A stretch of 64,000 nt of DNA from Paracoccaceae bacterium (lineage in GTDB: Bacteria > Pseudomonadota > Alphaproteobacteria > Rhodobacterales > Rhodobacteraceae): contig JBKBQB010000006.1 in NCBI GenBank assembly GCA_046292785.1, positions 30,530 to 94,529 of the forward strand, in the 5' to 3' direction. Both the position numbers and the translations under genes were made by a program. The notes beneath the pieces are model-generated. The model saw nothing but the letters and a program-made list of their open reading frames with translations, ran no database searches and had not been told where the DNA came from. Below are positions 1 to 64,000 of the stretch, piece by piece. Each line of letters begins with the position of its first letter. Positions within the stretch are counted from its first letter, which is position 1.

Positions 1-39
1 CGTCAGCAGCAGAGTCGTTGTTCTGCGTCCAAACTTCAT
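1..39 (-). CDS. 5' end (13 codons) of a secreted/periplasmic protein running off the left edge
   Basis: ATG at 39-37 preceded by GGAGG (46-50 on + strand as cctcc); translates MKFGRRTTTLLLT, a signal-peptide-like N-terminus with twin Arg; divergent from the RpiR regulator. Confidence 0.4.
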   Translation of the reverse strand, partial: MKFGRRTTTLLLT

Positions 40-187
40 TGTAGTCCTCCCTTTGTGTTTTTCTGTCCGAAGCCTCCGGCCATTTGCGCCGGAACAACAT
101 TTCGACACGCCCTCCACAACGGGTCGAGATGCTGGTGTTTGCACACTTCTGACATGATTAGCCCGTAAATTCGCAAACCTGTCAAGG

Positions 188-1087
188 ATGGAATTTTCAT
201 TCTATAGGGTGTATTGGAATTTCCAAACCGTGCCGAAAAAGGAACCCGTCGTGGGAAATATCGCTGAAACCGAAGCAAATGGCGCCTTTGCCGGCCTCCG
301 AGAGCGAATCGCACATGCCTATCCCGAACTCAGCCCCCAATTGCGTGCGATTGCGGAATTCTCGATCCAGAACGCCGATACGGTTGCCGTGGAAACCGCG
401 CAGCAGCTGGCCAAGCGAATCGGGGTTCCCCCATCAAGCATGGTGCGCTTCGCACAGACACTTGGCTACGCTGGATTCAACGAGCTCAAACGCGATTTCC
501 GAGACAACCTTGTCTACCGCATGGGCGAGATCCGTGAGCGCGAAGAAATCAGCGCCCACCCCGCCAGCGGTGCCATCGCGGTTGCCGACGCCTTGATGAG
601 CGAAGCCCGGCGCGACATGGACCGCCTGTTCAAGGAGCTTGACCGCAAGCAATTCGACCGCGCCGTGATCGAATTGGTCCGCGCTGACCGCATCCATGTT
701 CTGGCGCAACAGACCTCTTTCGCGCTGGGGTGCATCTTCCACGCCACCGCGCTGAGTCTCGGCACGCCCTCGAACCTGCTCGACGAGGCCGGGTCGTTCT
801 TTGGCCGCCAGATCGAACTTCTGGGGCTGGAAGATGCCATTCTGGCCATCAGCTTTGCCCCGTATCAAACGGCTGTCGTGCGCGGGGCCAAACTGCACGC
901 GGCGCGCGGCGGCACCGTGATCGCGGTGACCGACAATGTGCTCAGCCCGCTGGCGGCGATTGCCCGCGTAACCATCGAAACCCCGCAACGCAGCCCGATT
1001 GCCGCGCATCCGCTGGTGATCGGCACCTGCGTGTTGCAGGCCCTCGCCATCGCCGTCAATGAAACCCGGCCAAAAGAAGGCCGATAA
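188..1087 (+). CDS. MurR/RpiR-family transcriptional regulator (HTH + SIS domain)
   Basis: N-terminal HTH segment (LSPQLRAIAEFSIQN...TAQQLAKRIGVPPSSMVRFAQTLGYAGFNELKRDF) followed by a SIS-like domain; alternative GTG start at 251. Confidence 0.85.
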   Translation: MEFSFYRVYWNFQTVPKKEPVVGNIAETEANGAFAGLRERIAHAYPELSPQLRAIAEFSIQNADTVAVETAQQLAKRIGVPPSSMVRFAQTLGYAGFNELKRDFRDNLVYRMGEIREREEISAHPASGAIAVADALMSEARRDMDRLFKELDRKQFDRAVIELVRADRIHVLAQQTSFALGCIFHATALSLGTPSNLLDEAGSFFGRQIELLGLEDAILAISFAPYQTAVVRGAKLHAARGGTVIAVTDNVLSPLAAIARVTIETPQRSPIAAHPLVIGTCVLQALAIAVNETRPKEGR

Positions 1088-1168
1088 AACACTGATTTCA
1101 AACATAATCCCCACTTTCGGAAAGGTGCCATCCCTCATGCCCCACCCCACCTCTGACAGGCCCCGGCC

Positions 1169-2194
1169 ATGACCGTGCCGGTTCTGGCCCTTTCCATCGG
1201 TGACCCCTCCGGCATTGGCCCCGAAATCGCGATCAAGGCCTGCGCGGCGTTTGCCGACAAGCCGGTCGCCCTTGTGCTGATCGGGGATGCCGGCAGCTTG
1301 CAGCACACCGCACAGGCCCTTGGCCTGCCCTGCCCGCCGGTGATCGCGGCCAATGGCATTGCCCGACAAGGCGGCGCCGCGATCGTGCCAACCGAACCGC
1401 CCGCCGCCCCGCCCCTGCCCGGCGTGGTCTCTGCCGAAGGCGGCGAACAGGCCTATCGCGCCGTCGCTCTGGCCACCGATCTTGCAATGAAGGGCATCGT
1501 CGATGCCATCGTCACCGGCCCCCTGAACAAAGAGGCGCTGCATCTGGCAGGACACCTTTACGCGGGCCATACCGAATTGCTGGCAGACCTGACCGGCGGG
1601 CAAGGCAGCGTGATGATGCTGGCGCATGGCGATTTCCGCGTCTCGCATGTGACCACGCATTGCGCGCTGGAAGAGGTGCCCAAACGCGCCACCGCTGCCC
1701 GCATCCGCCATGTCACCACCCTGACGCACCAGACCCTGCGCCAGATGGGAATTGCCACTCCCCGGATCGCCATCGCCGCCCTCAACCCCCATGCGGGCGA
1801 AGGCGGGATCTTCGGGCGGCACGATATCGACGTGACCAAACCTCTCGTGGCACAAATGCGCGGCGAAGGCTTTGACATCACCGGCCCGGTGCCCGGCGAC
1901 ACCGTGTTTGTGAAGCTGCGTGGCGGCGCGTTCGATGCCGTGGTCGCGATGTATCACGATCAGGGCCATATCCCGGTGAAACTGCTCGGCTTCACCGTCG
2001 ATCCGGCCACCGGGCGCTGGGTCGGGCTCAGCGGGGTGAATGTAACTCTCGGCCTGCCGATCATCCGCACCTCGGTCGATCATGGCACCGCCTTTGACAT
2101 CGCAGGTCAAGGCATCGCCGGGGCAACCAGCCTGATCGAAGCCATCGACTACGCCCTGAGTCTGGTGCGCCGGGAGGGCGCCCGGACCCACTGA
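1169..2194 (+). CDS. PdxA-family 4-hydroxythreonine-4-phosphate dehydrogenase-like NAD-dependent dehydrogenase
   Basis: ALSIGDPSGIGPEI N-terminal motif, HAGHTELL, NPHAGEGG and IRTSVDHGTAFDIAG motifs typical of the PdxA family. Confidence 0.85.
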   Translation: MTVPVLALSIGDPSGIGPEIAIKACAAFADKPVALVLIGDAGSLQHTAQALGLPCPPVIAANGIARQGGAAIVPTEPPAAPPLPGVVSAEGGEQAYRAVALATDLAMKGIVDAIVTGPLNKEALHLAGHLYAGHTELLADLTGGQGSVMMLAHGDFRVSHVTTHCALEEVPKRATAARIRHVTTLTHQTLRQMGIATPRIAIAALNPHAGEGGIFGRHDIDVTKPLVAQMRGEGFDITGPVPGDTVFVKLRGGAFDAVVAMYHDQGHIPVKLLGFTVDPATGRWVGLSGVNVTLGLPIIRTSVDHGTAFDIAGQGIAGATSLIEAIDYALSLVRREGARTH

Positions 2195-2220
2195 ACGCAA
2201 GACCTGAAGGAGGAACTGCT

Positions 2221-3711
2221 ATGAAAAACGACTCCCACACCGAAATGTGGATCGGCGGACGCTGGGAAAAAGGCGCCGAAGGCACCCGCCCGGTGATCAA
2301 CCCGGCCAACGGCGCCGTTTTTGCCCACGCACCCGAAGCCAGCCCCGCACAAGCCAATCAGGCGCTGGAATCGGCGCGCGCCGCCCAACCCGCATGGGGC
2401 CGGATGTCGCCGCTGCAACGCGGGCAGGTGATGCACCGCATCGCCGCCCTGATCCGCGAACACGCCGAACCGCTGGCGCAGCTGGTGGTCACCGAACAGG
2501 GCAAACCCATCACCGAAGCGCGCGGCGAAATCGGCGGCGCCGCCGAATTCTTCACCTATTTTGCCGAATTCGCCCGCCGCATCCAGGGCGAGATCCTGCC
2601 CTCTGACGCGCCCGGCGAACAAATCTGGATCCAGCGCGTGCCGGTCGGCGTGGTGGTGGCCATCATCCCATGGAACTACCCCGCCGCCCTTGTCAGCCGC
2701 AAGGTGGCCCCCGCCCTGATCGCGGGCAACACCATCGTCTTGAAACCGCATGAGGAAACCCCGCTCTCCGCCCTCTACATGGCGCGGCTGTTCGAGCAGG
2801 CCGGGGTGCCTGCGGGTGTGGTCAACATCATCACCGGGGCCGGCGCGACCGTCGGCGCCGCCCTGACCGCGCACCCGGATGTCGATCTTGTCACCATGAC
2901 CGGCAGCGTGCCCACCGGCCGCGCGATCATGGCCGCCGCCGCGCCCAATCTGGTGCCGGTCTCGCTGGAACTGGGCGGCAAGGCCCCGTTCATCGTGATG
3001 GAAGACGCCGATCTTGACCATGCGGTCGCCTCCGCCGTCACCTCGCGCTTCATGAACTGCGGGCAGGTCTGCATCTGCAACGAACGCATGCTGGTGCATG
3101 AAAAGATCTACGACAGCTTCGTCGCCCGCTTCGTTCAGGCCACCAAGGCCCTGCGTATGGGCGACCCGATGCTGGCCACCACCGATCTTGGCCCAAAGGT
3201 GTCGCAGCCCGAACTGGAAAAGGTGGAAAAGATCCTTGCCGCCGCGCTGAACGCCGGGGCCGAGCCACTGCTGCTGGGCGGCAGGCCCGATACCCCCCCG
3301 GTCGCTGGCGGCTACTGGCTGACCCCCACCGTGCTGGGCGGCATGACCCCCGACATGGCCATCATGCGCGACGAGGTGTTCGGCCCGGTCATCCCGGTGA
3401 TGAAGGTTTCGGGCTTTGACGAGGCGATGCACATCGCCAATGACAGCCGCTATGGCCTGTCCGCCTATCTGTTCACGCAGGACTACCGGCGCATCATGCA
3501 GGCGGTGGCGGATATCCGCTTTGGCGAGATCTACATCAACCGCATCGGGCCCGAGTCGTTGCAGGGCTATCACACCGGCTATCGCAACTCCGGCCCCGGC
3601 GGCGATGACGGCGTGCACGGGCTGGACTCCTACCTGCACAAGAAAACCGTTTACGTGAACTGGTCGGGCGGCTCCCCCGTCGCGCTGATGCCTTACGGCA
3701 AAGGTGCCTGA
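2221..3711 (+). CDS. NAD(P)-dependent aldehyde dehydrogenase
   Basis: ALDH signatures LELGGKAP and catalytic Cys context GQVCICNER; RBS GAAGGAGG upstream. Confidence 0.9.
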   Translation: MKNDSHTEMWIGGRWEKGAEGTRPVINPANGAVFAHAPEASPAQANQALESARAAQPAWGRMSPLQRGQVMHRIAALIREHAEPLAQLVVTEQGKPITEARGEIGGAAEFFTYFAEFARRIQGEILPSDAPGEQIWIQRVPVGVVVAIIPWNYPAALVSRKVAPALIAGNTIVLKPHEETPLSALYMARLFEQAGVPAGVVNIITGAGATVGAALTAHPDVDLVTMTGSVPTGRAIMAAAAPNLVPVSLELGGKAPFIVMEDADLDHAVASAVTSRFMNCGQVCICNERMLVHEKIYDSFVARFVQATKALRMGDPMLATTDLGPKVSQPELEKVEKILAAALNAGAEPLLLGGRPDTPPVAGGYWLTPTVLGGMTPDMAIMRDEVFGPVIPVMKVSGFDEAMHIANDSRYGLSAYLFTQDYRRIMQAVADIRFGEIYINRIGPESLQGYHTGYRNSGPGGDDGVHGLDSYLHKKTVYVNWSGGSPVALMPYGKGA

Positions 3712-3735
3712 CGGACGATCCCTGGTGTCTCTGGT

Positions 3736-3758
3736 CCCGGCAAAATGCTTTGCCGGGG
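3736..3758 (+). terminator. hairpin downstream of the aldehyde dehydrogenase gene
   Basis: CCCGGCAAA / TTTGCCGGG 9-bp stem; weak U tract. Confidence 0.45.
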
Positions 3759-4003
3759 CCTTGCTTCCCGCCCCCGCCCATCATCCGCTGATCGGTCCGT
3801 GGGCGGGGCAACAGTTCTGTGACGCCCCGAACGCGCTTATTTGCGCCTTAAGAGTCTTCGCTTGGCTGAACGCCTTTCCCTTGCTTTTCCTGTCTGCTAG
3901 AGCGATTGAATACACGCCGATCCTGAGTTTCTTGCGGACGCCACAGACTTGGCCTCCCATGGAAGCCCTCCAAACGCCCCTCTGATTTAGGAGATCTGAC
4001 TGG

Positions 4004-5218
4004 ATGACCAGTCCGATTGAGTTTCTACGTCGCAACGCCCCGTGGCTTTTTGCAGGGTTTCTGCTGACCTTTTCGTCCAGCTTCGGCCAAACCTTTTTCA
4101 TCGCGATCTTTGCAGGTGATATCCGGCACGAATTCGGCCTGACCAACGCGGGCTGGGGCGGCATCTATGCCGTGGCGACAATGGCTGCGGCCGCTGTCAT
4201 GGTCTTTGCCGGTGGCCTGACCGACAGGTTCCGCGTGCGGATCATCGCCCCGATCTGCCTGATCGGCCTGGCCTTTGCAACCGCGCTCATGGCGCTGTCG
4301 ACCAGTCTAGCGGTCTTGATATTCGGGATCTTCCTGTCGCGCCTGATGGGTCAGGGCATGATGATGCAGACCTCGATGGTGGCGATGTCGCGCTGGTTTG
4401 TCGCCACGCGCGGCCGCGCCATCTCCATCGCCTCGCTGGGCGTCGCCATGGGCGAGGCATTTTTGCCGGTGTCTTTCGTGGCATTGATGGTCTGGCTGGA
4501 CTGGCGCACGTTGTGGCTGATCGCCTCGCTGTTTCTGGTCGGTGCCGCCGGGGTGATGGTTCTGGTCCTGAAATCCGAACGCACGCCGCAGGCAATGGCC
4601 CGCGAAAATACCGCTGTGGGCATGTTCGGGCGCCAATGGACGCGGACCGACGCACTGCGCCACTGGCTGTTCTGGCTGACTTTGCCCGCGCTGCTTGGCC
4701 CCGCCGCTTTTGGCACCGCGTTCTTTTTCCATCAGGTGCATTTTGCCGAAGCCAAGGGCTGGGCGCATTTTGATCTGGTCACGCTGTTTCCGTTCTTCAG
4801 CGCCACCGCTGTCAGCTGCATGTTGCTGACCGGCTGGCTTGTCGACCGCATCGGATCCTCAAAGATCGCGGGCCTCTACCTTCTGCCCATGGCCGTCGGA
4901 TACTATCTGCTGGGAACCGCACAAGGGCTGGAACTCGCGGCTGTCGGGCTGGTGTTCATGGGCATTTCTGTCGGGGCCAACAACACCATGAACGCGGCAC
5001 TCTGGGCCGAATTCTACGGCACGGCAAACCTTGGCCGCGTCCGGGCGATGACCGGAGCCTTCATGGTGCTTGGCTCTGCTATCGGGCCGGGCCTGTGCGG
5101 CTGGTTGATCGACCAGGGCATCGACATGCCGCATCAGGCCTTTGGGTTCAGTGTCTATTTTGTTGTGGCAGCCGTGCTTGGCGCCATTGGCGGGCGACGG
5201 GCGGCGCGGTATCTGTGA
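4004..5218 (+). CDS. MFS transporter
   Basis: About 12 hydrophobic segments, GGLTDRFRVR loop motif between TM2 and TM3. Confidence 0.8.
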   Translation: MTSPIEFLRRNAPWLFAGFLLTFSSSFGQTFFIAIFAGDIRHEFGLTNAGWGGIYAVATMAAAAVMVFAGGLTDRFRVRIIAPICLIGLAFATALMALSTSLAVLIFGIFLSRLMGQGMMMQTSMVAMSRWFVATRGRAISIASLGVAMGEAFLPVSFVALMVWLDWRTLWLIASLFLVGAAGVMVLVLKSERTPQAMARENTAVGMFGRQWTRTDALRHWLFWLTLPALLGPAAFGTAFFFHQVHFAEAKGWAHFDLVTLFPFFSATAVSCMLLTGWLVDRIGSSKIAGLYLLPMAVGYYLLGTAQGLELAAVGLVFMGISVGANNTMNAALWAEFYGTANLGRVRAMTGAFMVLGSAIGPGLCGWLIDQGIDMPHQAFGFSVYFVVAAVLGAIGGRRAARYL

Positions 5219-5295
5219 TGCCGCGACAGACAAGGGACAGGGTGTCGGAATGACCGTGCAAAGACAGGCTGCATCTTTTGGCAAGTGATGTGCCC

Positions 5296-5931
5296 ATGGT
5301 CTGCCCCGTGTGCGAAGCGGCGCCGCTGACCGCGTTCCTGTCGGTCGCGGCCCAGCGCTATCACAGATGCCCCGCCTGCCTTGCCACCGTGCTCGATCCG
5401 GCCTGCCGCCTGCCACCCGCACAGGAAAAGGCGCATTATGACCACCACGAAAACGATCCTGATGACCCGCGCTACCGCGCGTTCCTGAACCGGCTGTGCG
5501 CGCCGCTGCTGGCCCGCCTGCCCCCCGCATCGCGCGGGCTGGATTACGGCTGCGGGCCGGGGCCGGCCCTTGCCGCGATGCTGCGCGAGGCGGGGCATGA
5601 TGTCGCGATCTACGATCCGTTCTACGCCCCCGATCCCGCCCCGCTGGCCGGTGTTTACGATTTCGTCACCTGCACCGAAGTGGCCGAACATTTCTTCCAC
5701 CCCGCCGCCGAATTCGCGCGGATGATGGCCATGCTGCGCCCCGGCGGCTGGTTGGCGGTGATGACCTGCTTTCAGACCGATGACGCCCGGTTCGCCGCAT
5801 GGCATTACCGCAAAGACCCCACCCATGTGGTGTTCTACCGCGCCGAAACACTGGCCCATATCGCCCGCGCGCACGGCTGGGCCTGCACCATCCCGGCAAA
5901 AGACGTAGCGATCCTGCAACGCCCCCTTTGA
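5296..5931 (+). CDS. class I SAM-dependent methyltransferase with N-terminal CxxC...CxxC zinc-ribbon
   Basis: MVCPVCEA...HRCPACL then motif I LDYGCGPG; ORF opens at TTG 5278, first ATG at 5296. Confidence 0.75.
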   Translation: MVCPVCEAAPLTAFLSVAAQRYHRCPACLATVLDPACRLPPAQEKAHYDHHENDPDDPRYRAFLNRLCAPLLARLPPASRGLDYGCGPGPALAAMLREAGHDVAIYDPFYAPDPAPLAGVYDFVTCTEVAEHFFHPAAEFARMMAMLRPGGWLAVMTCFQTDDARFAAWHYRKDPTHVVFYRAETLAHIARAHGWACTIPAKDVAILQRPL

Positions 5932-6015
5932 CAGGCGCGGTGCGGGCTGCTTAACCCCGGCAGGCACGCCCCCATCCCCGCTTGGCCTTGACCGCACAGA
6001 TCAGGACTCCCCAAC

Positions 6016-7254
6016 ATGCCTGCCGACCTTGGCCACCCATCCCCCCTCGCCGCCAGCGCACGCTGGCGGATGCTGGTCCTCATCTGCGCGGGCGTGGTCG
6101 GCGTGCTGGCCACGTGGTTTTCCGCCACCGCCATCCTGCCCGACCTGACCCGCGCATGGGATCTGTCACCATCGCAGGCGGCATGGATGACCAATGCCGT
6201 GCAACTGGGCTTTGTCGCGGGCGCGCTGGCCGCCTCGCTGGTCAACCTGCCCGACCTTGTGGCGATGCATCGGCTGATGGCGGCCTCGGCCACGCTGGCC
6301 GCAGCGGCGAACGCGGCACTGCTGATCACCGGCCCCGATGGCGCGCTGGTGGCGCGCTTTGTCACCGGCGTGGCGCTGGCCGGGGTCTATCCCCCCGCGC
6401 TCAAGCTGATGGCGACGTGGTTTGTCAAGGGCCGGGGCCTTGCGCTTGGCTTTCTGATCGGGGCGCTGACGCTTGGCTCATCCATGCCGCATCTGGTGCG
6501 CGCGCTGGCCGCAGGGCTGGACTGGCGCGCCGTGGTCTGGGCCACCTCGGCCGCCGCCTTGGTGTCTGCATCGGTGTTCCTCACCCTGCTGCGCGAAGGT
6601 CCCCACCCCTTTGGCCGCGCCACATTCGATCCGCGCAAGGCGCTGGCCGTATTCACCAACCGCCCGCTCTTGCTCGCAAATATCGGCTATTTCGGCCATA
6701 TGTGGGAACTTTACGCGATGTGGGCCTGGATCCTGGCCTTCGCCACCGCGGCGCAAGCGGGGCTGCACCCGTTTCCCTTCGGCTCGGCCTCGATGTTCAG
6801 CTTTGCGGTGGTCGCCTCCGGCGCGCTTGGCTGCCTGCTTGGCGGCTGGCTGTCAGACCGGATCGGCCGCTGCCTGACCTGTGCGGGCATGATGGCGGTG
6901 TCCGCCACCTGCGCCGCGCTGATCGGCGCGTTTTTCAACGGCCCCGCGCTGGTGCTGGGGCTTCTGGCGCTGATCTGGGGCATCAGCGTGATCGGCGACA
7001 GCGCCCAGTTTTCCGCCGCCGTGACCGAACTGGCCGACAGCGCCTTTGTCGGCACCGCGCTGACGCTGCAAATGGGCCTTGGCTTTGCGCTGACCGTGGT
7101 GGCAATCTGGGGCCTGCCGCTCTTTGCCGACCTGATCGGTGGCTGGCAATGGGCCTTCCTGTTCCTGCTGCCCGGCCCGCTGATCGGCACAGGGGCGATG
7201 CTCGCCCTGCGCGCGCACCCCGACGCCCGCAAACTGGCCCAAGGCGCGCGCTAA
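6016..7254 (+). CDS. MFS transporter
   Basis: 12-TM-like hydrophobic profile, GWLSDRIGR loop motif. Confidence 0.8.
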   Translation: MPADLGHPSPLAASARWRMLVLICAGVVGVLATWFSATAILPDLTRAWDLSPSQAAWMTNAVQLGFVAGALAASLVNLPDLVAMHRLMAASATLAAAANAALLITGPDGALVARFVTGVALAGVYPPALKLMATWFVKGRGLALGFLIGALTLGSSMPHLVRALAAGLDWRAVVWATSAAALVSASVFLTLLREGPHPFGRATFDPRKALAVFTNRPLLLANIGYFGHMWELYAMWAWILAFATAAQAGLHPFPFGSASMFSFAVVASGALGCLLGGWLSDRIGRCLTCAGMMAVSATCAALIGAFFNGPALVLGLLALIWGISVIGDSAQFSAAVTELADSAFVGTALTLQMGLGFALTVVAIWGLPLFADLIGGWQWAFLFLLPGPLIGTGAMLALRAHPDARKLAQGAR

Positions 7255-8021
7255 TCCACCATCTCGGTCGCCACCGCAAACTCGGTCAACTCCGCCTCCA
7301 GCAGGATGTAGATATTGGCGGGCGGCGTCTGCATCGCCCGCGCCGACAGCCGCAGATCAATCCCCATCCCGGACAGGTAGTCCAGCACCTGCGCCTGCCC
7401 ATGCTGGATGCTTTCCACCGCCACAAACGCGGGCAACAGCGTGCTTTCGCCAAAATAATGCTGATGCACCCCCACCAAAGCCGCGCGGCTCACCCGCCGC
7501 GCAACCCCGGCGGCAAGGATATAGGGGCAGGCGGAAAAGCACGCGGCCCCCGCCTGCATCACTGTATCCACCCCACCCTCGCGGATCATCCGCCCGATCT
7601 CCAGCGCGTCAGACACCGACCCGCCCGGACTGTGCAGCGCGATCTGCGCGGGCGGGGCTGCACGCGCCTCCAGATACTGCGCAAACCGCGCCGCGTCCCC
7701 CACCTCGATCGCGCCCTCCAGCAGAACCGTTGCCACACCACCCACCGCCACATCGGTAAACCGCAACCGCTGCGGCACGTCATCGCTGCGCGGAAACCCC
7801 GGCCCGGCAGGCTGGTCGCGCGGCAGGTCGCGCGGGGAATAGCGCCGGGTCTGGTCGCCGGGGCGCACCGGCACGGCGGCGGGCGGGGCCGGATCGGCGC
7901 GCCACATATCAGGCGCAATGCGGCTCAGATCGCCAAACACGATGGCGCCTGCCAGCGCAATCTGGGCCGCCAGCATCGCCTGCAAAACCCGGCCAGACCG
8001 GACCGCGCGCCACCCCGCCAT
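7251..8021 (-). CDS. membrane-anchored ClpP/NfeD-like (COG3904-type) putative serine peptidase-fold protein
   Basis: N-terminal TM (LQAMLAAQIALAGAIVFG), Pro-rich linker, then LHSPGGSV...GAACFSACPYILAAG resembling the ClpP/SppA fold; its start directly abuts the stop of the upstream gene (TGAATG). Confidence 0.55.
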   Translation of the reverse strand: MAGWRAVRSGRVLQAMLAAQIALAGAIVFGDLSRIAPDMWRADPAPPAAVPVRPGDQTRRYSPRDLPRDQPAGPGFPRSDDVPQRLRFTDVAVGGVATVLLEGAIEVGDAARFAQYLEARAAPPAQIALHSPGGSVSDALEIGRMIREGGVDTVMQAGAACFSACPYILAAGVARRVSRAALVGVHQHYFGESTLLPAFVAVESIQHGQAQVLDYLSGMGIDLRLSARAMQTPPANIYILLEAELTEFAVATEMVD

Positions 8022-9323
8022 TCAGCGCCGCCCGCCCACCAGATGCGGCGGTGGCGCATCGGGCGCGGCCACCTCCGCCACGGGCGCGACCATCATGGCC
8101 TCCGTCCCTACCGGCGCCTCCAGCGCGCGCAGGGCGGTCACGGCGGCACGGATCTCGGCCAGCGTCATCGTTTCCTCGGGCGCGGCGGTGCCCCGGTCGG
8201 CGCGGATCGCGCTTTGCGCCACCATCATGATCAGCACCAGCACCGCCGGCAACAGGTCAATCGCAATCGCCCCGGCCCAGGACGGGATGAAATCCCCGGC
8301 ATAACGCAGCACCGCATCCGCGGTTGAAATGGGCGCATAGGTCGTGTCATCCGGCGTCGGCATCGCCAACACCTCATCCGCCGCCGCCTTCAGCGTGGTC
8401 GCCCGTTGCGCCAACAGGGTCAGCACCGCATCGATGGTCGACCGCTGCCCGCTGCGGATCAGATCGGTCGATCCGTCCAGCTCCGGCACCACCACCGAGG
8501 CCGACAGATCCTGCGCCGCCCGCGCCACCAAGGGCGCCACCGACAATTGGCGCAACTGCGCGATCAACCCGGCCAGCCGCACCGATTCTTCTGCGAACTC
8601 CACCGAGCGTTGCTGCACATCGCCGCTGGCGGCGGTCAGCGCCCGCATCCGGCTCAGGATCTGGTTTCCTTCGGCAAAGGCCGCATCCACCAACGGGGCC
8701 TGCGCCGCAATCTGCGATTCCAACCCGGCCAGTTCATCCGCCTTCTGGATCAGCACCCGGAAGACCGCGCCCCGCCCTGCTGTGCCCGACAGGTTGCCCG
8801 TGGCCTCCTGCGCCGACAGATCCTGAAAGCTCTGCCGCGTGCGCGCCACGTCAAGGCCAAGTCCCTGCGCCGCCACCGTCACCCGGTTGGCTTGCTCCAG
8901 CCCGACCTGATATTGCTGCACGGTCTTGGCCAGATGCTGCTCCACCGCCGCCGATCCGGCCAGCGCCGCCGCGTTCAGCCAGCTTGACATGGCGATGATC
9001 GCCACCGACCCCAGCGCCATCGACAAGAACAACCCCAGCCGCGACGAGGCAGACCGCATGGCGGGCAACAGCCGGATCAGAAAGCTCCAGAACACAAAGA
9101 TCGCGACCGACACCGCCAGCGAATAGGCCACGGCGGCAAAAAAGCTCATGGCCCCGCTGTCGTTGAGCAGCGACGACACCCCCAGATAGGTGTAGATGCC
9201 CGACGCCACCGACAGCACGCCCAGCGCCATCGGCGTGAAACTTTCCAGCGCCGTCAGATGGCCCTCGATCTCGCGCGCCGATTGCAGGCCACGCGTCTCA
9301 CTCGGTGTGGGTTTATCGGTCAT
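8022..9323 (-). CDS. uncharacterised membrane protein: 3 N-terminal TM segments, long helical middle region, C-terminal TM
   Basis: Balanced composition with clear TM segments; ATG at 9323 (MTDKPTPSE) chosen over the upstream ORF extension; the + strand ORFs across this region are Pro/Arg-rich shadows. Confidence 0.6.
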   Translation of the reverse strand: MTDKPTPSETRGLQSAREIEGHLTALESFTPMALGVLSVASGIYTYLGVSSLLNDSGAMSFFAAVAYSLAVSVAIFVFWSFLIRLLPAMRSASSRLGLFLSMALGSVAIIAMSSWLNAAALAGSAAVEQHLAKTVQQYQVGLEQANRVTVAAQGLGLDVARTRQSFQDLSAQEATGNLSGTAGRGAVFRVLIQKADELAGLESQIAAQAPLVDAAFAEGNQILSRMRALTAASGDVQQRSVEFAEESVRLAGLIAQLRQLSVAPLVARAAQDLSASVVVPELDGSTDLIRSGQRSTIDAVLTLLAQRATTLKAAADEVLAMPTPDDTTYAPISTADAVLRYAGDFIPSWAGAIAIDLLPAVLVLIMMVAQSAIRADRGTAAPEETMTLAEIRAAVTALRALEAPVGTEAMMVAPVAEVAAPDAPPPHLVGGRR

Positions 9324-9432
9324 GCGGCTGCGGCTCCTTGATTGCGCCTGCTGTCTGCGCCTTACGTCGCCATAACCCGGCAGTTTGACCCGCAGACCTT
9401 GGCCCGCAGAACATAGGCCTGCCACAATCATT

Positions 9433-9464
9433 AACAAAATGCCAACACAACAAAATGCCAACAC
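9433..9464. repeat. perfect tandem duplication of 16 bp (AACAAAATGCCAACAC x2)
   Basis: Read directly: 9433-9448 and 9449-9464 are identical; lies in a divergent promoter region. Confidence 0.95.
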
Positions 9465-9516
9465 CGTGAACATGCGGCACGGTAAGCGCCCTCCGCACGG
9501 CAAGCGCCATCAACGG

Positions 9517-9541
9517 GGAACCCACCCCGGTCGGCCGCGTT
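9517..9541 (+). promoter_or_regulatory. EcfG-type (general stress sigma) promoter GGAAC-N16-CGTT
   Basis: GGAAC 9517-9521, 16-nt spacer, CGTT 9538-9541; 65 nt upstream of a general-stress-protein-26-like gene. Confidence 0.45.
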
Positions 9542-9605
9542 GACGCTGTGACCGGGCGCAAATGCCCCAAGCGCCCCTGCCAATTCACAAAACAAGAGGT
9601 TTCTC

Positions 9606-10064
9606 ATGCTGGTCGACAAATTCTGGAAAGAAATGGAAGCTGTGCATTCCGCCATGCTGGCTGTTGGCGATGCCCGCCATGTGCCGATGTCGCCCTATGC
9701 ACGTCACGAAGATCGTGCGATCTGGTTCATCACCGCACACGGCACCGCGATGGTGGAGGCACTGGCAAACGGCAGCGCCGAGGCGTCATTGATCGTAACC
9801 GGCGAAAGCAATATCCACGCCCGGATCGAGGGCGCCGCCGAAATCGTTCAAGATCGCGCCAAGCTGGAAGAGCTGTGGAACACCATCGCCAGCAGCTGGT
9901 TTGACAGCGTGGACGATCCCGACATCCGCCTGATCCGCATGACCCCCGCCAATGCCGAGGTCTGGCTGACATCGGGCGCGCTTGGTTTCGCGTTCGAATT
10001 GGTGAAATCCAAGGTCACCGGCGACAAGCCGGACATGGGCGAACACTTCTCACTCAGCTTCTGA
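9606..10064 (+). CDS. pyridoxamine 5'-phosphate oxidase-like / general stress protein 26 family protein
   Basis: Size and pattern (AMLAV...PMSPY...IWFIT...AKLEELWN...W) typical of the GSP26/PNPOx-like split-barrel family; RBS AAGAGG upstream. Confidence 0.75.
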   Translation: MLVDKFWKEMEAVHSAMLAVGDARHVPMSPYARHEDRAIWFITAHGTAMVEALANGSAEASLIVTGESNIHARIEGAAEIVQDRAKLEELWNTIASSWFDSVDDPDIRLIRMTPANAEVWLTSGALGFAFELVKSKVTGDKPDMGEHFSLSF

Positions 10065-10136
10065 CACCCTGTTTCGACCGCCGACCGGAAGCCATGTTCG
10101 GCCTTTGGTCGGCGCAAAGCGCCGCGCATCCGCGTC

Positions 10137-10170
10137 ATGACGTAAGCCTTACGTAAGCCATACGCAAATC
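10137..10170. promoter_or_regulatory. overlapping palindromes / 11-bp-phased direct repeats ACGTAAGCC upstream of the RHH gene
   Basis: ACGTAAGCC at 10140 and 10151, ACGCAAATC at 10162; ACGTAAG-C-CTTACGT (10140-10154) and CTTACGTAAG (10148-10157) are palindromic. Confidence 0.3.
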
Positions 10171-10241
10171 CGACCCGCGCCACACCCCAAATCCCCCGCT
10201 GCCCCGTTGCATGGCGGCGCGCAGCCGATAGACTGCGGTGC

Positions 10242-10460
10242 ATGACACCGCGCCCCGCCAAACACTCCCTTACCCTGCACGGCCACCGCACCAGCGTCTC
10301 GCTGGAGCCCAGCTTCTGGGACGCGTTCCGGGCCATCGCCGCCGAACAGGGCGAAACGGTCAACGCCCTTGCCACCCGGATCGATGCAGCGAGGCAGGGC
10401 GACGAAGGGCTGGCCTCGGCCATCAGGGTCTTTGTTTTGCAGCATTATCGCGGCAAATAG
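10242..10460 (+). CDS. ribbon-helix-helix domain protein (RHH_4-like)
   Basis: 72 aa; [26 protein letters not shown]...LATRID pattern of small RHH proteins. Confidence 0.7.
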
Positions 10461-10531
10461 GCGATTCCCGCACTGGAAGCGCGCAGCGGCTTGCGCTATT
10501 GCCAGATCACCCAACCCTCAGGGAGAGTTCC

Positions 10532-11200
10532 ATGAAAGCCGCTGTCATCACCTTTCCCGGTTCGAATTGCGACCGTGATCTGGCTTCGGCGTTCGAACAG
10601 GCGGGCTTCCACGTCTCGCGCGTGTGGCACAAGGATACCCAGTTGCCGCACGGTGTGGATGTGGTCGGCGTGCCGGGTGGCTTCTCATTTGGCGATTACC
10701 TGCGCTGCGGCGCCATCGCCGCCCAATCCCCCATCGCCCCCGCCATCCAGTCCCACGCAAAGGCCGGCGGCTATGTGCTGGGCATCTGCAACGGCTTTCA
10801 GGTGTTGACAGAAATGGGCCTGCTGCCCGGTGTGCTGATGCGCAATGCAGGGTTGAAATTCGCGTGCAAAACCGTGGCCTTGCGGGTCGAGACCACCAAT
10901 AGCGCCTTCACCAGCGCTTACGGGCGTGGTCAGGAAATCCGCATCCCGATCGCCCATCACGACGGAAATTACACCATTGATGCGGAAGGGCTGGCCCGCC
11001 TGCAAGACACAGACCGTATCGCGTTTACCTACGCCCGGAACCCCAACGGATCGATGGCCGACATCGCCGGTGTGCTGTCGGACAACCGCCGCGTGCTGGG
11101 CATGATGCCCCATCCCGAACGCGCGTGTGAGCCGGTTCACGGCGGCACCGATGGCGCGGGAATGTTCCGCGCGCTGATGGGCGGGATGGCGCTTGCCTGA
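10532..11200 (+). CDS. purQ: phosphoribosylformylglycinamidine synthase subunit PurQ (glutaminase)
   Basis: [16 protein letters not shown], nucleophile context GICNGFQ, MMPHPER; RBS GGGAGAG before ATG 10532; the upstream part of ORF 10238-11200 is discarded. Confidence 0.9.
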
Positions 11201-11247
11201 CCACCCCCGGCTTGAGACGGCTTTGGCCACAGCCTAGAGTCGCGCGC

Positions 11248-13017
11248 ATGGCACAGACACGGCCCCCTTTTGACCAGACCGAGGACGCGCAGGGGATATC
11301 CTGGCGCGTCAAACTGGTTATCGCGCTGATGGTTGTGCTGGCTATCGGCGTGGTGCTGGTCACCAACCGCTGGCTGACCGAGCGATTCTCGGAGACCACG
11401 CGCAACCGGGCCGATCTGCGGCTGGCGCTCTATTCGGGCAACATGATTTCCGAATTACAGCGCACATCGGTGGTGCCGCTTTTGCTGTCAACCGACCCCG
11501 CCTTTGCCGAAGCGTTGCGAAACAGCAATTTTTCACAGACATCCCAACGTCTTATCAAGGTGCAATCCGAAATCGGCGTGGCCTCGATCATGCTGATGGA
11601 CCGCGAGGGCCGGGTGGTGGGCGCCACCAATCGCAACCTGCTGGGCACGCTGTACCGGACCGAAAGTTTCTACGTCGACGCCCTGCGCGCCAAGGACACG
11701 ATCTTTACCGCCGCCCGTCGCGGCACGGCGGGGTTTGATTTCACCTATTCGCGCTCGATCCTTGTTGATGGCCGCCCGGTGGGCGTGATCGCGGTGGCGG
11801 TCGATCTGATGAAATACGAACGCGCCTGGGCCGGGTTTCAGGATGCGGTGCTGGTGACCGACAGCGAAGGCACGGTCATTCTGGCAACCGAACCGCGCTG
11901 GCGCGGCTTGCCTTTGTCCGAGGCGCTGGCGGTGCGCGAAGAACGCTCCGCCATCGGGCGGGCGCTGCAAGCCACCGCCGACTGGGCCCAAAACCCGCCC
12001 GACGCCTATCTGGCCGGACAGGCCGTGATGAAAACCGAGGCCCGCGTGCCGTTTCGTGGTTGGCGGATGGTGACCTATACGGCTTACGATTCCGTGCGCG
12101 AACGGGTCAACGGTGTGCTGGCGCTGGAGATCATGGGCTTTGCCATCCTGCTGGCGCTGACCTTTTATGTGCTGTCGCGCAAGGCGTGGTCGCAAAGCAT
12201 GAGTTTTCAACGGGAATCTGCTGAATTGCGCCTGCTCAACGCCCGCCTGCAACGCGAGATTGCCGAGCGTGAAAAGGTGCAGAAGGATCTTGCTGTGGCC
12301 GAACTGACGCTGGCGCAATCGTCTAAACTGGCGGCGCTGGGCGAGATGTCGGCGGCGGTCAGCCACGAGTTGAACCAGCCTTTGGCCGCGATGAAAACCT
12401 ATCTGGCCGGCGCGCGCCTGCTGTTGCAGCGCCGCCGGCCCGAGGAGGCGTTGTCATCGTTCCAGCGCATCGACGATCTGATCGAGCGCATGGGCGCGAT
12501 CACCCGGCAGTTGAAATCCTATGCCCGCAAGGGTGGCGAGGCATTCGAGCCGGTCGATCTGCGTCAGGCGCTGAGTTCTGCCCTGTCGATGATGGAACCG
12601 CAGCTCAAGGCCCGCGTGGTCAAGATCACCCGCACCCTGCCCCGCCAGCCGGTGATGGTGCTGGCCGACCGCATCCGGTTGGAGCAGGTGATCATCAACC
12701 TGCTTCGCAACGCGCTGGACGCGACCAAGGACCGCCCCGGCCCGCAGATCGATCTGATCCTGAGCCAAGGCGATACCGCGATGTTGCTGGTGCGTGACAA
12801 CGGCCATGGCATTGCCGAACTCGACAGTCTTTTCGAGCCCTTCTACACAACCAAGAAACCCGGCGAAGGCGTGGGCCTTGGCCTTGCCATCTCGTCAGGC
12901 ATCGTGGGCGATCTGGGCGGCCGTCTGACCGCGCGCAACGCGACTGGCGGCGGCGCGGTATTTGAAATGCAATTGCCTCTTTTGGGGCCGATAAAAGAGC
13001 AGGAAGCTGCGGAATGA
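11248..13017 (+). CDS. DctB-like sensor histidine kinase (periplasmic Cache-type sensor + HisKA + HATPase)
   Basis: Two TM segments flanking a roughly 270-aa sensor region, H-box AAVSHELNQPL, N/G boxes NLLRNALDA, DNGHGI, GEGVGLGLAIS. Confidence 0.85.
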   Translation: MAQTRPPFDQTEDAQGISWRVKLVIALMVVLAIGVVLVTNRWLTERFSETTRNRADLRLALYSGNMISELQRTSVVPLLLSTDPAFAEALRNSNFSQTSQRLIKVQSEIGVASIMLMDREGRVVGATNRNLLGTLYRTESFYVDALRAKDTIFTAARRGTAGFDFTYSRSILVDGRPVGVIAVAVDLMKYERAWAGFQDAVLVTDSEGTVILATEPRWRGLPLSEALAVREERSAIGRALQATADWAQNPPDAYLAGQAVMKTEARVPFRGWRMVTYTAYDSVRERVNGVLALEIMGFAILLALTFYVLSRKAWSQSMSFQRESAELRLLNARLQREIAEREKVQKDLAVAELTLAQSSKLAALGEMSAAVSHELNQPLAAMKTYLAGARLLLQRRRPEEALSSFQRIDDLIERMGAITRQLKSYARKGGEAFEPVDLRQALSSALSMMEPQLKARVVKITRTLPRQPVMVLADRIRLEQVIINLLRNALDATKDRPGPQIDLILSQGDTAMLLVRDNGHGIAELDSLFEPFYTTKKPGEGVGLGLAISSGIVGDLGGRLTARNATGGGAVFEMQLPLLGPIKEQEAAE

Positions 13018-13024
13018 GGGTGCC

Positions 13025-14353
13025 ATGTCGCGCGCAATGAAAGTGGCCATCGTCGATGACGAGGCCGATATGCGTCAATCCATCAGCCAATGGCTGGCCC
13101 TGTCTGGCTTTGACACCGAAACCTATGCCAGTGCCGAAGAGGCGCTAAAGGGCATCGGCGCCGATTTCGCCGGCGTGGTCGTCAGCGACATCAAGATGCC
13201 GGGGATGGATGGCATGGCCTTCCTCAAGCGCCTGATGAGCATGGATTCGGGCCTGCCTGTCATCATGATCACCGGGCATGGCGATGTGCCGATGGCGGTC
13301 GAGGCGATGCGGGTCGGCGCCTATGATTTTCTGGAAAAGCCGTTCAACCCCGACCGAATGACGGAACTGGCCAAAAAGGCAACCCAGGTGCGCCGGCTGA
13401 CGCTGGACAACCGGGCGCTGCGCCGGGAATTGTCGGATGGCTCGGTCCTGATGAAAAAGCTGATCGGCGGCAGCCCGGTGATGGAACGCCTGCGCGAAGA
13501 TATCCTCGATCTGGGACAGGCCGACTCCCATGTTCTGATCGACGGAGAAACCGGCACCGGCAAGACGCTGGTCGCCCATGCGCTGCATGCGGTCGGGCCG
13601 CGAGCGTCAAAGAAATTCGTCACGATCTCCTGCGCGGCGTGGTCCGAAGATCAGCTTTCCACAAAACTGTTCGGTCCGGCCGAGGATGGCACGATCCCGT
13701 TGACCGAAGAAGCCCGCGGCGGCACGCTGTGCCTTGAGGATGTCGAGGCGCTGAGCCACGCCTTGCAAGCCCGCCTGCTGACCCTGATCAACGAGTCGGG
13801 CGCTCCGCCGGAAACCCGGATCATTGCGATCTGCAACGAACACGTCGCCGACAAGACGCTGGAGGATATCCTGCGCGCCGATCTGTTCTACCGGCTGGGT
13901 GCCATGACCATCCTTGCCCCGCCATTGCGCGCGCGCGGCGAAGATATCCTGACCCTGTTTACCCGTATGTCGGAACAGTTTGCCGAAGAATACGGCTGCG
14001 ACGCGCCGCAGGTCACCGCACAAGAGGCGGCGCAACTGTTGCAGGCGCCATGGCCCGGCAATGTGCGCCAGCTGGTCAACATCGCCGAGCGCGCCGTGTT
14101 GCAGAACCGGCGTGGGTCGGGCTCCATCGCCAGCCTGCTGATGGCCGACAACGAGGCGTCAGGCCCGGCGATGACGACCGAAGGCAAGCCGCTGAAGGAA
14201 TATGTCGAAAGTTTCGAGAAAATGCTGATCGACAACACCATGCGCCGCCACAAGGGCAGCATCGTGGCCGTGATGGACGAATTGTGCCTGCCGCGCCGGA
14301 CGCTGAATGAAAAGATGGCGAAATATGGATTGCAGCGGCAAGATTACACCTGA
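13025..14353 (+). CDS. NtrC/DctD-family response regulator (REC + AAA+ + Fis-type HTH) with degenerate GAFTGA region
   Basis: REC domain (VAIVDDE...DIKMPGMDG), Walker A GETGTGKT, C-terminal HTH; the segment KLFGPAEDGTIPLTEEARGGTLCLEDV is shorter than canonical ELFGHEKGAFTGA...GGTLFLDEI. Confidence 0.85.
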   Translation: MSRAMKVAIVDDEADMRQSISQWLALSGFDTETYASAEEALKGIGADFAGVVVSDIKMPGMDGMAFLKRLMSMDSGLPVIMITGHGDVPMAVEAMRVGAYDFLEKPFNPDRMTELAKKATQVRRLTLDNRALRRELSDGSVLMKKLIGGSPVMERLREDILDLGQADSHVLIDGETGTGKTLVAHALHAVGPRASKKFVTISCAAWSEDQLSTKLFGPAEDGTIPLTEEARGGTLCLEDVEALSHALQARLLTLINESGAPPETRIIAICNEHVADKTLEDILRADLFYRLGAMTILAPPLRARGEDILTLFTRMSEQFAEEYGCDAPQVTAQEAAQLLQAPWPGNVRQLVNIAERAVLQNRRGSGSIASLLMADNEASGPAMTTEGKPLKEYVESFEKMLIDNTMRRHKGSIVAVMDELCLPRRTLNEKMAKYGLQRQDYT

Positions 14354-14419
14354 TCCCGTCGCGATCCTGTTACATTGACAGGGGTAAGCACGGCGGGAAA
14401 ACCCGGAAAGGTGCCCGCC

Positions 14420-15337
14420 GTGAACACCCAAGACAATTCCCCCGCTCAAGACTGGCTGCAGGCCGAACTGGCCGACACCTTTGACGAGGATTTCGAGCTG
14501 GAGCTGGAAGATGCCCAGCTGTCGCTGGAAATTTCGCGTATCTACAAGGAAAAGCACCCGAACACGATTGACCGGCACGAATATTTCCATGCGCTGATCC
14601 GGATGCAGTCGGAGCTGATCAAGCTGCAGGATTGGGTGCAGTATCACAAGAAAAAGGTTGTGGTGCTTTTTGAAGGCCGGGACAGCGCCGGCAAGGGCGG
14701 CGTGATCAAGCGGTTGACCCAGCGGCTCAATCCGCGTGTCGTGCGCACGGTCGCGCTTCCGGCGCCTTCCGACCGCGAAAAATCGCAGTGGTATTTTCAG
14801 CGCTATGTGCCCCACCTGCCCGCAGGCGGCGAGATCGTGCTGTTTGACCGCAGCTGGTACAACCGCGCCGGGGTGGAGCGTGTGATGGGCTTTGCCACCG
14901 AGGATCAGGTGGAGCAATTCTTTCACGACGTGCCGGAGTTCGAGCGGATGCTGGTGCGCTCTGGCATCACGGTGATCAAATACTGGTTCTCGATCACCGA
15001 CGAGGAACAGCAGATGCGGTTCCTCATGCGGATCCACGATCCGATGAAGCAGTGGAAACTGTCGCCGATGGATCTGCAAAGCCGGGTGCGGTGGGAGCAG
15101 TATACCAAGGCGAAAGAGGAGATGATGGCGCGCACCAACATTCCCGAGGCGCCGTGGTATATCGTGGAAGGCAATGACAAGAAGCGCGCGCGGCTGAACT
15201 GCATCGACCATCTGCTGGGCCTGATCCCCTATGAAGCCGTGCCGCATGAAGAGGTTCAGCTGCCCGAACGCGTGTTCAATCCGTCCTATGAGCGCGCCGT
15301 TCTGCCGCCAGAGCTTTACGTTCCGGCCAAATACTGA
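14420..15337 (+). CDS. ppk2: polyphosphate kinase 2 family protein
   Basis: FEGRDSAGKGG Walker-like motif, FDRSWYNRAGVERVMGF; ORF opens at TTG 14375; GTG 14420 sits behind GGAAAGG. Confidence 0.85.
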   Translation: MNTQDNSPAQDWLQAELADTFDEDFELELEDAQLSLEISRIYKEKHPNTIDRHEYFHALIRMQSELIKLQDWVQYHKKKVVVLFEGRDSAGKGGVIKRLTQRLNPRVVRTVALPAPSDREKSQWYFQRYVPHLPAGGEIVLFDRSWYNRAGVERVMGFATEDQVEQFFHDVPEFERMLVRSGITVIKYWFSITDEEQQMRFLMRIHDPMKQWKLSPMDLQSRVRWEQYTKAKEEMMARTNIPEAPWYIVEGNDKKRARLNCIDHLLGLIPYEAVPHEEVQLPERVFNPSYERAVLPPELYVPAKY

Positions 15338-15762
15338 CGCGCAGCAGCCAGTCGCCAGCCTTGCAAGGGCGACTTGCGCATAAATTGCCCATTGCCCTTG
15401 CTCTGGCTTTACCGCTAGGGTTGGGGGGCATGGGTCAATTCCCTGCACGGAATTCTCTGCCTGTCATGGCCGACGCGATGCAACGCGACGCGCGGACAAG
15501 CAGCCGGATCGGCCGCAAGGCTGTTGTCATTGCCCGCAAGTCTTTGGACGCACGGGCTTTTTGAAGGTGGGGGGCTTGCCGCCCCTCAGACGTGAACCGC
15601 GATGACGCGCGCGACAAAGACGATAGACGGCGTGGGGTGCCCAATGGGCATTCTGCCGTCACGCCTGACGCGCACGCCCGCCCGAACAAGACGCCTCAGC
15701 CCGTATCAATCCCCCTCCGGTCCGCCGGGGGGATTGCTGCGGTGCAGGCGCAATGGAATGAT
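15338..15762 (+). promoter_or_regulatory. long structured leader upstream of rne
   Basis: 425 nt without a credible ORF; hairpins AGTCGCC...GGCGACT (about 15350-15376) and ATCCCCC...GGGGGAT (about 15705-15735) just before the start codon. Confidence 0.4.
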
Positions 15763-18486
15763 ATGGCCAAGAAAATGCTTATTGACGCCACCCACCCCGA
15801 GGAAACTCGGGTTGTGGTGGTCGACGGAAACAAGGTCGAGGAATTTGACTTTGAAACCGTCAACAAACGCCAGCTTGCCGGCAACATCTACCTTGCCAAG
15901 GTAACGCGGGTTGAACCGTCGCTTCAGGCGGCCTTTGTCGATTACGGCGGCAACCGGCACGGATTTCTGGCATTCGCCGAAATCCACCCCGATTACTACC
16001 AGATCCCGGTCGCAGACCGCAAAGCGCTGATCGAAGAAGAACGCGCCTATGCCCGTGCCGAGGAAGAGGAAGAAAATCGCCGGTCACGCAAACGCGCGCC
16101 CCGGCCAAAACCTGCGGCCGAGACCGCGCAGACCCAAGATGCCGTGACCTCTGGTCCGGCTGGCATGGATGTGGTGGATCTGGACGACGAGCAGGATACC
16201 GAAACCCCGGTCAGCGACACCACGGGGCACGACCACACCGACCCTGCATCCAGCGGCGACCACGATCACGGGTCCGACCACGACAACAGCAATGGCGAAA
16301 CCGCGTATCGCGCCATGGACCATGCCTCGGACACCGACGACGAGATCGAGTCGATTGCCGAAGAGGACGTGGCCGAAGAAATCAGCGCCCCGCGCAAGCC
16401 CCGTGCCCGGCGCTACAAGATCCAGGAAGTGGTCAAGGTCCGCCAGATCCTGCTGGTGCAGGTGGTCAAGGAAGAACGCGGCAACAAGGGGGCTGCGCTG
16501 ACCACCTATCTGTCGCTGGCAGGCCGATACTGCGTTCTGATGCCCAACACCGCGCGTGGCGGCGGAATCAGCCGCAAGATCACCAATGCGGCGGATCGCA
16601 AGAAACTCAAAGACATCGCCTCGGAGATCGAAGTGCCGGAAGGCGCGGGCCTGATCGTGCGCACGGCGGGTGCCAAGCGCACCAAGGCGGAAATCAAGCG
16701 CGATTACGAATACCTGATGCGTCTGTGGGAACAGATCCGCGAGCTGACGCTGAAATCCATCGCGCCCGCCCCGATCTATGAAGAAGGCAACCTGATCAAA
16801 CGCTCGATCCGCGATCTGTATAACCGCGAGATCGACGAGGTTCTGGTGGAAGGCGAAGAAGGCTTCCGCACCGCGAAAGACTTCATGCGGATGATCATGC
16901 CCAGCCACGCCCGCGCCGTGCAGCGCTATGTGGAACCAACGCCACTTTTCGCCAAATATCAGGTCGAAGGCTATCTGGGCGGCATGTTCAACCCGACCGT
17001 GCAGCTGAAATCCGGCGGCTATATCGTGATCGGCATCACCGAGGCGCTGGTCGCCATCGATGTGAACTCGGGCCGGGCGACGAAAGAAGGCTCGATCGAG
17101 GATACCGCGCTGAAAACCAACCTGGAGGCCGCCGAAGAGGTGGCCCGCCAGTTGCGCCTGCGCGACCTTGCCGGTCTGATTGTGATCGACTTCATCGACA
17201 TGGAAGAGCGTCGCAACAACGCCGCTGTCGAGAAGAAGCTGAAAGACAAGCTGAAAACCGACCGCGCGCGGATTCAGGTTGGCCGCATTTCCGGCTTTGG
17301 CCTGATGGAGATGAGCCGCCAGCGTCTGCGCCCCGGCATGCTGGAATCCACCACCCAGCCCTGCCCGCATTGCCATGGCACCGGCCTGATCCGGTCTGAC
17401 GATTCCATGGCGTTGCAAGTTCTGCGCGCGCTGGAAGAAGAAGGCACACGCAAACGGTCTAAAGAGGTGCTGCTGCGCGCGCCGATCGGCATCATCAACT
17501 ACCTGATCAACCAAAAGCGCGAACACATCGCGCTGATCGAGGCCCGGTATGGCATGTCGGTGCGTCTGGAAGCGGACCCGTCGATGATCAGTCCTGATTA
17601 CACCATCGAGAAGTTCAAGACCGCGCTGCGTGTGGTTCCCGAACCGGGATCGGTAATTTCGGGCAATTCCAGCCTGATGGGCGCTGCGGTTGACGAGGAC
17701 GAAGACGAGGACCTGCCGATCGAAGACGATGTGGAAGACGAGGCCGAGGCCGAGTCGGAAGGGGAGACAGAGACCAAGGCCGAAGCTGCTGCCGATCCGC
17801 GCCAGGCCGACGGCAACGGCAAGAAAAAACGCCGTCGGCGTCGGCGTCGCAAAGGCGCAGGCCCGAACGGCACAGATGCCGAGGGCAACGCTTCGGATGA
17901 CGGCGACAGCGATGCGGAAGATGGCGACGACACGGATACAGGCGCAGCACAGGGTGACGCACCCTTGGCCGAGCCCGCCGCCGCTGAACCGGCAGCAGAG
18001 CCCCAAGCAGTCGAAGCAGAAGCGCCGAAAAAGCGCACCCGGACGCGCAAGCCGAAAGCCGCTCCGGTGGTCGATACCGAAGCTTCCGCAGCAGCGGTGC
18101 CTGCACCCGCAGCCGAGCCTGCCGCAGACGCGCCCGCTGAAGGTGTTGACGCACCGAAAAAGCGCACCCGCACCCGCAAGCCAAAGGTGACAGAGCCGGC
18201 AGTGGCAGCAGTGGCACCGGCAATTCCGGCGGCAGAGGTCATTGAACCCGCCCAGGCCCCTGAGCCTGTGCCTGTGCCTCAGGCCGTGCCAACCCCGGCC
18301 CCCCAACCCGAGGCGGTTGCACCACCGTCCGCGCCGGCACTGCGATCGTCATCCACGGATACACCCGCTGCGCCCCAGACCGCGCTTGCAGTGGACACCG
18401 GACTTGACGCAGCCCCTGCACCAGAAGCGGCCGAGGACGGCCCCAACAAGCCCAAGCGCAAGGGCTGGTGGTCACTGGGCCGCTGA
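15763..18486 (+). CDS. rne: ribonuclease E
   Basis: MAKKMLIDATHPEETRVVVVDGNKVEEFDFE S1-domain start, catalytic VAIDVNSGRAT, Zn-link CPHCHGTG; acidic insertion in the S1 region and Arg/Pro-rich C-terminal half. Confidence 0.9.
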   Translation: MAKKMLIDATHPEETRVVVVDGNKVEEFDFETVNKRQLAGNIYLAKVTRVEPSLQAAFVDYGGNRHGFLAFAEIHPDYYQIPVADRKALIEEERAYARAEEEEENRRSRKRAPRPKPAAETAQTQDAVTSGPAGMDVVDLDDEQDTETPVSDTTGHDHTDPASSGDHDHGSDHDNSNGETAYRAMDHASDTDDEIESIAEEDVAEEISAPRKPRARRYKIQEVVKVRQILLVQVVKEERGNKGAALTTYLSLAGRYCVLMPNTARGGGISRKITNAADRKKLKDIASEIEVPEGAGLIVRTAGAKRTKAEIKRDYEYLMRLWEQIRELTLKSIAPAPIYEEGNLIKRSIRDLYNREIDEVLVEGEEGFRTAKDFMRMIMPSHARAVQRYVEPTPLFAKYQVEGYLGGMFNPTVQLKSGGYIVIGITEALVAIDVNSGRATKEGSIEDTALKTNLEAAEEVARQLRLRDLAGLIVIDFIDMEERRNNAAVEKKLKDKLKTDRARIQVGRISGFGLMEMSRQRLRPGMLESTTQPCPHCHGTGLIRSDDSMALQVLRALEEEGTRKRSKEVLLRAPIGIINYLINQKREHIALIEARYGMSVRLEADPSMISPDYTIEKFKTALRVVPEPGSVISGNSSLMGAAVDEDEDEDLPIEDDVEDEAEAESEGETETKAEAAADPRQADGNGKKKRRRRRRRKGAGPNGTDAEGNASDDGDSDAEDGDDTDTGAAQGDAPLAEPAAAEPAAEPQAVEAEAPKKRTRTRKPKAAPVVDTEASAAAVPAPAAEPAADAPAEGVDAPKKRTRTRKPKVTEPAVAAVAPAIPAAEVIEPAQAPEPVPVPQAVPTPAPQPEAVAPPSAPALRSSSTDTPAAPQTALAVDTGLDAAPAPEAAEDGPNKPKRKGWWSLGR

Positions 18487-18505
18487 GGATACGCAAGCAC
18501 CAGAC

Positions 18506-18533
18506 GGGGGCGGCAGACAATCCTGCCGCCCCC
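18506..18533 (+). terminator. intrinsic terminator-like hairpin after rne
   Basis: Perfect 11-bp stem GGGGGCGGCAG / CTGCCGCCCCC, 6-nt loop, partly U-rich tail. Confidence 0.6.
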
Positions 18534-18669
18534 GCTCATTTCGCCCGAACCCGGTCACTTCGCCCAAACCTGATGCGATGTTTCACAAAGGCCACGCGCA
18601 TGTGACAGCCCGCCCCCGTGACGTGGGCGCAGGACCCAGCTATCAGTCCGGCAAAGGGGACAGAAAACC

Positions 18670-19428
18670 ATGTTCGGAATAGACCTGATCGACGCCGCAC
18701 TGTTGCCGGCCATGCTGATCGCGCTGGCCGCCGGGGTGCTGTCGTTCCTGTCGCCCTGTGTCCTGCCGATCGTGCCGCCCTACCTCGCCTATATGGGCGG
18801 CATCTCGATGGGCGACATGCGCGACAATGCCATCGCGCGCCGCCGGGTCATCATTCCTGCTCTGTTCTTTGTGATGGGCCTGTCCACTGTCTTTCTGCTG
18901 CTTGGTTTCACCGCTTCGATCTTCGGTGCGTTCTTTCTGCAAAATCAGGTGCTTTTTTCGCGCATCTCTGGCGTTGTGGTCATCATCTTTGGTCTTCACT
19001 TCCTTGGCGTGTTCCGTATTCCGCTGCTGGACCGCGAAGCGCGGCTGGATGCGGGTGACCGGGCCGGCACGGCGTTTGGCGCCTATGTTCTCGGCCTTGC
19101 CTTCGCTTTCGGCTGGACCCCCTGTATCGGCCCGCAACTGGGTGCAATCCTGTCTCTGGCGGCGCAAGAAGGGTCTGTCCAGCGCGGCACCCTGTTGCTT
19201 GCCGTCTACGCGCTTGGCCTTGGCCTGCCTTTTCTTCTGGCGGCGCTGTTTGTCGAGCGCTCGCTTGGCCTGATGCAACGCCTGAAACCGCACATGAAGG
19301 CGATAGAGCGGGTGATGGGCATCCTTTTGCTGGTGGTCGGTCTGGCGCTGGTGACCGGGGCCTTCACCGATTTCAGCTGGTGGCTGCTGGAAACCTTTGA
19401 CAGCTTGGGTATCCCGCTGCTGGGCTGA
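18670..19428 (+). CDS. ccdA: cytochrome c biogenesis thiol-disulfide transporter CcdA (DsbD family)
   Basis: SFLSPCVLPIVPPYL and GWTPCIGP motifs, 6 TM segments. Confidence 0.85.
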   Translation: MFGIDLIDAALLPAMLIALAAGVLSFLSPCVLPIVPPYLAYMGGISMGDMRDNAIARRRVIIPALFFVMGLSTVFLLLGFTASIFGAFFLQNQVLFSRISGVVVIIFGLHFLGVFRIPLLDREARLDAGDRAGTAFGAYVLGLAFAFGWTPCIGPQLGAILSLAAQEGSVQRGTLLLAVYALGLGLPFLLAALFVERSLGLMQRLKPHMKAIERVMGILLLVVGLALVTGAFTDFSWWLLETFDSLGIPLLG

Positions 19429-19433
19429 CCTCT

Positions 19434-19463
19434 TTCCCCTTATTTCTGCCCGAAACTCCCCCT
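19434..19463 (-). repeat. member of a dispersed short motif family (GGAGTTTCGGGCAGAAATAAGG on - strand)
   Basis: Similar by eye to copies at 22064, 29718, 46547 and 59326. Confidence 0.25.
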
Positions 19464-19487
19464 AGACTGGAGCGAACAGGAGGGTGG

Positions 19488-20720
19488 ATGGCCAAAGTCG
19501 AGACCATGAAGACCGACACAGCGGCGCAGGGCACAAAGCCCTTTTGCCGCCGCGTGTTCTATATTCCCGGCTATGACCCGATCCACCCCCGGCGATACCG
19601 CGAGCTTTATCGCAAGGAATCCGCTGATCAGGCCGCGATCTCTGGATATCAGGTCGCCCTGCAACCCAGATCCACCAAAGGCCCCTACGGCTGGCGTGTC
19701 CACACCACGATCAACGGACAAGAGGCACATGCGGATATCGAGGTGCTGGTCTGGTCCGATATCGTGCGCGGCAGCATGTCAAATTCCATCCCTGCCACCT
19801 ATGGCCAGCTTGTGCGCACCGCATGGGCCTATATCGGTTCCGGCGCGCTGTTCCGGCTGATGCGGCTGCGCAAGGGGCCGGTGCTTGCGGCGCTCTACCC
19901 CATCGTGTTTTTGCTGGGCCAACTGGCACTTGCTGGTGCGATCGGCTGGGGGGTCGGCAGGCTGGTCGCGGCCTTTACCCATCCAGCGATGATCGTGACC
20001 GGGTTGTTCCCGATCCCTTTCATCCTGCGCTGGTTCAAGTCAAAGGATAACAAGGTCTTCGCCTATTACCTGATGCATGATTACGCTTTCTCGGCCCGCT
20101 GGAACGGTGCCAATCCCCCGGCGCTGGAGTCGCGGATGGCAGACTTTGCCACCACTATCCGTTCGGCGCTGGCCACTGACTGCGACGAGGTGCTGGTGGT
20201 CGGCCATTCCTCCGGCGCGCATCTGGCGGTGTCGGTCCTGTCTGACATGATCCGCGCCGGGTTGCCGGTGGACCATCCCCCGCTGGCCTTGCTCACCTTG
20301 GGGCAAGTGGTGCCGATGGTCAGCTTTCTGCCAGGCGCCACGCGTCTGCGCGCGGATCTGGCTTATCTCTCGACCCGCACCGACATTGCATGGGTAGATG
20401 TCACCGCCCCCGGCGACGGCTGCGCCTTTGCGCTGTGCGACCCCGTCGCCGTTTCCGGCGTCGCCCCACAGGGCCAACGCTGGCCGCTGGTGCTGTCTGC
20501 CGCCTTCACGCAAACCCTGTCGCCCCAGACTTGGAAGGCATTGCGCTGGCGGTTTTTCCGGCTCCATTTCCAGTATCTGTGTGCTTTTGACCGGCCACGC
20601 GACTATGATTATTTCCAGATCACCGCCGGGCCACTCACGCTTGCCAAGCGCTACGCGGGCCGCGCCCCGTCAAAAAGCCGGATCACCCGGTCCGTCAACC
20701 GCTACACCGATACGGCATGA
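19488..20720 (+). CDS. uncharacterised membrane protein with alpha/beta-hydrolase-like GHSxG motif
   Basis: Central hydrophobic segments (LYPIVFLLGQLALAGAIGWGV; MIVTGLFPIPFIL) and VVGHSSGAHLA nucleophile-elbow-like motif; stop overlaps the P450 start (ATGA at 20717-20720). Confidence 0.6.
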   Translation: MAKVETMKTDTAAQGTKPFCRRVFYIPGYDPIHPRRYRELYRKESADQAAISGYQVALQPRSTKGPYGWRVHTTINGQEAHADIEVLVWSDIVRGSMSNSIPATYGQLVRTAWAYIGSGALFRLMRLRKGPVLAALYPIVFLLGQLALAGAIGWGVGRLVAAFTHPAMIVTGLFPIPFILRWFKSKDNKVFAYYLMHDYAFSARWNGANPPALESRMADFATTIRSALATDCDEVLVVGHSSGAHLAVSVLSDMIRAGLPVDHPPLALLTLGQVVPMVSFLPGATRLRADLAYLSTRTDIAWVDVTAPGDGCAFALCDPVAVSGVAPQGQRWPLVLSAAFTQTLSPQTWKALRWRFFRLHFQYLCAFDRPRDYDYFQITAGPLTLAKRYAGRAPSKSRITRSVNRYTDTA

Positions 20721-22063
20721 CCCCGCCCAAACCCACCCCACGCCCAGACCGTGTGTCGCTATGGCGTTATCTGCGCCTGTTCCGGCACGATATCCTGTCG
20801 GCGCAGCCGGCGCGGCTCTACCGCGCATGGATGGCCGAGTTCCGCACACCGTTCTTCCGCAGTTACATGTGCAATGACCCGCACCTCATTGAGCTGGTGC
20901 TGAAATCCCGCCCCGATGATTTCCCGAAATCCAACCGCATCCGCGAAGGGCTGAACCCGCTGCTTGGCAACTCGGTCTTTGTGACAAATGGAGAGGTGTG
21001 GAAACGCCAACGCCGCATCATCGACCCCGCGTTCGAGGGCGGCCGGTTGCGCGACACCTTCCCCGCGATGTGGCAGGCGGCCGAGGCCACCACCGCCCGC
21101 CTGAGCGAAGGCACAGTCGAGGTGGAGGAGGAAATGAGCCACGCCGCCGCCGATGTGATCTTCCGCACGCTGTTCTCGATCCCGATCGAACACCAGACCG
21201 CGCAGGCGGTGTTCCATGAATTCCGCGCCTATCAGCGCACCCAGCCGATCCTGAACCTTGCCGCCTTTTTGCCGCTGCCGCGCTGGTTCCCCCGGATGCA
21301 CCGCCGCGCCACGCTGCAATCGGCAGCGAAAATCCGCGCGCTGATCACCGCCATGACCACCGCCCGCGCCTCCGAGATAGCGCAAGGCACCGCGCCCGAT
21401 GATCTGGCCACCAAGATCATGCAGACCGCCGACCCGCACACCGGCGAGACCTTCAACACCGAAGAAATGGTGGATCAGGTCGCGATCTTTTTTCTTGCCG
21501 GGCACGAGACCAGCGCCTCTGCCCTCGCCTGGGCGCTTTACCTGTTGGCAACCCACCCCGAGGCGCAGGCCCGCGTCGCGGCCGAGGCCGCCAGCCTGCC
21601 CGACAGCCCCGATTTCGCCGCGATGTCGCGACTGAAATTCACACGCGACGTGTTCCGCGAAACCCTGCGGCTTTACCCGCCGGTGCCGATGATGGTGCGC
21701 GAAAACACCTGTCCCGAAACCTTCCGCGACCGGCCTGTGGCCCCAGGCGCCCAGATTGTGCTTTCGCCCTGGCACCTGCACCGGCACGAACGGCTATGGA
21801 CCAATCCTGACGGGTTCGATCCTGACCGTTGGTCACGCGATGACAACAAGACCTGCGCCCGCGATGCCTATCTGCCGTTTTCAGCAGGCCCGCGCGTTTG
21901 CACGGGTGCAGGCTTTGCGATGGTCGAAGGCCCGCTTCTGCTGGCCCATCTGATCCGTGGCTGGCAGGTCGACGCCCTCGAAAATGACATCCCCGTTCCT
22001 GTCGCCCATCTTACCGTGCGCGCCGCAAACGGCATTCGCCTGCGCCTTACAAAACGCGGCTAG
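20717..22063 (+). CDS. cytochrome P450
   Basis: I-helix FLAGHETS, ExxR (ETLRLYPP), heme loop FSAGPRVCTGAGFA. Confidence 0.9.
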   Translation: MTPPKPTPRPDRVSLWRYLRLFRHDILSAQPARLYRAWMAEFRTPFFRSYMCNDPHLIELVLKSRPDDFPKSNRIREGLNPLLGNSVFVTNGEVWKRQRRIIDPAFEGGRLRDTFPAMWQAAEATTARLSEGTVEVEEEMSHAAADVIFRTLFSIPIEHQTAQAVFHEFRAYQRTQPILNLAAFLPLPRWFPRMHRRATLQSAAKIRALITAMTTARASEIAQGTAPDDLATKIMQTADPHTGETFNTEEMVDQVAIFFLAGHETSASALAWALYLLATHPEAQARVAAEAASLPDSPDFAAMSRLKFTRDVFRETLRLYPPVPMMVRENTCPETFRDRPVAPGAQIVLSPWHLHRHERLWTNPDGFDPDRWSRDDNKTCARDAYLPFSAGPRVCTGAGFAMVEGPLLLAHLIRGWQVDALENDIPVPVAHLTVRAANGIRLRLTKRG

Positions 22064-22093
22064 CCTTCATTTTGGCAAAAGCAGTTTTTCGGG
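22064..22093 (-). repeat. member of the dispersed short motif family (TTTTGCCAAAATGAAGG on - strand)
   Basis: Starts immediately after the P450 stop; resembles 59326-59349. Confidence 0.25.
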
Positions 22094-22160
22094 CGGGCGC
22101 AGCAACGGGGTTACGCAGCCCCTTTGTGAATTCAAGCGACCGGCGCATCCTTGCAGGAGA

Positions 22161-22400
22161 TCAAACAATCTCGACGCGGTAGGATTCGATCACCGTATTG
22201 GCCAACAGCTTCTCGCACATGGCCTTCACCTCGGTCTCGGCCTTGTGTGCATCACTCTCGGCCAGTTCCAGCTCGATCACCTTGCCCTGACGCACACCCT
22301 CGACGCCTGCAAACCCCAGTGTGCCAAGCGCGTGACGCACGGCTTCACCCTGCACATCCAGAACGCCGGTCTTCAACATGACGGTGACGCGGGCTTTCAT
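22161..22400 (-). CDS. purS: phosphoribosylformylglycinamidine synthase subunit PurS
   Basis: 79 aa, MKARVTVMLKTGVLDVQGEAV... typical PurS. Confidence 0.9.
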   Translation of the reverse strand: MKARVTVMLKTGVLDVQGEAVRHALGTLGFAGVEGVRQGKVIELELAESDAHKAETEVKAMCEKLLANTVIESYRVEIV

Positions 22401-22519
22401 GGCAATTCCTCGATGGCTGATCAGATTGTGACCTTCCCTTACCGCCCCCTCCCCTTCGGAGCAAGAGGGCGTGCAGGGGTCAGCACGTGCAAGCCTGCCC
22501 GGCGTTGCACCGGGCTTAG

Positions 22520-23290
22520 CTAATTGATCAGCGTCGGCTTGGTCGTATGGGTGACATTGGTCGGCAAAACCCCCAGACGGCGCGCAAGCTCGGTATAAAC
22601 ATCCACCATCGGCCCCGGCTCGGCCACCGGCTGCCCGTCACCACGGTCGATCACGGGGCGCATGTCCCACAGCCGGCAATTGTCGGGGCTGATCTCATCT
22701 GCGATGATCAGGCGCATGAAATCGCCCTCCCAGACCCGGCCAACCTCGATCCGGAAATCAGCGAGGCGCACGCCCACGCCCATCATCACGCCCGACAGGA
22801 AGTCATTCACCCGCAAGGCAAGAGCCACGACATCATCCAGATCCTGCTGGCTGGCCCAGCCAAAGGCAACGATATGCTCTTCCGCCACCATGGGTGACGA
22901 CAGCCGATCGTCCTTGTAGTAATACTCCACGATCGGGCGTGGCAGCGCCGTGCCCTCTGGGATTCCAAGCTTTGACGAAAGCTCCCCCGCAGCGAAATTG
23001 CGCACCACCACTTCCAGCGGCAGGATCTCGGCCATGCGCACCAGTTGTTCGCGCATGTTCAGTCGCTTGATGAAATGCGTCGGCACGCCGATGCTGTTCA
23101 GCCCGGTCATGAAGAATTCTGACAGGCGGTTGTTCAGCACGCCCTTGCCTTCGGTGCCCTTGGCCTCGCTGGTGACAGGTGCCTCGGACGAGATCCCTTC
23201 ATCCTTGAAATACTGGATCAAAGTGCCGGGTTCCGGACCGTCATAGAGGATCTTCGTCTTGCCCTCATAGACCTTCTTGCGCCGTGCCAT
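22520..23290 (-). CDS. purC: phosphoribosylaminoimidazole-succinocarboxamide synthase
   Basis: KVYEGKTKILY start, LPLEVVVRN, full-length SAICAR synthetase pattern. Confidence 0.9.
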   Translation of the reverse strand: MARRKKVYEGKTKILYDGPEPGTLIQYFKDEGISSEAPVTSEAKGTEGKGVLNNRLSEFFMTGLNSIGVPTHFIKRLNMREQLVRMAEILPLEVVVRNFAAGELSSKLGIPEGTALPRPIVEYYYKDDRLSSPMVAEEHIVAFGWASQQDLDDVVALALRVNDFLSGVMMGVGVRLADFRIEVGRVWEGDFMRLIIADEISPDNCRLWDMRPVIDRGDGQPVAEPGPMVDVYTELARRLGVLPTNVTHTTKPTLIN

Positions 23291-23476
23291 GAACTCTCCG
23301 CGACAAATGCAGGCAGGGGCGGTGAAGCACCGCCCCGGCTGACTTTGTCAGGCGTCTACAGCATGCCGGCGTCCCCTGCAAGGGACCGGCCGGGCGGAAA
23401 TGGTCATCCGCCTCTTGCGGCGACGCGGCGTGAAGGGCATACCAGACCCAGCACAGTTCAACCAAGGGGCCTTGCC

Positions 23477-23791
23477 ATGTCCACCTTCGACGACCGCGAA
23501 AACGCCTTTGAAAACAAGTTTGCCCATGACGCCGAAATGCAGTTCCGCGCCGAGGCCCGCCGCAACAAGCTGGTCGGCCTGTGGGCTGCCGGTTTGTTGG
23601 GCAAAACCGGCGACGAGGCATCCGCCTATGCGATGACCGTTGTGGAAGCCGACTTCGAAGAAGCCGGGATAGAGGATGTGGTGCGCAAGGTTGCCGCTGA
23701 CCTGGCAGGAAAATCCAGCACGGATGAGATAAGGGCCAAGATGTCCGAAATGCTGATCCTTGCGAAATCCCAGCTGATGACCGAAATCTGA
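23477..23791 (+). CDS. ATPase inhibitor subunit zeta (DUF1476)
   Basis: MSTFDDRENAFENKFAHDAEMQFRAEARRNKLVGLWAAGLLGKTGDEA... closely resembles the Paracoccus denitrificans zeta subunit as I recall it; the upstream part of ORF 23345-23791 is discarded. Confidence 0.85.
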   Translation: MSTFDDRENAFENKFAHDAEMQFRAEARRNKLVGLWAAGLLGKTGDEASAYAMTVVEADFEEAGIEDVVRKVAADLAGKSSTDEIRAKMSEMLILAKSQLMTEI

Positions 23792-23814
23792 GGCCCTGAC
23801 CTTCGGCACGGCAC

Positions 23815-23841
23815 AAAGCCGCTCCATCAGGGGCGGCTTTT
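23815..23841 (+). terminator. intrinsic terminator after the zeta gene
   Basis: AAAGCCGC / GCGGCTTT stem followed by TTT. Confidence 0.6.
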
Positions 23842-23924
23842 GCACGAGGATGGCTAGGAAATGGGTTTGCCTCTGCGCCCCGGTTCTGGCATTGCCTGTC
23901 AAAGGTCAAATAGCCGAGGTCAAG

Positions 23925-24941
23925 ATGTCACAAGATGCCCTTTCCAAGCTTCTCGCCACCCGTGACTGGCTGATGGCCGATGGCGCAACCGGGACCAACC
24001 TGTTCAACATGGGACTGTCCTCGGGCGAGCCGCCGGAATTCTGGAACGTCGAGCAGCCGGACAACATTCGCAAACTTTATCGCGGCGCGGTCGAGTCCGG
24101 CTCGGACATCTTTCTTACCAACACCTTCGGCGGCAATGCCAGCCGATTGAAGCTGCATCAGGCGCAGACCCGCGTGCACGAGTTGAATCGCGTCGGTGCG
24201 TCGCTGGCACGCGAGATTGCCGATGCGTCGGGCCGCACCGTGGTTGTCGCAGGCTCCGTCGGTCCGACGGGTGAGATTTTCGAACCCATGGGCACACTGA
24301 CCCATGCGCTTGCGGTCGAGATGTTCCATGAACAGGCCGAAGGGTTGAAGGCAGGCGGAGCCGATGTGCTCTGGGTGGAAACCATCAGCGCGCCCGAAGA
24401 ATACAAGGCCGCAGCCGAAGCGGCGGCCCTTGCCGGGATGCCGTGGTGTGGCACGATGAGTTTTGACACTGCCGGCCGCACGATGATGGGCACCACTTCG
24501 GCCGCGATGGCAGAGATGGTCGAAAAGCTTGCCAACCCGCCGTTGGCCTTTGGCGCAAACTGCGGCGTGGGCGCGTCTGATTTGATGCGCACCGTGCTGG
24601 GCTTTGTCTCTACCGGCAACGAGCGCCCGATCATTGCCAAGGGCAATGCGGGCATCCCGAAATATCACGAAGGGCACATCCATTATGATGGCACCCCGGA
24701 ATTGATGGGCGAATATGCCGTGCTTGCGCGTGACGCGGGTGCGCGCATTATCGGCGGGTGCTGCGGCACCATGCCCGACCACCTGAAAGCCATGCGCGCT
24801 GCACTGGAAAACACACCAAAGGGCTCACGCCCGACGCTGGAGGATATTTCGGCCAAACTGGGTGGGTTTTCCTCGGCCTCGGACGGCACCGGCGACACGT
24901 CGAACGACCCCAAGCGCGAACGCCGCAACCGCCGGGGCTAA
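23925..24941 (+). CDS. homocysteine S-methyltransferase domain protein (stand-alone MetH Hcy-binding module or betaine-homocysteine methyltransferase)
   Basis: LMADGATGTNLF, TNTFGGN, Zn-site IIGGCCGT; no pterin-binding, B12 or AdoMet domains in the same ORF. Confidence 0.85.
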   Translation: MSQDALSKLLATRDWLMADGATGTNLFNMGLSSGEPPEFWNVEQPDNIRKLYRGAVESGSDIFLTNTFGGNASRLKLHQAQTRVHELNRVGASLAREIADASGRTVVVAGSVGPTGEIFEPMGTLTHALAVEMFHEQAEGLKAGGADVLWVETISAPEEYKAAAEAAALAGMPWCGTMSFDTAGRTMMGTTSAAMAEMVEKLANPPLAFGANCGVGASDLMRTVLGFVSTGNERPIIAKGNAGIPKYHEGHIHYDGTPELMGEYAVLARDAGARIIGGCCGTMPDHLKAMRAALENTPKGSRPTLEDISAKLGGFSSASDGTGDTSNDPKRERRNRRG

Positions 24942-25000
24942 GACATTCTTTCTGCGATGACCCGGCAGGGACGATCATTGTGCGAAAGATCACGGCGTGT

Positions 25001-25047
25001 CAGGTTTTCGCAGAAAACCTGATCATTTGACTTTTCGCAGAAAAGTC
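25001..25047. terminator. twin hairpins between convergent genes
   Basis: CAGGTTTTC-GCA-GAAAACCTG (25001-25021) and GACTTTTC-GCA-GAAAAGTC (25029-25047) share the core TTTTCGCAGAAAA. Confidence 0.5.
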
Positions 25048-25054
25048 GTGCCGC

Positions 25055-26143
25055 TTAAAATAATGTCAATTGATCGCCGGACCGTTCGGGTGGTCGAAAA
25101 AGATCACAGCGCAGCGGCGGCATTGCCTTCGCCAGCCCCAACCGGGCCGACGCCTTGTCAAACCGCTGCGCAATCAGATCGGCCCAGACCCCCTCGCCCC
25201 GCATCCGCCGCCCCCAATGCGCGTCATAATCCTGACCGCCATGCATCTCGCGCACCCGCGCCATGACCTTCGCAGCCCGGTCCGGCACATGACGGGCCAG
25301 CCAGTCTTGAAACAGCGGCGACACCTCGCGTGGCAGGCGTAACGCGATCCAGCTTGCGGCCTGCGCCCCGGCGTCGCGACAGGCTGTCAAAATATGGTCC
25401 AGCTCCATGTCGGTCAGTCCCGGAATGACCGGCGCAACCATCACCCGCACGGGGATGCCCGCATCGGACAATCGACGGATCATCTGCAATCGCCGCGTCG
25501 GCGCGGGCGCGCGTGGCTCCAGCCGCCGCGACAGGCCACCTTCAAGCGTGGTCACCGAAATGCCGACCCGCAGCAGCCCCTCGGCCGCCATGGGTGCCAG
25601 AATGTCGATATCACGTTCCACCAGCGTGCCTTTGGTGGTGATCGCGGTGGGATGGTTGAAATCAGACAGCACCTGCAGAACTTGCCGCATCAGCAAGTGC
25701 TCTGCCTCGCAGGGTTGATAAGGATCAGTGTTGGTGCCCAAAGCCACCGGCGCCACCCGATAGGACCTGGCACGCAATTCCCCCGCAAGAACATCGGCAA
25801 TGCCGGGCTTTGCGATCAGCCTGGTTTCGAAATCCAGCCCCGGAGACAGGTTCAGATAGGCATGGCTTGGCCGGGCAAAACAGTAGATGCACCCATGCTC
25901 GCACCCCCGGTATGGATTGACCGACCGATCAAACGGCAGATCGGGCGAGCGGTTGTAGCACAGGGCCGAGCGTGGACGCTCCAGCGCCAGCTCTGTGCGC
26001 AGCAAATGGTCGTCTTCGGCAATATCCCAACCATCATCCATGCGCGCACGCGTCTGTGCTTCAAATCGCCCGACAGTGTTGGACGCGGCCCCGCGCGCCC
26101 GCAAACGTTGGCCCGGCGGCACTGTAGGATCGGGCTCTGACAT
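25055..26143 (-). CDS. PA0069-type radical SAM protein
   Basis: CX3CX2C cluster in PYRGCEHGCIYCF; ATG 26143 (MSEPDPT) chosen. Confidence 0.85.
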   Translation of the reverse strand: MSEPDPTVPPGQRLRARGAASNTVGRFEAQTRARMDDGWDIAEDDHLLRTELALERPRSALCYNRSPDLPFDRSVNPYRGCEHGCIYCFARPSHAYLNLSPGLDFETRLIAKPGIADVLAGELRARSYRVAPVALGTNTDPYQPCEAEHLLMRQVLQVLSDFNHPTAITTKGTLVERDIDILAPMAAEGLLRVGISVTTLEGGLSRRLEPRAPAPTRRLQMIRRLSDAGIPVRVMVAPVIPGLTDMELDHILTACRDAGAQAASWIALRLPREVSPLFQDWLARHVPDRAAKVMARVREMHGGQDYDAHWGRRMRGEGVWADLIAQRFDKASARLGLAKAMPPLRCDLFRPPERSGDQLTLF

Positions 26144-26303
26144 GGCGGTGAATATGAACATAACAAGAACGGAATGCAAGGGCGCGATGCAAAGGCCATC
26201 TTGCTGTCGGCTTTCATTCCGGGCATGTCGTAAACCGGAAAGTTGCAGGGACCATTTGGCCGCATGCACACTTCAAGACACCCCGCCGCAGGAGCGCACC
26301 CCA

Positions 26304-26999
26304 ATGGCCGATGACGAAATCATCCTTTCTGAACTTTCGGATGAAGAACTTGTGCTGCAAATGCACGACGACCTTTACGACGGCCTGAAAGAAGAGATCG
26401 AGGATGGCGTGAACATCCTGATCGCACGCGGGTGGACTCCCTATGACGTGCTGACCAAGGCATTGGTGGCGGGCATGACCATTGTGGGCAATGATTTCCG
26501 TGATGGCATCCTGTTCGTGCCCGAGGTGCTGCTGTCTGCCAATGCGATGAAATCGGGCATGTTCATCCTCAAGCCGCTTTTGGTGGAAACCGGCGCGCCG
26601 CGCATGGGCAAGATGGTGATCGGCACGGTGAAGGGCGATATCCATGACATCGGCAAGAACCTCGTCGCCATGATGATGGAAGGCGCGGGCTTTGAAGTGC
26701 TGGATCTGGGCATCAACAACTCGGTCGAGAAATACCTTGATGCGCTGGAGGCGGAAAAGCCCGATATCCTTGGTATGTCCGCCCTGCTGACGACCACGAT
26801 GCCCTATATGAAGGTCGTGATCGACACGATGAAGGAAAAGGGCCTGCGCGACGATTACATCGTGCTGGTGGGCGGCGCGCCGCTGAACGAGGAGTTTGGC
26901 CGCGCCATCGGGGCCGACGCCTATTGCCGCGATGCTGCGGTGGCTGTGGAAACCGCCAAGGCCTGGGTCGCGCGCAAACACAACCAACTGAGCGCATAA
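26304..26999 (+). CDS. corrinoid (cobalamin)-binding protein, B12-cap + B12-binding domain
   Basis: DxHxxG in GTVKGDIHDIGKN, downstream SALLTTT and GGAP motifs as in the MetH B12 domain; the upstream part of ORF 25995-26999 is discarded. Confidence 0.85.
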   Translation: MADDEIILSELSDEELVLQMHDDLYDGLKEEIEDGVNILIARGWTPYDVLTKALVAGMTIVGNDFRDGILFVPEVLLSANAMKSGMFILKPLLVETGAPRMGKMVIGTVKGDIHDIGKNLVAMMMEGAGFEVLDLGINNSVEKYLDALEAEKPDILGMSALLTTTMPYMKVVIDTMKEKGLRDDYIVLVGGAPLNEEFGRAIGADAYCRDAAVAVETAKAWVARKHNQLSA

Positions 27000-27117
27000 T
27001 CGCGCAATGCAGACAAGAAGTCCGGGTGTCTTTCGGCACCTTGGGCTTTTTGTTGGATTGCGGGCTTCACATTTCTGCAATGAGGGACCACATTCTACTC
27101 AGGAAAAGGAGTATCGA

Positions 27118-27273
27118 ATGCCCCTCCCCCTGTTTTTGGCGATGCTCGCCATTGTGATAATCGCCGCTGGCGCAACCATTGCGCTGGCCTTTTGGGTGCA
27201 GCTTCCCATTCTGGCGATCGTGCTGGTTGGCCTTACCGGCAGCCTCATGCTCGGGTTGCGTCAGTGGCGCTGA
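27118..27273 (+). CDS. 51-codon predicted two-TM micro-protein
   Basis: Strong RBS AAAAGGAG 7 nt before the ATG; hydrophobic MPLPLFLAMLAIVIIAAGATIALAFWVQLPILAIVLVGLTGSLMLGL; its stop overlaps the putative GTG start of the next gene. Confidence 0.45.
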   Translation: MPLPLFLAMLAIVIIAAGATIALAFWVQLPILAIVLVGLTGSLMLGLRQWR

Positions 27274-27926
27274 CGCCACCTGACGACACCACTCTGACCC
27301 TTGATGGACTTTCGCCCACCGGGGCTGGCCGGGTCTTGCTGATCGCCTGCGGTGCGCTGGCACATGAGGTTCTGACGCTGACGCGGCTGAACCAGTGGTC
27401 ACATATTGATTTGCAATGCCTGCCGGCCAATCTGCATCTCTGGCCCGACCGAATCCCGGCCGCCGTAGAACAAGCGGTGATCACCCACCGCGCTGCCTAT
27501 GACGACATCTTCATCGTCTATGCCGATTGCGGCACCGGCGGCCTGCTACAGGCGAAATGCGCTGCATTGGGGGTGCAAATGGTCGAAGGCCCCCATTGCT
27601 ACAGCTTTTTTGAAGGCAACGCCGCCTTTGCCGCCAAAGCCGACGAAGAGTTCACCGCCTTTTACCTGACCGATTTTCTGGTGCGCCAATTCGATGCGTT
27701 TGTGTGGCGGCCCATGGGTCTGGACCGTCACCCGGACCTGCGCGACATGTATTTCGGGAATTACACGAAACTGATCTATCAGGCACAAACCAATGATCCC
27801 GCGCTGGACGCCAAGGCCGCAGCTTGCGCCGCCCGGCTGAACCTTGCCTATGAGCGGCGCTTTACCGGCTATGGCGATCTTGCCACCGCTTTGGCAGAGG
27901 TTGCGGGCGCACCAGCCACCCCGTAA
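27264..27926 (+). CDS. DUF1638 domain protein
   Basis: VLLIACGALAHEV...IFIVYADCGTGG...HCY pattern I associate with DUF1638; start uncertain (ORF opens at 27192; GTG 27264 avoids overlap with the micro-ORF). Confidence 0.65.
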   Translation: MALTPPDDTTLTLDGLSPTGAGRVLLIACGALAHEVLTLTRLNQWSHIDLQCLPANLHLWPDRIPAAVEQAVITHRAAYDDIFIVYADCGTGGLLQAKCAALGVQMVEGPHCYSFFEGNAAFAAKADEEFTAFYLTDFLVRQFDAFVWRPMGLDRHPDLRDMYFGNYTKLIYQAQTNDPALDAKAAACAARLNLAYERRFTGYGDLATALAEVAGAPATP

Positions 27927-27951
27927 TCTGCGCCCCTGCCCGGAGGTTGCC

Positions 27952-29319
27952 ATGAGTGTCGAGTCTGCCCTGCCCGATCTTGCCTTTCTGGGCCAACGGC
28001 TCAGTCGCACGGCCGCCGTTCTGGATCACCACAGCCAATCCGAAAGCCATATCCGCAGCCGCAGCCCCGATGCGGTGGCTTTTCCCGAAACAACGGCCGA
28101 AGTGGCACAGATCGCCGCCATCTGTACCCGGCATGCAGTGCCGATGATCGGCTGGGGCGCGGGCACCTCGCTCGAAGGCCATGCGCTGGCTCCCAGGGGT
28201 GGCCTGACCCTTGACTTCAGCCGGATGAACGCGGTGCTGGCGATTTATCCCGAAGATATGCTGGCCGTGGTGCAACCCGGCATCACGCGCGAAGCGCTCA
28301 ACGCCGAATTGCGCGCCACCGGCCTGTTCTTCCCGGTCGATCCGGGGGCGAATGCAAGTTTGGGGGGCATGGCGATGACCCGTGCCTCTGGCACAACCGC
28401 CGTGCGCTACGGCACGATGCGCCACAATGTGCTGGGGCTGGAGGTGGTGCTGGCTGATGGCCGCATCATCCGCACAGGGTCATGCGCGCCCAAATCCTCG
28501 GCAGGTTACGATCTGACCGCCCTGATGGTCGGCTCGGAAGGCACCCTTGGGCTGGCCACCGAACTCACTTTGCGCCTGCATCCCCAGCCCGAAGCGGTGT
28601 CGGCCGCCACCTGCGCCTTTCCGGACATCGCGGGTGCGGTGGACTGTGTCACCGCCACGATCCAGTTGGGCATCCCCATGGCACGGATCGAGTTTCTTGA
28701 CACTGAAGCTGTCGTCGCCTGCGCCGCATGGTCGGGCCAGACGCTTTCCGCATCACCGCAACTGCTGGTCGAATTCCACGGCAGCCCGCAAGGGGTTGCC
28801 GAACAGGCCGAACGCTTTGGGGAAATCGCACGCGATTTCGGCTGCAGAGGTTTCCAATGGGCCAAGGCGCAAGAAGACCGCACCCGGCTTTGGGCCATGC
28901 GCCATCAGGCCTATCCCGCCATCCTCGCCACCCGCCCCGGCTGCACCGCCATCGTCACCGATGTCTGCGTCCCGATCTCGGCCCTTGCCGAAGCGGTCGA
29001 AGAAACCCGCGCCGACATTTCCGCCTCTCCGATCCCCGGCCCAATTCTCGGCCATGTGGGCGATGGCAACTTCCACGCCATTTTGCTGGTACACCCCGAC
29101 GACCCGGCTGAAATGGCCATCGCCAAAAGGCTTGCCGCGCGCATGGCGGACCGGGCCCTGCGCCTTGGTGGCACCATTTCTGGCGAACACGGGATCGGCA
29201 TGGGCAAACTGGCGGCCATGGCGGCCGAGCACGGCCCGGCCTGGGCTGTCATGGGGGCGATCAAACACGCTCTCGATCCGCAAGACCTGATGAATCCGGG
29301 CAAACTGGTGCCGCAATGA
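27952..29319 (+). CDS. FAD-linked oxidase (D-lactate dehydrogenase / GlcD-like)
   Basis: PCMH-type FAD-binding N-domain (VAFPETTAEVAQIAAICTRHAVPMIGWGAGTSLEGH), C-terminal SGEHGIGMGK. Confidence 0.85.
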   Translation: MSVESALPDLAFLGQRLSRTAAVLDHHSQSESHIRSRSPDAVAFPETTAEVAQIAAICTRHAVPMIGWGAGTSLEGHALAPRGGLTLDFSRMNAVLAIYPEDMLAVVQPGITREALNAELRATGLFFPVDPGANASLGGMAMTRASGTTAVRYGTMRHNVLGLEVVLADGRIIRTGSCAPKSSAGYDLTALMVGSEGTLGLATELTLRLHPQPEAVSAATCAFPDIAGAVDCVTATIQLGIPMARIEFLDTEAVVACAAWSGQTLSASPQLLVEFHGSPQGVAEQAERFGEIARDFGCRGFQWAKAQEDRTRLWAMRHQAYPAILATRPGCTAIVTDVCVPISALAEAVEETRADISASPIPGPILGHVGDGNFHAILLVHPDDPAEMAIAKRLAARMADRALRLGGTISGEHGIGMGKLAAMAAEHGPAWAVMGAIKHALDPQDLMNPGKLVPQ

Positions 29320-29702
29320 GCCAGCCTGCCGACTTTCCCCGCGCCTTTGCCACTGCTTTCAGCGCCCAGAATGCCGAAGCCATCGCCGCCCTCTTTGCCG
29401 AAGATGGCAGCTTCCACGCCCTGACCGGCCATTGGGCCGAAGGCCGCGACAGCATCTCAAAGGGCATGCGGCAGGAATTCGCCGGCCTGTCGCGCATGGC
29501 CCGACTGGTCAGCGGCAAAACCGCCCTGCGCCCCATTGGTCCCGGCGCCGCCGTGCTGCATCAACGCTATGTTGTGACCGGACTTCGCGATGCCACCGGC
29601 GCAGAACTACCCCGTATCGCCGCTCTGCTCACCGCCGTGCTGGCGGCCAAAGGCGAGGGCTGGCAAGCCCTGACTGCCACCTTCGCCATGGTCGAAGGTT
29701 AG
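29316..29702 (+). CDS. SnoaL/NTF2-like (SgcJ/EcaC-type) small protein
   Basis: 128 aa, F..AF...NAEAIAALFAEDG pattern; ATGA overlap with the upstream stop. Confidence 0.6.
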   Translation: MSQPADFPRAFATAFSAQNAEAIAALFAEDGSFHALTGHWAEGRDSISKGMRQEFAGLSRMARLVSGKTALRPIGPGAAVLHQRYVVTGLRDATGAELPRIAALLTAVLAAKGEGWQALTATFAMVEG

Positions 29703-29717
29703 CCGCCCCTGCCCATT

Positions 29718-29739
29718 GCATCTTTCTGAAATACTCCGG
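29718..29739 (-). repeat. member of the dispersed short motif family (CCGGAGTATTTCAGAAAGATGC on - strand)
   Basis: Between convergent gene ends; resembles 59326-59349. Confidence 0.25.
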
Positions 29740-29833
29740 CGCGGAACGATCTGTCTTTCCCTGCCAGTGAACTTGCGCGCCGTTGCAATCTTGCAGCCAG
29801 AGAAGTGCCGGCAAGAGCGTGCGCGACGTCACG

Positions 29834-31480
29834 CTAACCCAGCAACGCCCGCGCCGCTTCACGCGCGGCATCGCTTACCGTATCGCCCGACAGCATCCGT
29901 GCGATCTCTTCCACGCGTTCCCTTGGGGACAGAGCCTGCACGGTGGACAGGGTTTGCCCCGCCTCGACCCGCTTTTCCACCCGCCAGTGATGCGCGCCCA
30001 GGGCCGCCACCTGTGGGCTGTGTGTCACCACCAGCACTTGCGCCGTATCCGAAAGCAGCTTCAAACGACGCCCCACCGCATCGGCAGTCGCCCCGCCTAC
30101 ACCGCGGTCGATCTCGTCAAAGATCATCGTCAGCCCCTCGGCCTGCCCGGTCAGGCACACTTTCAAGGCCAGCAGGAACCGGCTCAATTCGCCGCCCGAC
30201 GCGATCTTGTTCAACGCACCCGAGGGCGCGCCGGGGTTGGTCGCCACGGTGAACGTCACCTCATCGGCCCCTTCCGGCCCTCCCTCGCCGCGCGTGACCG
30301 CCGTTGCGAACACCGCACGTTCCATCTTCAGCGGTGCCAGTTCCGCCGCCATCGCCCGGTCCAGCCGTCCGGCAGCCTCCTTGCGGGCGGCTGTCAGGCG
30401 GGCGGCTTCGGCAGTCCATGCAGCCTCGGCCTCTGTCACCGTCTTTTGCAGCGCACCGATCCCGGCCTCTCCACTGTCCAGTGCCGACAGCCGCGCGCGC
30501 AAGCCGTCGGCAAAGCCGCCCAGATCATCAGGCAACACCCCATGTTTGCGGGCCAGCCCCCGAACGGCGAACAAGCGTTCCTCGATCGTCTCCAACTCGC
30601 CGGGGTTCACATCCAGCCCGGCCAGACAGGCCTCTACCCCGGCTTGCGCATCCGACAGTTCGATCAGCGCCCGCGCGATGGCCGCCAATGGCGCTTCCAG
30701 CGCACCCTCGGCCCTGTCCGACGCGCCTTCCAGCCAGCGGGTCGCATCGCGCAGGGCCGCTTCGGCGCCGTCGTCCGACAGCATCTGCAAGGCCCTTGCA
30801 ACATCGGCGCGGATCCGCTCGGCACCCTGCATGGCGCGTCTGCGGGCATCCAGCGTGGCTTCCTCGCCTTGCAGCGGGTTCAGCTTGTCCAACTCGGCAA
30901 CCGCATGGCGAAGATACTCCTCCTCGGCCCGCGCGGCTGTCAGCGCGGCCTCGGCCTCTGCCAAAGCCGCCCGCGCCAGGCGCGCCGATGCCCACGCCGC
31001 GCGAGAGGCTGCGAGATCAAGCCCGGCAAACGTATCGAGCAGCGCCCGGTGCCCGCGCGGGTTCAACAGCCCCCGGTCATCATGCTGACCATGCAGTTCC
31101 ACAAGCACCTCGGAGAGCGCCCGCAGCACCTCGCCCGAGACACGGCGATCATTGACGAAAGCCGTCTTGCGGCCATCCGCCGTGTTCACCCGACGCAAAA
31201 TCAGATCGTCCTCGTCCTCGGCCTCGATCCCGGCCTCTGCCAGCACTGCCCGCGCGGCGTGTCCGGGGGCCAGATCAAACACCGCCGTCACCTCGCCCTG
31301 CGCCGCCCCTGCGCGCACCAGTTCTGCCCGGCCCCGCCAGCCCAGCACAAACCCCAGCGCATCCAGCAAAATCGACTTACCAGCCCCGGTCTCGCCGGTC
31401 AGCACATTCAGACCGGCCCCCAGATCAAGGGTCAGCCGATCAATGATCAGCACATCGCGGATATCAAGCGAACGGAGCAT
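29834..31480 (-). CDS. recN: DNA repair protein RecN
   Basis: MLRSLDIRDVLIIDRLTLDL, Walker A GETGAGKSILLDAL, SMC-like coiled coil, C-terminal SGGELSR signature. Confidence 0.9.
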   Translation of the reverse strand: MLRSLDIRDVLIIDRLTLDLGAGLNVLTGETGAGKSILLDALGFVLGWRGRAELVRAGAAQGEVTAVFDLAPGHAARAVLAEAGIEAEDEDDLILRRVNTADGRKTAFVNDRRVSGEVLRALSEVLVELHGQHDDRGLLNPRGHRALLDTFAGLDLAASRAAWASARLARAALAEAEAALTAARAEEEYLRHAVAELDKLNPLQGEEATLDARRRAMQGAERIRADVARALQMLSDDGAEAALRDATRWLEGASDRAEGALEAPLAAIARALIELSDAQAGVEACLAGLDVNPGELETIEERLFAVRGLARKHGVLPDDLGGFADGLRARLSALDSGEAGIGALQKTVTEAEAAWTAEAARLTAARKEAAGRLDRAMAAELAPLKMERAVFATAVTRGEGGPEGADEVTFTVATNPGAPSGALNKIASGGELSRFLLALKVCLTGQAEGLTMIFDEIDRGVGGATADAVGRRLKLLSDTAQVLVVTHSPQVAALGAHHWRVEKRVEAGQTLSTVQALSPRERVEEIARMLSGDTVSDAAREAARALLG

Positions 31481-31516
31481 AGATTTTCCCGTAGGGCGGG
31501 GTTCACCCCGCCGTGA

Positions 31517-32374
31517 TCACAGCCATTCGCCCTTGATCATCTGGCGATAGACCTGCCGCAGCCAGCTGTCGCCCTGCGCCTCGGGCGCCAAACCGCGCCC
31601 CTTGAGCAGCCGGAAACTGTCGTCATAGAACGGCGAGGACTGGTAATTGTAACCCAGAATCGCCCCTGCCGTCTGCGCCTCGGCATTGAAACCAAGCCCA
31701 AGATACGCCTCTACCAGCCGGTGCAGCGCCTCGGCGGTATGGGTGGTGGTCTGGAAATCCTGCACCACGGTGCGGAAACGGTTGATTGCCGCCGTGTAAT
31801 TGCGCCGCTTCAGGTAATAGCGTCCGATTTCCATTTCCTTGCCGGCCAGATGGTCGAAGGCCAGTTCGAATTTCAGCATTGCAGACCGGGCATAGTCGCT
31901 GTCGGGATATTGCTCGATCACGCCACGCATGCCTTGCAGCGCCTGAAAGGTCAGGCCCTGGTCACGACCTACTTCGTCGATCTGGTCGTAATAGGACAGC
32001 GCCATCAGATAAGCGGCGTAAGGCGCATCGTCATCGCCGGGATAGGTATCAAGGAAACGCTGCGCGGATGAGCGCGCTTCCTCATATTCCTTGGCCTTGT
32101 GCTGGCTGAAGGCTTGCATGATCAAAGACCGCTTGGCCCATTCGGAATAGGGGTAAAGCCGTTCAACTTCCTGAAAATAGCGGATTGCATCTTTTGGCTT
32201 TGCGCTGGTTTCCAGCTGCAATTCGCCTTGTTTGTAGATTTCTTCCGCCGTGTAGCTGTCAAGCGTCCGCTCTTGTGTGCCGCGCCCCGCGCAGCCCGCA
32301 AGAATGGAAACCACGAGCGCAATGCCCAACACCTGTGCGCCCGATTTTCCGACTGCCATCGTCTGCCTATCCAT
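31517..32374 (-). CDS. bamD: outer membrane protein assembly factor BamD (ComL/YfiO lipoprotein)
   Basis: Lipobox ILAGCAG, TPR-like repeats (YFQEVERLYPYSEWA...); start among three in-frame ATGs is uncertain. Confidence 0.85.
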   Translation of the reverse strand: MDRQTMAVGKSGAQVLGIALVVSILAGCAGRGTQERTLDSYTAEEIYKQGELQLETSAKPKDAIRYFQEVERLYPYSEWAKRSLIMQAFSQHKAKEYEEARSSAQRFLDTYPGDDDAPYAAYLMALSYYDQIDEVGRDQGLTFQALQGMRGVIEQYPDSDYARSAMLKFELAFDHLAGKEMEIGRYYLKRRNYTAAINRFRTVVQDFQTTTHTAEALHRLVEAYLGLGFNAEAQTAGAILGYNYQSSPFYDDSFRLLKGRGLAPEAQGDSWLRQVYRQMIKGEWL

Positions 32375-32440
32375 CAAACCACCCGGAAGCTGCGCATCGT
32401 GTCGCGCCATCTCCGCCTTGTTGCAGACGTCCTAGCACAG

Positions 32441-32474
32441 AAAAATCCGCTGCGCAAAACGCCTTTGCGCTGCA
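32441..32474 (-). terminator. terminator-like hairpin after lpxC
   Basis: GCGCAAA / TTTGCGC stem followed on the - strand by ATTTTTCT. Confidence 0.5.
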
Positions 32475-32487
32475 GATCACAACCCTG

Positions 32488-33432
32488 TCAGGCCGTTGCG
32501 GGAAGGTCGCTGCGCACAACGCCCATTCCTGGCAGCTTGCCCACGGTCAGGGCGCTGCATTCCACCATACGCCAAGCGGTTGGGTCGGCAAACAACGCCA
32601 CCAATAGCCGGTTGGTCATCGCATGGCCCGCCCGGACCCCGGTGTAGCGTCCCAGAATCGGACCGCCTGCCAGATACAGATCCCCCATGGCGTCCAGCAT
32701 CTTGTGGCGCACGGGTTCATCTTCATGGCGCAACCCGCCGGGCGACAGCACACGATCACCTTCAAACACCACCGCGTTGTCCAACGTGCCGCCAAGCGCC
32801 AGCCCCCGCGCCCGCATCGCATCCACGTCGGCTTGGCGACAAAAAGTGCGGCTGTCAGCCAGTTCGCGCACAAAAGCACCGTTCGACAGGTTCAGATGCT
32901 TGGCCTGCGACCCGATCGCGGCCTCATCGAAATGGATCGAGAAGTCGATTTCCAGCATGTCCGCCGGGTCCAGCCGGGCAATCGCCTCGCCTTCGATGAC
33001 TTCGATCGGCTTCACGATCCGGATCGCGCGGACGGGCGCCGATTGCTCGACCAAGCCCTTTGCCAAAAACCTGTCAACAAAGGCCACCGCGGAACCGTCG
33101 AGGATAGGCACTTCCGGTCCGTCAATCTCGATCACCGCATTGTGGATCGCGCAGCCCGCAAGGGCTGCCATCACATGTTCGATTGTCGACACCTCTACAC
33201 CCGAGTCATTGCGGATCAGCGTGCACAGACGGGACGGCACAACCTGATCCCAACGTGCCGCAATCATGGTATCGCCAGAGATGATGTCGGTGCGCTTGAA
33301 CCAGATGCCGTAGTCTGCGGAGGCAGGCCGCACCACCATGCGCACGGGCGCGCCAGAGTGCAAACCCCGACCTTCAAACACCGCAGCGGATTTCAGCGTA
33401 TTCTGCAAGGCAAGACCCCTAAATCGTCGCAT
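32488..33432 (-). CDS. lpxC: UDP-3-O-acyl-N-acetylglucosamine deacetylase
   Basis: QNTLKSAAVFEGRGLHSGAPVRMVVRPA, EHVMAAL, HKMLDAMGDL. Confidence 0.9.
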   Translation of the reverse strand: MRRFRGLALQNTLKSAAVFEGRGLHSGAPVRMVVRPASADYGIWFKRTDIISGDTMIAARWDQVVPSRLCTLIRNDSGVEVSTIEHVMAALAGCAIHNAVIEIDGPEVPILDGSAVAFVDRFLAKGLVEQSAPVRAIRIVKPIEVIEGEAIARLDPADMLEIDFSIHFDEAAIGSQAKHLNLSNGAFVRELADSRTFCRQADVDAMRARGLALGGTLDNAVVFEGDRVLSPGGLRHEDEPVRHKMLDAMGDLYLAGGPILGRYTGVRAGHAMTNRLLVALFADPTAWRMVECSALTVGKLPGMGVVRSDLPATA

Positions 33433-33564
33433 CCAAAAGCAATCGTCAGAACCCATCGTTCAAAAATGCGTTCCATGACACTGAAGTAAGGTTTTGAACG
33501 GTCAATGCCAACTCACGGTTTGTGTCGCAAAATGACAGAAAGAACATCGCGCAAACTGTTGATA

Positions 33565-33600
33565 CATATAAAGAAAAGCCCGCACATCCGGCGGGCTTTT
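33565..33600 (-). terminator. strong intrinsic (bidirectional) terminator after ftsZ
   Basis: Perfect 10-bp stem AAAAGCCCGC / GCGGGCTTTT with T runs on both strands. Confidence 0.75.
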
Positions 33601-33621
33601 CTCAATTGTTACAAGGATGTA

Positions 33622-35280
<1,659 letters not shown>

Positions 35281-35508
35281 TGCCTATCCGCCTGTCTTTT
35301 GTTGTGTCGCCAGAGGTCGTCTTGCCGCCGCGTTCAATGTTTTGATCGGGTCGCAGGCGCCTGTCCCGGACGCACTCTTCCCGAATTACAGCCTAGAATA
35401 TCCACAAGGCCGCCAGTCGTCATTAGAAAAAGAGCCCAGACCCCACAAAATATGGGGTTTGTTGCAGGTTTCTCAGCGGGATTTCGCCGTAAGCGCAGAA
35501 TGTAGCGG

Positions 35509-36840
35509 TCACCAGTTGTCTTTGAACCATTTCACCACCCGCTTGAGAGACCGCGCCGGATAGCGTTCGGTCGGAATTTCGAAATCCCACCATTCATCCT
35601 GCGGATGCGCCGCGAACAGACACAGCCCCACGGTCGATGAAAACGCGGCCCCCGTCGCCGCCTGCGGCAGGCCCTGCACCCGCAGCGGGCGGCCCAAACG
35701 CACGCGCTGGCCAAGGATCCGGCTGGCCAATCCGTCCAGTCCGGGGATCTGGCTTGCACCCCCCGTCAGCACGATCTGCTGGCTGGGAAGGCTGTCAAAG
35801 CCCGCCGCATCCAGCCTTGCGCGCACCTCTTCCAGAATTTCCTCGACCCGAGGGCGCATGATGCCGATCAACTCGGTCCGGCTGACCTGACGGCGATCTT
35901 TTTCCCAATCGCCGCTGTCGCCGCCCACCTCGATCATCTCGCGGTCATCCATACCCGTGGCCTGCACACCGCCATGTTTGGTCTTGATCCGCTCGGCCAC
36001 CGCCATCGGCACCATCAACCCCTTGGAGATGTCAGACGTGACGTGATCGCCCCCCATCCGCACCGCATCGGCAAAGATCATGTGTTTCTTGATGAACACC
36101 GAAATGCCGGTGGAGCCGCCGCCCATGTCGATGCACGCGGCCCCCAGCTCCTGTTCATCCTCCACCAGCGCCGAGACACCCGACACATAGGCGGACGAGG
36201 CAATCCCCGCCAGTTCCAGATCGCAGCGCTGGATGCAGTGGAGCAGGTTCTGAACCACCGTGCCATCAATCGACAACAGGTGCATGTCGGTCGCCAGCCG
36301 GTTGCCAATCTGCCCGCGCGGATCGCCAAGGCCAGAGCGGTGATCAAGGGCGAAGTTCACCGGCTGGGCGTGCAGCACCTCGCGCCCCTGCCCGATGTCG
36401 GGCACATCACAAGCGGCCAGCACGCGGGCCACGTCCTGTTCGGTAACAACCGAGTCTTCCAGATCGATCTCGCCCGCCAGACCATAGCTGCGCGGCTCTG
36501 CCCCCGAAAAGCAGGCGATCACATGATCGACCCGCACATTGGCCATCTTTTGCGCGGCCTGCACGGCGGTGCGCACCGCACGTTCGGTTTCCGCCATCAC
36601 CGCGATTTCGCCAAAGCGCACGCCGCGCGAGCGTGTGGTGGCCGCGCCGATCACCCGGAACGATGATTGCCCGGCCATCGGGCCCACCGTTTCGTCGCCC
36701 AGACTGCCCAAGCCATCAAAGCGCAGGATCAGACAGGCGATTTTCGATGTGCCGATGTCCAGAATGGCGATCACACCGCGTTGCATGGCGGCGCGGCGCA
36801 TGTTCCGCATGGCGCGTTGCACCTGATAAAGGTCGGTCAT
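35509..36840 (-). CDS. ftsA: cell division protein FtsA
   Basis: Actin-fold motifs LDIGTSKIACL and IDMGGGSTGISVF. Confidence 0.95.
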   Translation of the reverse strand: MTDLYQVQRAMRNMRRAAMQRGVIAILDIGTSKIACLILRFDGLGSLGDETVGPMAGQSSFRVIGAATTRSRGVRFGEIAVMAETERAVRTAVQAAQKMANVRVDHVIACFSGAEPRSYGLAGEIDLEDSVVTEQDVARVLAACDVPDIGQGREVLHAQPVNFALDHRSGLGDPRGQIGNRLATDMHLLSIDGTVVQNLLHCIQRCDLELAGIASSAYVSGVSALVEDEQELGAACIDMGGGSTGISVFIKKHMIFADAVRMGGDHVTSDISKGLMVPMAVAERIKTKHGGVQATGMDDREMIEVGGDSGDWEKDRRQVSRTELIGIMRPRVEEILEEVRARLDAAGFDSLPSQQIVLTGGASQIPGLDGLASRILGQRVRLGRPLRVQGLPQAATGAAFSSTVGLCLFAAHPQDEWWDFEIPTERYPARSLKRVVKWFKDNW

Positions 36841-37748
36841 AGCTGGCTCCTGCTGGTGTCGATGCCCTGGGATTGCCGCAACTGGTTCAGCGCAAAGGGC
36901 GCCAGACGCAGCACGGGGCGATGGTCGGTTCTCAGGTCCACGGTCAGAATATCGCGCCCCAGCAAATCACCCGCCTGATGCAGGGCGATCAGCCGTTCGA
37001 TGGCGGCAATCGGTTTGTCTTCGGGCAGCAAGATCCGCTGATTGCGGTCCAGAACCACATCCCAGCGGCGTTCCCCCACCCGCACCAGCCCACGCACGCG
37101 GGCAGAGATCGGGGCGGCGGCGGCCAGCAGGGCAAGCGCCTCGGGCGTGGCGGCATCCGCGCCGTCGCCAGCAACCACCGGCAGATCGGGCCGGTCGCTG
37201 CGCGCGGCAAGGCTGGCCACCCGGTGCCCGGTCGCATCCAGCATCTCGATCCCGCCTTCTGTGCGCCACAGCAGCTTTGGCTCGCGTTCGGTGATCGCCA
37301 CTTCCAGCACGCCCCCCGTGCGAACGATCAGATCGGCGCGCGCGATGGCGTCCAGTTCCTGAATGCGCGCCCGTGCGGCAGCAAGGTCGATATCGAACGA
37401 CGACTGCGGCAGCTTCAGATCCAGCCGCGCCCGCACCACATCGGCCAGTTCCGGAGAGGCGCCAACAACCGAGACCAGATCCACCATGAACTCGGGCCGG
37501 TTCTGAAACTGGGTGCGGATCTCGGTGATGCCGCCCGATATCATGTCGCGCCGGCCTTCATCGGCCAAAAAGATCCCGACGGTCGCGGTCAGAACGAAAG
37601 TCGGCACCCCAACGCGGAACAGGATGCGGAACAGCGGCGTCAGCCAAAGCCGCTGCATCCGGTATGCCCAGCGGGATGGCGCCGGATCACGCCGCAGCGG
37701 AATTGCGGCAAGCGGTGCGGGACGGCGCGGCGCGCTCAGCGGTTGCAT
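36837..37748 (-). CDS. ftsQ: cell division protein FtsQ
   Basis: Single TM then POTRA/FtsQ-type region; position between ddl and ftsA; ATGA overlap with ftsA; ATG 37748 chosen. Confidence 0.8.
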
Positions 37749-38653
37749 GATGCATCCTCCACAATCCAGCGGCACAGGTCGGGAAAGGAATAACCCACAT
37801 GGGCGGCTTGTTCGGGTGACAGCGAGGTAGCGGTCATCCCCGGTTGGGTGTTCGTCTCCAGCAGGATCAGCCCGGCCAAACCTTTGCTATCATCCCAGCG
37901 GAAATCCGTGCGGCTCAGCCCCCGGCACCCAAGGGCGCGATGCGCACGCAAGGCGTAGTCGAGGCAAGCGGCCTCGATCTCGGCGGGCAGGGTCGCGGGC
38001 ACTTCATGGCGGCTGCCGCCGGGTTTGTATTTGGCGTCATAATCATACCAGCCATCGGTGATGATGTCGGTCACGCAAAGCGCCCGGTCCCCCATCACGC
38101 TGACGGTCAACTCGCGCCCCGGCACATAGGTTTCCACCATCACCGTCTCTGGCATCTGCGCCGACAGGCGCGGCGCATTGCTGCCCGGATGCACCAGATA
38201 AACCCCGACCGATGACCCTTCGGCGTTCGGTTTGACCACGTAAGGAGGAGGCAGAACATGGCCCGCCTCAACCGCTTCGCGCGGCACGATCACGGACTGA
38301 GCCACCGGCAAACCGGCGGCGCGGTAGATCTCTTTGGTGCGCTGCTTGTCCATCGCAAGGCTGGACGCGAGCACACCGGAATGGGTGTAGGGAATCCGCA
38401 GCCACTCCAGCATGCCCTGAACACATCCGTCTTCGCCCCAACGGCCATGCAGGGCGTTGAAAACCACGTCGGGTTTGATGTCGGTCAGTCTTGTTGACAG
38501 ATCGGGGCCGGCATCGACCTCGATCACGTCATATCCCGCCTCGCGCAGCGCATGCCCACAGGCTTTGCCTGTTGACAAGGAAACCTCCCGCTCTGCGGAA
38601 AGTCCACCCATTATAACCGCTACGCGGGACACCCTGCCAGATGCGCCCGCCAT
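37736..38653 (-). CDS. ddl: D-alanine--D-alanine ligase
   Basis: [22 protein letters not shown]-grasp core, [10 protein letters not shown]. Confidence 0.9.
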
Positions 38654-38715
38654 TTTACTGCCTCTCGGGTCACGTTTCGGACCCTTATTCTTGTTAGTGT
38701 GCGGCCGGTTGCGCG

Positions 38716-39636
38716 TTACACTTCACCAATCCGCATAATTTCCCATTCTAACGTGATCCCGCTGCTTTGGAAAACCTTTTTTCTGACATCTTCGCCCAGA
38801 TTTTCCAGCTCGGCAGCAGTTGCGCCACCCGTGTTGATCAGAAAATTCGAGTGCATCTGGCTCATTTGCGCGCCGCCCAGCGTTGCACCACGCATTCCGG
38901 CGTCGTCGATGACCTTCCATGCCTTCAACTCGTGGCTGTCATCGGGCAACCCCGTCGAAGAATGGCCGACGGGATTACGAAAAGTTGATCCCGCACTGCG
39001 CTCTTTGGTGGGCTGGCTGGCATCGCGTTTGGCAATCTGATCTTCCATGCGACGTTGCAGGAACGCCGGATCGGCTGCTTTTGCACGAAAGGTCGCGTGA
39101 ACCACAACCGCGCCTTCGGGCAGGTCCGACTGGCGATAGCGCAGGTTCAACGCGGCTGCGGGCAGATCGACGACCTGGCCCTCGCGCGTCACCACACGCA
39201 CCTTTTCCAGTACATCGGCGACATATGTGCCATAGCAACCCGCGTTCATGCGCACCGCCCCGCCGATGCTGCCGGGAATTGTGCGCAGAAAAGTCAGGTC
39301 CAGCCCCGCCTCGGCGGCTTTGCGGGCCACATGCGCATCAAGCGCGGCCGCGCCAGCACTTACAGACGTGCCGTCAATCTCGATCCTGTTGAAGCCGCGT
39401 CCCAGCCGGACAACCACGGCCCGCAGCCCCCCGTCGCGCACGATCAGGTTTGATCCAACCCCCATGGGAAATACTGCGATCTGATCGGGCAAGGCGGCAA
39501 GAAATGACGCCAGATCCGCCTCATCCTCGGGCTGAAACAGCCAATCCGCAGGCCCGCCGACACGCAGCCATGTCAGATCGGCCAAGGCGCGGTTGGGGGT
39601 AAGGGTGCCGCGGGGTGTGGGAATGATCAAAGTCAT
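38716..39636 (-). CDS. murB: UDP-N-acetylenolpyruvoylglucosamine reductase
   Basis: [37 protein letters not shown]. Confidence 0.9.
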
Positions 39637-39701
39637 GCGCCTTGGTATCCGTCTGCCCCGGCGAAAGACAAGGCCCTGTAACCAACGAAATCGGGCGAAT
39701 A

Positions 39702-39732
39702 AAACCGGGCGCAGCTATGCTGCGCCCGGTTT
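39702..39732 (-). terminator. strong intrinsic terminator between the PRC-barrel gene and murB
   Basis: Perfect 14-bp stem AAACCGGGCGCAGC / GCTGCGCCCGGTTT, 3-nt loop, TTTTATT tail on the - strand. Confidence 0.75.
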
Positions 39733-39798
39733 GTCGAGTTTGGTTTGGTCTGTGCGCCTTTGTGCTCATTGCGACGGCACTTGCAGTGCAAAAGCGGC

Positions 39799-40182
39799 CT
39801 AGAGCCAGTATGGAGCAACGCCATAATAGTCGTGGCTGCGCTTTTGCCAGTCACGATTTTCACGCCACGTTTCGTCCTGCTTCGGGGCATTTTCAAGCTG
39901 CTCTTTGGTCAGATCAGTCACATAGCCTTCGCGTGACGTATCATATTTCAGCTTGCCGAAGGGAATCGCGTGGTGATCGCTGCCGATCCCCAGAAAACCG
40001 CCGAATTCCAGCACGCCATAAACGATCTTGCCCGATGATGTGTCGACCATGACGTCGTCAATATGGCCAAGTTCGTCGCCCGCCGGGCTGAAGACGCGGG
40101 TGCCCTGAACCGATTTGCCAGAGATCAGGCCGCCGTTTTTGGGCATGGTCGAAGTTTTGTCAGCAAAAGATTGGGTTTGCAT
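39799..40182 (-). CDS. PRC-barrel domain protein
   Basis: LISGKSVQGTRVFSPAGDELGHIDDVMVDTSSGKIVYGVLEFGGFLGIG typical PRC barrel; strong RBS GGAGGA before ATG 40182. Confidence 0.8.
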   Translation of the reverse strand: MQTQSFADKTSTMPKNGGLISGKSVQGTRVFSPAGDELGHIDDVMVDTSSGKIVYGVLEFGGFLGIGSDHHAIPFGKLKYDTSREGYVTDLTKEQLENAPKQDETWRENRDWQKRSHDYYGVAPYWL

Positions 40183-40246
40183 CGCTCGTCCTCCATTTCG
40201 CAGACGGGGCCAAGAGCGGCCTTTCGTGTCTGCCTTACATTGAACC

Positions 40247-40272
40247 AACCCCTCAGACACCATGTCAGTTCC
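40247..40272 (-). promoter_or_regulatory. weak EcfG-like promoter candidate GGAAC-N17-GGTT for the PRC-barrel gene
   Basis: GGAAC (40272-40268) and GGTT (40250-47) on the - strand, about 65 nt upstream of the ATG; the -10 element deviates from CGTT. Confidence 0.2.
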
Positions 40273-40501
40273 ACCACTCCAGCGCCTTTCGTGTTGTCCG
40301 AAACGTCAGATCACACCTGCGCTGAGCGTTCACAACGACTTAAGGGTGCCTGATCAGCCCGCTGACGCCCACACACAAACCACCTGAGCTGCGATTACAG
40401 CGCGGGGGTAAAATCGGGGTCAATCCATTCGCGGGAACCAACACCAAAAAGCGCGCGTTTCATTCAAGTGCTGTTGATTGACCCGAACACAGGAGAACGC
40501 C

Positions 40502-40801
40502 ATGGCCTTCCCATATCTGCGATCCACAATCGTGCCACTCGCCGTTGGTTGCTTTGCCGGCGTCGCCGTTATTGCGGGCCTAAGTTTCGGCATTTATGGT
40601 TGGCAACTCTTTGCCATTGCAATCGCGATCGGAATTGTTGTCGGAGTGCCGTTCGGTCTTTGGACCTCTCGGCGCATGCGCGCCACCGAGCCACTGACAC
40701 GCCCGGAAAGTCCCACAATGGACCCGAGTGCCGCCATTCGTGAAATGGACCCAAGCCGCGCCGAACCCTACCCGCCCGCACCGGATCAGGGCAGGATGTA
40801 A
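40502..40801 (+). CDS. small two-TM membrane protein, uncharacterised
   Basis: RBS AGGAGA 6 nt before ATG 40502; two hydrophobic helices then a Pro-rich tail; the only + strand gene inside the dcw region. Confidence 0.5.
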   Translation: MAFPYLRSTIVPLAVGCFAGVAVIAGLSFGIYGWQLFAIAIAIGIVVGVPFGLWTSRRMRATEPLTRPESPTMDPSAAIREMDPSRAEPYPPAPDQGRM

Positions 40802-40822
40802 TGGTAATCGGCCGTCTTGTTC

Positions 40823-41092
40823 TTATTCTGCTGCGGTGCCGCTTTTGGCTCTGATCTTGCTCTTTGACCAGCGCCAGAGGTGAATCAATGGCCAACGAAG
40901 CACGCTCACCCCAGCCGCAAGGATCAGCAGACCCCACACCGGTCCGTTCTGCATGGTGACCCAACCAACAAGCGGAATGCCGATGACAATCAAGACATAG
41001 GCCGCACGCCAGTGATGGTCCCGGCTTGGAAACATTGCGATTACATTCGCGACGACCAGCCAGACCAAGGCAACTGTCAGCGCCGGGGTCAC
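40823..41092 (-). CDS. small 3-TM membrane protein (DUF2484-like)
   Basis: GTG start overlaps the murC stop (GTGA); hydrophobic [18 protein letters not shown]...; the family assignment is from memory. Confidence 0.5.
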
Positions 41093-42501
41093 GCGACCTT
41101 CTCCGCCAGACGTGCCGGCAGGTTGTTGGCCCAAGCACTGATTGTGCCTGCGCCAAGGCAGACAAAGATATCTCCCGGTCGGGCCTGTTCACGAAACAGG
41201 CGGACCAGATCGGGTTCATCCATCACCGCGCGGGCATGACGATGACCGTGGGCAATCAGACCGGCGACCAGATCATCCCGGCTTGCACCCGGAATAGGAT
41301 CTTCACCCGCAGCATACACTTCGGCAATGCCCACCACATCCGCCTCGTTGAAACAGGTGCAGAAGTCTTCGAACAAGGATGACAGGCGGCTGTATCGGTG
41401 CGGCTGATGAACTGCGATCACCCGGCCAGAGGTGGACTGGCGGCACGCCCGCAGAACGGCGGCAATCTCGACCGGGTGATGGCCGTAGTCATCAATGATC
41501 GTCACGCCATTGACGTCGGCAACTTTGGTGAAACGACGGTTCACCCCGGCAAAACCGGCAAGAGCTTCGCGGATTTCTTCTTTCTTCATGCCCAGATGGC
41601 GCGCCACCGCGACAGCTGACAACGCGTTCGAAACGTTGTGATCTCCCGGCATTGGAAGGACACAACCCTCAATTTTCGAACCTTCCCCTTCGTTATTGAG
41701 CAAGATATCGAACAACGCCTTGCCATTTTCGAACGTCAGATTCACCGCCCGCACATCAGCCTGCGCGTTGAAGCCAAAGGTGACGATGCGGCGATCCGCG
41801 ACCCGCCCCACCAGCGCCTGCACCTCCGGATGATCGGTGCAGCACACCGCCAGACCGTAAAACGGGATGTTCGATACAAAGTCCAGAAAGCCTTTGCGCA
41901 GGGCGTCAAAGCTGCCCCAATGCTCCATGTGTTCGGGGTCGATGTTGGTGACAATCGCGATCGTCGCGGGCAGACGGTTGAACGACCCGTCGCTCTCATC
42001 CGCCTCCACCACCATCCACTCCCCCGCCCCGGCCCGCGCGTTGGAACCATAGGAATGGATCACGCCGCCATTGATGACCGTGGGATCAAACCCGCCCTTG
42101 TCCAGCAGCGTGGCCACCATCGTCGTGGTGGTGGTCTTGCCATGCGTGCCCGCCACCGCAATGTTGGACCGCATCCGCATCAGTTCCGCCAGCATCTCGG
42201 CCCGGCGCACCACCGGCAGTTTGCGCCGCCGCGCCTCCTCCAGCTCGGGGTTGCCTTTCTTGATGGCAGAAGACACCACAATCACTGCCGCTTCCCCAAG
42301 ATTGTCGGCCGCCTGTCCCTCGAAAAAAGCAGCCCCCAGAGACACCAGCCGGTCGGTGATCTTGCTGGCCTTGGAATCCGATCCCTGCACCGTGTAGCCC
42401 AGTGTCATCAGCACCTCGGCAATACCTGACATGCCAATGCCACCGATCCCGACAAAGTGGATCGGACCAAGCTCCAGCGGCAATTTGGTTGCTGCGTTCA
42501 T
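41089..42501 (-). CDS. murC: UDP-N-acetylmuramate--L-alanine ligase
   Basis: [29 protein letters not shown]. Confidence 0.95.
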
Positions 42502-43598
42502 TGCGGGGATCCTTCTGCGAGGGCTTCGACAAGCGCCACCAAGCGATCGGTGGCATCGGGACGACCCTGCGACAGGGCATTGGCGGCCATCCGGTTGGCG
42601 GCGTCGGGTTGCGACAGCACCGCCGCCATGTGGCCGCTGAGGGTCACGGCGTCAAGCACCTTTTCAGGAATCACGATGGCCGCATCTGCCTGGGACAGGC
42701 CGCGTGCATTGGCAGTCTGGTGGTCGCCGGTGGCGGCGGCAAAGGGGATCAGGATGGCGGGACGCCCGATCACGCTGATATCTGCGACCGATGACGCCCC
42801 CGACCGCGAGATGACCAATTGCGCCTCGGAAAGCCGGGTGGGGATGTCGTTGAAAAACGGCTGCACCTCGGCCCGAACCCCGGCTTCGGCATAGGCCTGA
42901 ACCACCCGGTCCATATCCTCCGCCCGTGCCTGATGGGCCACGCGCAGATTGTGGCGCACACTGTCGGGCAGCAGCGCCACAGCTTCGGGCACCACATCCG
43001 ACAAGATACGCGCACCCTGGCTGCCACCGATCACCAAAAGGCTCATCGGATAATCGCCGGGCGCAATATAGCCCGCACCGGCCCGGTCCAGCACCGCCAA
43101 CCGCACCGGGTTGCCGGTGTGGACCCCCTGAACCCCGTCGGGCAGATCCGTCGGCCAGGTTCCACACGCCACCCGGTCGACCCGCGACGCAAAAATCTGG
43201 TTTACCCGCCCGAGAACGCCATTCTGTTCGTGGATCATTCTGGGCCGACGCAGGACCCATGCTGCGCCTAGGGCGGGAATCGTGGGGTAGCCGCCAAAGC
43301 CCACCACAACGGCAGGTCTGTCGCGCAACTGCGCGAACATCGCCCCCAGAATGCCACCCGCCACCCGGAACGGCACCGCCACCTTGGCCGCAAGGCCACC
43401 ACGCGCGAACGTGGCCGACACCACCTGCTCCACGGCCACGACGTGTGGAAAGCCACCCGAATACCGCGCCCCGCGCGCATCGGTCGACAGCTTCACCCGC
43501 CAGCCCCTGCGCACCATCGCTTCGGCCAGCGCCTGCGCGGGGAACATGTGCCCGCCGGTCCCCCCGGCAGCAATCAAAAGCAACTTGTCCCGCGCCAT
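42498..43598 (-). CDS. murG: undecaprenyldiphospho-muramoylpentapeptide beta-N-acetylglucosaminyltransferase
   Basis: [20 protein letters not shown]; ATG 43598 overlaps the ftsW stop (ATGA); the 124-codon upstream ORF extension is discarded. Confidence 0.9.
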
Positions 43599-44761
43599 CA
43601 GCGCCCCCTGCGGAGGATATCGCCAATTTCTCCTTGCGGGCGCGTGCGAGTCAACGCCAGCAACATGCCCACTGTGATGCCCGCAGCGATCACGGATGAC
43701 CCACCGTAACTGACAAAGGGAAGCGTCATGCCCTTGGCGGGCAACAAGCGCACGGCGACGCCCATATTGATCATCGCCTGCACGCCGAAGATGCAGGCAA
43801 GACCGGTTCCGGCAAGGCGGATGAACGGATCGCGCTCGCGCATCAACCGGAACAGGCTGCGCACCACGATGGTGCCGTAAAGCGCCAGAATGACAAGCAC
43901 CAGGATCAGCCCGTATTCCTCGGCCGCAACGGCAATGATAAAATCGGTATGCGCGTCGGGCAGCGTCCACTTCACCTGTCCCTCACCGACGCCGACCCCG
44001 AAAAAGCCGCCCTCCTGGATCGCGTTGGTGGCGTAACCGATCTGGCTGCGCGGATCGATTTCAGGGTTCAGAAATCCGTCGATCCGGCGGGCGAAGTGTT
44101 CCGAGCTTTCATAAGCGATCGTGCCGCCAAAGCTGACCAGCCCCAGAATGATCGCGATCAGCGTCATCGGTGCGCCGGCAACAAAATAGATCACGCCCCA
44201 GCCAAACAGGATCAGCGCGGCCTGACCGAAATCTGGCTGGATCACCAGAAGCAGGATGACCACCACTGTCAGCCCGAACGACACCGATTTGCCCGGCGGC
44301 CCGTTCAAATCCTGGCTGGCCGCCATCAGCCACGCCACCATGACCATGAAACCGGGCTTCAGGAATTCAGATGGTTGCACCGAAGCAAAACCAAAGCTGA
44401 ACCAGCGCACAGCGCCCTTGCCGAAATCGGTGCCAAAAATCGGCAGCAGCATCAGGGCGACAAACGCCCCGGCGAAACCGATCACCCCCAGACGCCGGAT
44501 CATCGCGGGCGGCATCATCGACACCCCTGCCATTGCCAGCAGCGCGATCACGCCGAAAACGGCCTGCCGCTGCACATAATAAAAATCATTCAACCCGTTC
44601 CGGCTGGCCAGCGGCACACTCGCCGCAAGCCCCAGCAGCAGCCCGATCCCGAACAAGACCATGATTGCGGTCAGCGACCATTTGTCGATGGTGCGCCACC
44701 AACGGGGAAGAACAGGCTCTGTCACCCGAATGGGACTGGAGCCATAGACCATTTCAGTCAT
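43598..44761 (-). CDS. ftsW: cell division protein FtsW (SEDS family)
   Basis: 10-TM profile, [28 protein letters not shown]. Confidence 0.9.
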
Positions 44762-44973
44762 GGGAAAACCGCCTGTAAAGCCTGCACTGCCGATCGCCCG
44801 TTTTCCGGGTCTGCATCAAAGTCTAACCAAGAACGGCCTGCAAAGCCAGTAGAAAGCAGAGTCAAAGCAGCCCTGAGATCACAGCTTCATCACCACCATA
44901 ACCGGGGCATACGGACACGCGGCGCGGCTTGACGGGCAGCAAAGGGTCAGACGGCATCTGTGGCGAAACATCT

Positions 44974-45000
44974 GGAAAATGCGCGCCCGCTGGGCGCGTC
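44974..45000 (-). terminator. terminator-like hairpin after murD
   Basis: On the - strand ACGCGCCC-AGC-GGGCGCGC followed by ATTTTCC. Confidence 0.4.
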
Positions 45001-45022
45001 CATTGGTTTGGTTGCCGGGCCC

Positions 45023-46426
45023 CTAGTCCTGGGTCAGCGCCTTGACCTGATTCACAAAATCCTCACCCCGCTTTTCGAAGTTCGGATATTGGTCAAAACT
45101 TGCTGCGGCCGGGGCCAACAGCACCACCTCGCCTGCTTCGGCCTCTGCCGCCGCGCGTGTCACGGCCTGTGCCATGGTCTCGCAGATCTCGTGCGGGGTG
45201 TCGCCCAGTTGCAGGGCAAAGTCGCGGGCCGAATGACCGATCAGATAAGCTTTCACCACCGGGCCAAGAAAAGGCTGCAACGCTGCGATCCCGCCTTCCT
45301 TGCCCATCCCCCCCGCAATCCAGCGAATTCGCGGAAAGGCCTGCAGCGCCTTGGCCGCGCTGTCGGTATTGGTGGCCTTGGAGTCGTTGATGAATCGCAC
45401 ACCGCCGCGCTCGCCCACCAGCTGGCTGCGATGGGGCAGACCGGCGAAGGACTGGAACGCCGCTTCGATCAGTTTCGGCGCAATTCCCAAGGCTCGGCAC
45501 GCGGCATAGGCGGCGCAGGCGTTCTGGTGGTTGTGCGCACCGGGCAGGCCAGACATCTCGCGCAGATCGATGCTGGCCACCTGCCGCCCCTTGCGCCATT
45601 CCGACAAGAACCCCTTGCGGGCAAACACGCTCCAGCCAAACTGGTCAAGCTTCTGGCCCGACGAGATGCGGATCACCCGGTCGTCCTGCGGTCCCATGCC
45701 CATCTGATTGGCCAGAAACTGCCCCTCGACCTCATCGACCCCGATAACGGCGCGGTCGGGGCCACCTTCGGAAAACAGCCGCCGCTTGGCCGCGAAATAA
45801 CCGCCCATGCCATGGTGCCGGTCCAGATGGTCGGGCGACAGGTTGGTGAACACGGCCACATCCGGCGTCAGCGCACGGGCAAGGTCGGTCTGATAGCTGG
45901 ACAGTTCCAGCACCACCACCTCGCCATCCTGCGCGGGGTCGATCGACAAGACCCCCTTGCCGATGTTGCCCGCCATCTGCACCGGGCGCCCCGCCACTTC
46001 CAGAATATGATGGATCAGCGCAGTGGTGGTGGATTTGCCGTTCGATCCGGTCACACAGACGACGCGCGGCATGGTTTCGAAATTATCCCATTCAGCCGTG
46101 GCAAAGCTGCGGAAAAACAGGCCGATATCGTTGTCCACCGGCACCCCCGCCTCCAGCGCGCGGGCGATCACCTTGTTGGGCGAAGGATACAGGTGCGGGA
46201 TACCGGGGCTGGTGATCAGGCAGACCACGTCGTCAAACACGTTGGCGCGGGTCAGATCGGTGAGCGTGAAGCCTTCGGACTCGGCTTTTGCACGCGCTTC
46301 GGGGCTGTCATCCCACAAAAGCGGTGTCGCATCGCCCGCCAGAAGGGCGCGGGCAGTGGCAAGGCCCGACCGACCAAGTCCCAGAACGGCAACCCTCGCG
46401 CCGGTGTAGCCTTTGACTGGAATCAT
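45023..46426 (-). CDS. murD: UDP-N-acetylmuramoylalanine--D-glutamate ligase
   Basis: [30 protein letters not shown]; ATG 46426 chosen. Confidence 0.9.
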
Positions 46427-46542
46427 CTGCCGCCCCTGTTTCCGGTTTTCTCCGTCAGGGGATAGGGGATGGCGCGCGATCTTGAAAGGGGGCGCCTGCG
46501 GCTTGTGACGCAGGGGGCTGTCTGCCCCCTCGGCCTTCGGCC

Positions 46543-47217
46543 TCACCCCCGAGGATATTTTTCAACAGATGAAGAGGACAGAGCCGCCTTTCCCTGAGGG
46601 GACAGAACATAGCGGGCGCGGGCGGGATGGTTGAACCAACCGTAGTGATTGTCGCGCAGGATGGTGGCTGCCCGCGCAATGCTAGTGGCTTTGGCAAGGG
46701 CGGCCGGGCTTTGGCCATCGGGGAAGGCACAGAGGGCTGCGGCAATGCACAAGGCATCCTGGCGATAGGCGGTCATGCGCTTTATGCCGGTGGTTCCGCC
46801 GATGTTGGGATCCCCCTGCCGTTGGTGGAACTCTCGCAACATTCGACCGGCTTTGACCGCGTTTTTGCGCGGCTGGTAGGGGCCGGGGTCGAGGTGGGGC
46901 GCGACAGTGTCATTTTTGACCGTGAGCAAACCAAGACCGAGACGGCGCAACACGGCGATCAGATCCCGGTAGCGATGCGTCCATTTGGCGGGATGGGGAA
47001 CCGCAAGATAGACGTGGTCGAACAGCCCCTGCCGCGCCACGCCTTGCAGGATCAGTTGCAGGTTGAGGGCGGTTTTCAGCTCGACGATCAAGGGGGGATC
47101 GGGGTCGCGGCAGGCCATGACATCTGCTGCCCCGACCTCGGCCTTGACCGTATAGCCCTGGGCTTCGAGAAAGGTTTTCACCGGGATGTAAAGGTCGGAT
47201 TCTTTGATTGACGCCAC
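46543..47217 (-). CDS. DUF2161-like protein with PD-(D/E)XK nuclease-type motif and C-terminal wHTH-like region
   Basis: AADVMACRD...LIVELKT gives a D...ExK pattern; GTG 47217 is the proposed start (the ORF extends to 47367 but would overlap the upstream gene). Confidence 0.55.
46547..46577 (+). repeat. member of the dispersed short motif family (GAGGATATTTTTCAACAGATGAAGAGG)
   Basis: Overlaps the 3' end of the DUF2161 ORF on the opposite strand. Confidence 0.25.
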
Positions 47218-47258
47218 CTTTGATCGGCAGGTTGGAAAAAGGGAAACGGCGCGCCGGG

Positions 47259-47597
47259 CTAGAACAGCCTTGTTACACCGAAGTTGTGCAGAGCGTTTGC
47301 GACCATTGGGGAGAACATCAGTCCGCCGAGGAAAATTGCCAGGAATCCGATCAGGAAAACCAGCCATGTGACAAAGACGCCGACTTTGGTCCAGCGCTCG
47401 GTCAACCGATCCAACAGGGGAAGACTCCCCAAAAGCGACAGGACCAGTCCGGCCAGTCCGGCCACGGTGATCGGCTGGCCGGGCAGAAACACGAATGCGA
47501 ACAGCAACAACGCTCCGGCAAGTGTCACGTCAAAATATCGGTGGCTTGTCAGATTGCTTCGCAGCAACGGCACAGGCTTTTGCGGGCCGCTGGTCAT
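47259..47597 (-). CDS. small multi-TM membrane protein, uncharacterised
   Basis: 112 aa with 3-4 hydrophobic helices; starts 7 nt after the mraY stop. Confidence 0.5.
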   Translation of the reverse strand: MTSGPQKPVPLLRSNLTSHRYFDVTLAGALLLFAFVFLPGQPITVAGLAGLVLSLLGSLPLLDRLTERWTKVGVFVTWLVFLIGFLAIFLGGLMFSPMVANALHNFGVTRLF

Positions 47598-47603
47598 CCG
47601 TTC

Positions 47604-48686
47604 TCACCGCACCTTGAGCGTTGCCAGCCCGATCAGCGCCAGGATCAGGCTGATGATCCAGAAGCGGATCACGATTTGCGGCTCCGCCCAGCCCTTTTTC
47701 TCGAAATGGTGGTGGATCGGGGCCATCAGGAAAACGCGTTTGCCGGTCCGTTTGAAGTATAGGACCTGAATGATGACCGACAGAGCCTCGACCACGAACA
47801 AGCCGCCGACGATGGCGAGCACGATTTCGTGCTTGGTGCAGACCGCGATCGCACCAAGTGCACCACCAAGCGCAAGGCTGCCGGTATCCCCCATGAAGAC
47901 GGCCGCAGGGGGGGCGTTATACCACAAGAACCCCATGCCCCCGCCGAACAGCGCGGCGCTGAAGATCAAAAGTTCGCCGGTGCCGGGGACGAAGTGGACG
48001 CCAAGATATTGGGTGTAGTTGAAGTTCCCGACCACATAGGCAATCACGCCAAGCGTGCCTGCTGCGATCATCACCGGCATGATGGCCAGTCCGTCAAGTC
48101 CGTCTGTCAGGTTGACCGCGTTCGCGGCCCCCACGATCACAATCATCCCGAAGGGAATGAAAAAGAACGAAAGGTTCAGCAACAGGTCTTTCAGGAACGG
48201 AAAGGCCAGTTGGTTCGTCAATTCGGGCGGATGGAAGCTGGATGCAGCGAAAGTGGCCAGCAGCGCGATCACGAGGCCTGCCGAAAAGCGGATCTTGCCT
48301 GAGACCCCCTTTGTGGTCTGTTTGGTGACTTTGGCATAGTCGTCAGCAAAGCCGATCATGCCAAAGGCGATGGTGACCAGCATCACGATCCAGACATAAG
48401 GGTTGTCAAGCCGCGCCCAGAGCAGGGTGGAGACCAGCAGCGCCGACAGGATCAGCAAGCCGCCCATGGTTGGGGTGCCTGCCTTGGCGAAATGGGTGGC
48501 CGGGCCGTCATCGCGGATCGGCTGGCCCTTGCCCTGTTTGCGGCGCAAGATGTTGATCAGCGGCTGGCCGAACATGAACCCGAAGATCAGGGCGGTCAGA
48601 AAGGCCCCACCGGCACGGAAGGTGATGTAGCGAAAGAGGTTGAAAACATCCCCCCCGCCGGAAAACTCGGTCAGCAGATACAACAT
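47604..48686 (-). CDS. mraY: phospho-N-acetylmuramoyl-pentapeptide transferase
   Basis: [31 protein letters not shown]. Confidence 0.95.
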
Positions 48687-50123
48687 TCACGCGGTCCCTT
48701 CTGTTGGGGCGCTGCCTTGACCCATTTTGCGCAGGGCGTCAACGACGACGCTGACCTTCGAGCCTTTGGAGCCCTTGATCAGGATGATATCCCCGGCATC
48801 AACCAGTTGCCGCGCATGTCCGGCGATGGCTTCCGCCGCTTCCACCCATTCGCCGCGCTGACCCCGTGGCAGGGCGGCGTGCAGTGCGCGCATGCGCGGA
48901 CCGACACAGTGGATGGTGTGGATGGCCGCAAGACCAGGATGGCGGGCGATGGCAGTGTGCAAGGCTGTCTCGGTGGGCCCCAGTTCCAGCATATCGCCAA
49001 GAATGGCGATGCGGCGGCCTTGACCGACGCGGCCCACACCGTTTTCGGGCTGGGCGGCGATCAACACATCAAGACTGGCAGCGATAGAGGCCGGATTGGC
49101 ATTGAAAGCGTCATCGATCAGTTGGAAGCTGGTCTCATCCACCCGGTCAAGCAGGATGGTTTCGCGGGTGCCGCGCCCGACCGGGGGCTGCCAGTTGCCG
49201 ATATCGCAAGCCGCGATGGTGGGATCGCAACCAAGCGCGTCAGCGACGGCCAACGCACCAAGCGCGTTGAGCGCGAAGTGTTTGCCGGGGGTACGGACCT
49301 TGAACAGCAGCGCGGCTCCGTTGCGGGTGGCGCGGACAACGGTGGCGTCATCGGTGATGTCGGCGTGGTCCATGTGATACTGCGCGCCGGGGGTGGTGCC
49401 GAAAAGCGAGACGCTTGCGCCGACGGATGTGGCTTTGGCCAGCAGGATCGGCGTGGTAGCCAGATCGGCGTTCAGGATCGCGGTGCCGCCCGGCATGAGA
49501 CCGTCCATTATGGCGGCCTTTTCATCCGCGATGGCGTCCACATCCGGGAACGACTCCAGATGCGCCGGGGCAACAATCGTGATCAAGATGACATGCGGCA
49601 GCGCCATCCGTGCGAGGGGGGCGATTTCGCCGGGATGGTTCATGCCGATTTCGATCACCGCGAAGTCGGTGTCGGCAGGCATCCGTGCCAGTGTCAGCGG
49701 CACGCCCCAGTGGTTGTTGTAACTGGCCTCGGCCGCATGCACCCGGCCCTGCCCGCCAAGAATGGCGCGCAGCATTTCCTTGGTGCTGGTCTTGCCGACC
49801 GATCCGGTGACGCCGACCACTTTTGCGCGGGTGCGAGCGCGGGCGAAAGTGCCCAGCGATTCAAGGGCTTGCAAAACATCGGGCACAACCAGCAAGGGCG
49901 CATCTGCGCCCACCCCTGCGGGGCGGTGGGTGACAAGGGCCGCAGCAGCCCCTTTTGACAGGGCCTGCGCCACAAAGTCGTGACCGTCGCGCACATCTTT
50001 CAGCGCCACGAACAGATCGCCCGGCTGCAAGGTGCGGGTGTCGATCGACACGCCGCCTGCTTGCCAGAGGGCAGTACTCTTGCCCCCGGTGGCCGCGACC
50101 GCATCTTCAGAGGTCCAAAGCAT
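48687..50123 (-). CDS. murF: UDP-N-acetylmuramoyl-tripeptide--D-alanyl-D-alanine ligase
   Basis: VVGVTGSVGKTSTKEML, Mur ligase central and C-terminal domains. Confidence 0.9.
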   Translation of the reverse strand: MLWTSEDAVAATGGKSTALWQAGGVSIDTRTLQPGDLFVALKDVRDGHDFVAQALSKGAAAALVTHRPAGVGADAPLLVVPDVLQALESLGTFARARTRAKVVGVTGSVGKTSTKEMLRAILGGQGRVHAAEASYNNHWGVPLTLARMPADTDFAVIEIGMNHPGEIAPLARMALPHVILITIVAPAHLESFPDVDAIADEKAAIMDGLMPGGTAILNADLATTPILLAKATSVGASVSLFGTTPGAQYHMDHADITDDATVVRATRNGAALLFKVRTPGKHFALNALGALAVADALGCDPTIAACDIGNWQPPVGRGTRETILLDRVDETSFQLIDDAFNANPASIAASLDVLIAAQPENGVGRVGQGRRIAILGDMLELGPTETALHTAIARHPGLAAIHTIHCVGPRMRALHAALPRGQRGEWVEAAEAIAGHARQLVDAGDIILIKGSKGSKVSVVVDALRKMGQGSAPTEGTA

Positions 50124-51592
50124 CAGATCACCCCATCGAGTGCTGCCACAGCAACGCTCGCCTGTTCCACATCGTCGAACGGATACACCTGCCCGGCGAT
50201 GATCTGCCCGGTTTCGTGTCCCTTGCCCGCGATCAGAAGCGCGTCGCCCGGTTGCAGCGCATCGATGCCGCGCAGGATCGCTTCGGCCCGGTCGCCCACT
50301 TCGGTGGCATCAGGACAGGCGGCCATGATCGCCGCACGAATGCTGCCGGGGTCTTCGCCACGCGGGTTGTCGTCGGTTACGAACAGCACATCGGCATTGG
50401 CGGCGGCGGCAGCGCCCATCAGCGGGCGCTTGGTGGTGTCGCGGTCGCCGCCTGCGCCGAACACGATCACGATCCGGCCCATGACATGCGGGCGCAGCGC
50501 CTTGAGCGCGGTTTCAATCGCGTCGGGGGTGTGGGCGAAATCGACATAAACCGCAGCGCCGTTGCTGCGGGTGGCCGCAAGCTGCATGCGGCCCCGCACG
50601 CCGGTCAGTTTCGGCAAGGTGGCAAACACGGCCTGCGGATCGTCGCCCGAGGCGATCGCAAGGCCTGCCGCCAGCGCGACATTTTCGGCCTGAAAGCCGC
50701 CAACGAGGTTGAGCCGGGTCATGAAGGGCTGGCCCTGCCACGAGAAGCGCAGATCCTGCCCAGTGGCGTCATAGCGCTGCGACATGAGGCGCAGGTCGGC
50801 CCCCTGCCCGTGGCCGATGGTCATGGTCGGCAAGCCCCGATCCAGACACAGCTCCACGATATCAGACCCATGCGCGCCGTTCAGGTTGACCACAGCCACC
50901 GCATCATCTGGCAACAACCGGGTAAACAAGGCCGCCTTGGCGGCCAGATAAGCCTCCATCGTGCCGTGGTAATCCAGATGGTCCTGCGTCAGGTTGGTGA
51001 ACCCGGCGGCGCACAGGCGCACCCCGTCCATCCGCCGCTGGTCAAGCCCGTGGGAGGACGCTTCCATCGCGCCATGGGTCACGCCCGCGCCGGCGGCCTG
51101 CGCAAGCATGGCATGCAGAGTGATGGCATCAGGGGTGGTGTGGGCAGAAGGCGCGGTCCATGCCCCCTCGACTCCGGTGGTGCCGATGTTGATGGCGGCG
51201 TGGTCCAGCGCCTCCCAGATCTGGCGGGTAAAGGTGGCGACTGAGGTTTTGCCGTTTGTGCCGGTTACGGCGACCATATGAGCGGGTTGTGCCGCGAACC
51301 AAAGCGCGGCGGCACGGGCAAACGCTTCGCGCGCGTCTTCGACCACGACAACCGAGATCGGTGCGGTGGGCAGCAGGCGCGCGCCGGTCGCATCGGTCAG
51401 AATGGCGACCGCGCCCTGTTCGATGGCGGTTGCAGCAAAGTTGGCCCCGTGCAGACGGCTGCCGGGCAACGCGGCAAACAGATATCCGGGCATGACCGCC
51501 CTGCTGTCGGCGGTTATTCCGATGATGGCGGGGTTAGCCCCTGCCCTTGGGGTCAACCCAAGATCTGCCAGTGTTGCGCGGCGGGTCGCCAT
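50123..51592 (-). CDS. murE: UDP-N-acetylmuramoyl-L-alanyl-D-glutamate--2,6-diaminopimelate ligase
   Basis: VAVTGTNGKTSVATF, DNPRGEDP; ATGA overlap with murF. Confidence 0.9.
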   Translation of the reverse strand: MATRRATLADLGLTPRAGANPAIIGITADSRAVMPGYLFAALPGSRLHGANFAATAIEQGAVAILTDATGARLLPTAPISVVVVEDAREAFARAAALWFAAQPAHMVAVTGTNGKTSVATFTRQIWEALDHAAINIGTTGVEGAWTAPSAHTTPDAITLHAMLAQAAGAGVTHGAMEASSHGLDQRRMDGVRLCAAGFTNLTQDHLDYHGTMEAYLAAKAALFTRLLPDDAVAVVNLNGAHGSDIVELCLDRGLPTMTIGHGQGADLRLMSQRYDATGQDLRFSWQGQPFMTRLNLVGGFQAENVALAAGLAIASGDDPQAVFATLPKLTGVRGRMQLAATRSNGAAVYVDFAHTPDAIETALKALRPHVMGRIVIVFGAGGDRDTTKRPLMGAAAAANADVLFVTDDNPRGEDPGSIRAAIMAACPDATEVGDRAEAILRGIDALQPGDALLIAGKGHETGQIIAGQVYPFDDVEQASVAVAALDGVI

Positions 51593-51603
51593 CTTGTGTC
51601 CCC

Positions 51604-53397
51604 TCAATTCCGGACAGCTGTTAGACCATCAATGGCAGGGGCTTCAACCACTGGCCGGATGCCCAGCAGGGGAGCGATGCGGCGGGTGATCTCGGCGGCG
51701 ACCGGAACGGCGGTCCAGCCAGCGGTGCGGCGCGGCTCCGTGCCGGACGTTTCCACCGGCTCGTCCAGCGTCACCAGCACCACATAACGCGGATCAGAGG
51801 CGGGAAAGACCGAAGCGAAGGTATTGATCACCTTGTCTTTGTAATAACCGCCCGTGCGCTTTGGCTTGTCGGCGGTGCCGGTCTTGCCTGCGACCTCATA
51901 TCCCGGCACCTCTGCCATGCTGGCGGTGCCGCGTGTCACCACCTGCCGCAGCATCGAGACCGAGGCATCGGCCACCTCTTCGCGCATGACACGGGTGCCC
52001 GCGCGCGGGCCAGCCTGTTTGATCAACGTGGGTTTGACGGTGATTCCCCCGTTGGCGATGGTGGCATATGCGGTAGCAAGGTGCAGCGGGCTGGCCGACA
52101 TGCCATGACCGTAAGATGTGGTGATGGTGACGATATCGGGCCAGCGGGCGGGCAGTAGCGGGCGGGCACCGGGGGCTTCTGTCAGTTCGACCGGGGTGGA
52201 TTCAAACATGCCAAGCGACTTAAGAAACGCCTGCTGGCGCAAGCCACCGATCTGCAGCGCCATCTTTGCGGTGCCGACGTTGGAAGACTTTACCATGACA
52301 TCGGTTACCGAAAGCAGGGGGCCATAGTTCTTGCCCTGGAATTCCTTGATCCGGTGCTTGCCCCATTGCATGGGCGCGTTCGCGTCCACCAGAGTATCGG
52401 GCCCGACAAGGCCCAGCTCCATCGCTTGTGCGGCAGCAAATATCTTGAAGGTCGACCCCAGTTCATAGACCCCTTGAACCGCCCTGTTGAACAGCGGGCT
52501 GTCACCGGGTTCGGCGTCCTTTGGCAAAACCGGGTTGGGGCGGTTGTTGGGGTCAAAGGTGGGAAGGCTTGCCAGAGACAGGATTTCACCTGTCTTCACA
52601 TCCATGATGATGGCAGCACCGCCCTTGGCGTTCAGCATGCTGATGCCGGCGCCCAGGATTTCCTCGACTGCGGCCTGCACCGTCAGGTCAACCGACAGTT
52701 CCAGTGGGGTGGCCGACAGCGCCGGGTCGCGCAAGCGGGCATCCATTGCACGTTCCACACCGGCGGTGCCGATGACTTCGGCGGAATGCACGCCTTCGGC
52801 ACCAAAGGAGGTGCCGCCAAGGATATGGGCGGCCAGCGTGCCGTTGGGATACAGCCGCATTTCGCGCGGGCCAAACAGCAGGCCGGGATCGCCGATATCA
52901 TGCACGGCCTGCATCTGTTCGGGGCTGAGCACCTTGCGCAGCCAGATGAAGCTGCGGCCATCGGTGAAGCGGCGGGTCAGATCGTCGGCCTTGAGCTCGG
53001 GGAAAATGGCGGCCAACTCACCCGCGACGCGGGCCGGATCAACCATGTCCTTGGGATGTGCATACAGTGCATGCGTCAGCATGTTGGTGGCCAGCACCCG
53101 CCCGTTGCGGTCGGTGATATCGGCGCGTTGGGCCAGGATTTCCGCGCCTGCGGCCGAAGAGCGGGGCTCCGCCGCCTCGGTGGTGGCGACCAGCCCCATG
53201 CGTGCACCAATGGCCGAAAAAGCGACAAAAAATGCAAATCCAAGGATCAAAAGGCGCACTTCGGCACGCGAGCGGGACGCATCACGCAACTGTTCATGCC
53301 GCAATCGCAAATTTTCGCGTTCGATCACGTCGGGGTTTTCGCCTTGGGCGCGGGCCTTTAGGATCCGGGCAAGCGGGCGCAGCGGCGTGCGGGTCAT
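51604..53397 (-). CDS. ftsI: peptidoglycan D,D-transpeptidase FtsI (PBP3)
   Basis: STFK (ELGSTFKIF), SSN (VKSSNVG), KTGT (AGKTGTA); ATG 53397 overlaps the ftsL stop; the 167-codon upstream ORF extension is discarded. Confidence 0.9.
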   Translation of the reverse strand: MTRTPLRPLARILKARAQGENPDVIERENLRLRHEQLRDASRSRAEVRLLILGFAFFVAFSAIGARMGLVATTEAAEPRSSAAGAEILAQRADITDRNGRVLATNMLTHALYAHPKDMVDPARVAGELAAIFPELKADDLTRRFTDGRSFIWLRKVLSPEQMQAVHDIGDPGLLFGPREMRLYPNGTLAAHILGGTSFGAEGVHSAEVIGTAGVERAMDARLRDPALSATPLELSVDLTVQAAVEEILGAGISMLNAKGGAAIIMDVKTGEILSLASLPTFDPNNRPNPVLPKDAEPGDSPLFNRAVQGVYELGSTFKIFAAAQAMELGLVGPDTLVDANAPMQWGKHRIKEFQGKNYGPLLSVTDVMVKSSNVGTAKMALQIGGLRQQAFLKSLGMFESTPVELTEAPGARPLLPARWPDIVTITTSYGHGMSASPLHLATAYATIANGGITVKPTLIKQAGPRAGTRVMREEVADASVSMLRQVVTRGTASMAEVPGYEVAGKTGTADKPKRTGGYYKDKVINTFASVFPASDPRYVVLVTLDEPVETSGTEPRRTAGWTAVPVAAEITRRIAPLLGIRPVVEAPAIDGLTAVRN

Positions 53398-53756
53398 AGC
53401 GGCTCCTCCCCGGTGTTCAATTGGCCATTGACCATGACGGAGTTGTTGATATCGCCAAAGAACTCCTCGACCGCCGGATAGGACAGGTTGGCGGCATCGC
53501 CAAATTGCGTGGGTTCCAGCGGCATCAGGCCCAGAGTTTCGAAATTGGCCGAAGCCAGTTCGCGCAGACGGTCGGGGCGGTTCAAATAGGCCCATTCGGC
53601 GCGCTGCAAGGCAAGCGCTTCGCGCAGGCTGGCGATTTCGGAGTTCAGAGCAGACACCTCGCGCAGGGCTTGCCGCGTGTCGTAGTGTTCGCGGTAAGCC
53701 CAGAAACCAAGGCCCAGCACGGCGATGAACGACAGAACATAAATGACGGGGCGCAT
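53394..53756 (-). CDS. ftsL: cell division protein FtsL-like
   Basis: Single N-terminal TM plus coiled coil (EVSALNSEIASLREALALQRAEWAYL); position between rsmH and ftsI. Confidence 0.7.
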   Translation of the reverse strand: MRPVIYVLSFIAVLGLGFWAYREHYDTRQALREVSALNSEIASLREALALQRAEWAYLNRPDRLRELASANFETLGLMPLEPTQFGDAANLSYPAVEEFFGDINNSVMVNGQLNTGEEPL

Positions 53757-54763
53757 CAGCGGCGTCCTTTCTTCTGGGGCGGCGGTTCCGGCAGGCCAAG
53801 GGCTGAAGGATCAAGACTTTGCGCCGGCGCGCTGGTGCGGCGTCCAATGCGCAATTTGGCTGATCGCGCGCGCGGGTTTTCATCCAATTCGCGGTCATCG
53901 GGACCCACGGCGCGTTTGGTCACGATGTCGAACCGCGCGGTGTTGAGCGCAGTCTGTGGGGCGTAGCGGTTGGTATTGGGCTCGGTGCCGGAGGCCAGCT
54001 GGAAGAAGCGTTTCACAATGCGGTCCTCCAGACTGTGGAAGCTGACCACGGCCAATAGGCCACCGGGTTTCAACGCGCGTTCGGCCGCCATCAGCCCTTC
54101 GGCCAGTTCGGTGAATTCGGTATTCACCGCGATGCGGATGGCCTGAAAGCTGCGGGTCGCCGGGTGGCTTTGCCCCGGTTTGGGACGCGGCAGGCACCGC
54201 GCGACGATTTCGGCCAATTGCAGCGTGGTCTCTATCGGGGCGCGGTTACGGTGCTCGACGATGGATTTGGCGATGCGGCGCGAGGCGCGTTCCTCGCCGT
54301 AGTGATAGAGGATGTCGGCCAGCCGGGTTTCATCGGCGGTGTTGACCAGATCGGCAGCGGAGGGACCGTCTTGCGACATGCGCATGTCCAAGGGGCCGTC
54401 CTTCATGAACGAAAAGCCGCGCTCCGCCTGATCGAGTTGCATGGAACTGACGCCAAGATCGAGGACGACACCATCGAGCGGGGCGTCACTGTATTGATAA
54501 AGGTTGGAAAAAGTGCCCGCCACCAGCGTCAGCCGGTCGCCGTAAGTGCCACGCCAGCTTTGCGCCATGTCCAGCGCAATTGGGTCGCGGTCAACGCCGA
54601 TCACATCGGCTCCGGCATCCAGCAGCGCGCGGGCATAGCCCCCTGCTCCGAACGTGCCGTCCAGCCACAGCCCGCCGATGGGCGCGCACAAGTCCAGGAT
54701 GGGGCGCAAAAGCACCGGGATATGGGGGGCGCGACCCTGTTGCTGATCGCCAATCTCTGCCAT
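53756..54763 (-). CDS. rsmH: 16S rRNA (cytosine1402-N4)-methyltransferase
   Basis: [25 protein letters not shown]. Confidence 0.9.
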
Positions 54764-54764
54764 C

Positions 54765-55277
54765 TCACCCGACCTTTGGGTAACGGCCAACCACCGCAAG
54801 GGCATCTTCGCCGTCGTCTTCATCGTCATCATCGTCGAACACATCGCGGTAGACATCGCCACGCCACAGCGAGAAGCGGTCGGTCGCACCGGCAAGGGCG
54901 GAGTCCACGCCATCCTTGATCATCTCGGGCGTGATGCCCAGCTTGTCCCGGACAGGGCCAGGCAGGACGATCCTGCCGTCATCATCAATGTCCACGGTTG
55001 CGGAACGGGTGACCAGATCACGTTCAGCCTTGATCCGGTCTTTGGTCCCCAAGGGAATGGTTTCGACCCAGCGGGCCAGCGCATCGGCGCCCGCCATCGA
55101 ATAGCAATCGCAGAACTGACGGCTTTTGCCGCCATAGACGATGACCATACGGGTGCGGGGGGTGTCAGAAGTGCGGGGATCGCCAGCGTCGAGGACACGT
55201 CGGAACGGCGCCGGGATCAGGACCCGGGCTTTGGAATCTACCTTCTGGTAGTATTCACCGCGAAACATATCCGACAT
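54765..55277 (-). CDS. mraZ: division/cell wall cluster transcriptional regulator MraZ
   Basis: Two MraZ/SpoVT-AbrB repeats ([15 protein letters not shown]; [16 protein letters not shown]), acidic C-terminal tail. Confidence 0.9.
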
Positions 55278-55333
55278 ATTGCCTGAGCTTGCGCCCGTCC
55301 CTTTCCGTCGTTGCGCCCCGTTTGCGGGGGTCT

Positions 55334-55380
55334 GAAATGAATACGGCGGACCGAGCTGCTGCCACTGCTCGATCCGCCGC
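55334..55380 (-). terminator. terminator/attenuator hairpin inside the mraZ leader
   Basis: On the - strand GGCGGATCGAGC-loop-GCTCGGTCCGCC (12 bp, one G-U) followed by GUAUUCAUUUC, about 55 nt before the mraZ ATG. Confidence 0.45.
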
Positions 55381-55550
55381 CTGTCCCATCGCTGGGCGTC
55401 CTGCTACGCGTGCCACCTGGGGGAGATGTCTGCTCGCTCGCGCGCCGGATCTCATGTTGTCTAAACGGGGTTGCCTGTATGAAGCCTGACTGTTTCGCCT
55501 GTTTGCGGTCTTAAGCTGCCGCTGCTGTTCGTACTGCCCGTCTCGATGAC
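55334..55550 (-). ncRNA. candidate UpsM-like 5'-leader-derived sRNA of the dcw cluster (ends inferred, 5' end unknown)
   Basis: Roughly 200-nt non-coding leader between the phased GGG boxes and the leader terminator; analogy to the R. sphaeroides mraZ leader. Confidence 0.3.
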
Positions 55551-55552
55551 CA

Positions 55553-55607
55553 AGGGATGCCATGGGATTATCTGGGAAGCAACGGGAAAGTTTGGGTACT
55601 TGCGGGG
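55553..55607. promoter_or_regulatory. six GGG boxes phased at exactly 10 bp (putative MraZ operator)
   Basis: aGGGa 55553, tGGGa 55563, tGGGa 55573, cGGGa 55583, tGGGt 55593, cGGGg 55603 on the + strand. Confidence 0.45.
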
Positions 55608-55908
55608 CAATAGGCACTCTGCGGCATGCTTGCCACAGCATCTAGGAGGCACTAAAAACAAAATACAGCGCGACTTATGGCAATCACGGTCGCGTGAACA
55701 CTAGATATAGTGAATGAAAATTTTCCCAGCCCCACCCGGCCAGATCCGAACTTTTTGGCGTCAGCCTGCGAAGAATACAGTTTCATGACAAAAATCAGCC
55801 GCGAAAACGCAAGAAACCGGAGTTTTCACTCCGATTTCCCAGAAAATCCCAAAGGCGTGATTCGGCGTGATTGCCGTTTCCCGCCTGATCCCGGCCAATC
55901 CCGCCGGC

Positions 55909-56994
55909 TCAGGCCATGCCGCCGGCAATCAGACGATGGGCAATCCTTGCATAGGCTTCTGCCTCGGGGACGTCCGTGGCGGCGATTGGGGTGCCGCTGT
56001 CACCTGCCTGACGGACGGCTAGGGTCAGGGGCAGTTCCCCAAGAAAGGGTAGATCAAGACGCTCGGCATCGGCCTTGACGCCACCATGACCAAAGATCTG
56101 CGTCTCATGCCCACAGTTGGGGCAGCAGAAGGTGGACATGTTCTCGATCAGACCCAACACCGGGGTTTTCAGCTTCAGGAACATATCCAGCGCCTTGCGC
56201 GCATCAAGCAGCGCCACATCCTGCGGGGTGGAAACAATGATCGCGCCGGTCAGTTGCGTACGCTGGCACAGGGTAAGCTGGATATCGCCGGTGCCGGGGG
56301 GCAGGTCGATCAGCAGGATATCCAGCTTGCCCCAGGCAACTTGTGTGAGGAGTTGCTGCAACGCGCCCATGATCATCGGGCCGCGCCAGATAACCGCTTC
56401 GTCATCCTTGAGCATCAGGCCCAGCGACATCATGGTGACGCCATGAGCGATGATCGGCTCGATGATCTTGCCATCCGGGCTGGCCGGGCGGCGGTTGACG
56501 CCCATCATCCTGGGCTGGCTGGGGCCGTAGATATCTGCATCCAGCAGGCCGACGCGGCGACCTTGGCGCGCAAGCGCTACGGCCAGGTTCGACGAGACGG
56601 TGGATTTTCCCACGCCACCCTTGCCCGAGCCAATGGCGATGATGCGGTCGATCCCAGCCAATTTCTGCGGGCCGCCCTGTTGTGGTGTAGGGTGCTGGCC
56701 GATCTTCAGGCTGGGAGCTGCCGGTTTGGCAGCGGGGCCATGGGCGGTGGTGACGGCCTGAACGACAGAGACGCCGGGCAGCGCGCGGACGGCGGCCTCC
56801 GCCAAGGGCTGAAGCGCAGCAATCTGCCGGGCCGATTCGGGATCAGGGGCCTCGATCACGAAACGAACGGTGGTTCCTTCGGTGGAATCATCGATCGTCA
56901 AAGCCCGGATCATGTCCTGCGACACCAAAGTTCCACCGCCGGGCAGTCTGATCCCGGCCAAAGCCGCCATCACATCGTTGCGCAAGACACCCAT
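55909..56994 (-). CDS. apbC: Mrp/NBP35-family iron-sulfur cluster carrier ATPase (ApbC)
   Basis: N-terminal DUF59-like domain, deviant Walker [18 protein letters not shown] motif. Confidence 0.9.
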
Positions 56995-57250
56995 TGTTGT
57001 TTTCCCTTTGCCTGTCCTTGCGGCACAGTTGCGGGCTTTGCCCAAAACCTCAAGGTTTGCTTGACCAAATGCTCAATTTTTACACGAAGCTGCTGTAATT
57101 AATGACGTTTTCATGACGCAAAGCCATGCGGTTGCTGCATGGCAGCATTGCGCATCCGGGCTATTGTGCAGATGCAGCATTTGCCCCATCTTACTAACAA
57201 CAACGCAGCAAAGCGCTGCATCTGAACCAAAACCAAGAGGCTAGAGTGTT

Positions 57251-57466
57251 ATGGCTTATGTAAATTCTTCACGCGCCACGACCTACGGCATCGCTGACCG
57301 GGCTGCGGCCATTGTCAAAAACATTCGGGTGGGTCTGGAACGTCGTCGCGTCTTCAAACAGACCGTGCGGGAACTCCAGGCGCTTTCGAACCGGGAACTG
57401 GCAGATCTGGGCATCCACCGCAGCATGATCAGCCGTGTCGCCAACGAGGCTGCCTACGGCAAGTGA
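57251..57466 (+). CDS. DUF1127 domain small protein
   Basis: 71 aa; C-terminal RELQALSNRELADLGIHRSMISRVANEA matches the DUF1127 pattern; RBS AAGAGG. Confidence 0.85.
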   Translation: MAYVNSSRATTYGIADRAAAIVKNIRVGLERRRVFKQTVRELQALSNRELADLGIHRSMISRVANEAAYGK

Positions 57467-57491
57467 TTGAGGCTGCCTACGGCAAGTGATT
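57446..57491 (+). repeat. perfect 23-bp tandem duplication spanning the DUF1127 stop codon
   Basis: GAGGCTGCCTACGGCAAGTGATT at 57446-57468 and again at 57469-57491. Confidence 0.95.
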
Positions 57492-57499
57492 TTTCTTTG

Positions 57500-57596
57500 C
57501 GAGACCCTCTCCTCCTCCCTGGGGTCTGTAGCAAAAGCGTCGGTGTCTACCTCCTCCCTGACGCCGACGCGCCTAAATCAGAGCATATGCTCTGAC
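57500..57596 (+). ncRNA. CcsR-like unit 1 (boundaries approximate)
   Basis: Hairpins 57502-57527 and 57537-57570 plus the perfect palindrome TCAGAGCATATGCTCTGA at 57578-57595. Confidence 0.5.
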
Positions 57597-57605
57597 CCGA
57601 TACGG

Positions 57606-57702
57606 GAAGCCCCTCCTCCTCCCTGGGCTTTTCGGAAAAGCGGCACCCTCCTTCCTCCTCCCTGAGGGTGCCGCGCCAAAAATTCGAGCGCCTCAACGCT
57701 CA
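57606..57702 (+). ncRNA. CcsR-like unit 2 (boundaries approximate)
   Basis: Hairpins 57607-57630 and 57640-57674 plus the small hairpin GAGCG/CGCTC at 57686-57701. Confidence 0.5.
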
Positions 57703-57896
57703 CCACAGTTCGAACGGCCCCTCCTCCTCCCTGGGCCGGTCGGATCAGCGGCGGCCCCCTCCTCCTCCCTGGGGTCGCCGCGCCCGAAATTCGAGCGTCT
57801 TGACGCTCACCACAGTTCGAACGGCCCCTCCTCCTCCCTGGGCCGGTCGGATCAGCGGCGGCCCCCTCCTCCTCCCTGGGGTCGCCGCGCCCGAAA
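57683..57896 (+). repeat. two tandem 107-bp units, 104/107 identical
   Basis: 57683-57789 versus 57790-57896 compared base by base; the only differences are CCTCAA versus TCTTGA in the loop of the GAGCG/CGCTC hairpin. Confidence 0.9.
57712..57809 (+). ncRNA. CcsR-like unit 3 (boundaries approximate)
   Basis: Two CCUCCUCCC hairpins (loops at 57723 and 57761) plus GAGCG/CGCTC at 57793-57808. Confidence 0.5.
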
Positions 57897-57915
57897 TATG
57901 GGCCTTCTGGCCCAC
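57819..57915 (+). ncRNA. CcsR-like unit 4 (boundaries approximate), near-identical to unit 3
   Basis: Loops at 57830 and 57868 plus the hairpin TGGGCC/GGCCCA at 57899-57914. Confidence 0.5.
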
Positions 57916-57923
57916 ATTCGTTC

Positions 57924-58006
57924 GGTCCTGCCCCCTCCTCCTCCCTAGGGTCGGACTGAAAAGCGGAACCTGCGCCCCCTCCTCCTCCCTGGGGTTCGGG
58001 TTCCCG
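57924..58006 (+). ncRNA. CcsR-like unit 5 (boundaries approximate)
   Basis: Loops at 57937 and 57981; stems GTCC..CCC/GGG..GGAC and GGAACC..CCCC/GGGG..GGTTCC. Confidence 0.45.
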
Positions 58007-58008
58007 GA

Positions 58009-58096
58009 TACGCCGACCCCCTCCTCCTCCCTGGGGTTGGTCGTGAATGATGCGGCGGCGCCCCTCCTCCTCCCTGGGCGTCGCCGTTTTCAGTTT
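58009..58096 (+). ncRNA. CcsR-like unit 6 with terminal intrinsic terminator (boundaries approximate)
   Basis: Loops at 58023 and 58066; the last stem GGCGGCGCCC/GGGCGTCGCC is followed by GTTTTCAGTTT. Confidence 0.5.
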
Positions 58097-58150
58097 CGGG
58101 GGTTGCGATTGCCGGATTGCGCCGGAATAGTCGCGACAAACGGGGGCGTT

Positions 58151-59296
58151 ATGCGGATTTCCTTGATCTCGGCGGCGGTTGTCGCGGCACTGGTCGGCTA
58201 CGGCTCCACCATCGCGCTGGTTCTGGCGGCGGCTTTGGCCGTTGGGGCCGATGCAGGACAGACCGCAAGCTGGGTGCTGGCAATCTCCTTGGCCAAAGCG
58301 CTGGGGTCGGCTTGGCTGTCGGCCTGGAATCGGGTGCCGGTGGTGCTGGCCTGGTCCACACCGGGGGCGGCGCTGATTGCAGCGACGACCGGAATCACCA
58401 TGCCGCAAGCGGTGGGGGCTTTTGTGCTGGCAGGCGCACTGGTCGCACTGACGGCAGCCGTGCGGCCTCTGGGCCGATTGGTCGCGGCCATTCCCGATGG
58501 CATTGCAGCGGCAATGCTGGCGGGGGTGCTGCTGCCGTTTTGCCTGCGCGGTGCGGGGGCGGCAGCGGCCGCACCGTGGTTGGTCTTGCCGATGGTGGCA
58601 GTGTTTGCGCTGGTGCGGCTGTGGAACCCGGCGCTGGCGGTGCTGGCAGCGCTGAGCGCGGGCGTGGCGCTGGCATTTGGCACCGGCGCGGCTGTGTTGC
58701 CCGTGCTCGCGTTCCCGGCCCCTGCCCCGGTGTTTGTGATGCCAGAGTGGAACCTGCGCGTGCTGATCGGGCTGGGGGTGCCTCTGTATCTGGTGACGAT
58801 GGCAAGCCAGAACCTGCCAGGATTTGCCGTGATGCGGGCGGCGGGCTATCAGCCGCCGGTGACGCGGGCGCTGGCGGTGACGGGGGGGATTTCTGCCGTG
58901 TCTGCACTGTTCGGCGCCCATACCATCAACATGGCGGCGATCACGGCGGCGATCTGCATGGGCGATGATGTGCATCCCGACCGCGACCAGCGCTGGAAGG
59001 TGGGGTTGGCCTATGCGGCTGCATGGGTTTTGCTGGGCCTGTGCTCGCCCGCGATTCTGGTGCTGCTGGGCGCTTTGCCGCCGCAAGTGATGGTCGCGCT
59101 GGTGGCGCTGGCGCTGCTGGGGCCGCTGATGGGGGCACTGGCCGGGGCGTTTGCAGTGCTGGAGACGCGGTTTGCCGCGACGATCACGCTGGCGGTAGGC
59201 GGATCGGGGGTGGTGGTGTTTGGCGTGGGGGCCGCGTTCTGGGGGTTGGCCGCGGGATTGGTGGTGTTCGGACTGGAGCGGGCCAAACGCGGCTGA
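58151..59296 (+). CDS. benE: BenE-family benzoate/H+ symporter-like transporter
   Basis: MRISLISAAVVAALVGYGSTIALVL... multi-TM BenE-like pattern; the 161 upstream codons of ORF 57668-59296 run through the hairpin array and are discarded. Confidence 0.8.
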   Translation: MRISLISAAVVAALVGYGSTIALVLAAALAVGADAGQTASWVLAISLAKALGSAWLSAWNRVPVVLAWSTPGAALIAATTGITMPQAVGAFVLAGALVALTAAVRPLGRLVAAIPDGIAAAMLAGVLLPFCLRGAGAAAAAPWLVLPMVAVFALVRLWNPALAVLAALSAGVALAFGTGAAVLPVLAFPAPAPVFVMPEWNLRVLIGLGVPLYLVTMASQNLPGFAVMRAAGYQPPVTRALAVTGGISAVSALFGAHTINMAAITAAICMGDDVHPDRDQRWKVGLAYAAAWVLLGLCSPAILVLLGALPPQVMVALVALALLGPLMGALAGAFAVLETRFAATITLAVGGSGVVVFGVGAAFWGLAAGLVVFGLERAKRG

Positions 59297-59325
59297 GGGC
59301 GGTAGGCGCGGCCGGTGAGGGATTT

Positions 59326-59349
59326 GAGTATTTTTGCCAAGATGAAGGG
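59326..59349 (+). repeat. best exemplar of the dispersed short motif GAGTATTTTTGCCAAGATGAAGGG
   Basis: Between the convergent benE and uvrD ends; related copies at 19434, 22064, 29718 and 46547. Confidence 0.3.
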
Positions 59350-59356
59350 CGAAGGC

Positions 59357-61735
59357 TCAGAAAGGAACATCATCCGCTTGCGTTGCCGTGATGACGAAGC
59401 GCGCGAGCAGTTTTTTGGGGCCGGTGTGGTCGAAATCCACGTCGAGCTTGTCGCCTTCGATCGCGGTAACCTGACCGTAGCCGAATTTCTGGTGGAACAC
59501 CCGGTCACCGATCGTAAAGGCGGAAATCGCCTCGGCATCGATTGTGATGTGGCGCGATTCCTTTGGTTGCTGAACCGGGCGGGTGGCCTGACCGGCCTGC
59601 AAGCGGCGCCAGCCGGGGGAGTTGTAGACATCGGCTTTTGAAACGCGCTCCTCCAGCCCCGAACCAAAACCGACCGGGGCCGCCGCACCAAAGCCGCCGC
59701 CGTAAAGACCGGGTGGGGTGAGCACCTCGACATGGTCGGCGGGCAGCTCGTCGATGAAGCGCGAGGGGAGTTGGGATTGCCACTGGCCGTAAACGCGGCG
59801 GTTGGACGCGAAGGAGATGGTGCAGATGCGTTCCGCGCGGGTGATCCCGACGTAAGCCAGACGGCGTTCTTCCTCCACCCCCTTGAGCCCCGATTCGTCC
59901 ATGCTGCGCTGGCTGGGGAACAATCCGTCTTCCCAGCCGGGCAGAAAGACCACCGGGAATTCCAGCCCCTTGGCGGCGTGCAGGGTCATGATCGAGATTT
60001 TTTCCGATGCCTCTTCGGTCTCGTTGTCCATGATCAGGCTGACGTGTTCCAGAAAGCCTTGCAGATTGTCGAACTGTTCCAGCGCCTTGACCAGTTCCTT
60101 GAGGTTGTCGAGACGGCCCGGCGCTTCCGGCGTCTTGTCGTTTTGCCACATGCCGGTGTAACCGGATTCGTCAAGGATCTGTTCGGCCAGAGCGACATGG
60201 TTGTAATCGGGGGCCAGCGTCACCTGATGCCAGCGATCGACACCCTCGACAAACTGGCGCAACTGTCCGCCCCCCTTGCCGCCGATGGTGCCCTTGGCCA
60301 CCGCTTCGCGCGCGCCGTCCAGCAGCGGCACACCTGCGGCGCGGGCAAGGCGTTGAAGCTCGCCTTGGGCCTTGTCGCCAAGGCCGCGTTTGGGGGTGTT
60401 GATGATGCGCTCAAAGGCCAGATCATCCTCGGGCGAGACGACGAGGCGGAAATAGGCCATGGCGTCGCGAATCTCCAGCCGTTCGTAAAAGCGCGGGCCG
60501 CCGATGACGCGATAGGGCAGGCCGATGGTGAGAAAACGGTCCTCGAACGCGCGCATCTGGTGGGACGCTCGCACCAGAATCGCCTGATGGTCAAGGCTGA
60601 CGGGATCAAGGCCACGGGTGCCGCGTTGCAGCGCCTCGGCCTCCTCGCCGATCCAGCGCGCCTCTTCCTCGCCATCCCAATGGCCGATCAGGCGCACCTT
60701 TTCGCCCGGCTCGCCCGCCGTCCACAGGGTTTTGCCAAGGCGGCCCTTGTTGGCGGAAATCACGCCCGACGCGGCGGCGAGGATATGGGCGGTGGAGCGG
60801 TAGTTCTGTTCCAGCTTGATGACGGCAGCGCCCGGAAAATCCTTTTCAAACCGCAGGATATTTCCGACCTCGGCCCCGCGCCAGCCGTAGATCGACTGGT
60901 CGTCATCGCCCACACAGCAGATGTTCTTGTGCGATTGGGCCAGCAGGCGCAGCCAGAGGTATTGGCAGACGTTGGTATCCTGATACTCGTCCACCAGAAT
61001 ATAGCGGAACCAGCGCTGATACTGGCCCAGCACATCGGGATGGGCCTGAAAGATGGTGACGCAGTGCAGCAGCAGGTCGCCGAAATCGGTGGCGTTTAGG
61101 GTGCGCAGACGGTCCTGATAGGCGGCGTAAAGCTCGGTGCCCATGTTGTTGAAGCCGGAGGCTTCGGCCGAGGGCACGTTCGCGGGCGTCAGGGCACGGT
61201 TTTTCCAGCCGTCGATCATCCCGGCCAACATGCGGGCTGGCCAGCGTTTTTCATCAATATCCGCCGCCGCGATCAGTTGTTTGAGCAGGCGGATCTGATC
61301 GTCGGTGTCCAGAATGGTGAAATTGGGCTTCAGCCCGGCCAGTTCGGCATGACGGCGCAGGATTTTGACCGACAGCGAGTGGAAGGTGCCCATCCATGGC
61401 ATGCCCTCGGCCATCTGCCCCAGCAGACGGCCCACCCGCTCTTTCATCTCGCGCGCGGCCTTGTTGGTGAAGGTCACCGATAGGATCTCGTTCGGGCGGG
61501 CGCGGCCTGTGTGCAAAAGATGCACGATGCGGCTGGTCAGCGCCTTGGTCTTGCCGGTGCCGGCGCCGGCCAGCATCAGGACCGGACCATCCAGCGCCTC
61601 GACCGCGGCGCGTTGCGCCGGGTTCAGGTCATCCAGATAGGGTGCCGGCCGCGCGGCCATGGCGCGTTGCGACAGCGGCACATTTTGCGCTGCGGCGGCA
61701 GCCTCGAAGGCATCGTTTTCATCCCAGTCGGTCAT
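59357..61735 (-). CDS. uvrD: UvrD/Rep-family ATP-dependent DNA helicase (DNA helicase II)
   Basis: LNPAQRAAV, Walker A AGAGTGKT, VDEYQDTN, TLHAAKGLEF; ATG 61735 preferred because the SOS box overlaps the longer GTG-61792 start. Confidence 0.9.
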   Translation of the reverse strand: MTDWDENDAFEAAAAAQNVPLSQRAMAARPAPYLDDLNPAQRAAVEALDGPVLMLAGAGTGKTKALTSRIVHLLHTGRARPNEILSVTFTNKAAREMKERVGRLLGQMAEGMPWMGTFHSLSVKILRRHAELAGLKPNFTILDTDDQIRLLKQLIAAADIDEKRWPARMLAGMIDGWKNRALTPANVPSAEASGFNNMGTELYAAYQDRLRTLNATDFGDLLLHCVTIFQAHPDVLGQYQRWFRYILVDEYQDTNVCQYLWLRLLAQSHKNICCVGDDDQSIYGWRGAEVGNILRFEKDFPGAAVIKLEQNYRSTAHILAAASGVISANKGRLGKTLWTAGEPGEKVRLIGHWDGEEEARWIGEEAEALQRGTRGLDPVSLDHQAILVRASHQMRAFEDRFLTIGLPYRVIGGPRFYERLEIRDAMAYFRLVVSPEDDLAFERIINTPKRGLGDKAQGELQRLARAAGVPLLDGAREAVAKGTIGGKGGGQLRQFVEGVDRWHQVTLAPDYNHVALAEQILDESGYTGMWQNDKTPEAPGRLDNLKELVKALEQFDNLQGFLEHVSLIMDNETEEASEKISIMTLHAAKGLEFPVVFLPGWEDGLFPSQRSMDESGLKGVEEERRLAYVGITRAERICTISFASNRRVYGQWQSQLPSRFIDELPADHVEVLTPPGLYGGGFGAAAPVGFGSGLEERVSKADVYNSPGWRRLQAGQATRPVQQPKESRHITIDAEAISAFTIGDRVFHQKFGYGQVTAIEGDKLDVDFDHTGPKKLLARFVITATQADDVPF

Positions 61736-61775
61736 GGTCCGATTATACGCCGGATTGGAGGGATGGAAAGCGTCT

Positions 61776-61790
61776 GTTCGTGACTTGTTC
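61776..61790. promoter_or_regulatory. alphaproteobacterial LexA (SOS) box GTTC-N7-GTTC
   Basis: GTTC 61776-61779, GTGACTT, GTTC 61787-61790; 41 nt upstream of the uvrD ATG. Confidence 0.5.
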
Positions 61791-61939
61791 ACATTTTCGC
61801 TGCGGAAAGGCAGGATTTCGCAGGTGCAAAGCTGGGCCTGCTAATTTCGCAAACTTTGCAATTTGGTCACAAAGCGCCCTTGCGCTGCAGTGCGGCGCCA
61901 ATACAGTGACCCCAACAGCCGCCTTTGATGGAGAGCACC

Positions 61940-64000
61940 ATGCCCGAGTTCAGCAAGATTCTTGTCGCCAACCGGGGCGAGATCGCCATCCGCGTGATGC
62001 GCGCCGCCAATGAGATGGGCAAGAAGACGGTGGCGGTGTTTGCTGAAGAGGACAAGCTGTCTCTGCACCGCTTCAAATCGGATGAGGCCTATCGGATCGG
62101 CGAGGGGCTTTCGCCGGTGGGGGCTTACCTGTCGATCCCTGAAATCATCCGCGTGGCCAAGATGGCGGGGGCGGATGCGATCCATCCCGGTTACGGCTTG
62201 CTGTCCGAGAACCCGGATTTTGTCGAGGCCTGCGATCAGGCCGGGATCACCTTTATCGGACCACGGGCGGAAACGATGCGCGCGCTTGGCGACAAGGCAT
62301 CGGCGCGGCGGGTGGCGATCGAGGCCGGGGTGCCGGTGATCCCGGCGACCGAGGTGCTGGGCGACGATATGGCAGCGATCAAGGCCGAAGCGAAAGCGGT
62401 GGGCTATCCCTTGATGCTCAAGGCAAGCTGGGGCGGCGGCGGGCGCGGCATGCGGCCGATCCTGTCGGAAGACGAGCTGGAAACCAAGGTGCGCGAAGGC
62501 CGGCGCGAAGCCGAGGCCGCCTTTGGCAACGGCGAGGGCTATCTGGAGAAGATGATCCAGCGCGCGCGGCATGTGGAGGTGCAGATCCTGGGCGACAAGC
62601 ATGGCCAGATCTACCACCTGTGGGAACGTGACTGCACGGTGCAACGTCGCAACCAGAAGGTGGTAGAGCGGGCCCCGGCGCCCTATCTTTCGGAGGCGCA
62701 GCGCGCCGAGGTCTGCGAAATGGCGCGCAAGATCTGTGCTCATGTGAATTACGAATGCGCGGGAACGGTCGAGTTCCTGATGGATATGGATGACGAGAAA
62801 TTCTATTTCATCGAGGTGAACCCAAGGGTTCAGGTTGAGCATACCGTCACCGAGGAGGTGACGGGTATCGACATCGTGCAGGCGCAAATCCTGATTGCCG
62901 AGGGCAAGACCCTGCACGAGGCGACCGGGGTTGCCGATCAGGCCGGGGTGAAGCTGAACGGCCATGCGCTGCAATGCCGGGTCACCACCGAAGACCCGCT
63001 GAACAATTTCATCCCGGATTACGGGCGTTTGACGGCTTACCGTTCGGCCACCGGCAATGGCATCCGGCTGGATGGCGGCACGGCTTACGCGGGCGGGGTG
63101 ATCACGCGGTATTACGATAGCCTGCTGGTCAAGGTAACGGCACATGCGCAGACCCCGGAAAAGGCGATTGCGCGGATGGACCGGGCGTTGCGCGAGTTCC
63201 GTATTCGCGGGGTGGCCACGAACATCGAGTTCGTGATCAACCTGTTGCAGCATCCGACGTTTCTGGATGACAGCTACACCACCAAGTTCATCGACACGAC
63301 GCCCGACCTGTTCGCGTTTCGCAAACGCCGCGACCGGGCGACCAAGATCCTGACCTATATCGCCGATATCACGGTGAACGGGCACCCCGAGACCGTGGGC
63401 CGCGCCAAGCCGCATGCCGAGGCCAAGGCCCCGAAAGCGCCTAAAGTGCGGGCGGAACCGGCCATGGGCACCCGCAACCTGCTGGAACAAAAGGGCCCGC
63501 AGGCGGTGGCAGACTGGATGAAGGCGCAAGACAAGGTGCTGATCACCGACACCACCATGCGCGACGGGCACCAGTCGCTCTTGGCCACCCGGATGCGGTC
63601 GATCGACATGATCAAGGTGGCCCCCGCCTATGCCGCCCATCTGCCGCAACTGTTCAGCGTGGAATGTTGGGGCGGGGCCACGTTCGACGTGGCCTACCGC
63701 TTCTTGCAGGAATGTCCGTGGCAGCGGCTGCGCGATCTGCGCGCGCAGATGCCCAACCTGATGACGCAGATGTTGCTGCGGGCGTCCAATGGTGTGGGCT
63801 ACACCAACTACCCCGACAATGTGGTGCAGTCTTTCGTCAAGCAGGCCGCCGATACCGGGGTGGATGTGTTCCGCGTGTTCGATTCGCTCAACTGGGTCGA
63901 GAATATGCGGGTGGCGATGGATGCAGTGCTGGAGTCGAACAAGGTTTGCGAAGGCACAATCTGCTATACCGGCGACCTGCTGGACCCTGCGCGGGCAAAA
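61940..64000 (+). CDS. pyc: pyruvate carboxylase, N-terminal 687 codons (runs off the right edge)
   Basis: MPEFSKILVANRGEIAIRVMRAANEMG biotin-carboxylase start, ATP-grasp core, later TDTTMRDGHQSLLATRMR of the carboxyltransferase domain; open in frame to position 64000. Confidence 0.9.
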   Translation, partial: MPEFSKILVANRGEIAIRVMRAANEMGKKTVAVFAEEDKLSLHRFKSDEAYRIGEGLSPVGAYLSIPEIIRVAKMAGADAIHPGYGLLSENPDFVEACDQAGITFIGPRAETMRALGDKASARRVAIEAGVPVIPATEVLGDDMAAIKAEAKAVGYPLMLKASWGGGGRGMRPILSEDELETKVREGRREAEAAFGNGEGYLEKMIQRARHVEVQILGDKHGQIYHLWERDCTVQRRNQKVVERAPAPYLSEAQRAEVCEMARKICAHVNYECAGTVEFLMDMDDEKFYFIEVNPRVQVEHTVTEEVTGIDIVQAQILIAEGKTLHEATGVADQAGVKLNGHALQCRVTTEDPLNNFIPDYGRLTAYRSATGNGIRLDGGTAYAGGVITRYYDSLLVKVTAHAQTPEKAIARMDRALREFRIRGVATNIEFVINLLQHPTFLDDSYTTKFIDTTPDLFAFRKRRDRATKILTYIADITVNGHPETVGRAKPHAEAKAPKAPKVRAEPAMGTRNLLEQKGPQAVADWMKAQDKVLITDTTMRDGHQSLLATRMRSIDMIKVAPAYAAHLPQLFSVECWGGATFDVAYRFLQECPWQRLRDLRAQMPNLMTQMLLRASNGVGYTNYPDNVVQSFVKQAADTGVDVFRVFDSLNWVENMRVAMDAVLESNKVCEGTICYTGDLLDPARAK

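What the first reader, a model, noticed from the sequence alone, without database searches (positions are those of the whole stretch)
57500..58096. Expanded tandem array of 12 CCUCCUCCC-loop hairpins downstream of a DUF1127 gene (CcsR/cuckoo-type sRNA cluster)
The sequence shows twelve copies of CCTCCTCCC, most extended to CCTCCTCCTCCCT. Each sits between complementary GC-rich arms, for example AGACCC/GGGTCT, GCGTCGGTGTC/GACGCCGACGC and GCGGCACCCTC/GAGGGTGCCGC. Every motif is therefore presented in a hairpin loop. The hairpins pair up, with loops 38-44 nt apart, into about six units. Four units are followed by a short third hairpin, and the last ends in a stem plus T run. The array begins 34 nt after the stop of a 71-aa DUF1127 ORF. 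This matches what I know of Rhodobacter sphaeroides: four homologous CcsR sRNAs, each with two CCUCCUCCC loops, are co-transcribed with a DUF1127 gene and processed, and they act on C1 metabolism and pyruvate dehydrogenase mRNAs under stress. Here the copy number is higher (12 loops against 8). The loop sequence complements G-rich Shine-Dalgarno regions (GGGAGGAGG). The ORF track reports 500-aa ORFs on both strands across the region; these are artefacts of the repeat.
Basis: partly seen in the sequence, partly recalled or inferred. Interest (0 to 1): 0.75.

Follow-up and report, generated by a model that had tools for sequence, protein, structure and literature searches.

The report
ccaF1–CcsR "cuckoo" small-RNA operon
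This is the expected copy, in an uncultured Paracoccaceae bacterium, of a known stress operon: a small DUF1127 RNA-binding protein gene followed by an array of small RNAs whose 12 hairpin loops mimic the ribosome's anti-Shine-Dalgarno sequence. Having 12 loops is normal for this genus, not a special expansion.

Summary
There are twelve exact CCTCCTCCC motifs on the + strand at 57511-58074 (0.55 expected by chance) and none elsewhere in the window. Each sits in a 12-14 nt hairpin loop. The arrangement is four two-hairpin units, each followed by a short spacer hairpin, then a four-hairpin tail whose last stem is followed by a U-run.

The interpretation also holds. The upstream 71-aa ORF is a DUF1127 protein, about 60% identical to the Cereibacter protein and the same length. 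The mraZ–mrp–ccaF1–array–benE synteny is conserved. An RpoH-type promoter (TTG-N17-CCCCATCT, 57164-57191) is shared with Cereibacter. Rfam CcsR1 and ar14 models hit every unit (E down to 2e-14).

These scores fall below Rfam's gathering cut-off. So do the corresponding CcsR2-4-position units in Cereibacter species (39-54 bits), so this does not count against membership. Stems are supported by compensatory changes: 17 pairs against 1-4 in slid controls.

"Expanded" is true only relative to Cereibacter (8 loops). Pseudotabrizicola relatives carry 10-16, usually 12, and clusters of up to nine two-hairpin RNAs were published in 2015. This is a new member of a known kind and of low interest. Expression, processing and targets are inferred by homology only.

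The parts
57123..57143 (.). Conserved palindrome GCCATGC-N7-GCATGGC upstream of the promoter. It may be a regulator binding site; its function is unknown.
   Evidence: Invariant block in the upstream alignment across genera. Present upstream of ccaF1 in 36 of 80 related loci and only once in the window.
57164..57191 (+). RpoH (sigma-32)-type promoter TTGTGCAGATGCAGCATTTGCCCCATCT. If +1 is about 57200, TTG falls at -36..-34, A at -12 and T at -9.
   Evidence: The same motif, at the same distance from ccaF1, occurs in 48 of 77 related loci including Cereibacter, and in 0 shuffled controls. The geometry matches the RpoHI/RpoHII logo description in PMC3441632. The R. sphaeroides operon is RpoHI/HII-dependent (PMC8034643). 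Promoter activity here is inferred.
57251..57466 (+). ccaF1 orthologue: a 71-aa DUF1127 protein. The Shine-Dalgarno GAGG lies at 57237-57240.
   Evidence: Pfam PF06568, E 4e-13. 90-94% identical to Pseudotabrizicola proteins and 59% to the 71-aa Cereibacter azotoformans protein, which sits before a 106-bit CcsR1 hit.
57446..57491 (+). Exact 23-nt tandem duplication (GAGGCTGCCTACGGCAAGTGATT x2) spanning the ccaF1 stop codon. It leaves the protein unchanged and moves the array 23 nt downstream.
   Evidence: TRF reports 2.0 copies at 100% match. Absent from six orthologous loci.
57492..57595 (+). Unit 1 (CcsR1-like): hairpins 57496-57535 and 57537-57570 with loops at 57511 and 57550, followed by spacer hairpin 57578-57595.
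   Evidence: Rfam CcsR1 61.4 bits, E 2.2e-14. Fold. Compensatory changes in helices 2-4.
57599..57701 (+). Unit 2: hairpins 57603-57634 and 57640-57674, followed by spacer hairpin 57686-57701.
   Evidence: Rfam CcsR1 57.8 bits, E 2.5e-13. Three compensatory pairs in helix 5.
57704..57810 (+). Unit 3: hairpins 57708-57745 and 57748-57781, followed by spacer hairpin 57793-57808.
   Evidence: Rfam CcsR1 44.5 bits and ar14 45.2 bits. Part of the 107-nt tandem period.
57811..57917 (+). Unit 4, a near-identical copy of unit 3: hairpins 57815-57852 and 57855-57888, followed by spacer hairpin 57899-57914.
   Evidence: Rfam ar14 52.2 bits and CcsR1 44.5 bits. TRF period 107, 91% matches.
57918..58096 (+). 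Four-hairpin tail: hairpins 57921-57960, 57965-58004, 58009-58045 and 58052-58087, with loops 44/42/43 nt apart and no spacer hairpins. The last 12-bp G+C-rich stem is followed by UUUUCAGUUUC and is the likely intrinsic terminator.
   Evidence: Fold. Rfam ar14 48.1 bits (57958-58092) and CcsR1 43.5 bits (58007-58092). Helix 19 and the T-run are invariant in 7 orthologous arrays. Termination is inferred.
58151..59296 (+). benE (benzoate membrane transport protein family), the downstream neighbour. It is not part of the sRNA operon but marks its 3' boundary.
   Evidence: Pfam BenE, E 5.3e-97 over residues 3-373 of 381. Located downstream of the array in 40 of 80 related loci.

Best explanation
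The stretch 57164-58096 (+) is the orthologue of the Cereibacter (Rhodobacter) sphaeroides ccaF1-ccsR operon, in an uncultured Paracoccaceae bacterium close to Pseudotabrizicola.

Proposed mechanism:
1. An RpoH-type stress promoter drives one transcript of about 0.9 kb.
2. The transcript encodes the 71-aa DUF1127 RNA-binding protein CcaF1. Its 3' UTR carries twelve hairpins, each presenting the anti-Shine-Dalgarno-like sequence CCUCCUCCC in its loop.
3. By homology, RNase E cuts in the U-rich or GUUCGAA-type single-stranded linkers. This would release four CcsR-type sRNAs of about 80-105 nt, each with two hairpins, plus a terminal four-hairpin RNA that ends at the intrinsic terminator.
4. CcaF1 modulates the maturation and stability of these RNAs.
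5. The loops base-pair with G-rich ribosome-binding regions of target mRNAs. In R. sphaeroides the target is flhR, which affects C1 metabolism and pyruvate dehydrogenase.

Shown here: the motif array, the hairpins and their covariation, the covariance-model similarity, orthology and synteny of the protein and locus, and conservation of the promoter motif.

Inferred from the R. sphaeroides literature: transcription, stress induction, processing, CcaF1 action and targets.
For: - Motif array: 12 exact motifs against 0.55 expected, all on one strand.
- Structure: all motifs lie in hairpin loops, z = -9.3.
- Rfam: CcsR1 (RF02791) E 2.2e-14, 2.5e-13, 2.2e-9 (twice) and 4.4e-9. ar14 (RF02344) E 2e-8 to 2e-6, on the + strand only.
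- Threshold context: units at the CcsR2-4 positions in Cereibacter species score 39-54 bits, the same sub-threshold range. Sister species L001 reaches 68.8 bits for unit 1.
- Protein: DUF1127, E 4e-13. 71 aa, invariant C-terminal half, 59% identical to the Cereibacter protein.
- Synteny: Mrp lies upstream in 79 of 80 loci, MraZ in 69 of 80, and BenE downstream in 40 of 80, Cereibacter included.
- Hairpin arms across genera: of 669 motifs in 81 sequences, 96.7% have a stem of at least 5 bp, against 15.5% with shuffled flanks. There are 313 distinct 5' arms.
- Orthologous alignment: 95.1% of cells paired, 17 pairs with compensatory changes against 1-4 in slid controls, and 0 of 500 shuffles reach this.
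- Promoter: TTG-N17-CCCCATnT conserved in 48 of 77 loci and in 0 shuffles, with the geometry described in PMC3441632.
- Literature: PMC8034643 and PMC4615179 describe this arrangement (CIN1) in Rhodobacteraceae.
Against: - No unit reaches Rfam's gathering score: the best is 61.4 bits against 65.3, and the default Rfam scan returns nothing.
- Unit 5 (57920-58002) scores only 14 bits with the CcsR1 model.
- There are no expression data for this uncultured organism, so transcription, processing sites and targets are untested.
- The tail differs from Cereibacter azotoformans (L024). There a separate hairpin without the motif, followed by a T-run, lies after the last unit and looks like the terminator. 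Here the last motif-bearing hairpin is the only terminator candidate.
Confidence: 0.9

Rival explanations
1. The unprocessed multi-hairpin RNA, or its four-hairpin tail, acts mainly as a multivalent sponge or scaffold. It would titrate a protein (Hfq, CcaF1 or another C/U-loop binder) or many G-rich mRNAs at once, in the manner of CsrB/RsmZ-type RNAs, rather than working as independent trans-acting sRNAs.
For: - There are 12 near-identical loops on one transcript, and copy number varies from 1 to 16 among relatives, as might be expected for a dosage-type element.
- The four tail hairpins lack spacer hairpins and obvious linkers.
- Hfq and CcaF1 both affect CcsR levels in R. sphaeroides.
Against: - In R. 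sphaeroides the units are released by RNase E and act on flhR mRNA by base pairing (PMC8034643).
- The linkers here are homologous to those in Cereibacter, for example GTTCGAA before the units.
- No protein is known to bind CCUCCUCCC loops specifically.
Confidence: 0.06
2. The array is a cis-acting leader of the downstream benE transporter gene. benE lies on the same strand, with its ATG 55-60 nt after the terminator-like hairpin, so read-through or attenuation at that hairpin could control benE.
For: Same strand and close spacing. benE follows the array in 40 of 80 related loci.
Against: - benE is absent downstream in about half of the related loci, while the array and ccaF1 persist.
- The last hairpin plus T-run is invariant and terminator-like.
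- The literature places the array in the 3' UTR of ccaF1, ended by a terminator.
Confidence: 0.03
3. The array is non-functional, low-complexity or REP-like intergenic repeat DNA that happens to be C/T-rich and palindromic.
For: Units 3 and 4 are near-identical tandem copies, which is typical of unstable repeats. Copy number also varies between species.
Against: - The motif occurs only at this locus and on one strand, in all 79 related loci where it was found and in the window. One stray minus-strand copy, in L012, is the only exception; L008 ends just after the gene and shows no motif.
- Loops are invariant while the arms co-vary.
- Covariance-model hits are significant.
- Homologous RNAs have been characterised experimentally.
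Confidence: 0.01

Closest known systems
CcsR1-4 (RSs0680a-d) and CcaF1 (RSP_6037) of Cereibacter/Rhodobacter sphaeroides; Rfam RF02791
   Same: - A 71-aa DUF1127 gene followed, in its 3' UTR, by tandem two-hairpin units with CCUCCUCCC loops.
- Spacer hairpins and GTTCGAA-type linkers.
- An RpoH-type promoter motif.
- The same mraZ-mrp-ccaF1-array-benE neighbourhood.
   Different: - 12 loops instead of 8.
- The array ends in a four-hairpin module whose last motif-bearing hairpin is the terminator candidate. In C. azotoformans a separate motif-less hairpin plus T-run follows the last unit.
- Unit 1 scores 61 bits against 106 bits in Cereibacter.
- A 23-nt duplication sits at the stop codon.
Cuckoo RNA family, conserved intergenic neighbourhood CIN1 (Reinkensmeier & Giegerich 2015, PMC4615179)
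   Same: It fits the published description. In Rhodobacteraceae, two-hairpin (HP2) cuckoo RNAs occur in clusters next to a DUF1127 gene, in variable numbers of up to 9 copies. Some clusters start with an HP2 series and end in another structural variant.
   Different: None in kind. This genome and genus were simply not in the 2015 survey.
NfeR1 / ar14 (Rfam RF02344) of Sinorhizobium meliloti
   Same: Three-hairpin variant with the same anti-SD loops. The ar14 model hits the window at 45-52 bits (E 1e-6 to 2e-8), below its gathering score of 58.8. It is also associated with a DUF1127 gene.
   Different: In S. meliloti the RNAs lie 5' of the DUF1127 gene, are single three-hairpin RNAs rather than a long tandem array, and respond to nitrogen and salt.
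6C RNA of Actinobacteria (Rfam RF01066)
   Same: Two hairpins with C-rich loops. Weak structural resemblance: 20-25 bits, E about 1-5.
   Different: The hits are not significant (gathering score 47). The phylum, loop sequence and genomic context all differ. This is an analogy only.

Membership tests
CcsR / cuckoo RNA (CIN1 subgroup) | Adjacent stem-loops, each presenting CCUCCUCCC in the loop | tested here: met
   12 of 12 motifs lie in 12-14 nt hairpin loops.
CcsR / cuckoo RNA (CIN1 subgroup) | Covariance-model match to Rfam RF02791 (CcsR1) at or above the gathering score of 65.3 bits | tested here: inconclusive
   The best hit is 61.4 bits (E 2.2e-14) and the other units score 14-58 bits, so there are no gathering-level hits. 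The model is specific to CcsR1. Units at the CcsR2-4 positions in Cereibacter score 39-54 bits, and sister species L001 reaches 68.8 for unit 1. The hits are significant but below the curated cut-off.
CcsR / cuckoo RNA (CIN1 subgroup) | Adjacent to a DUF1127 gene on the same strand (in Rhodobacteraceae, in its 3' UTR) | tested here: met
   The DUF1127 ORF 57251-57466 ends 30 nt before the outer stem of the first hairpin. The same arrangement holds in 79 of the 80 related loci; L008 ends just after the gene.
CcsR / cuckoo RNA (CIN1 subgroup) | Stems conserved by compensatory change while the loops stay invariant | tested here: met
   17 pairs with changes on both sides against 1-4 in slid controls, and 95.1% of cells paired. 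Across genera, 96.7% of 669 motifs have a stem of at least 5 bp, with 313 distinct arms.
CcsR / cuckoo RNA (CIN1 subgroup) | RpoHI/RpoHII-dependent (stress-induced) transcription | tested here: inconclusive
   A conserved TTG-N17-CCCCATCT motif with the published -36/-12/-9 geometry is shared with Cereibacter. This is sequence evidence only; induction was not tested.
CcsR / cuckoo RNA (CIN1 subgroup) | Co-transcription with the DUF1127 gene and RNase E processing into sRNAs of about 70-100 nt; dependence on Hfq and CcaF1 | not testable with these tools
   This requires RNA-seq or Northern data. The only evidence here is homologous single-stranded linkers (UUUUUCUUUG, AGUUCGAA) at the unit boundaries.
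CcsR / cuckoo RNA (CIN1 subgroup) | Base-pairing of the loops with G-rich ribosome-binding regions of targets (flhR in R. sphaeroides) | not tested
   The genome beyond this 64-kb window is not available. Within the window only a few SD-like complements were found, for example GGGGAGGAG before the ftsI-like ORF. These are leads only.
CcaF1 (DUF1127 RNA-binding protein) | Small protein with a DUF1127 domain, orthologous to RSP_6037 (71 aa) | tested here: met
   PF06568, E 4e-13. 71 aa, collinear, 59% identical to the Cereibacter azotoformans protein with 25 invariant columns. The locus is syntenic. RNA binding was not tested. No solved structure was found.
ar14 / NfeR (Rfam RF02344) | Three-hairpin architecture scoring at or above the gathering score of 58.8 bits | tested here: not met
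   The best hit is 52.2 bits. These hits overlap the CcsR-type units, so the array is not filed as ar14.

The most novel reading that the evidence does not exclude
The longer arrays in this clade have 12-16 anti-SD loops on one transcript of about 0.9 kb. They end in a four-hairpin module that lacks spacer hairpins and doubles as the terminator. This may be more than extra copies of the same sRNA. The tail could be a distinct, stable multivalent RNA that sponges G-rich ribosome-binding sites or an RNA-binding protein. Copy number, which ranges from 1 to 16 across Paracoccaceae, would then tune the strength of a global translational brake under stress.
Probability: 0.08. Interest if true: 0.5.

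Novelty: new member of a known kind. Interest (0 to 1): 0.2.

Why it matters
This finding mainly matters for annotation. A bona fide ccaF1-ccsR stress operon is invisible to a default Rfam scan, because RF02791 is tuned to the first unit in Cereibacter-like genomes. Arrays in other Paracoccaceae genera are therefore likely to be systematically under-annotated.

The comparison also yields a small resource. Loop copy number in 75 complete related loci ranges from 1 to 16, with a median of 8. The RpoH-type promoter and an upstream palindrome are conserved. Neighbouring units show signs of concerted evolution. None of this changes current understanding of how CcsR RNAs work.

Tried and rejected
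- Default Rfam scan of the whole window at gathering thresholds: no hits. Hits appeared only in E-value mode on the region.
- RNAalifold on a MAFFT alignment of the individual units: it mis-drew hairpin 1 because of a one-column register shift between units. I did not use it. Instead I mapped the window's MFE hairpins onto an alignment of orthologous whole arrays.
- Generic promoter and terminator scan: no sigma-70 promoter found.
- Sequence search of the PDB with the DUF1127 protein: no hit.
- Rfam E-value scan of 55200-57260, looking for an UpsM-like RNA upstream of mraZ or any other RNA: only chance-level hits.
- Simple low-complexity or REP-like repeat: considered and rejected because the arms co-vary and the locus and strand are fixed.
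- benE leader: considered and largely rejected because benE is missing downstream in half of the related loci.
- I did not build my own covariance model, because the Rfam models plus direct pair counts answered the question.

Full report

Yes. CCTCCTCCC occurs 12 times in the 64-kb window. All copies are on the + strand between 57511 and 58074, against 0.55 expected by chance and a maximum of 4 in 100 shuffles. Nine of the twelve extend to CCTCCTCCTCCC, and all are followed by T.

Folding 57467-58110 as RNA gives -311.8 kcal/mol, z = -9.3 against dinucleotide shuffles. Every motif sits in a hairpin loop of 12-14 nt closed by G+C-rich stems. Motif-to-motif spacing is 39, 65, 39, 69, 38, 69, 38, 69, 44, 42, 43 nt.

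This gives four two-hairpin units, each followed by a short spacer hairpin (57578-95, 57686-701, 57793-808, 57899-914). Four evenly spaced hairpins without spacers then close the array. The last stem (58052-58087, 12 bp) is followed by UUUUCAGUUUC.

Units 3 and 4 are near-identical copies with a 107-nt period.

**2. The surroundings**

- ORF 57251-57466 (+) encodes a 71-aa DUF1127 protein (PF06568, E 4e-13). GAGG lies 10 nt upstream of its ATG.
- mrp/apbC (55909-57045, -) and mraZ (54765-55277, -) lie upstream and run divergently.
- benE (58151-59296, +) lies downstream.
One is benE with a spurious 5' extension from GTG 57668. The other, on the - strand, overlaps benE antisense and looks like a spurious open frame in G+C-rich DNA; I did not test its translation. 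The Pfam BenE match begins at residue 3 of the ORF counted from ATG 58151. In relatives, BenE alignments start at the equivalent position.

**3. Identity of the protein and locus**

The 71-aa protein is 100% identical to a protein from a Paracoccaceae MAG and 90-94% identical to Pseudotabrizicola proteins. It is 59% identical, collinear and equal in length to the Cereibacter azotoformans protein.

A pattern scan of 185,579 species-representative genomes returned 80 loci. Mrp is upstream in 79, MraZ in 69 and BenE downstream in 40, and the Cereibacter loci are among these. This is therefore the orthologous locus of the experimentally studied ccaF1-ccsR operon. In the cuckoo-RNA literature it is called CIN1 (PMC4615179; PMC8034643).

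**4. RNA family tests**

A default Rfam scan returns nothing. In E-value mode on the region, the results are:

| Model | Gathering score | Hits in the window |
|---|---|---|
| RF02791 (CcsR1) | 65.3 bits | 61.4 (E 2.2e-14), 57.8, 44.5, 44.5, 43.5; weakly 14 for unit 5 |
| RF02344 (ar14) | 58.8 bits | 52.2, 48.1, 45.2, 43.2 |

All hits are on the + strand and below the gathering scores.

I ran the same search on related loci to judge what that shortfall means. In Cereibacter azotoformans and C. johrii, unit 1 scores 106 bits. The units at the CcsR2-4 positions score only 39-54 bits. The sister species P. algicola reaches 68.8 bits for unit 1. The curated cut-off therefore selects CcsR1 of Cereibacter-like genomes. 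Missing it does not argue against membership.

**5. Covariation**

- Across the window and 80 loci there are 669 motifs. Of these, 96.7% are flanked by an uninterrupted stem of at least 5 bp, against 15.5% when the 3' flank is shuffled. There are 313 different 5' arm sequences.
- Seven orthologous 12-loop arrays align collinearly.
- On that alignment, the window's 170 local base pairs are formed in 95.1% of cells. Seventeen pairs show changes on both sides, against 1-4 when partners are slid by 1-3 columns. None of 500 shuffles reaches this.
- The spacer hairpins vary most in sequence and loop length but keep their stems, for example GAGC/GCTC against GAGG/CCTC.

The arms are therefore maintained by selection and the loops are invariant.

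**6. Promoter and terminator**

Aligning the upstream regions of 14 loci from 7 genera shows invariant blocks. TTGTGCAGATGCAGCATTTGCCCCATCT lies at 57164-57191. If +1 is about 57200, TTG falls at -36..-34, A at -12 and T at -9. These are the positions reported as critical for R. sphaeroides RpoHI/RpoHII promoters, which resemble E. coli sigma-32 promoters (PMC3441632).

A regular expression for this motif hits 48 of 77 related upstream regions at a consistent distance from the start codon. It hits 0 shuffled controls. The R. sphaeroides operon is known to be RpoHI/HII-dependent. Promoter activity here remains an inference.

The last hairpin and its T-run are invariant in the seven orthologous arrays, consistent with an intrinsic terminator.

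**7. Is the array "expanded"?**

Only relative to Cereibacter, which has 8 loops.

- Among 75 related loci with a complete array, the exact-motif count ranges from 1 to 16 with a median of 8. Eleven loci have 12 or more.
- Among the Pseudotabrizicola-like loci closest to the window, most have 12. The others have 10, 13 (strain MZDSW-24AT) or 16 (P. sediminis).
- Reinkensmeier & Giegerich (2015) reported that two-hairpin cuckoo RNAs in Rhodobacteraceae occur in clusters "of up to 9 copies". They also reported that some clusters begin with two-hairpin units and end with another structural variant. That is the architecture seen here.

**8. Mechanism**

The steps below are inferred from R. sphaeroides.

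1. Stress-induced transcription from the RpoH promoter gives a ccaF1-ccsR precursor.
2. RNase E cleaves in the single-stranded linkers. In R. sphaeroides the sites are GUUUCC, CUCUUC and ACUUC. Here the corresponding linkers are GAUUUUUCUUUG after the stop codon and ACAGUUCGAA before units 3 and 4. They are homologous to the C. azotoformans linkers.
3. CcaF1 binds the RNAs and modulates their levels.
4. The anti-SD loops pair with G-rich ribosome-binding regions. The R. sphaeroides target is flhR, with effects on C1 metabolism and pyruvate dehydrogenase.

None of these steps could be tested here.

**9. Rivals**

- A sponge or scaffold role for the unprocessed or tail RNA is not excluded, but nothing specific supports it.
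- A benE-leader role is unlikely, because benE is missing downstream in half of the related loci.
- Simple repeat DNA is refuted by covariation, strand and locus fidelity.

**10. Verdict**

The feature is a new member of a well-described family, the CcsR/cuckoo CIN1 operon. Its copy number is ordinary for its genus. Interest is low.

The most useful by-products are:
- the demonstration that Rfam's gathering threshold hides such arrays;
- the copy-number survey;
- the conserved promoter and palindrome;
- a window-specific 23-nt duplication at the ccaF1 stop codon.

Noticed in passing
window 57446-57491: An exact 23-nt tandem duplication (GAGGCTGCCTACGGCAAGTGATT x2) includes the last six codons and the stop of ccaF1. 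It is absent from six orthologous Pseudotabrizicola-type loci. The protein is unchanged and the sRNA array is shifted 23 nt downstream. It could be a recent slippage event or an assembly artefact.
   Followed up: partly
window 57123-57143: A perfect palindrome, GCCATGC-N7-GCATGGC, lies about 20 nt upstream of the RpoH-type -35 element. It is conserved across genera (36 of 80 related loci) and occurs once in the window. It may be a binding site for an unknown regulator of ccaF1-ccsR or of the divergent mrp gene. The promoter spacer (TGCA..GCAGCA) is also unusually conserved.
   Followed up: partly
window 57704-57917 (units 3 and 4); alignment A3 columns 298/313 and 420/435: Units 3 and 4 are near-identical within the window and share the stem variant CGGCCC/GGGCCG. 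Four relatives carry CGGCTC/GAGCCG in both units and two carry one of each. This suggests concerted evolution (gene conversion or recent re-duplication) between neighbouring units.
   Followed up: partly
window 51604-53410 (- strand): A 597-aa ORF that looks like FtsI/PBP3, in the dcw cluster downstream of mraZ, has the ribosome-binding sequence GGGGAGGAG 5 nt before its ATG. Eight nt of this complement the CcsR loop. Similar GGAGGAGG sites precede ORFs starting at 21134 (+) and 38258 (+). These are candidate targets only. The family assignment of the 597-aa ORF was judged by eye from the translation and not checked against Pfam.
   Followed up: no
window 55278-55908: A stretch of about 630 nt between mraZ and mrp has no convincing ORF. 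In R. sphaeroides the dcw 5' UTR gives rise to the sRNA UpsM, which CcaF1 binds (PMC8034643). No Rfam family matched here, so whether an UpsM-like RNA is present is unknown.
   Followed up: partly
L007 (Pseudotabrizicola sediminis) 3238-4037; L078 (Frigidibacter sp. MR17.24) 3251-3820: The largest arrays found among related genomes have 16 and 13 exact motifs, with runs of hairpins spaced about 42 nt apart in mid-array. This shows that multi-hairpin (HP4-like) modules can also be internal. At the other extreme, some Rhodobacter-labelled MAG loci (L055, L060, L067) retain only 1-2 exact motifs.
   Followed up: no
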